29,287 nucleotides of DNA from contig DASSLH010000336.1 of assembly GCA_035689625.1 (NCBI GenBank), positions 1 to 29,287 on the forward strand, given 5' to 3'. The notes under the pieces were generated by a model, which was not told the origin of the DNA, did no database searches, and worked only from the letters and a program-made list of their open reading frames with translations. Positions within the stretch are counted from its first letter, which is position 1. Each line of letters opens with the position of its first letter. Of this stretch, positions 1 to 29,287 are shown piece by piece. A program made the translations under genes and the position numbers. The DNA is from Candidatus Methylomirabilota bacterium (GTDB taxonomy: Bacteria; Methylomirabilota; Methylomirabilia; Rokubacteriales; CSP1-6).

Positions 1-417
1 CAGCGGGTGGCGCGCGAAATGATCCCCCGCGGCGGCGGGGTCATCGTCAACATCGCCTCGATCGCCGGCAAGGGCTACGCCGGCACCTCGAACGCGATCT
101 ACGCCTCGAGCAAGGGCGCGCTGATCAGCCTCACCCGCATCGCCGCCCTGCAGCTGGCCAGGCACGGCATCAACGTCAACGCGATCTGCCCCGGCACGAC
201 GGTGACGGCGCTGTCCAACGACAACGTCGCGACGCGGGCCAAGCAGGAGGGCGTCTCGCTCGAGGAGATGATCCGGCGGCGCAACGCCGCCATCCCGCTG
301 GGCCGGCCCAACGAGCCTGAGGACGTCGCCGCGCTCGCCGTGTTCCTGGCCTCGCCGGGCGCCCGCAACATCACCGGCCAGTCCTTCAACGTCGACGGCG
401 GCGTGATCTTCGACTGA
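1..417 (+). CDS. SDR family NAD(P)-dependent oxidoreductase, C-terminal part (5' end lies before the window)
   Basis: Frame 1 is open from base 1 (QRVAREMIPRGGGVIVNIAS). Catalytic YxxxK (YASSK), NxxS (VNIAS), INVNAICPG and C-terminal ITGQSFNVDGG are typical of classical SDRs. TGA at 415-417. Confidence 0.93.
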   Translation, partial: QRVAREMIPRGGGVIVNIASIAGKGYAGTSNAIYASSKGALISLTRIAALQLARHGINVNAICPGTTVTALSNDNVATRAKQEGVSLEEMIRRRNAAIPLGRPNEPEDVAALAVFLASPGARNITGQSFNVDGGVIFD

Positions 418-419
418 GG

Positions 420-1316
420 CTAGGACCCGCGCAGGCGGGGGTCGAGCGAGTCGCGCAGGGCGTCGCCGAGCAGGTTGGTCCCGAACACCGCCAGGCTGAT
501 CGCCAGCCCGGGATAGATCACCAGCCACGGCGCCTTCTGCGCGTACTCGGCGGCGGCGATCGACAGCATGCGGCCCCACGACGGGTACGGCTCGGGGACG
601 CCGAGGCCGAGGAAGGACAGCGCCGCCTCGACCAGGATCGCGCCGCCGAGCTGGGCGGTGACCAGCACGATGAAGGGGCCGAACGTGTTGGGCAGGACGT
701 GGCGGAACGCCACCCGGGCGTGGCCGACGCCGAGCGCGCGCGCCGATTCCACGTAGGTGTGCTCGCGGATCGACAGCACGCTGGCCCGCACCACGCGCGC
801 CGCCCGCGGCACGATCACGACCGAGATCGCGATGATCGTGTTGGTCAGCGACGGCCCCAGCGCGGCGGCCATGACGAGCGCCAGCACCAGGATCGGCAGC
901 GCCTGCATGACGTCCATCACCCGCTGGGCGATCAGGTCGGTGCGTCCGCGGAAGTAGCCGGACAGCAGCCCGACGACGCCGCCGACGACCGCGCCGAGCA
1001 GCGTGGAGGCCACCCCCACCAGCAGCGAGATGCGCGAGCCGTGCACGACCCGGCTGTAGACGTCGCGGCCGAGGTTGTCGGTGCCGAGCCAGAACTCCGC
1101 GCCCGGCGCGACCAGCACGTGGCTGGAGGTCCGGATCGGATTGTGCGTGGCCAGCGCGTCGGCGAACACCGCGGCGACGACCAGCAGCAGCATCAGCAGG
1201 CCGCCGGCGGCGCCGAGCGGATTGCGGCGCACGAACGTCCACAGCGCCGAGCGGCGCGTGACGGACGCCGGCAGCGCCTCGGGGATGGCGACACCGACGG
1301 CGGGCACGGTGGCCAT
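420..1316 (-). CDS. Peptide/nickel (Dpp/Opp-type) ABC transporter permease, DppC/OppC-like, 298 aa
   Basis: C-terminal part of track ORF 420..2876. Likely ATG at 1316 overlaps the upstream TGA (TGATG). Contains LGTDNLGRDVYSRVVHGSRISL, the EAA loop YVESARALGVGHARVAFRHVLPN and EAALSFLGLG. Confidence 0.93.
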   Translation of the reverse strand: MATVPAVGVAIPEALPASVTRRSALWTFVRRNPLGAAGGLLMLLLVVAAVFADALATHNPIRTSSHVLVAPGAEFWLGTDNLGRDVYSRVVHGSRISLLVGVASTLLGAVVGGVVGLLSGYFRGRTDLIAQRVMDVMQALPILVLALVMAAALGPSLTNTIIAISVVIVPRAARVVRASVLSIREHTYVESARALGVGHARVAFRHVLPNTFGPFIVLVTAQLGGAILVEAALSFLGLGVPEPYPSWGRMLSIAAAEYAQKAPWLVIYPGLAISLAVFGTNLLGDALRDSLDPRLRGS

Positions 1317-2272
1317 CAGGCGCTCCGGTACCAGATGCGCGGATCGAGCCAGCCGTACAGCAGGTCCACCGCCAGGTTGGCGAGCACGACCACGACCGCG
1401 ATCAGCATCGCCAGGTTCTGCACGATCGGGTAATCGCGGAACTGGATGGCGTCGACCAAATAGCGGGCGACGCCCGGCAGGTTGAACACGGTCTCGGTCA
1501 CCACGAGGCCGCCGATGAGGAAGGCGAACTCGATGCCGATGAGCGTCACGACCGGCAGCGAGGCGTTCTTCAGCGCGTGGCGCCACACCACGCCGCGGGC
1601 GTGCTGGCCCTTGGCCCACGCGGTGCGGATGTAGTCCTCGCGCAGCACTTCCAGCATGGTGGACCGCGTGATGCGCATGATCAGCGCCGAGCTGCGGTAG
1701 CCGACGGCGAGCGCCGGCAGCAGGAACTGGCCGAGGTTGGCGCGCAGGTCCTCGAACGGCGAGACGTAGGTCATCGAGGGGATCCAGCCGAGCGCCCGCA
1801 CCAGGGTGAGGATCACGAGCATGCCCAGCCAGAACGCCGGCATCGACAGCCCCGCCAGCGACAGCACCCGCAGCACGTAGTCGAGCAGGTGGCCGCGCTG
1901 CACGGCGCTCACCACGCCGGCCGGCACGCCGAGCAGGACGGCGAACAGCATGGACAGCACCGCCAGCTCGAAGGTCACCGGCAGCCGGGGCCGGATGACC
2001 TCCCATGCCGGCAGCTCGTAGCGGTAGGACTTGCCGAGGTTGCCGCGGGCGAGGTCGCCCAGCCAGGTCGCGTACTGCACGATCACCGGCCGGTCGATGC
2101 CCAGCTCGGCCTCCAGCCGGTGGCGATCGGCCTCGTCGACGTAGCCGGCCGACTCGAACAGGATGTCGGTGATGTTGCCGGGCGCCAGGCGCATCAGCAC
2201 GAACAGCAGCAGCGACATCCCGAGCAGGGTGACGCCGGCGATGACCAGGCGTTTCAGCACGTAGGTGCGCAC
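1316..2272 (-). CDS. Peptide/nickel (Dpp/Opp-type) ABC transporter permease, DppB/OppB-like, 318 aa
   Basis: GTG start. Contains GNLGKSY, LPVTFELA, the EAA loop YIRTAWAKGQ...RHALKNA and TETVFNLPGVARY...RDYPIVQ. Lies between the SBP and the DppC-like gene. Confidence 0.94.
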   Translation of the reverse strand: MRTYVLKRLVIAGVTLLGMSLLLFVLMRLAPGNITDILFESAGYVDEADRHRLEAELGIDRPVIVQYATWLGDLARGNLGKSYRYELPAWEVIRPRLPVTFELAVLSMLFAVLLGVPAGVVSAVQRGHLLDYVLRVLSLAGLSMPAFWLGMLVILTLVRALGWIPSMTYVSPFEDLRANLGQFLLPALAVGYRSSALIMRITRSTMLEVLREDYIRTAWAKGQHARGVVWRHALKNASLPVVTLIGIEFAFLIGGLVVTETVFNLPGVARYLVDAIQFRDYPIVQNLAMLIAVVVVLANLAVDLLYGWLDPRIWYRSA

Positions 2273-2278
2273 GCGAAC

Positions 2279-3871
2279 CTACTTGTCGAGCCAGACGTCC
2301 TGGCGCCGGCTGACGTTGTAGATCGAGTTCTCGTGCACCGCCCAGCCCTTGACCCGGGGCCAGTACGCCTCGTACTGCTTGCCCCAGCCGAGGATCGGCC
2401 GGGCGCCGTCGGCCTGCAGCTTGCGGTCGATCTCGTTGACGATCGCCAGCCGCTTGGCGTGGTCCATGGTCTGCGACTGCTCGTCCATGAGGCGGTTGAT
2501 GTCCTCCGAGCAGTAGGCGGAGAAGTTGCGCTGCGAGCCGCAGCGGTAGTTCTCGAAGTAGTTGGCGTCGGGATCGTCGATGCCGACGCCGGTGAGGTTG
2601 AGCGCGACCTGGTACTCCAGCCGCGTCATCTTCGGATGCCACACGCCCGTCTCGATCTGCTCGAGCGTGCCCTCGATGCCGACCTGCTGCAGCTGGTCCA
2701 CCATCCAGCTGGCGGTGTCGACGTAGATCGCGAGCGCGCGGGTGGAGACGACGATCTTCAGCGGGGCGGACGGGCCGAAGCCGGCCTCGGCCAGCAGCTT
2801 GCGGGCCTCGGCCTTCTGCTTGACGGGATCGCCCATGCCCGGCAGCTGGCTCACCTCGGCGAGCGGCAGCCCCCACACGCCGGCCGGCTTCGGCAGCATG
2901 GCGCCGCCGAACGTCGCCCCGCCCTGCCGCGGCCCCACCAGGTACGCCTTGCGGTCGAGCGCCAGGTTGATGGCGCGCCGCACGCGGGCGTCGGTGAACG
3001 GCGCCTTCTTGAAGTTCACCAGCACGTTGTCGTTGACGTTCGAGTCGGCCTCGACCACGGTCAGCTTGGGGGCGCCGGCCTTGGCGTTCTCCGCGTTGGT
3101 CTTGTTCCAGCCGCTGCCGGCCACGTCGAGCTGGCCGGACTGCAGCGCGGCGATCTGCGTCGAGCGGTCGCGGATGACGACGAACTTGATGCCGTCGAGA
3201 TACGGCCGGCCCTTGACGAAGTAGTCGGGGTTACGCACGTACTCGACGAGCTCGCCCGGCTTGAACTCCTTGAGCTTGAACGGGCCGGTGCCGATGCAGT
3301 GGTTCTTGAACTCGGCCAGCGGCACGTGGGCGGGGTAGACCGGCGAGTAGCCGGAGGCCAGCATCAGCAGCAGCGAGGGCTGCGGGTGCTTGAGCCGGAA
3401 GGCGACCGTGTAGGCGTCGGGCGTGTCGATCGCCTGCACGTTGTCGTACCAGAGCTTGCGGGGGTTCACGCGCAGCCGCGCCCTGGCGTCGGACGCGCCG
3501 CGGACCACGTCGAACGTGTACTTGACGTCCTGCGCCGTGAACGGCTTGCCGTCGTGCCACTTGACGTCGTGGCGGAGGTTGAACACGAGCGTGCGGTTGC
3601 CGTCCTGCCAGGCCCACTTCTCGGCCAGCTCGGGGATGAGCGTGTCGGCGCTTTCCTGCTTCCTGGCCGGATCGAAGTACAGCAGGTTGTTGAAGCACGG
3701 GCTCGCCTGCTGGACCGTGGACACCGTCGATTCCTCGTGCGGCGAGAGGCTCGACGTCGCGCTCAGCGGGGAGGTCACCAGCACCCCGCCGTGCTTGGGT
3801 GTCTGCGCGGGAAGCGGTGTCGTCAGCAGCAGGACGAGAACGAGGGGCAGCGCCAGGAGCGGTCGGGACAT
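2279..3871 (-). CDS. ABC transporter substrate-binding protein, family 5 (peptide/nickel-type), 530 aa
   Basis: Signal peptide, then PELAEKW...FNLRHDVKWHDGKPFTAQDVKYTF, IGTGPFKL and RVRRAINLALDR. GGAGG SD at 3882-3878 on the minus strand. Confidence 0.95.
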   Translation of the reverse strand: MSRPLLALPLVLVLLLTTPLPAQTPKHGGVLVTSPLSATSSLSPHEESTVSTVQQASPCFNNLLYFDPARKQESADTLIPELAEKWAWQDGNRTLVFNLRHDVKWHDGKPFTAQDVKYTFDVVRGASDARARLRVNPRKLWYDNVQAIDTPDAYTVAFRLKHPQPSLLLMLASGYSPVYPAHVPLAEFKNHCIGTGPFKLKEFKPGELVEYVRNPDYFVKGRPYLDGIKFVVIRDRSTQIAALQSGQLDVAGSGWNKTNAENAKAGAPKLTVVEADSNVNDNVLVNFKKAPFTDARVRRAINLALDRKAYLVGPRQGGATFGGAMLPKPAGVWGLPLAEVSQLPGMGDPVKQKAEARKLLAEAGFGPSAPLKIVVSTRALAIYVDTASWMVDQLQQVGIEGTLEQIETGVWHPKMTRLEYQVALNLTGVGIDDPDANYFENYRCGSQRNFSAYCSEDINRLMDEQSQTMDHAKRLAIVNEIDRKLQADGARPILGWGKQYEAYWPRVKGWAVHENSIYNVSRRQDVWLDK

Positions 3872-3926
3872 GGGTCACCTCCGAGAGATCGGACGGTCGA
3901 CGCCCGGACGCGAGATGTGGCTGCGG

Positions 3927-3935
3927 ACTATACCA
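3927..3935 (-). promoter_or_regulatory. Putative extended -10 promoter (TG-G-TATAGT) for the SBP-permease-permease unit
   Basis: Minus strand reads TGGTATAGT just after the serine hydrolase stop and 56 nt before the SBP ATG. It is an AT-rich island in GC-rich DNA. No clear -35. Confidence 0.55.
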
Positions 3936-3938
3936 CGG

Positions 3939-5207
3939 CTACTTCACGATTGCCGCATACACCATGTCCTTGACCAGCCCGCGGTACGGCACGCGCTGCT
4001 TGGGCGACTGCATCATGAAGACGACGAACAGCTGCTCCTTGGGATCCAGCCAGAAGTAGGTGCCGCCGGCGCCGCCCCAGTTGAGCTCGCCCACCGAGCC
4101 GGCGTAGGGCGACATGCCGGCGTCGCGGCGCACGGCGAAGCCGAGGCCGAAGGTGAAGCCCGGCCCCGGCAGGTAGAGCGGCCCCGGCGTGACGGCGGTG
4201 CCCAGATGGTCGCTCCCCATGTAGGCGACCGTGCGCGGCCCCAGGATCCGCTTGCCGTCCAGCGTGCCGCCGTTGAGCAGCATCTGCAGGAAGCGCGCGT
4301 AGTCCATCGCGGTGCCGACCATGCCGCCGCCGCCCGACTCCCACTTCTGCACGACGCGCGGATCGTTGAAGTTGGCCTTGAGCCCGATGCTGCGGTCGTG
4401 GTGAAACGGCTCGGCGACGCGCGCGTGCTTGGCCGGATCGGTGACGTAGAACGCGGTGTCCTTCATCCCGAGCGGGTCGAGCACGCGCGCCTTCTCGAAC
4501 TGGTAGAGCGAGGTGCCCGCGATGACCTCGATGACGCGGCCGAGCACGTCGGTCGAGTGGCTGTAGTCCCACGTCGTGCCCGGCTGGTAGGCGAGCGGCA
4601 GCTTCGCGATGCGCTGCACGAACTCCTCGTTCGACGGGTAGTCGCTCCAGATGTCGGCGTCCACGTACGCCTTCTTCACCAGGCCCTCGCCGAAGAACCC
4701 GTAGGTGAGGCCCGACGTGTGCCGCATCAGGTCGTGGATCGTGATCGGCCGCCGGGCCGGCACGAGCTCGAGCGTGGGCTTGCCGTCCGGGCCCGGCTTC
4801 TCGACGCCGACCTTGACGTCGCCGAGCGCCGGGATGTAACGCGCGACCGGCTGGTCGAGGCCGAGCTTGCCCTCCTCGAACAGCGTCATCGCGGCCACCG
4901 AGGTGATCGGCTTGCTCATCGAGTAGATACGGAAGATCGCGTCGCGCGTCATCGGCTTCCGGGTCGCGGGGTCCACCATGCCGACGGCGTCGAAGGTCGC
5001 GATCTTGCCCTGGCGCGCCACCAGCAGCACGGCGCCGGGGATGACGCCGTTCTCGGCGTCGGCGGCCAGGCGCGCGGTGAGCCGTCCCAGCCGCTCGCTG
5101 GAGAAGCCCACCTGCTCCGGCTTGACCGTCGGAAGGCTCTGGGCGTGCACGGCCACCACGCTCGACAGCCACAGCAGCGAGACGAGCACGACGCGCAGCA
5201 GTCTCAT
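3939..5207 (-). CDS. Serine hydrolase, beta-lactamase/esterase family (class C/EstB-like), secreted, 422 aa
   Basis: C-terminal part of track ORF 3939..6407. ATG at 5207 overlaps the upstream TGA (ATGA). Signal peptide [22 protein letters not shown], SxxK ([11 protein letters not shown]), [22 protein letters not shown] and [10 protein letters not shown]. Confidence 0.92.
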
Positions 5208-6469
5208 GGCTCCCCTTCTCCTCTCAGTGGCATGACGAGCGACAGCCGCCGCGGGCGCTGCAGCCAGAGCCCGACGAGGCCGACCACGATCACGGCGGCG
5301 CCGAGCGCGTTGAGCGGACCGAAGCCCCAGGCGCCCAGCACCATCCCGCCGGCCGCGCTGCCGGCGGCGCCCATGAGGCCCATCACCAGGTCGGCGAGGC
5401 CCTGGATCGACGTGCGCTCCTCGGTCGAGAGCGCGTCGGTCAGCAGCGCGCTGCCGGCGACGAACGCGAGGTTCCAGCCCACGCCGTTCAGCGCCAGCCC
5501 CAGCATCACCAGGCCGGCCTCGGTGCCGGGCGGCAGCCCGGCCACCGCGACGGCGAGCAAGAGCACGACGCCGCCGGCGGCGATCGTCGGCACGCGGCCG
5601 AAGCGATCCGACAGCCAGCCGGACAGCGGCGAGGCCACGTACATGCCGCCCAGGTGCATGGCGACGGCCAGGCCGATCGTCTTCACGCCGGCGCCGTTGT
5701 CGTGCAGGTGCACGGGCGACGTCGAGGTGGTGCCGATCATCACGAGCTGGCTGGCCATCAGCGCGCCGAACGCGATGCGCGCGCGCGGCTCGTCGAGGAT
5801 CTCGACCAGCGTGCGCACGCGGGCGGCCGCGCGGTCCAGGCGCGCCGGCGCTTCCAGCCGACGCGCGATCGCCAGCGGGTCGGGCCGCAGCAGCAGCTCG
5901 ACGAGGATCGCCGCCAGCCCGTAGCCGGCCACGCTGATGAGGAACGCGCTCGCGACCGGCGAGAGCCCGAGCCGCGCGCCGACCCGCGCGGCCGCGCCCA
6001 TCAGGTTGGGGCCGATGATCGAGCCGAGCGTCGAGCCCCACACGATCAGGCCCATCGCCCGGCCGCGATGGCGGCCCGGGGTGATGTCCGCCGCCGCGTA
6101 GCGCGCGAGCAGGTTCGACGTGCTGGCCAGGCCGAACAGCGCCATGCCGACGAGGAACACCGTGAAGCTGCGCGTGAGCACGCCGGCCATGCCGAGCGCG
6201 GCGCCGAGCACGGCCAGGCCATAGCCGATGGCCAGGCCGAGACGGCGGCCGAAGCGTCCCATGAGGCGGGAGAGCGGCCAGCTTGCCAGCGCCGCGCCGA
6301 GCGCGCCCACGCCGACGGGCACGCCGACCCAGGCGTGGCTGCCGGTGATGGCGGCGGCCATGATGCCGCCCACGGCCATGCCCATCGAATGTCCGGTGCT
6401 GCCGCACACCTGCGCGGCGAACAGTGTCGCCATGAGGATGCCGCGGCGCGGGACGACGGCCTCGCTCAC
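5204..6469 (-). CDS. MFS transporter, 421 aa
   Basis: C-terminal part of track ORF 5204..7678. GTG at 6469 overlaps the upstream TGA (GTGA). Motif A in both halves ([20 protein letters not shown]) and about 12 hydrophobic segments. Confidence 0.88.
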
Positions 6470-8013
6470 GGACGCATCCAGTGCGCGGACGGCCCCGGTC
6501 GGCGCAGCGGCGCCGCGACGGTGGCGAACTCGCACAGTAGCGGCCGCGTCTCGCGCGGATCGATGATCTCCTCGATCCAGAACGTCTCCGCCGAGCGGAA
6601 CGGCGAGCGCAGCTTGGTCAGCCGCTCCTCGATCTCCGCCATCTTCGCCTTCGGATCGGGCGCCGCGTCGAGGTCGGCGCGGTAGGCGGCCTCGATGCCG
6701 CCCTCCAGCGGCAGCGAGCCCCAGCGGCCGGACGGCCACGCGTAGCGCGTGCAGTACTGGCTGCCGTTGCGGTGGGCGGCGCCGGCCACGCCGAACACGT
6801 TGCGCACGATGACCGCGCACCACGGCACGCTCGACTGCCAGATGGCCGACATCGCGCGCACGCCCTGCTTGATGGTCCCCGTCTTCTCGGCGTCCAGCCC
6901 GATGAGGAACCCCGGGCAATCGACGAGGTAGACGATCGGCAGGTGGAACGTCTGCGCGAGGTCCACGAAGCGCTCGACCTTCTGGCAGGTGTCCGCCGTC
7001 CAGGCGCCACCGTAGAAGAACGGATCGCTGGCCAGCAGCGCCACCGGCCAGCCGTCCAGCCGCGCGAAGCCGGTGATGATCGCGCGGCCGTAGAGCTGCG
7101 ACATCTCGAAGAACGAGCCCCGATCCACGACCGCCTCCACGATCGCGCGCATCTTGTAGGGCTTGCGCACGTCGTGCGGGATGGCCTCGAACAGCCACGG
7201 CTCGCGCCGCGCGATGTCGTCGGTCTGCGGCCCGCGCGGCGGCAGCTCGTCCACGGACGCCGGCAGGTAGGACAGGAAGCGCCGCGCGCAGGCGAACGCC
7301 TCGTCCTCGGTGTCCACCGCGTGATCGACGGCGCCGGCCCTGAGCTGGATCTCCCAGCCGCCCAGCTCGTTCTTGCTGAGCTTCTGGCCCAGGCGCTCGA
7401 CGACCGGCGGGCCGGCGACGAACAGCGCCGACTTGTCCTTGATCATCACGGAGTAGTGGGCGGCGGCCAGGTGGGCGGCGCCGAGCCCGGCGACGGAGCC
7501 CAGGCCGAGCGCCACCCGCGGGACGACGCCCAGGTTGCGCACGACCAGCTCCCAGCCGTCCACGGCCGGCACGTTCGCGCGCCCGGTCGTCTCGATCGTC
7601 TTCACCGAGCCGCCGCCGCCCGAGCCCTCCACCAGCCGGATCAACGGCAGGCGCAGGTCGTGGGCCATGCGCTCGCACGTGTTGTGCTTGCCCTTGATCG
7701 TGGCGTCGGCCGAGCCGCCGCGCACCGTGAAGTCGTCGCCGCCAATGATGACGGGACGGCCGTCGACGCGCGCGCGGCCGAAGATGAAGTTGGACGGCGT
7801 GAACGACTCGAGGTCGTTGCTGGCGTTGTAGGTCGCGCGGCCGGCGATCTTGCCCAGCTCGTGAAACGTGCCCGGATCGGCCAGGCGGTCGACGCGCTCA
7901 CGGATCGTGAGGCGCCCGCCGTCGTGCTGCCGCTTGACCCGCTCGGCTCCGCCCAGCTCCTCGGCGAGCTGCTCGCGGCGGCGGAGCTCGTCCATCTCCT
8001 TCTGCCAGTCCAC
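6466..8013 (-). CDS. Acyl-CoA carboxylase/decarboxylase carboxyltransferase subunit (PccB/MccB-like beta subunit), about 515 aa
   Basis: [64 protein letters not shown] and [12 protein letters not shown] at 8013 is preferred because a TAGAGT -10 lies 8 nt upstream. The track's GTG at 8031 is the alternative. Confidence 0.88.
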
Positions 8014-8021
8014 GGGGCTCG

Positions 8022-8047
8022 ACTCTACCACCGGATGGCCCTACTAT
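8022..8047. promoter_or_regulatory. Putative back-to-back -10 boxes: TAGAGT (minus, 8027-8022) and TACTAT (plus, 8042-8047)
   Basis: Each TAnnnT hexamer lies 7-8 nt from an in-frame GTG (8013 minus, 8055 plus). No SD is visible for either gene. Confidence 0.45.
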
Positions 8048-9278
8048 GTCGCCCGTGACCCGGCGCATCGTCGCGCTCGGCTGTGCTCTGATCCTGCTTG
8101 CGTTCTCCGTCGCGCCGGCCGCCGAGCCGATCCGCGTCGGTTACCTCGGTCCGCAGACCGGCATCTTCGCCGCCGCCGGCAAGGACATGCTGGACGGCCT
8201 GAAGATGGGGCTGGAGGCCGCGGGCGGCCAGGCCGGAGGCCGCACGCTCGAGCTGATCGACGAGGACACCGAGGGTAACCCGGCCAGCGCCCAGGCCAAG
8301 TACCGCAAGCTCGTGCAGCAGGACAGGATCCACGTGCTCACCGGCGTCCTGCTCGCCAACATCGGCTACGCGCTGGTGCCGCCGATCGAGCGCGACGAGC
8401 TGCCCGCGCTGTTCCTCACCACGCCCGACGACCTCACCAAGCGCCGGCCGCCCAAGTGGATCCTGCGCTCGAACTTCGCCGCCAGCCAGCCGATGCACGC
8501 GCTTGGCGACTGGGCGGGCAAGATCGCCAAGTACAGGCGGGTGGCCGCCATCGCGATGGACAACCCGTTCGGCTACGAGGGCATCGGCGGCTTCCAGCGC
8601 GTGTTCGAGGACGCCGGCGGCCGCGTCGTGCAGAAGACGTGGGTGCCGCTCAACGCGCTGGACTTCGCGCCCTACCTGGCCCAGGTCCCGCGCGACGTGG
8701 ACGCGGTCGTGCAGGTCTTCGTGGCCGGCCAGGCCGTGCGCTTCGCCAAGCAGTACGGCGAGAGCGGCCTCAAGGAGCGCCTGCCGCTGATCGGCAGCGG
8801 CGTGTTCACCGACGAGTCGGCGCTGCGCTCGATGGGCGACGAGGCCGTCGGCTTCGTGGGCGCCGCCATCTGGTCGCCCACGCTGACGACGCCCGCCAAC
8901 CAGGCGTTCATGAAGCTGGCCGAGAGCAAGCTCAAGAAGACTCCGGCCTACTTCCACGCCGTGATGTACAGCACCGGCCGCTGGGTCGCCGCCGCCGCCA
9001 GCGCCATCGAGGGCCACGTCGAGGATCGCGCGCGCTTCCTGGCCGCCATCCGCAAGGCCATCGAGACGACCGACGACCCCCGCGGCCCCATCAAGCTCGA
9101 CGAGTACGGCAACCCGACCGAGAACGTCTACATCACCAGGGTCGAGAAGCTGAACGGCCGCCTGCAGACGACCGTCATCCACACCTACCCGATGGTCTCC
9201 CAGTTCTGGACGTACAAGCCGGACGAGTTCCTGAAGACGCCCGCCTACGACCGGAGCTATCCGCCGGCCAGGCCGTAG
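8046..9278 (+). CDS. ABC transporter substrate-binding protein, branched-chain amino acid/aromatic-acid type (PBP type 1), about 410 aa
   Basis: Signal peptide, then IRVGYLGPQTG, GRTLELIDEDTEG, DFAPYLAQ and PRGPIKLDEYGNP. The start may be GTG 8055 (leaderless) rather than ATG 8046. Confidence 0.92.
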   Translation: MSPVTRRIVALGCALILLAFSVAPAAEPIRVGYLGPQTGIFAAAGKDMLDGLKMGLEAAGGQAGGRTLELIDEDTEGNPASAQAKYRKLVQQDRIHVLTGVLLANIGYALVPPIERDELPALFLTTPDDLTKRRPPKWILRSNFAASQPMHALGDWAGKIAKYRRVAAIAMDNPFGYEGIGGFQRVFEDAGGRVVQKTWVPLNALDFAPYLAQVPRDVDAVVQVFVAGQAVRFAKQYGESGLKERLPLIGSGVFTDESALRSMGDEAVGFVGAAIWSPTLTTPANQAFMKLAESKLKKTPAYFHAVMYSTGRWVAAAASAIEGHVEDRARFLAAIRKAIETTDDPRGPIKLDEYGNPTENVYITRVEKLNGRLQTTVIHTYPMVSQFWTYKPDEFLKTPAYDRSYPPARP

Positions 9279-9353
9279 CGCATCACGTCCCTCTCCCTCG
9301 CCCGATGGATCGCGGGCTGGGCAACCGCCGGGGCCTGCGTCGCAGTCGCGATC

Positions 9354-9572
9354 ATGGTTAGCGCGCAACTGCAGGGCGGAGTCTTCGAATGGCCCTGCGT
9401 GATGGTCGTGATTTGGCCGAGCTCGATACTCCTGATGGCCCTGGAGGCGGTGTCGCAGCCGTGGTGGTGGAAGATCGCGGTACCGGCTGTCGCCGTTGCT
9501 CTCAACGTCGCCCTGTACTCCATCGTCGGCGCCGTGGTCTTCGCGCTCGCCAGGCGGTTCGCGCGCTCCTGA
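9354..9572 (+). CDS. Small hypothetical membrane protein (72 aa from ATG; the frame is open from 9279 and would add an N-terminal TM helix)
   Basis: Two hydrophobic segments (CVMVVIWPSSILLMAL, IAVPAVAVALNVALYSIVGAVVFAL) and a basic tail. The start is uncertain. Confidence 0.55.
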   Translation: MVSAQLQGGVFEWPCVMVVIWPSSILLMALEAVSQPWWWKIAVPAVAVALNVALYSIVGAVVFALARRFARS

Positions 9573-9739
9573 CGGTGCGAGGGGCGGCTGCACTCAACGT
9601 ATCGAAATTTGCTCTCTTGACAGCTTTTCGCGGTGGCGCTCGGTACTCGTCACGAATTCTCACCGCAGTGCCCGCTCACACGCCCGGCAACGCCCCTCAC
9701 GCGACTTTCCTCCGGCGCTCACGTAAACCCGCGACTCCT

Positions 9740-9812
9740 GCGCGTTCGCGCGCTGGCAAGGCTCCCAGGGCCCCGGGAAATCGGGGCTTAGAATTTCCGC
9801 GAGGAGACTCGC
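9740..9812 (+). ncRNA. Candidate structured RNA leader or partner RNA: three consecutive tetraloop hairpins upstream of the HNH gene
   Basis: GCGCG-UUCG-CGCGC (9740-9753), GGGCCCCGG-GAAA-UCGGGGCUU (9768-9789, three GU pairs) and GCGAG-GAGA-CUCGC (9799-9812). Found by eye; no covariation data available. Confidence 0.4.
9789..9806 (+). promoter_or_regulatory. Putative -10 (TAGAAT, 9789-9794) and Shine-Dalgarno (GAGGAG, 9801-9806) of the HNH gene
   Basis: The SD ends 6 nt before ATG 9813. TAGAAT matches 5/6 of TATAAT. No matching -35. Confidence 0.5.
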
Positions 9813-11063
9813 ATGGAGAACGATCGCCTCGCTGACGAGATCGCGCTGCTCTCGGCCCAGATCGAAGTGGCGACCGCCCGGTTGCTCGCGCTCATCCGGG
9901 AGTTCGACGCGCGCGAGGGCTGGAACAACGGCTTCCGGTCGTGCGCTCACTGGCTGGCCTGGCGCGCCGGCCTCGACCTCGACACCGCCCGCGAGCGCGT
10001 CCGCGTGGCGCGTGCGCTCGGCACCCTGCCGCGTCTGGCCCAGGCTCTCGCAGATGGCCAGGTCTCGTACGCGAAGGTCCGCGCGCTCACACGCGTCGCG
10101 ACACCCGAGACCGAGGAGCGTCTCCTGTCCTTCGCCAAGGCCGGCACGGCGGCTCACGTCGAAGTCCTCGTGCGGGGCTGGCGGTGCGTCGACCGCAAGG
10201 CCGAGGCCGAGCAGACAACGCGCCGCCACACGAGCCGGGGGCTACACGTGTATCAGGACGAAGACGGCATGGTGGTCATCCGCGGACGGCTGACACCCGA
10301 GGTGGGGGCGGCGGTGATGCAGGCACTCGCCGCCGGCCGCGAAAAGATCTACGAGCACGCTCGGATCAACGATCCCGAGGGTGACCCGCCAACGGTGGGG
10401 CAGCAGAACGCCGACGCCCTCGGCCTCATGGCCGAGGCAGCCCTGCATCACGAGCTCGATCCCGGCGCGCCGGGCGAGCGCTACCAGGTGGTCGTGCACG
10501 TCGATGCGCCTGCCCTGGCCGATGCCGACCAGCCAGGCCACTCCGTGCTGGAGAACGGAACGCACCTTTCCGCGGAAGGGTGTCGGCGCCTGGCCTGCGA
10601 CGCGAGCCGCGTGGTCATGCGGCGCGATCCGGACGGCCGCGTCGTGGAGGTCGGCGCCCGCACCCGAACGATCCCGGCGGCGCTACGCCGGGCGCTGCAC
10701 CATCGGGACCGCGGCTGCCGGTTCCCGGGCTGCGGCCTACCGGTCGGGGAGGGCCATCACATCCGCCACTGGGCCAGCGGCGGTCCGACGACGCTCTCCA
10801 ATCTCGCGATGCTGTGCCGCCGGCACCATCGGTGCGTCCACGAGGAGAGCTTTCAGGTCGAGCGCCTGCCCGGCGGTGAGTTGGAATTCCGACGGCCGGA
10901 TGGACGAAGGCTGCCGGAAACACCCGAATCAGTCACCGTTGCCTTCCCTGCCTGGAGCAACGTTCACGTCGACACCCGAGCGCTGAGCGGCGGCTGGCCC
11001 GGCGAGCGCCTGGACGTCGGCTACGCCATCGACGTCCTGCACCCGCGGGCGACGCAGCCCTAA
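9813..11063 (+). CDS. DUF222-domain HNH endonuclease (13E12/REP13E12-like family), 416 aa, probably mobile
   Basis: N-terminal helical region (LIREFDAREGW...SCAHWLAWRAG...RVARALGTLP...GQVSYAKVRALTRVA), QVVVHVD and RRLACDA. C-terminal HNH with Zn ligands: RRALHHRDRGCRFPGC...GHHIRHWASGGPTTLSNLAMLCRRHH. More A/T-ending codons than the neighbouring genes. Confidence 0.9.
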   Translation: MENDRLADEIALLSAQIEVATARLLALIREFDAREGWNNGFRSCAHWLAWRAGLDLDTARERVRVARALGTLPRLAQALADGQVSYAKVRALTRVATPETEERLLSFAKAGTAAHVEVLVRGWRCVDRKAEAEQTTRRHTSRGLHVYQDEDGMVVIRGRLTPEVGAAVMQALAAGREKIYEHARINDPEGDPPTVGQQNADALGLMAEAALHHELDPGAPGERYQVVVHVDAPALADADQPGHSVLENGTHLSAEGCRRLACDASRVVMRRDPDGRVVEVGARTRTIPAALRRALHHRDRGCRFPGCGLPVGEGHHIRHWASGGPTTLSNLAMLCRRHHRCVHEESFQVERLPGGELEFRRPDGRRLPETPESVTVAFPAWSNVHVDTRALSGGWPGERLDVGYAIDVLHPRATQP

Positions 11064-11842
11064 CGCTCGACCGCCGCCTTCAGGCTCTCGTCGCGGATCA
11101 GCGCGAGCACCTCGCGCTTGAGCTCGTTGAAGAAGGGCGAGGTCGTGACCTCGAGCGGGCGGGGGCGCGGCAGCTCCACGCGCAGGCGCTTCTTGATGCG
11201 GCCGGGGCGGGCGGTCATGACCCAGACGGTGTCGGCGAGGAGCAGCGCTTCCTCGATGTCGTGGGTGACGAAGAGGACGGTCTGCTGGTGGCGTTCCCAG
11301 ACGGACAGGAGCAGCTCCTGCATCACGGAGCGGGTCTGGGCGTCGAGGCTGCCGAACGGCTCGTCCATCAGCAGCACCTCGGGGTCCATCACGAGCACGC
11401 GCGCGATGCCGACGCGCTGCTTCATGCCGCCGGAGAGCTCGGCCGGGTAGTGCGACTCGAAGCCGCGCAGGCCCACCTGCTCGACGAACGTGTCGACCTT
11501 GGCGCGCCAGCGCTCGGGCGGCAGCCGGCGGGTGCGCAGGCCGAACGTGATGTTGTCGAGGACCGTGTACCAGGGAAACAGCGCGGGCTCCTGGAAGACG
11601 ACGGCCCGGCGGGGGTCGGGCGCGCGGACGGGCTCGCCGGCGAAGAGCACGCGGCCTCGCGTGGGCGCGTCGAAGCCGGCCACCATGTTGAGCAGCGTGG
11701 ACTTGCCGCAGCCCGACGGGCCCAGGATGGCGGCGAACTCGTTGCGCCCGACGGCGACGCTCACGCCCTGCAGCGCCTCGACGCGCCGCTCGCCGGTGGC
11801 GAACTCCTTGTAGACGTCCGCCAGCTCCACGTGCGCGCTCAT
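11060..11842 (-). CDS. NitT/TauT family ABC transporter ATP-binding protein, 260 aa
   Basis: ATG at 11842 overlaps the permease TGA (ATGA). Walker A GPSGCGKS, Q-loop VFQEPALFPW, signature LSGGMKQR, Walker B LLMDEPF and H-loop VTHD. Confidence 0.95.
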   Translation of the reverse strand: MSAHVELADVYKEFATGERRVEALQGVSVAVGRNEFAAILGPSGCGKSTLLNMVAGFDAPTRGRVLFAGEPVRAPDPRRAVVFQEPALFPWYTVLDNITFGLRTRRLPPERWRAKVDTFVEQVGLRGFESHYPAELSGGMKQRVGIARVLVMDPEVLLMDEPFGSLDAQTRSVMQELLLSVWERHQQTVLFVTHDIEEALLLADTVWVMTARPGRIKKRLRVELPRPRPLEVTTSPFFNELKREVLALIRDESLKAAVER

Positions 11843-12630
11843 CCGTGGGCTTCCAGCGTGCGCCAGCGGAGCACGACCCGGGCGAGGAGCTGGATCGCGC
11901 GGTCGGAGAGGAAGCCGAGCAGGCCCACGGAGAACATCGTGGCCACGCAGATGTCCATGCGGCCGACGTAGTAGGCGTCCCACAGCACGTAGCCGAGGCC
12001 GGACTTGACGGCGATCATCTCGGCGACGATCACCGCCGTCCACGCGATGCCGATGCCCAGGCGCAGGCCGGTGAAGATCGAGGGCAGCGCCGAGCGGAAC
12101 ACGACCTTGGTGAGGATCGCGGTCTCGCCGGCGCCCAGCATCCGGGCCGCGCGCAGCAGCAGCAGATTCGTGTCGCGCACGCCGTGGGTGGTGTTGACGA
12201 CGATCGGGTAGAAGGCGCCCAGGCCGATGAGGAACAGCGCGCTGGTGTCGTAGATGCCGAACACGGCGATGGCGAACGGCAGCCAGGCGGTGATCGGCAC
12301 CGGGCGCAGCAGCTGCACGGACGGATCGACCAGCCGCGCGACCAGCCGGTTCCAGCCGATGAACAGGCCGAGCGGGATGCCGACGACCGCGGCGAGCGCG
12401 AAGCCCTCCAGCACGCGGCGGCCGGAGTAGAGGACGTTGGCCAGCCAGGTGCCGGAGTACGGCGACAGCGAGCGCGTGGGGCCGCCGACGATCCACTGGT
12501 ACCAGGAGCGCGTCACCTGCTCGGGCGACGGGATGATGCCCTCCATCACCCAGCGCTGGTGCACCGCGGTCGTCCACAGCGCCAGCAGCGCCAGCGGCAG
12601 CAGCACCGACAGGACGAGGCGTCGGGCCAC
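11839..12630 (-). CDS. NitT/TauT family ABC transporter permease, 263 aa
   Basis: LRPVPITAWLP, the EAA loop LRAARMLGAGETAIL...ALPSIFTGLRLG and IVAEMI. Multiple TM segments. Confidence 0.94.
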   Translation of the reverse strand: MARRLVLSVLLPLALLALWTTAVHQRWVMEGIIPSPEQVTRSWYQWIVGGPTRSLSPYSGTWLANVLYSGRRVLEGFALAAVVGIPLGLFIGWNRLVARLVDPSVQLLRPVPITAWLPFAIAVFGIYDTSALFLIGLGAFYPIVVNTTHGVRDTNLLLLRAARMLGAGETAILTKVVFRSALPSIFTGLRLGIGIAWTAVIVAEMIAVKSGLGYVLWDAYYVGRMDICVATMFSVGLLGFLSDRAIQLLARVVLRWRTLEAHG

Positions 12631-12642
12631 GGCGGGCCGCCG

Positions 12643-13656
12643 CTACTGGTTCTGTCCGAGCTCCGCCGGCGACTTGCCCGTGGCCTTGCTCAGGAAGTCG
12701 TACGTGTAGTACTGCGCGATCTCGCCGGAGACGTCACGGGCGATGACGCCGTTGTCGGAGAGGAACTTCGAGATGCGCGTGATGGACTGCAGCGGCAGCG
12801 TCGCGTCGAGCTGCGTGATGCGGATGGACTCGGCCGCCACCGGCTCCGGCAGCCCGGCGCGCTCGGCGTAGATCTTCGACCAGCGCTCGCGGTTGGCCTG
12901 GGCGAACTTCAGCACGTCCACGTAGGCGACGACCAGGCGCTGCACGGCGTCGCGGTGCCGGTCCATGAAGCCGCGGTTGACGGCCAGCACCGCGATGAGG
13001 CCGCCGACGGCCTTCGAGCGGTTGTGGTCGATGCCCGCGTACTGGGCCACGCCGTCCACGATGCCTTGCGCGCAGAAGGGCTGCCAGACGACGGCCATGT
13101 CGATCTCCTTCGCCTGCAGCGCCTTCAGGTAATTGCCGCCGCCGCCCATGATGTTGACGATCTTCAGCTTCGGGTACTCGAGACCGTGCTCCTGCACGGA
13201 GGCCGCGAACTTCAGCCACGAGATCGAGCCGGCGCCGACGCCGATGGCCTTGCCGCTGAGCGCGCTCCAGTCCTTGATCTCGTCGCCCTTGCGCACGATG
13301 AGGCAGTCGTTGCCGGAGCCGACGCCGGCGACGCCGATGAGCGTCTTGGCGCCCTGCCCCAGCGCCAGCGTGATGTCCTGGGGGCCGAACGCGGTGATGT
13401 CGAGGTCGCCGGCGGCCAGCGCGGTGCGGGCATCGGCGAAGCGCTGGAACAGCACGGTCTCCATCTGGACGTTGTACTTGCCGGCGTACTCGGGCAGCAG
13501 CCACAGCGGGGAGAGCGCCGGCACGTTGGCCATGCCCAGGCGCGCCTTCACCGGCGCCGGCAGCGGGCTGCGGACGTCGCCCTGGGCGGCGGCGCCGCCG
13601 CCCAGCAGCGCGAGGATGACGAGGACGGCGGCGGCGCTCCCGACGGATCGGCTCAT
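12643..13656 (-). CDS. NitT/TauT family ABC transporter substrate-binding protein, 337 aa
   Basis: ATG at 13656 with a GAGGAG SD, inside track ORF 12643..13866. Signal peptide, ALAAGDLD, LSGKAIGVGAGS and LQAKEIDMAVVWQPF. First gene of the SBP-permease-ATPase unit. Confidence 0.9.
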   Translation of the reverse strand: MSRSVGSAAAVLVILALLGGGAAAQGDVRSPLPAPVKARLGMANVPALSPLWLLPEYAGKYNVQMETVLFQRFADARTALAAGDLDITAFGPQDITLALGQGAKTLIGVAGVGSGNDCLIVRKGDEIKDWSALSGKAIGVGAGSISWLKFAASVQEHGLEYPKLKIVNIMGGGGNYLKALQAKEIDMAVVWQPFCAQGIVDGVAQYAGIDHNRSKAVGGLIAVLAVNRGFMDRHRDAVQRLVVAYVDVLKFAQANRERWSKIYAERAGLPEPVAAESIRITQLDATLPLQSITRISKFLSDNGVIARDVSGEIAQYYTYDFLSKATGKSPAELGQNQ

Positions 13657-13679
13657 GGCTGGCTCCTCTCGCGGGCCGT

Positions 13680-13692
13680 AGTCTACTAGAAT
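13680..13692. promoter_or_regulatory. Putative bidirectional -10 boxes: TAGACT (minus, 13685-13680) and TAGAAT (plus, 13687-13692)
   Basis: 46-bp divergent intergenic region. The plus box ends 10 nt before ATG 13703, and there is no SD. Confidence 0.55.
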
Positions 13693-13702
13693 ACCGGCCC
13701 AC

Positions 13703-15295
13703 ATGACGGACGCGCCGGTCGGCTCCGCGCGCAAGTGGGCCATCACCTTCTCGGTGATGATGGTCACCGTGATGCAGGTGCTCGACACCAGCATCACCAA
13801 CGTGGCGCTGCCGCACATGCAGGGCTCGTTCTCGGCCAGCCTCGACGAGATGTCGTGGGTCATCACGTCCTACCTGGCCGCCAACGCCGTCGTCATCCCC
13901 GCCAGCGGCTGGCTCACCGCGCTGCTCGGCCGCCGCCGCTTCTACCTGATCTGCACGGTCATCTTCACGACGAGCTCGTTCCTGTCCGGGCTGGCACCGA
14001 ATCTCGAGTTCCTGGTCGCGATGCGCATCCTGCAGGGCCTGGGCGGCGGGCCGGTGATCCCGATGGCGCAGGCCATCATGTGGGAGATCTTCCCGCTCAA
14101 GGAGCGCGGCACCGCGATGGCGGTGTGGGGCTTCGGCATCATGCTGGCGCCGATCCTGGGGCCGACCGTGGGCGGCTGGATCGCCGACAACTGGTCGTGG
14201 CGCTGGATCTTCTACATCAACCTGCCGATCGGCATCGTGGCCTTCTTCATGGTGAGCGCCTTCCTGTTCGACGCCGCCTTCCACAAGAAGCCCCGCCGCG
14301 TGGACGTCGCCGGGATCGCGCTCATGATGCTCGGCTTCGGCTGTCTGCAGCTGATGCTCGACCTCGGCGAGCGCCAGGACTGGTTCGACTCGCCGGCGAT
14401 CTCCACGCTGGCCGTCCTGGCCGTCGGCATGCTGACCGCGTTCGTCACGCGCGAGATCCTGGCCGCGGAGCCGATCCTCGACCTCGGCGTGTTCCGCGAC
14501 CGCAACTTCTCCGTCGCCTCGCTGGCCATCTTCCTGATCGGTCTGGGCTTCAACTCGAGCCTGCTGCTGCTGGCGCTCTACACCCAGAAGATCCTCGGCT
14601 ACGACGCGTGGACGGCGGGGCTCACGCTGGCGCCGGGCGGCCTGGGCACGATGATGGCGCTGATGATCTCGGGCCGGCTCGTCTCGCGCGTGGACCAGCG
14701 GCTGATGCTGGCCTTCGGCTGCGGGCTGCAGGCGATCGCGCTGCTCCTGATGACGCGCGTGACACTGACCATGGACTTCTGGAGCCTGGCGTGGCCGCGC
14801 TTCATCCAGGGCTTCTCGTTCGGCTTCATCTTCGTGCCGCTCCAGGCGCTGGCGCTGGCCACGATCCGCACCGAGCGATTGAGCAACGCGACCGCGGCCT
14901 ACAACGTCGTCCGCAACATCGGCGGCAGCACCGGCGTCGCGCTCGCCACGACGCTGCTGGCCCGCCGCAGCCAGGAGCACCAGGCGACGCTGATCGGCCA
15001 CCTCGACGCCTGGAACCCGGCGATGACCGCGCGGCTGCAGGACTGGACCGCCCTCTTCGTGACCCAGGGCGCCGACACCTACACCGCCGCCCGCCAGGCC
15101 ATGACGATGCTCTACCGCGAGACACTCGTGCAGGCGCAGGTGCTGGCGTACGCCGACGACTTCTGGCTGCTGCTGGCCGCGTTCGGCGGCGTGCTGCTGC
15201 TGGCGCCGTTCATGCGGCGCGTGCGCTCGGAGCCGGTCGCCGCCCGCGAGGCGGTGTCGGCTCGCGACCCCGGGCTGCCGGCCGCGGCCGAGTGA
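13703..15295 (+). CDS. DHA2 family (EmrB/QacA) drug-efflux MFS transporter, 530 aa
   Basis: MQVLDTSITNVALPHMQG, WVITSYLAA, RILQGLGGG, LAPILGPTVGGWIADNWSWRWIFYINLPIG and YNVVRNIGGS. Confidence 0.95.
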   Translation: MTDAPVGSARKWAITFSVMMVTVMQVLDTSITNVALPHMQGSFSASLDEMSWVITSYLAANAVVIPASGWLTALLGRRRFYLICTVIFTTSSFLSGLAPNLEFLVAMRILQGLGGGPVIPMAQAIMWEIFPLKERGTAMAVWGFGIMLAPILGPTVGGWIADNWSWRWIFYINLPIGIVAFFMVSAFLFDAAFHKKPRRVDVAGIALMMLGFGCLQLMLDLGERQDWFDSPAISTLAVLAVGMLTAFVTREILAAEPILDLGVFRDRNFSVASLAIFLIGLGFNSSLLLLALYTQKILGYDAWTAGLTLAPGGLGTMMALMISGRLVSRVDQRLMLAFGCGLQAIALLLMTRVTLTMDFWSLAWPRFIQGFSFGFIFVPLQALALATIRTERLSNATAAYNVVRNIGGSTGVALATTLLARRSQEHQATLIGHLDAWNPAMTARLQDWTALFVTQGADTYTAARQAMTMLYRETLVQAQVLAYADDFWLLLAAFGGVLLLAPFMRRVRSEPVAAREAVSARDPGLPAAAE

Positions 15296-15799
15296 TCAGC
15301 CGCCGTAGAAGACCTTGTCGCCGAGCTCCCGCAGCCACAGCGTGGCGTCGTCCGGGCGGCCGTCCGGCGTCCGGGCCACGCCGGCCTCGACGACCTTGCC
15401 CACGAAGATCGAGTGATCGCCCTTCTCGACGGTCGCCTCCAGCGTGCACTCGACGAACGCCGGCGTGCTGGCCAGGATCGGCGCGCCGGTGGTGCCGGCG
15501 CGGAACTTCTCGCCGGAGATCGTGTCGCCCTTCTTCTCGGCCGGCTTGAAGAACGTGTAGGCCAGCGGCGCCTGGCCCTTGCCGAGCACGTTGAGCGCGA
15601 AGGCCTTGCTGTCCTTGATGAGCGCGTGGGCGTGCGAGTCGGTCTTGACGCCGACGGCGACCAGCGGCGGCTCGAACGAGGCCTGGGTCACCCAGTTGAC
15701 GGTGGCGGCGGCGACCGAGCCGTCCTTGCCGGCCGCGGTCAGCACGTAGAGGCCGTAGGGAAACATCCGCAGCGCGGTCTTCCTGGCGTTGGCATCCAT
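15296..15799 (-). CDS. Flavin reductase family protein (HpaC/HsaB-like), 167 aa
   Basis: ATG at 15799 with an AAGGAGG SD, inside track ORF 15296..16951. ALRMFPYGLYVLT, VTQASFEPPLVAVGV, FALNVL and ECTLEATVEKGDHSIFVGKV. Confidence 0.92.
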   Translation of the reverse strand: MDANARKTALRMFPYGLYVLTAAGKDGSVAAATVNWVTQASFEPPLVAVGVKTDSHAHALIKDSKAFALNVLGKGQAPLAYTFFKPAEKKGDTISGEKFRAGTTGAPILASTPAFVECTLEATVEKGDHSIFVGKVVEAGVARTPDGRPDDATLWLRELGDKVFYGG

Positions 15800-15833
15800 C
15801 GCGGGTCCTCCTTGGGGCTTGCCGATCGCAGCA

Positions 15834-15840
15834 TATACTA
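15834..15840. promoter_or_regulatory. Putative overlapping bidirectional -10 boxes: TATACT (plus, 15834-15839) and TAGTAT (minus, 15840-15835)
   Basis: 48-bp region between the reductase and oxygenase starts. The plus box ends 8 nt before ATG 15848, and there is no SD. Confidence 0.6.
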
Positions 15841-15847
15841 CGCTCCG

Positions 15848-17032
15848 ATGACCTTCGCCGACGTCGACCGCCCCGAAGCGCTGCGCCGCGCCGAGGCGCT
15901 GGTGCCGGCGCTGCGCGAGCGCGCCGAGCGCGCCGAGGCGCTGCGGCAGATGCCGAAGGAGACGCTGGACGACCTGCACCGCAGCGGGCTGTTCCGCTTC
16001 CACCAGCCGCGGCGCTGGGGCGGCATGGAGCTGGACTTCGCCGCGATCTTCGACATCCCGGCCGTGCTCGGCCGCGGCTGCGCGTCCACGGCGTGGAACG
16101 TCGGCAACCTCGCCATCCATCACTGGATGCTCGCGCTCTACGACGAGCGCGCCCAGCAGGAGGTGTGGGGGGGCGATCCCGACGCGCTCATCGCCTCCGG
16201 CATCGCCTACCCGCAGGGACGCGGCCGGCGCGTGGACGGCGGCCTCGTCGTCAGCGGGCTGTGGAACTTCTCCAGCGGCGTGGACGTCGCCGACTGGAAC
16301 ATGCTGGCGGTGACCGTGCGCGACGGCGAGCGCGTGGTGGACCACCGCATGTGCCTGGTGCCGCGCGCCGACTACGAGATCGTCGACGACTGGCAGACGC
16401 TCGGCATGCGCGGCACCGGCTCGAAGTCCGTGAAGGCGACCGACGTCTTCGTCCCCGAGCACCGCGCGCTGTCCATGTACCTGGCCCGCGGCGGGACCGA
16501 GTACCCCGGCTACCGCGTGAGCCCGAACCCGCTCTACCGCGTGCCGCTCTCCGCGCTCGGCTCCCACTGCCTGGCCGGCGCCGGCGTCGGCAACGCCCAG
16601 GCCGCGCTCGACCTCACCATCGAGGCGATCCGCGAGCGCAGCACCAGCTACACGGCGATGCGCATGCGCGACTTCCAGGCGGTCCAGCTGCGCGTGGCGG
16701 AGGCCGGCGCCCGGGTGGACGCCGCCCGCCTGCTCGTCGGCGACGACTGCCGACAGGCCGAGCGCATCGCGCGCGAGGGTTGGGCGCCGACGCTCGAGGA
16801 GAAGCTGCGCTTCAAGCGCAACGTGGCGTGGGCGATGGGGCTCTGCACCGGGGCCGTGGACGCGTTGCACGCGCTGGCCGGCGCCAACGGCATCTACGAC
16901 CGCTACCCGATCCAGCGCCTGTTCCGCGACCAGCACGCGCTGAGCGCCCACATCGGCTTCTCGTGGGACGCGCAGGGCGGCCCCTGGGCGCTCGTCGCGC
17001 TGGGCGGCGAGTTCGTCTCGCCCACGATGTAG
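15848..17032 (+). CDS. Two-component flavin-dependent monooxygenase, oxygenase subunit (acyl-CoA dehydrogenase fold, HsaA/HpaH-C2-like), 394 aa
   Basis: ATG at 15848, inside track ORF 15413..17032. PRRWGGME, CASTAW...HHWMLALYDERAQQEVWG, GLWNFSSGVDVADW, DDWQTLGMRGTGS and IQRLFRDQHALSAH. Divergent from a flavin reductase. Confidence 0.9.
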   Translation: MTFADVDRPEALRRAEALVPALRERAERAEALRQMPKETLDDLHRSGLFRFHQPRRWGGMELDFAAIFDIPAVLGRGCASTAWNVGNLAIHHWMLALYDERAQQEVWGGDPDALIASGIAYPQGRGRRVDGGLVVSGLWNFSSGVDVADWNMLAVTVRDGERVVDHRMCLVPRADYEIVDDWQTLGMRGTGSKSVKATDVFVPEHRALSMYLARGGTEYPGYRVSPNPLYRVPLSALGSHCLAGAGVGNAQAALDLTIEAIRERSTSYTAMRMRDFQAVQLRVAEAGARVDAARLLVGDDCRQAERIAREGWAPTLEEKLRFKRNVAWAMGLCTGAVDALHALAGANGIYDRYPIQRLFRDQHALSAHIGFSWDAQGGPWALVALGGEFVSPTM

Positions 17033-17034
17033 GC

Positions 17035-17274
17035 ATGCCCCGCGCGCGCGTCGCCTTCTGGGAGCTGCGGCGCCACAACGTGGCCGAGGAGGCGGTGCGC
17101 GGCGGCGGGCGCCGGCGCATTGTCGACCGCGCCTGGCCGCTGCCGGAGGCGGTGCGCGAGCGCCTGCGGCCCGTGCTGGAGCCGCTGGGCTTCGACCTCG
17201 CCCGCCCGGTGACCGTCCGCGAGCCGGACGGCGCCGACGCGCTGGAGTTCAGCCAGGACGACCCGCGCCCGTGA
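17035..17274 (+). CDS. Hypothetical protein, 79 aa (MPRARVAFWELRRHNV...LEFSQDDPRP)
   Basis: ATG 2 nt after the oxygenase stop, and it exactly fills the gap to the convergent LLM gene. It is the tail of track ORF 16093..17274. No family recognised. Confidence 0.62.
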   Translation: MPRARVAFWELRRHNVAEEAVRGGGRRRIVDRAWPLPEAVRERLRPVLEPLGFDLARPVTVREPDGADALEFSQDDPRP

Positions 17275-17277
17275 GCG

Positions 17278-18051
17278 CTACGGCCGCGCCGCGCGCACCA
17301 GCGCGAGGTTTTCCTCGACCGTGTCGTGGGCGGTGATCGCCCGCAGCACGACCTCGTCGACGGCGCCCTGCCACCTGGCCAGCCCCGCCCGGATCTCCTC
17401 GGGCGTGTTGCCGGCCACCGCGGTGTCGGCGGGCTTCACGCCCATGCGGGCGAAGTGCGCGGCGTAGGCCGGGATGCTCGCGTAGCGGTCGCCCTCCTCG
17501 CCCAGCCGGGCGAGCGCGGCGGGACCGAGCGCCAGACGCACGTAGGCGTAGAGCACCGGCGGCCGGCGCCGGGCGGCGGCGGCGCCCTCCTTGACCAGCT
17601 CGGCGGAGCGGCGGGCGTACTCCGGCGTCAGCCAGTTGAACAGCACGCCGTCGGCGAGCTCGCCGGCCAGCCGGCACATCTGCGGCCCCAGCGCCGCGAC
17701 GACGACGCGCGTCTTGAGCTCCTTGCGCAGCGCGTTCACGCCGTTGCGCACGCGCTTGAGCGCATCCGGGTTGGGGCTGCCGATGCCGAGGAGCAGCCGC
17801 TCCAGCGGCAGCCGCGTGCCGCGCACGCCCTCGATGATGCTGGCGGCGTTGCGCGTGTGCAGCGGGATGACGCCGACGCCGAGGGCCACGCGGCGCGTCT
17901 CGCCGACGGCCTGGGCCAGCGCGGAGAGGCCGTCGGTCGAGCCGGGATGGTTGACCCAGAACGAGCCGTAGCCGAGCGCCTCCGCCTCGCGGGCGCAGGC
18001 GCGGATGACGTCGTGCGCGGTACCGGCAAACAGCGCGAAGCCGTGTCCCAT
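17278..18051 (-). CDS. LLM class (luciferase-like) flavin-dependent oxidoreductase, short form, 257 aa
   Basis: ATG at 18051. AREAEALGYGSFWVNH, TRRVALGVGVIPL, LLLGIG and VVAALGPQMCRLAGELADGVL. Confidence 0.88.
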   Translation of the reverse strand: MGHGFALFAGTAHDVIRACAREAEALGYGSFWVNHPGSTDGLSALAQAVGETRRVALGVGVIPLHTRNAASIIEGVRGTRLPLERLLLGIGSPNPDALKRVRNGVNALRKELKTRVVVAALGPQMCRLAGELADGVLFNWLTPEYARRSAELVKEGAAAARRRPPVLYAYVRLALGPAALARLGEEGDRYASIPAYAAHFARMGVKPADTAVAGNTPEEIRAGLARWQGAVDEVVLRAITAHDTVEENLALVRAARP

Positions 18052-18085
18052 GGCAGGTCCCCTCGTGCGGTCGAGTTCGGGCGAC

Positions 18086-18094
18086 ACCGTATCA
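18086..18094 (-). promoter_or_regulatory. Putative extended -10 (TG-A-TACGGT) for the LLM gene
   Basis: Minus strand reads TGATACGGT about 35 nt upstream of ATG 18051. Confidence 0.35.
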
Positions 18095-18134
18095 CGACTT
18101 GCGCTGAACGCCGGGCCGAGATACAAGGTCCGTC

Positions 18135-18923
18135 ATGACTGACAAGCTCCTCCTGCAGAAGGACGGCCCCATCGGCTGGATCGTCTTCAACCAGCCCGAG
18201 AAGCGCAACGCGGTGAGCCAGGAGATGTGGGAGGCCATGCCCGGCTACGTGCATGACCTGACCACCGACGACCGCATCCGGGTCGTCGTCCTGCGCGGGG
18301 CCGGCGACGCGGCGTTCGTGTCCGGCGCCGACATCTCGCAGTTCAAGGACAAGCGCAAGAACATGGCCGACGAGGAGGAGTACCGCAAGATCTCCGCGCG
18401 CGGCCAGGACGCGCTCGGCCACCTGACCAAGCCGCTGCTGGCGATGATCCACGGCTACTGCGTGGGCGGCGGGCTCAGCATCGCCATCGGCTGCGACCTG
18501 CGCCTGTGCTCCGACGACGCGCGCTTCGGTGTGCCGGCCGCCCGCCTGGGCCTCGGCTACCACTACCACGGCATGGAGAAGCTCATGCGGCTGGTGGGGC
18601 CGGCCTACACGAAGGAGATCTTCTTCACCGCCCGCACCGACTTCAGCGCGCAGGACGCCTGGCGCATGGGGCTGGTCAACCAGGTGGTGCCCAAGGCGGA
18701 GCTGGAGAGCTTCACGCGCGCGTACGCGGAGACGATGGCGCGCAACGCGCCGCTCACCCTGCGCTCGGCCAAGGCCTCGGTGGACCAGCTCGTGAAGGCG
18801 CCGGCCGAGCGCGACCTGGCGCTGCTCGACAAGCTCATCGCCGACTGCTTCAACAGCCAGGACTACCAGGAAGGCGTCAAGGCCTTCTCGGAGAAGCGGC
18901 GCCCGCAGTTCCAGGGCCGCTGA
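18135..18923 (+). CDS. Enoyl-CoA hydratase/isomerase (crotonase) family protein, 262 aa
   Basis: IVFNQPEKRNAV, AFVSGADISQF, KPLLAMIHGYCVGGG, CDLRLCSDDARFGVPAARLGL and DYQEGVKAFSEKRRPQFQGR. Confidence 0.95.
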   Translation: MTDKLLLQKDGPIGWIVFNQPEKRNAVSQEMWEAMPGYVHDLTTDDRIRVVVLRGAGDAAFVSGADISQFKDKRKNMADEEEYRKISARGQDALGHLTKPLLAMIHGYCVGGGLSIAIGCDLRLCSDDARFGVPAARLGLGYHYHGMEKLMRLVGPAYTKEIFFTARTDFSAQDAWRMGLVNQVVPKAELESFTRAYAETMARNAPLTLRSAKASVDQLVKAPAERDLALLDKLIADCFNSQDYQEGVKAFSEKRRPQFQGR

Positions 18924-20134
18924 CGCCCGCGGCGCGCGCCGGCCGCGCGCGGATCCTCGCCTGGGTCTGCGCGCTCATCGCCATCAACCAGCTCGGCTTC
19001 GGGGCCGTCGTGGCCGTGCTGGCGCTCTACGCGCGCTCCTTCGGCGTCAGCCAGTCGGCGATCGGGCTGGCCATCGGCGTGTACGGCCTGGCGCGGTTCC
19101 TGGTCGCGATGCCGGCCGGCTCGCTGGCCGACCGCGCCGGCCGCCGCCCCGCGCTGGCGCTCGGCGGCCTCGTCACCGGCGCCGGCAACCTCGTGTGCGC
19201 GTGGGCGCCGACGTTCACCGTCTTCATCGCCGGGCGCTTCGTGGCCGGCGCCGGCGCCGCGCTCGTCCTGATCACCGGCACCGTGGTCCTCGCCGACATC
19301 ACGACGCCGGCCGACCGCGGCCGCACGATGGCGATCTACCAGGGCGTGTTCCTGTTCGCCGTCGGCGTGGGCCCTGTCCCCGGCGGCATCCTGGCCGAGC
19401 GGCTCGGGCTCGTCGCGCCGTTCGTCGTCTACGCGGTCGCCGGCACGGTCGCGGCGGTGCTGGCGTGGTTCTTCATCCCGGAGACGCGCCGGCACGGCGG
19501 CGGCGCCAGCGCCGAGGCGGCGGCCGCCCTGCCGGCCTTCGGCAGCCAGGTGCGCCTGCTCACCGCGCAGATCGGCTTCACGCTGGTGAGCTGCATCAGC
19601 TTCGTGAGCGCGTTCGCGCGCACCGGGGCGCTGTTCAACGTCATCCCGGTGCTCGCCCAGGACCGGCTCGGCCTCAATCCCGAGCGCATCGGCGTGGGCC
19701 TGGGGCTGGCCAGTCTCGTCGGGCTGGCGCTGATCTATCCCTCCGGCATGCTGGTGGACCGCTACGGGCGCAAGCCGGTGATCGTGCCGGCCACGGTCGT
19801 GTCCGGCGTATCGCTGGTGATGTTCCTGCTGATGCCGAGCTACGGCTGGTACCTGGCCGCCTGCGTGGTGTGGAGCGTGGCGGTCGGCGTGAGCGGCGCG
19901 GCGCCGGCGGCCTACGCCGCCGACGTCGCGCCGCCCGGCATGAACGCGGCGGCGATGAGCACCTATCGCATGCTGGCCGACCTCGGCTACGTGATCGGCC
20001 CCATCGCGCTCGGCCTGCTCACCGACGGCCTCGGCGCCAACGTCGCGCTGGCGACGGCCGCCGCGCTGCTGGTGACCGTCGCCGCGCTCTTCGCCTGCCT
20101 CGCCCCCGAGACGTTCCGGGCGCGGGGCGTGTGA
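18920..20134 (+). CDS. MFS transporter, about 404 aa, probable CTG start
   Basis: C-terminal part of track ORF 18506..20134. Motif A in both halves (GSLADRAGRR, GMLVDRYGRK), plus DRGRTMAIY and GYVIGPIALG. The first in-frame GTG (19010) would cut TM1. CTG at 18920 overlaps the hydratase TGA. Confidence 0.85.
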   Translation: MTPAARAGRARILAWVCALIAINQLGFGAVVAVLALYARSFGVSQSAIGLAIGVYGLARFLVAMPAGSLADRAGRRPALALGGLVTGAGNLVCAWAPTFTVFIAGRFVAGAGAALVLITGTVVLADITTPADRGRTMAIYQGVFLFAVGVGPVPGGILAERLGLVAPFVVYAVAGTVAAVLAWFFIPETRRHGGGASAEAAAALPAFGSQVRLLTAQIGFTLVSCISFVSAFARTGALFNVIPVLAQDRLGLNPERIGVGLGLASLVGLALIYPSGMLVDRYGRKPVIVPATVVSGVSLVMFLLMPSYGWYLAACVVWSVAVGVSGAAPAAYAADVAPPGMNAAAMSTYRMLADLGYVIGPIALGLLTDGLGANVALATAAALLVTVAALFACLAPETFRARGV

Positions 20135-20135
20135 C

Positions 20136-20753
20136 TCACTGCAGCGGTGACCAGCTGGCCGGCAGCACGATCTTGTTCTGCTGCGTGATGAGGCGATCGG
20201 CGCCGCCCGGCGGCGGCCACACGCCCTTCTTGCGCGCCTCGTCACGGACCTGCATGCGCTGGTCCATGCTCTTGTACGCCCAGATGTGCACGAAGCCGTT
20301 GGCCTTGCCGAACTCCACGCCGCCGGCCAGGACCACCGGCGAGAGCTTCATGCGCTCGGGCAGCTTGGCCTCCCAGCCCTTGGCGGTGTCCGGCAGCGTG
20401 CCGGGCTTGAGCGTGTAGTAGCGGATCTCGAAGATCGGGCCCATCGTGCCCGGGCGCGGCGCCGGCACGAACGGGAACGCGTTGACGATCTCCGAGCGCA
20501 TCTTGCGGATGAACTCGCCGATCTTCGGCGGCCAGTTGGCGTCCTTGGCCGCCTCGGCGCGGATCTTGGCGCGCTCGGCGAGGTCCTGGTAGCCCCAGAC
20601 GTGGATGATCTCGTTCAGCGGCCCGACCTCGGTGTGCCAGAAGGCGGTGATCGGCGAGTACTTCTTGCGGTACTCGTACGCCTCGCCGAAGCGCTTCTCC
20701 ACCTCGGCCAGGCTGCCGGGAGCGATCTGGTAGGTCCGGATTTCGTAGATCAC
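20136..20753 (-). CDS. NIPSNAP family protein with two tandem domains, 205 aa
   Basis: GTG with an AAAGGAG SD. Two similar halves: IYEIRTYQIAPG...VGPLNEIIHVWGYQDLAERAKIR and IFEIRYYTLKPG...FVHIWAYKSMDQRMQVR. Confidence 0.9.
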   Translation of the reverse strand: MIYEIRTYQIAPGSLAEVEKRFGEAYEYRKKYSPITAFWHTEVGPLNEIIHVWGYQDLAERAKIRAEAAKDANWPPKIGEFIRKMRSEIVNAFPFVPAPRPGTMGPIFEIRYYTLKPGTLPDTAKGWEAKLPERMKLSPVVLAGGVEFGKANGFVHIWAYKSMDQRMQVRDEARKKGVWPPPGGADRLITQQNKIVLPASWSPLQ

Positions 20754-20837
20754 GCTGGACTCCTTTCGGCGGTGCGCGGGTTCGAGCGCGTAGTACTATG
20801 CCTCACGCCCCGTCCGGGCGCCACCTCGGGAGGACCC

Positions 20838-22442
20838 ATGACGCTTCGCCCGCGTGTCACGCTCGCGCTGCTGGCCGTCGTCGTCCTCCTGGCCGCCGGC
20901 GGGCCCGCCGCCGGCCAGGCGCCCCGGCGCGGCGGCATCCTCAACGCGATGCTGGTGGAGACGCCGCCGGGCTTCTCCATCCACGAGTCGGCGACGGTCA
21001 CCGGGGTATGGCCGGTCATGCCGTGCTATTCCAACCTGGTGCTGTTCGACCCGCTCAAGCCCTACGAGAGCGCCGACACCGTCATCCCCGAGCTGGCCGA
21101 GCGCTGGTCGTGGCAGGACAACTACCGCAACCTCGTCTTCTTCCTGCGGCACGGGGTGAAGTGGCACGACGGCCAGCCGTTCACGGCCAAGGACGTGAAG
21201 TACACGTTCGACGTCGTGCGCGAGGCGCCCGACGCGCCAGCGAAGCTGCGCCTGTCGCCGCGCAAGGAGTGGTACGCCAACGTCGAGGCCATCGAGACGC
21301 CCGACGCCTTCACGGTGATCTTCCGCCTGCACCGGCCACAGCCCTCGCTGCTCCTCATGCTGGCCTCCGGCTACTCGCCGGTGTACCCGGCCCACGTGCC
21401 GCTCAACGACCTGCGCCAGAAGTGCGTCGGCACCGGGCCGTTCCGGCTCAAGGAGTACGCGCGCGGCACGCTGATCGAGCTGGAGCGCAACCCCGACTAC
21501 TTCGTGCCGGGCCGCCCCTACCTCGAGGGCATCCGCTATCCGATCATCACCGAGCGCGGCACGCGGCTGGCCGCGCTGCAGACCGGGCGGCTCGACGTGT
21601 CCATGCCGCTCGAGATGACGAAGACGATGGCCGAGACGCTCAAGCAGAACGCGCCGTCGCTGGTGATCACCGAGATCGGCCAGAACGGCAGCGATAACGT
21701 GGTCCTCAACCACAAGCGGGCGCCGTTCGATAACCACACCGTGCGCCGCGTCGTCAACCTGGCGCTCGATCGCTACGCCTACGTCAAGGGCGTGCGCCAC
21801 GGCGGCGCCGTCGTCGGCGCCGCGCTGATGCCGCGCCCGGCCGGCGCCTGGGGGCTGCTGGAGAAGGACCTGAGAACGCTTCCCGGCTACCGCAGCTCCG
21901 TCCGCGACAAGGCGCGGGCGCGCGAGCTGCTGGCCGGCGCCGGCTACGGGCCCGGCAAGCCGCTGCGCATCGAGCTGGTGACGCGCGCATTCGCGATCTA
22001 CACCGATCTCGCCTCCTTCGTCGCCGACCAGCTGCGCCAGGTCGGCGTCGAGGCGGCGGTGCGGCAGGTCGAGACCGCCCAGTACTTCCCGATGCTGGCC
22101 CGGCGCGATTACCAGATCGGCGCCAACCTCACCGCCTCCGGCATCGACGATCCCGACGGCTTCTTCTTCGAGAACTACAAGTGCGGCGCCTCGCGCAACT
22201 ACACCGACTACTGCGACGAGGCCGTGGACAAGCTCATCGACGCCCAGTCGCAGGAGCTGGATCGCGCCCGGCGCCTGGTCCTGGCCTGGGAGATCCAGCG
22301 CAAGCTGGAGGCCGCCGTCGCCCGGCCGATGCTCGGCTGGCGCAACGAGTACTTCACGCGGGCGCCGTACGTGAAGAACCTCGTGCCGCACAACACGCTG
22401 TACAACTACGGCCGCATGCAAGAGGTCTGGCTCGACAAGTGA
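20838..22442 (+). CDS. ABC transporter substrate-binding protein, family 5, 534 aa; paralog of 2279..3871
   Basis: ATG at 20838 with a GGGAGG SD, inside track ORF 20286..22442. PELAERW...FLRHGVKWHDGQPFTAKDVKYTF and VGTGPFRL. Confidence 0.94.
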   Translation: MTLRPRVTLALLAVVVLLAAGGPAAGQAPRRGGILNAMLVETPPGFSIHESATVTGVWPVMPCYSNLVLFDPLKPYESADTVIPELAERWSWQDNYRNLVFFLRHGVKWHDGQPFTAKDVKYTFDVVREAPDAPAKLRLSPRKEWYANVEAIETPDAFTVIFRLHRPQPSLLLMLASGYSPVYPAHVPLNDLRQKCVGTGPFRLKEYARGTLIELERNPDYFVPGRPYLEGIRYPIITERGTRLAALQTGRLDVSMPLEMTKTMAETLKQNAPSLVITEIGQNGSDNVVLNHKRAPFDNHTVRRVVNLALDRYAYVKGVRHGGAVVGAALMPRPAGAWGLLEKDLRTLPGYRSSVRDKARARELLAGAGYGPGKPLRIELVTRAFAIYTDLASFVADQLRQVGVEAAVRQVETAQYFPMLARRDYQIGANLTASGIDDPDGFFFENYKCGASRNYTDYCDEAVDKLIDAQSQELDRARRLVLAWEIQRKLEAAVARPMLGWRNEYFTRAPYVKNLVPHNTLYNYGRMQEVWLDK

Positions 22443-22465
22443 TCACGCCCACGGGAGGTGTCCCC

Positions 22466-23995
22466 ATGCGTCCTCGCCTCGCGCTGCTCGTCCTGGCGCT
22501 CCTCATCGCCGCGGCCCTGCCCGCCCCGGCGCCGGCAGCACCGCCGCCCGACACGCTGGTGATCGGCCTGCACGTCACGCTGGCCACGCGCTGGCTCGAT
22601 CCCGCCCAGACCGAGGCGCTCATCACGCCGTTCATGATGCTGTACGCCATCCACGACGCGCTCACCAAGCCGATGCCGGGCAAGCTCATCACGCCGAGCC
22701 TGGCCGAGTCGTGGTCGGAGTCCAAGGACGGGCTGTCCTACGACTTCAAGATCCGCAAGGGCGTGAAGTTCCACAACGGCGATCCCGTCACCGCGGAAGA
22801 CGTGAAGTTCACGTTCGAGCGCTACCGGGGCGCCTCGGCCAAGCTGCTCAAGGACCGGGTGAAGGAGATCCAGGTCCTGGCGCCCGACCACGTGCGCTTC
22901 GTGCTCAAGGCCCCGTGGCCGGACTTCATGGCGTTCTACGGCACCTCGGCCACCGGCGCGGCCTGGATCGTGCCGAAGAAGTACATCGAGAAGGTCGGGG
23001 AGGACGCCTACCAGAAGGCGCCGGTCGGGGCCGGGCCGTACAAGGTCGTCTCGGTCAGCCCGGGCAACGAGCTGCGGCTGGAGGCCTTCGACGGCTACTG
23101 GCGCAAGAAGCCGGCGGTGAAGCACCTCATCATGCGCAGCATCCCCGACGAGTCCACGCGCGCGGTGGCCGTGAAGACCGGCGAGGTGGACATTGCCTAC
23201 CTCTTCGGCGGGCCGGTGGCCCAGGAGCTCAAGGGCTCGCCGGGCGTCACGCTGAAGGCGCCGCTGCTGTACGGCATGTACTGGCTCGACTTCCTCGACC
23301 AGTGGAACCCGAAGTCGCCCTGGCACGACCGGCGCGTGCGGCTGGCGGCCAGCCTGGCCATCGATCGCGAGGCGATCAACCAGGCCGAGATGCTCGGGCT
23401 CGGCAAGCCGACCGGCGCGTTCGTGCCGCCGGAGTTCGACTTCGCGCTGAAGGTGGACCCGCCCGCCTACGATCCCAAGCGCGCCAAGCAGCTGCTGGCG
23501 GAGGCCGGCTATCCGAACGGCTTCGAGGCCGGCGACCTCACCCCGCTGCCCCCGTACAACTCGCTGGCCGAGGAGGTCGGCAACTTCCTGGGCGAGATCG
23601 GCATCCGGGCCAGCGTGCGCAGCATGGAGCGCGCCACGTTCCTCACCAACTGGCACGACAAGAAGCTGCACGGGCTGCTGATCGGCGCCACCGGCGCCGC
23701 CGGCAACGCGGCCTCCCGCCTGGAGCCGTTCTTCACCAAGAACGGCATCTACGCCTACGGCTCGCTGCCCGAGATGGACGATCTCTTCCAGCAGCAGGCC
23801 CGGGAGCTCGACCGCGGCAAGCGGGAGGCGATCCTGCACAAGATGCAGCAGCTCGTCACCGACCAGGTGCTGGCGGCGCCGATCTTCCAGCAGGGCTTCA
23901 TCTGCGGCGTCGGCCCGCGCGTGGCCGAGTCGGCGCTGGGCCTGATCCAGGGCTTCCCGTACGTCGGCCCGCCGGAGGACCTCAGGCTGAAGTGA
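22466..23995 (+). CDS. ABC transporter substrate-binding protein, family 5, 509 aa
   Basis: ATG at 22466 with a GGGAGG SD, inside track ORF 22181..23995. Signal peptide, PSLAESW...FKIRKGVKFHNGDPVTAEDVKFTF, PVGAGPYK and YDPKRAKQLLAEAGYPNGF. Confidence 0.94.
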   Translation: MRPRLALLVLALLIAAALPAPAPAAPPPDTLVIGLHVTLATRWLDPAQTEALITPFMMLYAIHDALTKPMPGKLITPSLAESWSESKDGLSYDFKIRKGVKFHNGDPVTAEDVKFTFERYRGASAKLLKDRVKEIQVLAPDHVRFVLKAPWPDFMAFYGTSATGAAWIVPKKYIEKVGEDAYQKAPVGAGPYKVVSVSPGNELRLEAFDGYWRKKPAVKHLIMRSIPDESTRAVAVKTGEVDIAYLFGGPVAQELKGSPGVTLKAPLLYGMYWLDFLDQWNPKSPWHDRRVRLAASLAIDREAINQAEMLGLGKPTGAFVPPEFDFALKVDPPAYDPKRAKQLLAEAGYPNGFEAGDLTPLPPYNSLAEEVGNFLGEIGIRASVRSMERATFLTNWHDKKLHGLLIGATGAAGNAASRLEPFFTKNGIYAYGSLPEMDDLFQQQARELDRGKREAILHKMQQLVTDQVLAAPIFQQGFICGVGPRVAESALGLIQGFPYVGPPEDLRLK

Positions 23996-23996
23996 C

Positions 23997-24458
23997 GTGG
24001 CGCCGGCCGGCGCCGTCGTGCTCGTCGCACGGCTGACGGCGGCACCGGCCGGCCCGCTCGGCGATCTGCTCGCCAAGAGCGAGCGCGAAGGCCTGCGCTT
24101 GGTGCGCCGGCTCGTGGACGAGTGGGCTGGCGGCGTCACGCGCTTCGACGGGCCGGGCGAGGCGCTGTTCGTGGCGCGCGAGGGCGAAGCGGTCGTGGGC
24201 GTCTGCGGGCTGAGCGTCGATCCCTACGCCGGGCGGCCCGAGGTCGGCCGCGTCCGCCACCTCTATGTCATGCCGGCGCACCGCCGGCGCGCGACCGGCG
24301 AGGTCCTGGTCAACGCCGTCATCACTGCGGCGCGCGGCCGCTTCACTCGGCTGCACCTGCGTACGAACAATCCGGCCGCGGCGCGTCTCTACGAGCGGCT
24401 GGGCTTCCGGCCCACGCCCGGCGCCGCCGACCATACGCACATGCTGGCGCTCGACTAG
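23997..24458 (+). CDS. GNAT family N-acetyltransferase, 153 aa
   Basis: GTG 1 nt after the SBP stop. VVGVCGL, RVRHLYVMPAHRRRATGEVLV (AcCoA-binding motif A) and NPAAARLYERLGF. Confidence 0.88.
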   Translation: MAPAGAVVLVARLTAAPAGPLGDLLAKSEREGLRLVRRLVDEWAGGVTRFDGPGEALFVAREGEAVVGVCGLSVDPYAGRPEVGRVRHLYVMPAHRRRATGEVLVNAVITAARGRFTRLHLRTNNPAAARLYERLGFRPTPGAADHTHMLALD

Positions 24459-25579
24459 CTCATCGACAGGGCGGCGCGCGAAATGCGCAGGCCGTCGTTG
24501 GCGCGCTGCTGCCAGTCGGCCTGGTGGAACGCCTCGCTGATCTTCTCCAACGGATAGACGTGCGAGACCAGCCGGGCGAACGGAAAGCGCGTGAGGTTGC
24601 GGCGCAGGAACGTCAGCGCCTGGGCCAGCGCCCACGGCGAGTAGTTCGACGTTCCCACCAGCCGCGCGTTGCCCCGCACCAGCGCGGTGGCGTCGTAGGA
24701 GAAGACGTTGCCGGGGGCGATCGAGCCGACCTCGAGGTAGCAGCCGCCGCCACGCAGCATCCGGAGACCCTCGGGCACGACCTCCGGGTAGCCGACGAAG
24801 TCGGCGGCGACGTCGGCCCCGAAGCCGCCCGTGAGGTCCAGCACGGCCTTGATGCGCTTGTCCGGCGTCGGCAGGTCCTCGAGACTCAGCGTGTGGTCGG
24901 CGCCGAAGGCCCGCGCCAGCTCCAGGCGCGTCGCCACGCGGTCGAGCACGATGATGCGATCGGCGCCCATGTCGCGCGCGACGGCGACGGCGTTGAGGCC
25001 GAGCCCGCCGGCGCCCTGGATCACGACCGTGTCGCCCTGGCGCAGGCGTGCCTGCGTGAGACCGTAGATGACCTGGGCGAGCGCGCAGTTGGCCGGCGTG
25101 GCGACGTCGTCGGGCACCTCGTCGGGGATGCGGAACACGAAGCCGCCGGGGCGCAGGTAGTAGTAGTCGCCGTAGGCATTGTTGAAGTACGGCGGCGTGC
25201 CGGCCACGCGGTTGGGCCGCGCCTTGCGCGGGCACGACCCCATCTCGTCGCGCAGGCACACCGGACAGCGCCCGCACGGGAAGAAGTAGAGGAACGCGAC
25301 CCGATCACCCGCGGCGAGCGGCTGGCCCGACGAGTCGACGCTGACGCCAGCGCCGAGCCTGGCCACGCGCCCGCACATCTCGTGGCCGAACGTGAGGTCC
25401 TTGGGCAGCGCGCCGTAGACCTCCTTCATCTCGCCGCGCCAGATGTGCAGGTCGGACCCGCACACGCCGGCGCGCGTGAGCTTGATCACGATGGCGCCGG
25501 GCTCGGGCTCCGGCACCGGGTACTCACGCAGCTCGAAGTCGCCGCCGTAGGCCTTGAGGACCGCCACCCGTCCGGTCAT
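24455..25579 (-). CDS. Zinc-binding (medium-chain) alcohol dehydrogenase family protein, 374 aa
   Basis: Catalytic Zn motifs GVCGSDLH and GHEMCG, structural Zn motif CGRCPVCLRDEMGSC, and NAD-binding GAGGLG. Confidence 0.94.
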   Translation of the reverse strand: MTGRVAVLKAYGGDFELREYPVPEPEPGAIVIKLTRAGVCGSDLHIWRGEMKEVYGALPKDLTFGHEMCGRVARLGAGVSVDSSGQPLAAGDRVAFLYFFPCGRCPVCLRDEMGSCPRKARPNRVAGTPPYFNNAYGDYYYLRPGGFVFRIPDEVPDDVATPANCALAQVIYGLTQARLRQGDTVVIQGAGGLGLNAVAVARDMGADRIIVLDRVATRLELARAFGADHTLSLEDLPTPDKRIKAVLDLTGGFGADVAADFVGYPEVVPEGLRMLRGGGCYLEVGSIAPGNVFSYDATALVRGNARLVGTSNYSPWALAQALTFLRRNLTRFPFARLVSHVYPLEKISEAFHQADWQQRANDGLRISRAALSMS

Positions 25580-25591
25580 GTCGTCCCTCCG

Positions 25592-25619
25592 CGGTCAGGA
25601 GTATAGTCCCGGTCAGGAG
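25592..25619 (+). repeat. 10-bp direct repeat CGGTCAGGAG x2 (25592-25601, 25610-25619) flanking TATAGT
   Basis: Exact repeat at 18-bp periodicity in the 49-bp divergent intergenic region. Confidence 0.8.
25600..25607. promoter_or_regulatory. Putative overlapping bidirectional -10 boxes: TATAGT (plus, 25602-25607) and TATACT (minus, 25605-25600)
   Basis: Two 5/6 matches to TATAAT on opposite strands between the ADH and FAH genes. Both genes have SD sequences (AGGAGG plus, GGAGG minus). Confidence 0.6.
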
Positions 25620-25628
25620 GCGACCCCC

Positions 25629-26558
25629 GTGAAACTCCTGTTCTTCGACGACTTCAAGCTGGGCGTGCTCAAGGGCGACACCGTCGTGGACGTGTCGGCC
25701 GCCGTGCGCGACGTGCCGCACACCGGGCCGCACGACCTCATCAACGGCGTGATCGCCGGCTTCGCGCAGGTTCGCGGCCGGCTGGAGGAGGCCGCCGCCA
25801 AGGGCAGCGGCGTGCCGCTGAGCCGGGTGAAGATCCGCCCGCCGCTGCCGCGGCCGGTCAACGTCGTCGCGATGGCCGTCAACTACATGGAGGACGGCAC
25901 CCGCAGCGAGCCGGCGCCGATCAACGCGTTCATGAAGTCGCCGGGCGCGATCATCGGCCAGGACGACACGATGGCGCTGCCCGACGTGCCCGCCACGATC
26001 TTCGAGGGCGAGGCCGAGCTGGCCCTCGTCATCGGCCGGCGCGCCTCCCACGTGCGGGCCGGCGAGGCGATGAGCTACGTCTTCGGCTACACCAACTTCA
26101 TCGACGGCTCCGCGCGCGGCCTGCTGCCGCCCGGCAACACCTTCTACCAGATGAAGTCGCGGGACACGTTCGCGCCGATCGGCCCGTACCTGGTCACCGC
26201 CGACGAGATCCGCGATCCGCACAACCTCAAGATCCAGCTCTGGGTCAACGGCCAGATCAAGCAGAGCTTCAGCACGAGCGACATGGCCCACAAGATCCCG
26301 CGCTGCCTGGAGTGGGTCACGTCCATCCACGCGCTGGAGCCGGGCGACATCCTGGCCACCGGCACCAACCACCGCGGGCTCAGCGCCTTCCAGGACGGCG
26401 ACCGCATCGAGCTCGAGGTCGAGGGGCTGGGGCGGCTGCGCATTGGCATTCGCGACGAGCTCAAGCGCACGTGGTCGCGCGAGACGCGCCTGGACCGCCA
26501 GAACAAGGGCCAGGAAGGGACGACGCCGCAGCTCAGCGGGAAATACGCGAAGGCGTAG
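25629..26558 (+). CDS. Fumarylacetoacetate hydrolase (FAH) family protein, 309 aa
   Basis: GTG at 25629 with an AGGAGG SD, inside track ORF 25554..26558. AMAVNY, FMKSPGAIIG, FEGEAELALVIG, KSRDTFAPIGP and LEPGDILATGT. Confidence 0.93.
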   Translation: MKLLFFDDFKLGVLKGDTVVDVSAAVRDVPHTGPHDLINGVIAGFAQVRGRLEEAAAKGSGVPLSRVKIRPPLPRPVNVVAMAVNYMEDGTRSEPAPINAFMKSPGAIIGQDDTMALPDVPATIFEGEAELALVIGRRASHVRAGEAMSYVFGYTNFIDGSARGLLPPGNTFYQMKSRDTFAPIGPYLVTADEIRDPHNLKIQLWVNGQIKQSFSTSDMAHKIPRCLEWVTSIHALEPGDILATGTNHRGLSAFQDGDRIELEVEGLGRLRIGIRDELKRTWSRETRLDRQNKGQEGTTPQLSGKYAKA

Positions 26559-26561
26559 CGG

Positions 26562-27515
26562 CTAGCCGCGGAACGCGGGCAGGACCTCGCGGGTGAAGCG
26601 CTCGACCTGCGCCGCCTGGTCGTCGCCGATGAAGCGCAGGCAGAGGTCGGTGACGCCGGCCGCCGCGTAGCGCTGCAGCGCCGCGATCACGACGTCGGCG
26701 GGGCCGAGGCCCATCAGCCCGCGCATGTGCACGCCGCCGCCGTAGTACGTCGCCAGGAACTCGCGGGTGTCACGCTCGGCGCGCGCGGGGTCGTCGTCCA
26801 TCCGCACCGTCGTGTACACGCACAGCGGGAACTCCCCCCGGGGCCGGCCGTGGCGCGCGAGCGCCTCCTCGGCGCGCCGCCGCACGACGCGGCAGTCCTC
26901 GGCGTCGAGGTACGTCGTGATGATGCCGTCGCCCAGGCGCGCGAAGCGCTCGAACTGGGCGGGGATCATCTCGGCACGGTTGCCGGCGGTGATCAGCACC
27001 GGCGGCCCCGCCGCGGTCCACGGCAGCGGGCCGATCGTGTGCTCGTCCAGCGCCCAGTCCTCCCCTGCCCGCGTGAGCGGCTCGCCGCGCCAGAGCGCGC
27101 GCCAGAGCTCGACGTGCTCCTCCAGGCGGCGCACGCGGCGCTTGTGGTCGGCGCCGCAGGCGGCCCACTCGCGCTCCGCCGACGGCAGGCTCCAGCCCAC
27201 GCCGAGCCCGAGCACGAGGCGGCCGCGCGAGATCTGGTCGACGTTGGCGAGCTGGTGCGCGAGCACCACGGGATGGCGCAGCGCCGGCAGCAGCACGGCG
27301 GTGCCCAGGCGCACCCGCTGCGTGATGCCGGCCAGGTAGGCGAGCGTGGTGATCGGCTCCAGGCGCGGCTTGGCGACGATGCTGTCGCCGACCCATACCG
27401 CGTCGTAACCGGCCTCGTCGGCCAGCCGCGCCAGCGCCCAGCACTCCTCCACCGGCGGGCGGGGCGCCGACTGCATGACGACGCCGCGCGTCGGGATCAG
27501 GACGCCGAGGCGCAT
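26562..27515 (-). CDS. LLM class (luciferase-like) flavin-dependent oxidoreductase, 317 aa
   Basis: LADEAGYDAVWVGDS, LAYLAGITQRVRLGTAVLLPALRHPVVLAHQLANVDQISRGRLVLGLGVGW and ARLGDG. Confidence 0.93.
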   Translation of the reverse strand: MRLGVLIPTRGVVMQSAPRPPVEECWALARLADEAGYDAVWVGDSIVAKPRLEPITTLAYLAGITQRVRLGTAVLLPALRHPVVLAHQLANVDQISRGRLVLGLGVGWSLPSAEREWAACGADHKRRVRRLEEHVELWRALWRGEPLTRAGEDWALDEHTIGPLPWTAAGPPVLITAGNRAEMIPAQFERFARLGDGIITTYLDAEDCRVVRRRAEEALARHGRPRGEFPLCVYTTVRMDDDPARAERDTREFLATYYGGGVHMRGLMGLGPADVVIAALQRYAAAGVTDLCLRFIGDDQAAQVERFTREVLPAFRG

Positions 27516-27525
27516 GGCGGGCGCG

Positions 27526-27843
27526 TCAGCGAGCGCGCCAGTGACCCTCGACCCAGACGTAGCCGCCCGGGCGCGGCGCCCAGTGCGGCGCGACCCAGAC
27601 GTAGCCCGGCTGCGCCGGCACCGCGTAGTGGCCGGCGACCCAGACGTAGGCGCCCCGACGCCAGGCCCAGTGACCCGGCACCCAGACGTAGGCGGGCCCC
27701 GGCGCGACCGGCACCGCCTCGACCCGCACCGGCGGCGGAGGCGGCGGCGAGGCGACGACGGCGGGCTCGGCGACGACGCAGCCGGAGAGCAGCAGCCCCA
27801 GGCACCCGGCCATGATAGCGCGGTGGACGAGGTGTCGGTTCAC
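27526..27843 (-). CDS. YXWGXW/WXXGXW-repeat lipoprotein, 105 aa
   Basis: GTG with a GGGAGG SD, lipobox LSGC and a Pro-rich linker. Four YVWVxxH(W/Y) units: YVWVPGHW, YVWVAGHY, YVWVAPHW and YVWVEGHW. Confidence 0.88.
   Translation of the reverse strand: MNRHLVHRAIMAGCLGLLLSGCVVAEPAVVASPPPPPPVRVEAVPVAPGPAYVWVPGHWAWRRGAYVWVAGHYAVPAQPGYVWVAPHWAPRPGGYVWVEGHWRAR
27551..27691 (+). repeat. Four exact copies of ACCCAGACGTAG (27551, 27593, 27638, 27680), the coding repeats of the YVWV motif
   Basis: Spacing of 42/45/42 nt, all multiples of 3, and all copies lie inside the lipoprotein CDS. Confidence 0.9.
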
Positions 27844-27891
27844 GCGTGAGATCCTCCCTGCTCGCTTCGACGAGCGCCGCCGTGCGCGTGT

Positions 27892-28785
27892 TTACACCTG
27901 GCCGGTCCAGGACGCGTCGGCCATCTCGCGCCAGCGCGCGCGGATGCGCGTGAAGTCCGTGGCGCCGAGCGCGCCGGCCGCCAGGGCGGCGGCGTTCTGC
28001 CGCCAGCGCGCCGGCTTCGTGGTGCCCACGATCGCGGTGTGCACGCCCGGCACGCTGAGCGTGAAACGCAGCGCCGTGGCCGCCCCGTCGGCGTCGCCGC
28101 GCAGGAAGTCGTAGTCGAGCGCCCGCAGGCGCGTCCAGTACGGTTGATAGTACGGCTCGGCCGGCTTGCGCGCATGGCGCCAGGCAGCGTTGGCCAGCGG
28201 CCGCTTGGCGACGACGCCGACGCCGCGCGCGGCGGCCAGCGGCAGCGTGAGCTCGATGGCCTCCTGGTCGGCGATGCTGACCGACGTCTGCAGCGTGTCG
28301 AAGCGCCCGCACTCGACGGCATACCGGGCGGCCTCGCCGTCGCCGCTGTAGCCGATGTAGCGCGCCAGGCCGCGCTCGCGCGCGCGCTCGAGCGCGGCGA
28401 TGACGTCGCCGCGGCGCAGCTCCTGCACCGAGCAGCTGTGCAGCTGGACGAGGTCGAGACGATCGGTGGCCAGGCGCTTGAGGCTGCGCTCGATGCTGGC
28501 CAGCAGCGCGGCCGGCCGCCAGTCCGCGCGGCTCCAGCCGCCCGCGTGCCCGCACTTCGTGAACAGATGGTAGTCGCAGCGCCGCGCGCCGACGGCGCGG
28601 CCGATCAGCACCTCGCTGTCCTCGTAGCACTCGGCGGTGTCGATCACGTTGAGGCCGGCGTCCAGCGCGCCGCCCAGCAGGCGGCTCACGGTGCGCTCGC
28701 TCACGCGCTGGTAGCCGATCTCCGAGCCGCCGAAGCCGAGCACGCTGACGTCCATGTCGGTCCGACCGAGGCGCCGCCGCTCCAT
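27892..28785 (-). CDS. Aldo/keto reductase, 297 aa
   Basis: ATG at 28785 (MERRRLGRTDMDVSVLGFGG). Catalytic tetrad context: IDTAECY, FTKCG and LVQLHS. Also SIERSLKRLATDRLD and IVGTTKP. Confidence 0.94.
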   Translation of the reverse strand: MERRRLGRTDMDVSVLGFGGSEIGYQRVSERTVSRLLGGALDAGLNVIDTAECYEDSEVLIGRAVGARRCDYHLFTKCGHAGGWSRADWRPAALLASIERSLKRLATDRLDLVQLHSCSVQELRRGDVIAALERARERGLARYIGYSGDGEAARYAVECGRFDTLQTSVSIADQEAIELTLPLAAARGVGVVAKRPLANAAWRHARKPAEPYYQPYWTRLRALDYDFLRGDADGAATALRFTLSVPGVHTAIVGTTKPARWRQNAAALAAGALGATDFTRIRARWREMADASWTGQV

Positions 28786-28791
28786 GCTTCG

Positions 28792-28797
28792 AGCATA
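28792..28797 (-). promoter_or_regulatory. Putative -10 (TATGCT) 6 nt upstream of the AKR ATG, implying a leaderless mRNA
   Basis: Minus strand reads TATGCT-cgaagc-ATG. No SD. Confidence 0.5.
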
Positions 28798-28883
28798 CCG
28801 CGTTGAATAGTTGCCAACCGCGCGCCGTCGAAGCCCACAGAAGCGAGGCGCCAGGGCCGGGCCCACCGGCAGGAGGAAACGCC

Positions 28884-29252
28884 ATGAAACGGTTCGCTCT
28901 CGCAGCGATGCTCGCGGTGCTGCTGCTCCCCGGGGTGGCGCTGGCCGGGCCGGCCACCGACGCCGCGCTCGGGCTGGGCGCCTTCGCCGTCTTCAACCAG
29001 ATCCTGTCGGGCACGGGCATCTTCGGCGCCGTCGCCGCGCCGGCTCCGGTCTACGCCGCGCCGGCGCCCGTGTACGTCGCGCCGCCGCCCCCGCCCGTCT
29101 ACGTGCCGCCGGCGCCGGTCTACATCGCGCCGCCGCCGCCGCCCGTCGCGTACTACCCGGCGCCGCCGGTCTACTACGGCCCGCGCGTGGTGTACGCTCC
29201 ACGCCGCCACGGCTGGGAGCGACACGAGCGCTGGGAGCATCGCCACTGGTGA
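28884..29252 (+). CDS. Secreted proline-rich (PXPV-repeat-like) protein, 122 aa
   Basis: ATG at 28884 with an AGGAGG SD. Signal peptide MKRFALAAMLAVLLLPGVALA, repeated P-(A/P)-P-V-Y units and an Arg/His/Trp-rich tail. Confidence 0.82.
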   Translation: MKRFALAAMLAVLLLPGVALAGPATDAALGLGAFAVFNQILSGTGIFGAVAAPAPVYAAPAPVYVAPPPPPVYVPPAPVYIAPPPPPVAYYPAPPVYYGPRVVYAPRRHGWERHERWEHRHW

Positions 29253-29287
29253 TCTTCGGTGACCGTCTCCCTTCCGGTTGCGTAGGC

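What the first reader, a model, noticed from the sequence alone, without database searches (positions are those of the whole stretch)
9573..11063. DUF222-HNH endonuclease preceded by a three-tetraloop structured region: candidate RNA-associated mobile nuclease system
Seen: the last 73 nt before the HNH ATG fold into three adjacent hairpins closed by classic RNA tetraloops. They are GCGCG-UUCG-CGCGC (9740-9753), a 9-bp GGGCCCCGG-GAAA-UCGGGGCUU (9768-9789) and GCGAG-GAGA-CUCGC (9799-9812). A further 6-bp stem, GCGGTG/CACCGC (9630-9635/9661-9666), lies upstream. At 240 bp this is by far the longest intergenic stretch in the window. Established: UUCG and GNRA loops are hallmarks of structured RNAs. 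Some HNH proteins (IscB/omega-RNA, HEARO-associated ORFs) work with an RNA encoded upstream. DUF222-HNH (13E12-like) proteins are often multicopy, and I know of no established mechanism for them. Inference: the region may be a conserved cis-leader, or an RNA cofactor or guide scaffold. Caveats: 5-bp stems arise by chance in GC-rich DNA, the UUCG stem is low-complexity CG repeat, and it has the less stable G-C closing pair.
Basis: partly seen in the sequence, partly recalled or inferred. Interest (0 to 1): 0.75.

Follow-up and report, generated by a model that had tools for sequence, protein, structure and literature searches.

The report
Conserved leader of selfish HNH-nuclease element
The DNA in front of this nuclease gene is a real, conserved control region of a multicopy selfish gene in soil Rokubacteria, but it looks like a promoter plus a ribosome-site shield, not like a folded guide or cofactor RNA.

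Summary
They are no more stable than shuffled sequence (z -0.12 and -1.07), and 91% or more of 125 other copies of the leader do not keep them.

What is real is larger. The ORF (DUF222 + HNH) and about 215 nt upstream (9599-9812) form a roughly 1.47-kb unit. It is single-copy in this 76%-complete Rokubacteria MAG and gives up to 49 matches in related genomes. A close relative has an empty site.

Every leader keeps TTGAC and, 170-173 nt later, TAnnnT (usually TAGAGT, here TAGAAT). It also keeps GAAAA, GATCG and GAAA boxes, a C-A step 7 nt after the hexamer, and a Shine-Dalgarno (SD) site.

RNAalifold, mutual information, excess-pairing and z-score tests show no covarying structure. The one exception is a helix that pairs the SD with bases overlapping the -10 box.

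Best reading: the element has its own weak promoter and an IS10/IS50-like fold-back that blocks translation of read-through transcripts. The upstream boxes would be DNA sites, perhaps for the protein's own ParB/KorB-like domain. A guide or scaffold RNA is unlikely (about 5%).

This scan has met DUF222-HNH elements, some with leaders, on other DNA before.

The parts
9279..9598 (.). Orphan DNA between the stop of the periplasmic-binding-protein gene (9278) and the conserved element. It holds a 72-aa ORF (9354-9572). It is part of what is absent from the empty site in G008, but it is not shared with other copies.
   Evidence: in G008:C50 the two flanking genes abut (3 nt); the ORF has no homologue in 20 relatives; it is unrelated to the inserts at this site in other genomes. 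GC3 0.85 against 0.97 in neighbouring genes.
9599..9623 (+). 5' boundary block of the conserved unit: an A/T-rich tract (GTATCGAAATTTGCTC) followed by the invariant TTGACA (9617-9622).
   Evidence: information content starts only 12-20 nt before TTGAC, and TTGAC is invariant in 67 of 67 aligned copies; 0 of 126 leaders have TAnnnT 15-20 nt downstream, so it is not a canonical promoter by itself; there is no second or inverted copy in the element.
9624..9767 (+). Fixed-length spacer of variable sequence with short conserved boxes. Here GTAAA at 9722-9726 stands for the family's GAAAA box, and GTTCG at 9744-9748 stands for the family's GATCG box.
   Evidence: TTGAC to TAnnnT is always 170-173 nt, and the differences are not multiples of 3; information peaks at AAAA (-65..-62) and ATC (-44..-42) relative to TAnnnT; no conserved pairing.
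9768..9788 (+). Promoter-spacer region with the conserved cGAAAnCgGGG sequence (GAAA at 9777-9780). Its stem is particular to this copy.
   Evidence: AAA at -11..-9 is nearly invariant; local fold z 0.04 in 120 copies; the stem is kept in 1% of copies in register; 0.62 canonical cells at a -1 slide.
9789..9794 (+). TAGAAT, a -10-type hexamer. The family consensus is TAGAGT, with T, A and the last T invariant. The predicted transcription start is about 9801.
   Evidence: invariant columns. TAGAGT in 95 of 115 copies; C at +6 and A at +7 after the hexamer in 103 of 120 (here C9800, G9801). No transcript data exist.
9791..9812 (+). SD (GAGGAG, 9801-9806) and the helix that can occlude it.
   Evidence: the only helix with a consistent average pair probability is GAGTC/GACTC; the TAG..ATG window has mean z -1.61, and 49% of copies are below -1.5; the SD is paired to the first 14 nt in 60 of 115 copies, and the arm changes with the SD variant (UUCC/GGAG, CCCC/GGGG, CUCC/GGAG, CUUC/GAAG); the + strand is more stable than the - strand, p 6e-4.
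9813..11063 (+). DUF222-HNH nuclease gene (416 aa). It has a ParB/KorB-like helix-turn-helix region at about aa 20-125 and an HNH domain at about aa 282-369 with the His/Asn/Cys motif columns intact. Conservation among copies ends at the stop codon, and the stop overlaps the stop of the convergent ABC ATPase gene (11060-12577, - strand).
   Evidence: Pfam; invariant C302, C307, H315, H316, H319, N330, C335, H339, H343. AF2 model, pLDDT 85.9. EcoKMcrA Z 7.8 and IscB HNH Z 7.6 on residues 282-358; ParB, Spo0J and KorB DNA-binding domains Z 5-7 on residues 17-171; 3' homology ends at the ORF end. GC3 0.85 against 0.97.

Best explanation
Window 9599-11063 is one copy of a roughly 1.47-kb selfish, REP13E12-like element of Rokubacteria. 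It consists of a non-coding leader of about 215 nt and a DUF222-HNH nuclease gene.

The leader is an expression-control region that is read mainly as DNA and as a short mRNA 5' end. It is not a folded RNA.

Shown:
- The unit is multicopy and lies at different sites in relatives.
- An empty site exists in a close relative.
- The leader is conserved as short sequence boxes at fixed distances.

Inferred mechanism:
1. TAGAAT (9789-9794) is the -10 box of the element's own weak promoter, with a start near 9801. This gives a 12-nt leader here (about 18 nt in most other copies) whose SD is free.
2. Transcripts that read in from the upstream gene also carry 9791-9800, which pairs with the SD and the bases after it. 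The nuclease is therefore not translated from foreign transcription. This is the fold-back inhibition known from IS10 and IS50.
3. The upstream boxes are double-stranded DNA sites for RNA polymerase/sigma or a regulator. They are the A/T tract plus invariant TTGACA, then GAAAA, GATCG and GAAA, held 172 +/- 1.5 bp from the -10 box. The regulator is possibly the nuclease's own ParB/KorB-like domain. This last step is the least certain.
For: Multicopy and mobile:
- 27 of 41 related genomes have matches, up to 49 in the near-complete G007, and many are fragments or carry stops.
- G008 has the flanking genes abutting.
- Four other filled-versus-empty comparisons against G000 place copies in short intergenic spacers.
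- GC3 is 0.85 against 0.97 for the neighbours.

Leader conserved only next to the gene.

Promoter-like features:
- T, A and T of TAnnnT are invariant, and the hexamer is TAGAGT in 95 of 115 copies.
- 'CA' lies at +6/+7 in 103 of 120 copies.
- The start codon is most often 25 nt (range 12-25) after the hexamer, and a purine-rich SD lies between.

Fold-back:
- The TAG..ATG segment is the only part with a clear stability excess (z -1.61).
- The SD is paired with bases upstream of the predicted start in 52% of copies, with compensating arm and SD variants.
- The + strand is favoured.

Against an RNA scaffold.

DNA-binding domain in the protein: Foldseek gives ParB and Noc probability 0.96-0.97; VIA-align gives ParB, Spo0J and KorB Z 5-7.
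Against: - No transcript data exist, so the start site is only predicted.
- No -35-like hexamer lies 16-19 nt upstream of TAGAGT; that position reads CCAGGn. The consensus scan calls no promoter.
- Only about half of the copies sequester the SD in the MFE fold. Two sub-groups (CGGCGC and CCGCGC after the hexamer) do not.
- The model does not explain why a perfect TTGACA with an A/T tract is invariant 172 bp upstream and lacks a -10 partner. It also does not explain why the length is held to +/- 1.5 nt.
- The ParB-like match is moderate (Z below 8), and no repeated docking array was found in the leader.
Confidence: 0.55

Rival explanations
1. The leader is transcribed (for example from a promoter using TTGACA) into a structured non-coding RNA. 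This RNA acts as a cofactor or guide scaffold for the HNH nuclease, as omega-RNA does for IscB. The variable DNA just upstream of 9599 would supply a guide.
For: The layout looks right on the surface: a unique flank, a sharply starting conserved block of about 215 nt of fixed length, then an HNH gene. The HNH domain is structurally close to the IscB HNH (Z 7.6, 25% identity). The family has no established mechanism (PMC13061034).
Against: - No covariation or consensus structure in 67-126 diverged copies.
- Fold z is -0.60, the same as the antisense strand.
- No Rfam hit at E<=1.
- No -10 box follows TTGACA in 0 of 126 leaders.
- A 41%-identical DUF222-HNH gene has only 21 nt upstream.
- The protein has no RuvC, PLMP or REC-like parts. 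Instead it has a ParB/KorB-like dsDNA-binding domain.
Confidence: 0.05
2. The whole leader is a long 5' UTR of the HNH mRNA. It would be a cis-regulatory RNA (a sensor, or a binding site for the protein's own autoregulation) whose structure is too variable or too irregular for these tests to see.
For: The anti-SD helix requires that 9791-9800 be transcribed at least sometimes. The conserved A-rich boxes are predicted to be unpaired in most copies. There is a weak excess of pairing around the GAAAA box (sum Z 9.0, about 50% of copies).
Against: The same negative structure tests apply as above. The invariant positions are exactly those of sigma-70 -35 and -10 hexamers. The C-A step 7 nt after the hexamer fits a start site better than an RNA motif. 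There is no strand asymmetry in overall fold stability.
Confidence: 0.12
3. The leader is chiefly a DNA machine for the element's own propagation. It would be the end recognised, docked on or nicked by the DUF222 (ParB/KorB-like) HNH protein during copying or gene conversion. Expression control would be secondary.
For: - There is a sharp 5' boundary, and the leader travels only with the gene.
- The protein has a ParB/KorB-like domain.
- The A/T tracts at -7, +108 and +160 from TTGAC are 115 and 52.5 bp apart, which is 11.0 and 5.0 helical turns.
- REP13E12 loci are gene-conversion hot spots in M. tuberculosis (PMC13061034).
- An earlier scan report read upstream repeats of another DUF222-HNH family as ParB-like docking sites (e1-3937088).
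Against: There are no terminal inverted repeats, no second TTGACA copy and no conserved 3' non-coding end. No internal repeat array was found. No target-site duplication or common target motif could be defined, because filled sites carry unrelated extra DNA on one or both sides. The helical-phase observation is post hoc and rests on three tracts.
Confidence: 0.2
4. The three hairpins are chance products of GC-rich DNA, and the region has no function beyond an SD.
For: The fold z-scores are near zero and the stems are not conserved.
Against: The region itself is under clear constraint. It has invariant hexamers, a fixed length of 170-173 nt and conserved boxes, across copies whose leaders are only 46% identical on average and whose proteins are 60-75% identical.
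Confidence: 0.05

Closest known systems
REP13E12 / '13E12 repeat' DUF222-HNH family of Mycobacterium tuberculosis and other high-GC bacteria (Gordon et al. 1999, as cited in PMC10589994; PMC13061034)
   Same: The domain pair is the same (PF02720 + PF01844). The repeat unit is about 1.4-1.5 kb and includes upstream non-coding DNA. Copies are dispersed, many are decayed, and no mobility mechanism is defined.
   Different: The host phylum differs (Rokubacteria / Methylomirabilota). Copy number is much higher (up to 49 matches per genome). The leader is clade-specific, with invariant TTGACA and TAGAGT 172 bp apart. The phiRv1 attB feature of the mycobacterial repeats was not examined.
Fold-back inhibition of IS10 and IS50 transposase translation, which protects against outside read-through transcription
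   Same: The element's own promoter start lies inside or after the 5' arm of a helix whose 3' arm holds the SD. Only read-through transcripts can therefore occlude the ribosome site.
   Different: The protein is an HNH nuclease, not a DDE transposase. There are no terminal inverted repeats. No antisense RNA was identified. Only about half of the copies show the helix. Nothing has been tested experimentally.
IscB with omega-RNA (OMEGA systems) and the HEARO RNA motif
   Same: The HNH domain has a similar fold (Z 7.6). A conserved non-coding block lies directly upstream of the nuclease gene.
   Different: There is no RuvC, PLMP or bridge helix. There is no HEARO or Rfam match, no covarying scaffold, no IS200/IS605 context, and the leader is absent from distant family members.
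ParB / Spo0J / Noc / KorB DNA-binding domains with their parS, NBS and OB sites
   Same: Residues of about 17-171 superpose on the helix-turn-helix DNA-binding domain of these proteins (Z 5-7; Foldseek probability 0.96-0.97). Conserved boxes, including the palindromic GCGATCGC in most copies, lie upstream of the gene.
   Different: No ParB N-terminal CTPase domain was matched. No repeated site array was found. Binding is untested. The domain is fused to a nuclease.

Membership tests
REP13E12-like DUF222-HNH repeat element | The protein has DUF222 (PF02720) followed by HNH (PF01844). | tested here: met
   E 3.1e-31 and 4.8e-07, both above the curated cut-offs; the HNH His, Asn and Cys columns are invariant.
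REP13E12-like DUF222-HNH repeat element | A dispersed multicopy unit of about 1.4 kb that includes non-coding DNA. | tested here: met
   the unit runs from about 20 nt before TTGACA to the stop codon (about 1.47 kb), with up to 49 matches per related genome. This MAG has a single copy at 76% completeness.
REP13E12-like DUF222-HNH repeat element | Presence and absence vary between related genomes (mobility). | tested here: met
   empty site in G008; four more sites that are filled in relatives and empty in G000.
IscB / omega-RNA (OMEGA) | A split RuvC domain and PLMP/bridge-helix parts around the HNH. | tested here: not met
   no such Pfam domains; the IscB alignment covers only residues 289-358 (HNH).
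IscB / omega-RNA (OMEGA) | A structured, covarying RNA scaffold encoded upstream. | tested here: not met
HEARO RNA (Rfam) or any Rfam family | A covariance-model match. | tested here: not met
   no match at gathering thresholds over the whole window; none at E<=1 in 9450-9950.
IS10/IS50-type fold-back protection (works like this; not a family membership) | The SD is paired with sequence that lies upstream of the element's own transcription start. | tested here: inconclusive
   z -1.61, 52% of copies, compensating variants and a + strand bias. The start site itself is only predicted and no RNA data exist.
Canonical sigma-70 promoter | -35 and -10 hexamers 16-18 nt apart. | tested here: not met
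   there is a -10-like box without a -35 at the right distance, and TTGACA has no -10 partner. The two consensus hexamers are 172 bp apart.
ParB/KorB-type DNA-binding domain | The helix-turn-helix fold of the ParB DNA-binding domain. | tested here: inconclusive
   probability 0.96-0.97 on about 100 residues. Z 5.1-7.0 for ParB, Spo0J and KorB. This is below the Z 8 level that the tool calls clearly above background.
Free-standing HNH homing endonuclease | Cleaves the empty allele of its own insertion site. | not testable with these tools
   No common target motif was seen at five sites. A cleavage assay is needed.

The most novel reading that the evidence does not exclude
The leader is a new kind of switchable control region. 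A perfect -35 box with an A/T tract and a perfect -10 box are held exactly about 172 bp apart, with A/T tracts 11 and 5 helical turns apart. The element's own ParB/KorB-like nuclease (or a leader RNA) would then loop, wrap or otherwise remodel this DNA, to couple nuclease expression to the element's copying. A variant not strictly excluded is that the leader RNA is a poorly structured partner of the nuclease.
Probability: 0.1. Interest if true: 0.7.

Novelty: new member of a known kind. Interest (0 to 1): 0.4.

Why it matters
DUF222-HNH ('13E12') genes form a very large family. This search found 30,738 clusters at 50% identity. A March 2026 preprint still says REP13E12 regions 'lack defined biological function' (PMC13061034).

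The Rokubacteria clade offers more than 120 diverged copies with a sharply bounded leader, plus filled and empty sites. That makes it good material for working out how these elements are expressed and copied.

For the scan, the result is mainly corrective. The attractive 'tetraloop RNA / guide RNA' reading does not survive comparison. The invariant TTGACA box at a fixed 172-bp distance remains truly unexplained.

Tried and rejected
- Structured-RNA reading. Rfam found nothing at gathering thresholds or at E<=1. RNAalifold on 67 copies gave 0 pairs. APC-corrected mutual information and observed-minus-expected canonical pairing on 126 copies gave no stacked helix; the best four-pair run had sum Z 9.0, at the GAAAA box, in about half of the copies. 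Averaged pair probabilities showed only the anti-SD helix. Fold z-scores were the same on both strands.
- A coding leader was rejected, because the lengths of 170-173 nt differ by non-multiples of 3.
- A TTGACA-driven canonical promoter was rejected: 0 of 126 leaders have TAnnnT 15-20 nt downstream.
- A 'short form' with TTGAC-N16-20-TAGAGT, which a deletion would produce, was not found in 160 loci.
- Terminal inverted repeats or a second TTGACA copy: none.
- An internal tandem repeat or docking array in the leader: the autocorrelation maximum is z 2.3, with no clear period.
- Solo leaders: none in G007 by pattern, none in G000 by nhmmer.
- Transcript evidence: no RNA runs hold the sequence. 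The DNA contigs of four soil runs only confirm both junctions and show no empty-site joint.
- Exact insertion boundaries and target duplication could not be defined, because filled sites carry unrelated extra DNA.
- I did not run the count of structure pairs or build a covariance model. The first would have needed a long typed dot-bracket string, so I made the equivalent counts by script. For the second, no consensus structure existed to model.
- Complex prediction was not used, because it gives no verdict for protein with DNA or RNA.
Full report
**Observation**

The ORF 9813-11063 is DUF222 plus HNH.

The region does not fold better than shuffled sequence. The z-score is -0.12 for 9573-9830 and -1.07 for 9735-9815. 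Rfam gives no match over the window at gathering thresholds, and none at E<=1 around the leader.

**What the thing is**

The window comes from a soil MAG of Candidatus Rokubacteria / Methylomirabilota, judging by the record titles of near relatives. The MAG is 76% complete, in 712 contigs.

The gene is single-copy in this MAG. Among 41 related genomes, 27 have matches. Counts reach 49 in a 4-contig genome (G007), and many matches are fragments or carry stop codons. The wider protein family is huge: 30,738 clusters at 50% identity at E<=1e-3.

Alignment of the flanks of about 28 copies, and then of 126 non-identical copies, shows where the copies resemble each other. Similarity starts 12-20 nt before an invariant TTGACA (window 9617-9622) and ends at the stop codon. 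The repeated unit is therefore window 9599-11063, about 1.47 kb.

In G007 every leader found by pattern sits directly in front of an HNH ORF. A profile search of the own genome finds only the window's copy.

The gene's GC3 is 0.85, against 0.97-0.98 for its neighbours.

**Mobility**

- In G008 the periplasmic-binding-protein gene and the convergent ABC ATPase gene abut with 3 nt between them. Window 9279-11063 is missing there.
- G004 has a different copy in the same intergenic site. It is 72.6% identical in DNA, against 87-90% for the flanks. It starts 12 nt after the upstream stop codon and has 550 nt of unrelated DNA after it.
- G005, G011 and G006 carry 266, 488 and 1006 nt of mutually unrelated DNA at this site, with no nuclease gene.
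- Four sites that are filled in other genomes are empty in G000. All are short spacers between genes.
- No target duplication, terminal inverted repeat or common target motif could be defined.
- Contigs from four independent soil runs bridge both junctions of the window's copy.

**Anatomy of the leader**

Two hexamers are invariant: TTGAC(A) and TAnnnT. The second is TAGAGT in 95 of 115 copies and TAGAAT here, at 9789-9794. They are always 170-173 nt apart. The length differences are not multiples of three, so the leader is not coding.

Other conserved features:
- an A/T tract just before TTGACA;
- AAAA at -65..-62, ATC of a GATCG box at -44..-42, and AAA at -11..-9, all relative to TAnnnT;
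- C-A at +6/+7 after the hexamer, in 103 of 120 copies;
- a purine-rich SD;
- the start codon most often 25 nt after the hexamer.

None of the 126 leaders has a TAnnnT 15-20 nt after TTGACA. No -35-like hexamer precedes TAGAGT at the proper distance.

**Test of the RNA-structure reading**

- RNAalifold on 67 copies returns no consensus pair.
- Mutual information with APC correction, and a scan for stacked column pairs with excess canonical pairing, find no helix on 126 copies. The best candidate, around the GAAAA box, pairs in only about half of the copies.
- The 215-nt leaders have mean z -0.60, and their reverse complements have -0.53.
- The 'UUCG' is this copy's variant of the GATCG box. 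The 'GAAA' is conserved as sequence, but the window around it has mean z 0.04. The 'GAGA' loop is the SD.
- A family member 41% identical to the window's protein has only 21 nt between a divergent gene and its start codon. The leader is therefore clade-specific and not a family-wide cofactor.

**The one structural signal**

The segment from TAnnnT to the start codon is more stable than shuffles: mean z -1.61, with 49% of copies below -1.5. The only helix with a consistent averaged pair probability joins GAGTC of TAGAGTC to GACTC just after the SD.

In 60 of 115 copies the SD is paired with bases in the first 14 nt, counting from the first base of TAnnnT. The arm changes together with the SD variant: UUCC/GGAG, CCCC/GGGG, CUCC/GGAG, CUUC/GAAG. 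The + strand folds better than the - strand (mean -0.83 kcal/mol, p 6e-4). That fits an RNA rather than a DNA palindrome.

The 5' arm overlaps and follows the -10 box. A transcript starting about 7 nt after the box would therefore lack that arm, whereas read-through transcripts would carry it. This is the logic of fold-back inhibition in IS10 and IS50, which I name from my own knowledge. My comparative data support it in part.

**The protein**

The AlphaFold2 model has mean pLDDT 85.9. Residues 282-369 are a standard HNH domain: EcoKMcrA Z 7.8, IscB HNH Z 7.6, plus TagI, Cap5 and Cas9 HNH. The catalytic and zinc-site columns are invariant.

Residues of about 17-171 resemble the DNA-binding domains of ParB, Spo0J, Noc and KorB. 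Foldseek gives probability 0.96-0.97 and VIA-align gives Z 5-7. This match is moderate. No RuvC or other IscB parts are present.

The architecture is that of a protein that recognises double-stranded DNA by itself. An earlier report of this scan reached a ParB-like docking reading for another DUF222-HNH family (e1-3937088). I found the fold match independently, but I found no repeat array in this leader.

**Literature**

The held library has no paper on a mechanism or an RNA partner for DUF222-HNH. DIVE lists REP13E12/HNH/DUF222 among repetitive elements (PMC10589994). A 2026 preprint finds REP13E12 loci among the most frequent gene-conversion sites in M. tuberculosis and says they lack defined function (PMC13061034).

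**Verdict**

The hairpins are real letters, but they are chance-level and specific to this copy. The region is a true conserved cis-leader of a REP13E12-like selfish element.

The best-supported working model is the element's own -10-driven promoter plus an SD fold-back shield, with upstream DNA boxes of unknown partner. The guide or scaffold RNA reading is unlikely.

Two things remain unexplained. One is the invariant TTGACA with its A/T tract, held 172 +/- 1.5 bp from the -10 box. The other is the A/T tracts spaced 115 and 52.5 bp apart, which is 11 and 5 helical turns; that observation is post hoc.

Noticed in passing
window 9279-9598 and 11060-11066; L161-L165: The spacer between the convergent periplasmic-binding-protein and ABC ATPase genes is a hypervariable hot spot. 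It is 3 nt in G008. It holds 266, 488 and 1006 nt of mutually unrelated orphan DNA in G005, G011 and G006, about 5.5 kb in G010, and HNH elements with different extra flanks in G000 and G004.
   Followed up: partly
window 9354-9572: A 72-aa hydrophobic ORF (GC3 0.85) lies between the upstream gene and the element. It has no homologue in 20 relatives. It may be spurious, or it may have been carried in with the insertion.
   Followed up: partly
window 9599-9794 (family-wide): A/T tracts at -7, +108 and +160 relative to TTGAC are 115 and 52.5 bp apart (11.0 and 5.0 turns of 10.5 bp). TTGAC to TAnnnT is held at 170-173 bp. This suggests a DNA-geometry constraint. It is a post hoc observation.
   Followed up: partly
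window 15296-16951 and 18506-22442: These ORFs have GC3 of 0.80-0.87, like the HNH gene and unlike the 0.94-0.98 of most neighbours. They may be other foreign DNA.
   Followed up: no
window 11266-11447: Contig depth in four soil runs jumps to 70-2200x here. This is a conserved ABC ATPase motif that recruits contigs of many organisms. It is a mapping artefact, not a repeat of this genome.
   Followed up: no
L166:1-305, L167: A DUF222-HNH gene 41% identical to the window's starts 21 nt after a divergent gene and has no leader. The leader is therefore specific to the Rokubacteria clade.
   Followed up: yes
window 9813-9850 versus other copies: The window's ORF lacks roughly 4-20 N-terminal codons that most other copies have between the conserved ATG and the first conserved residues.
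   Followed up: no
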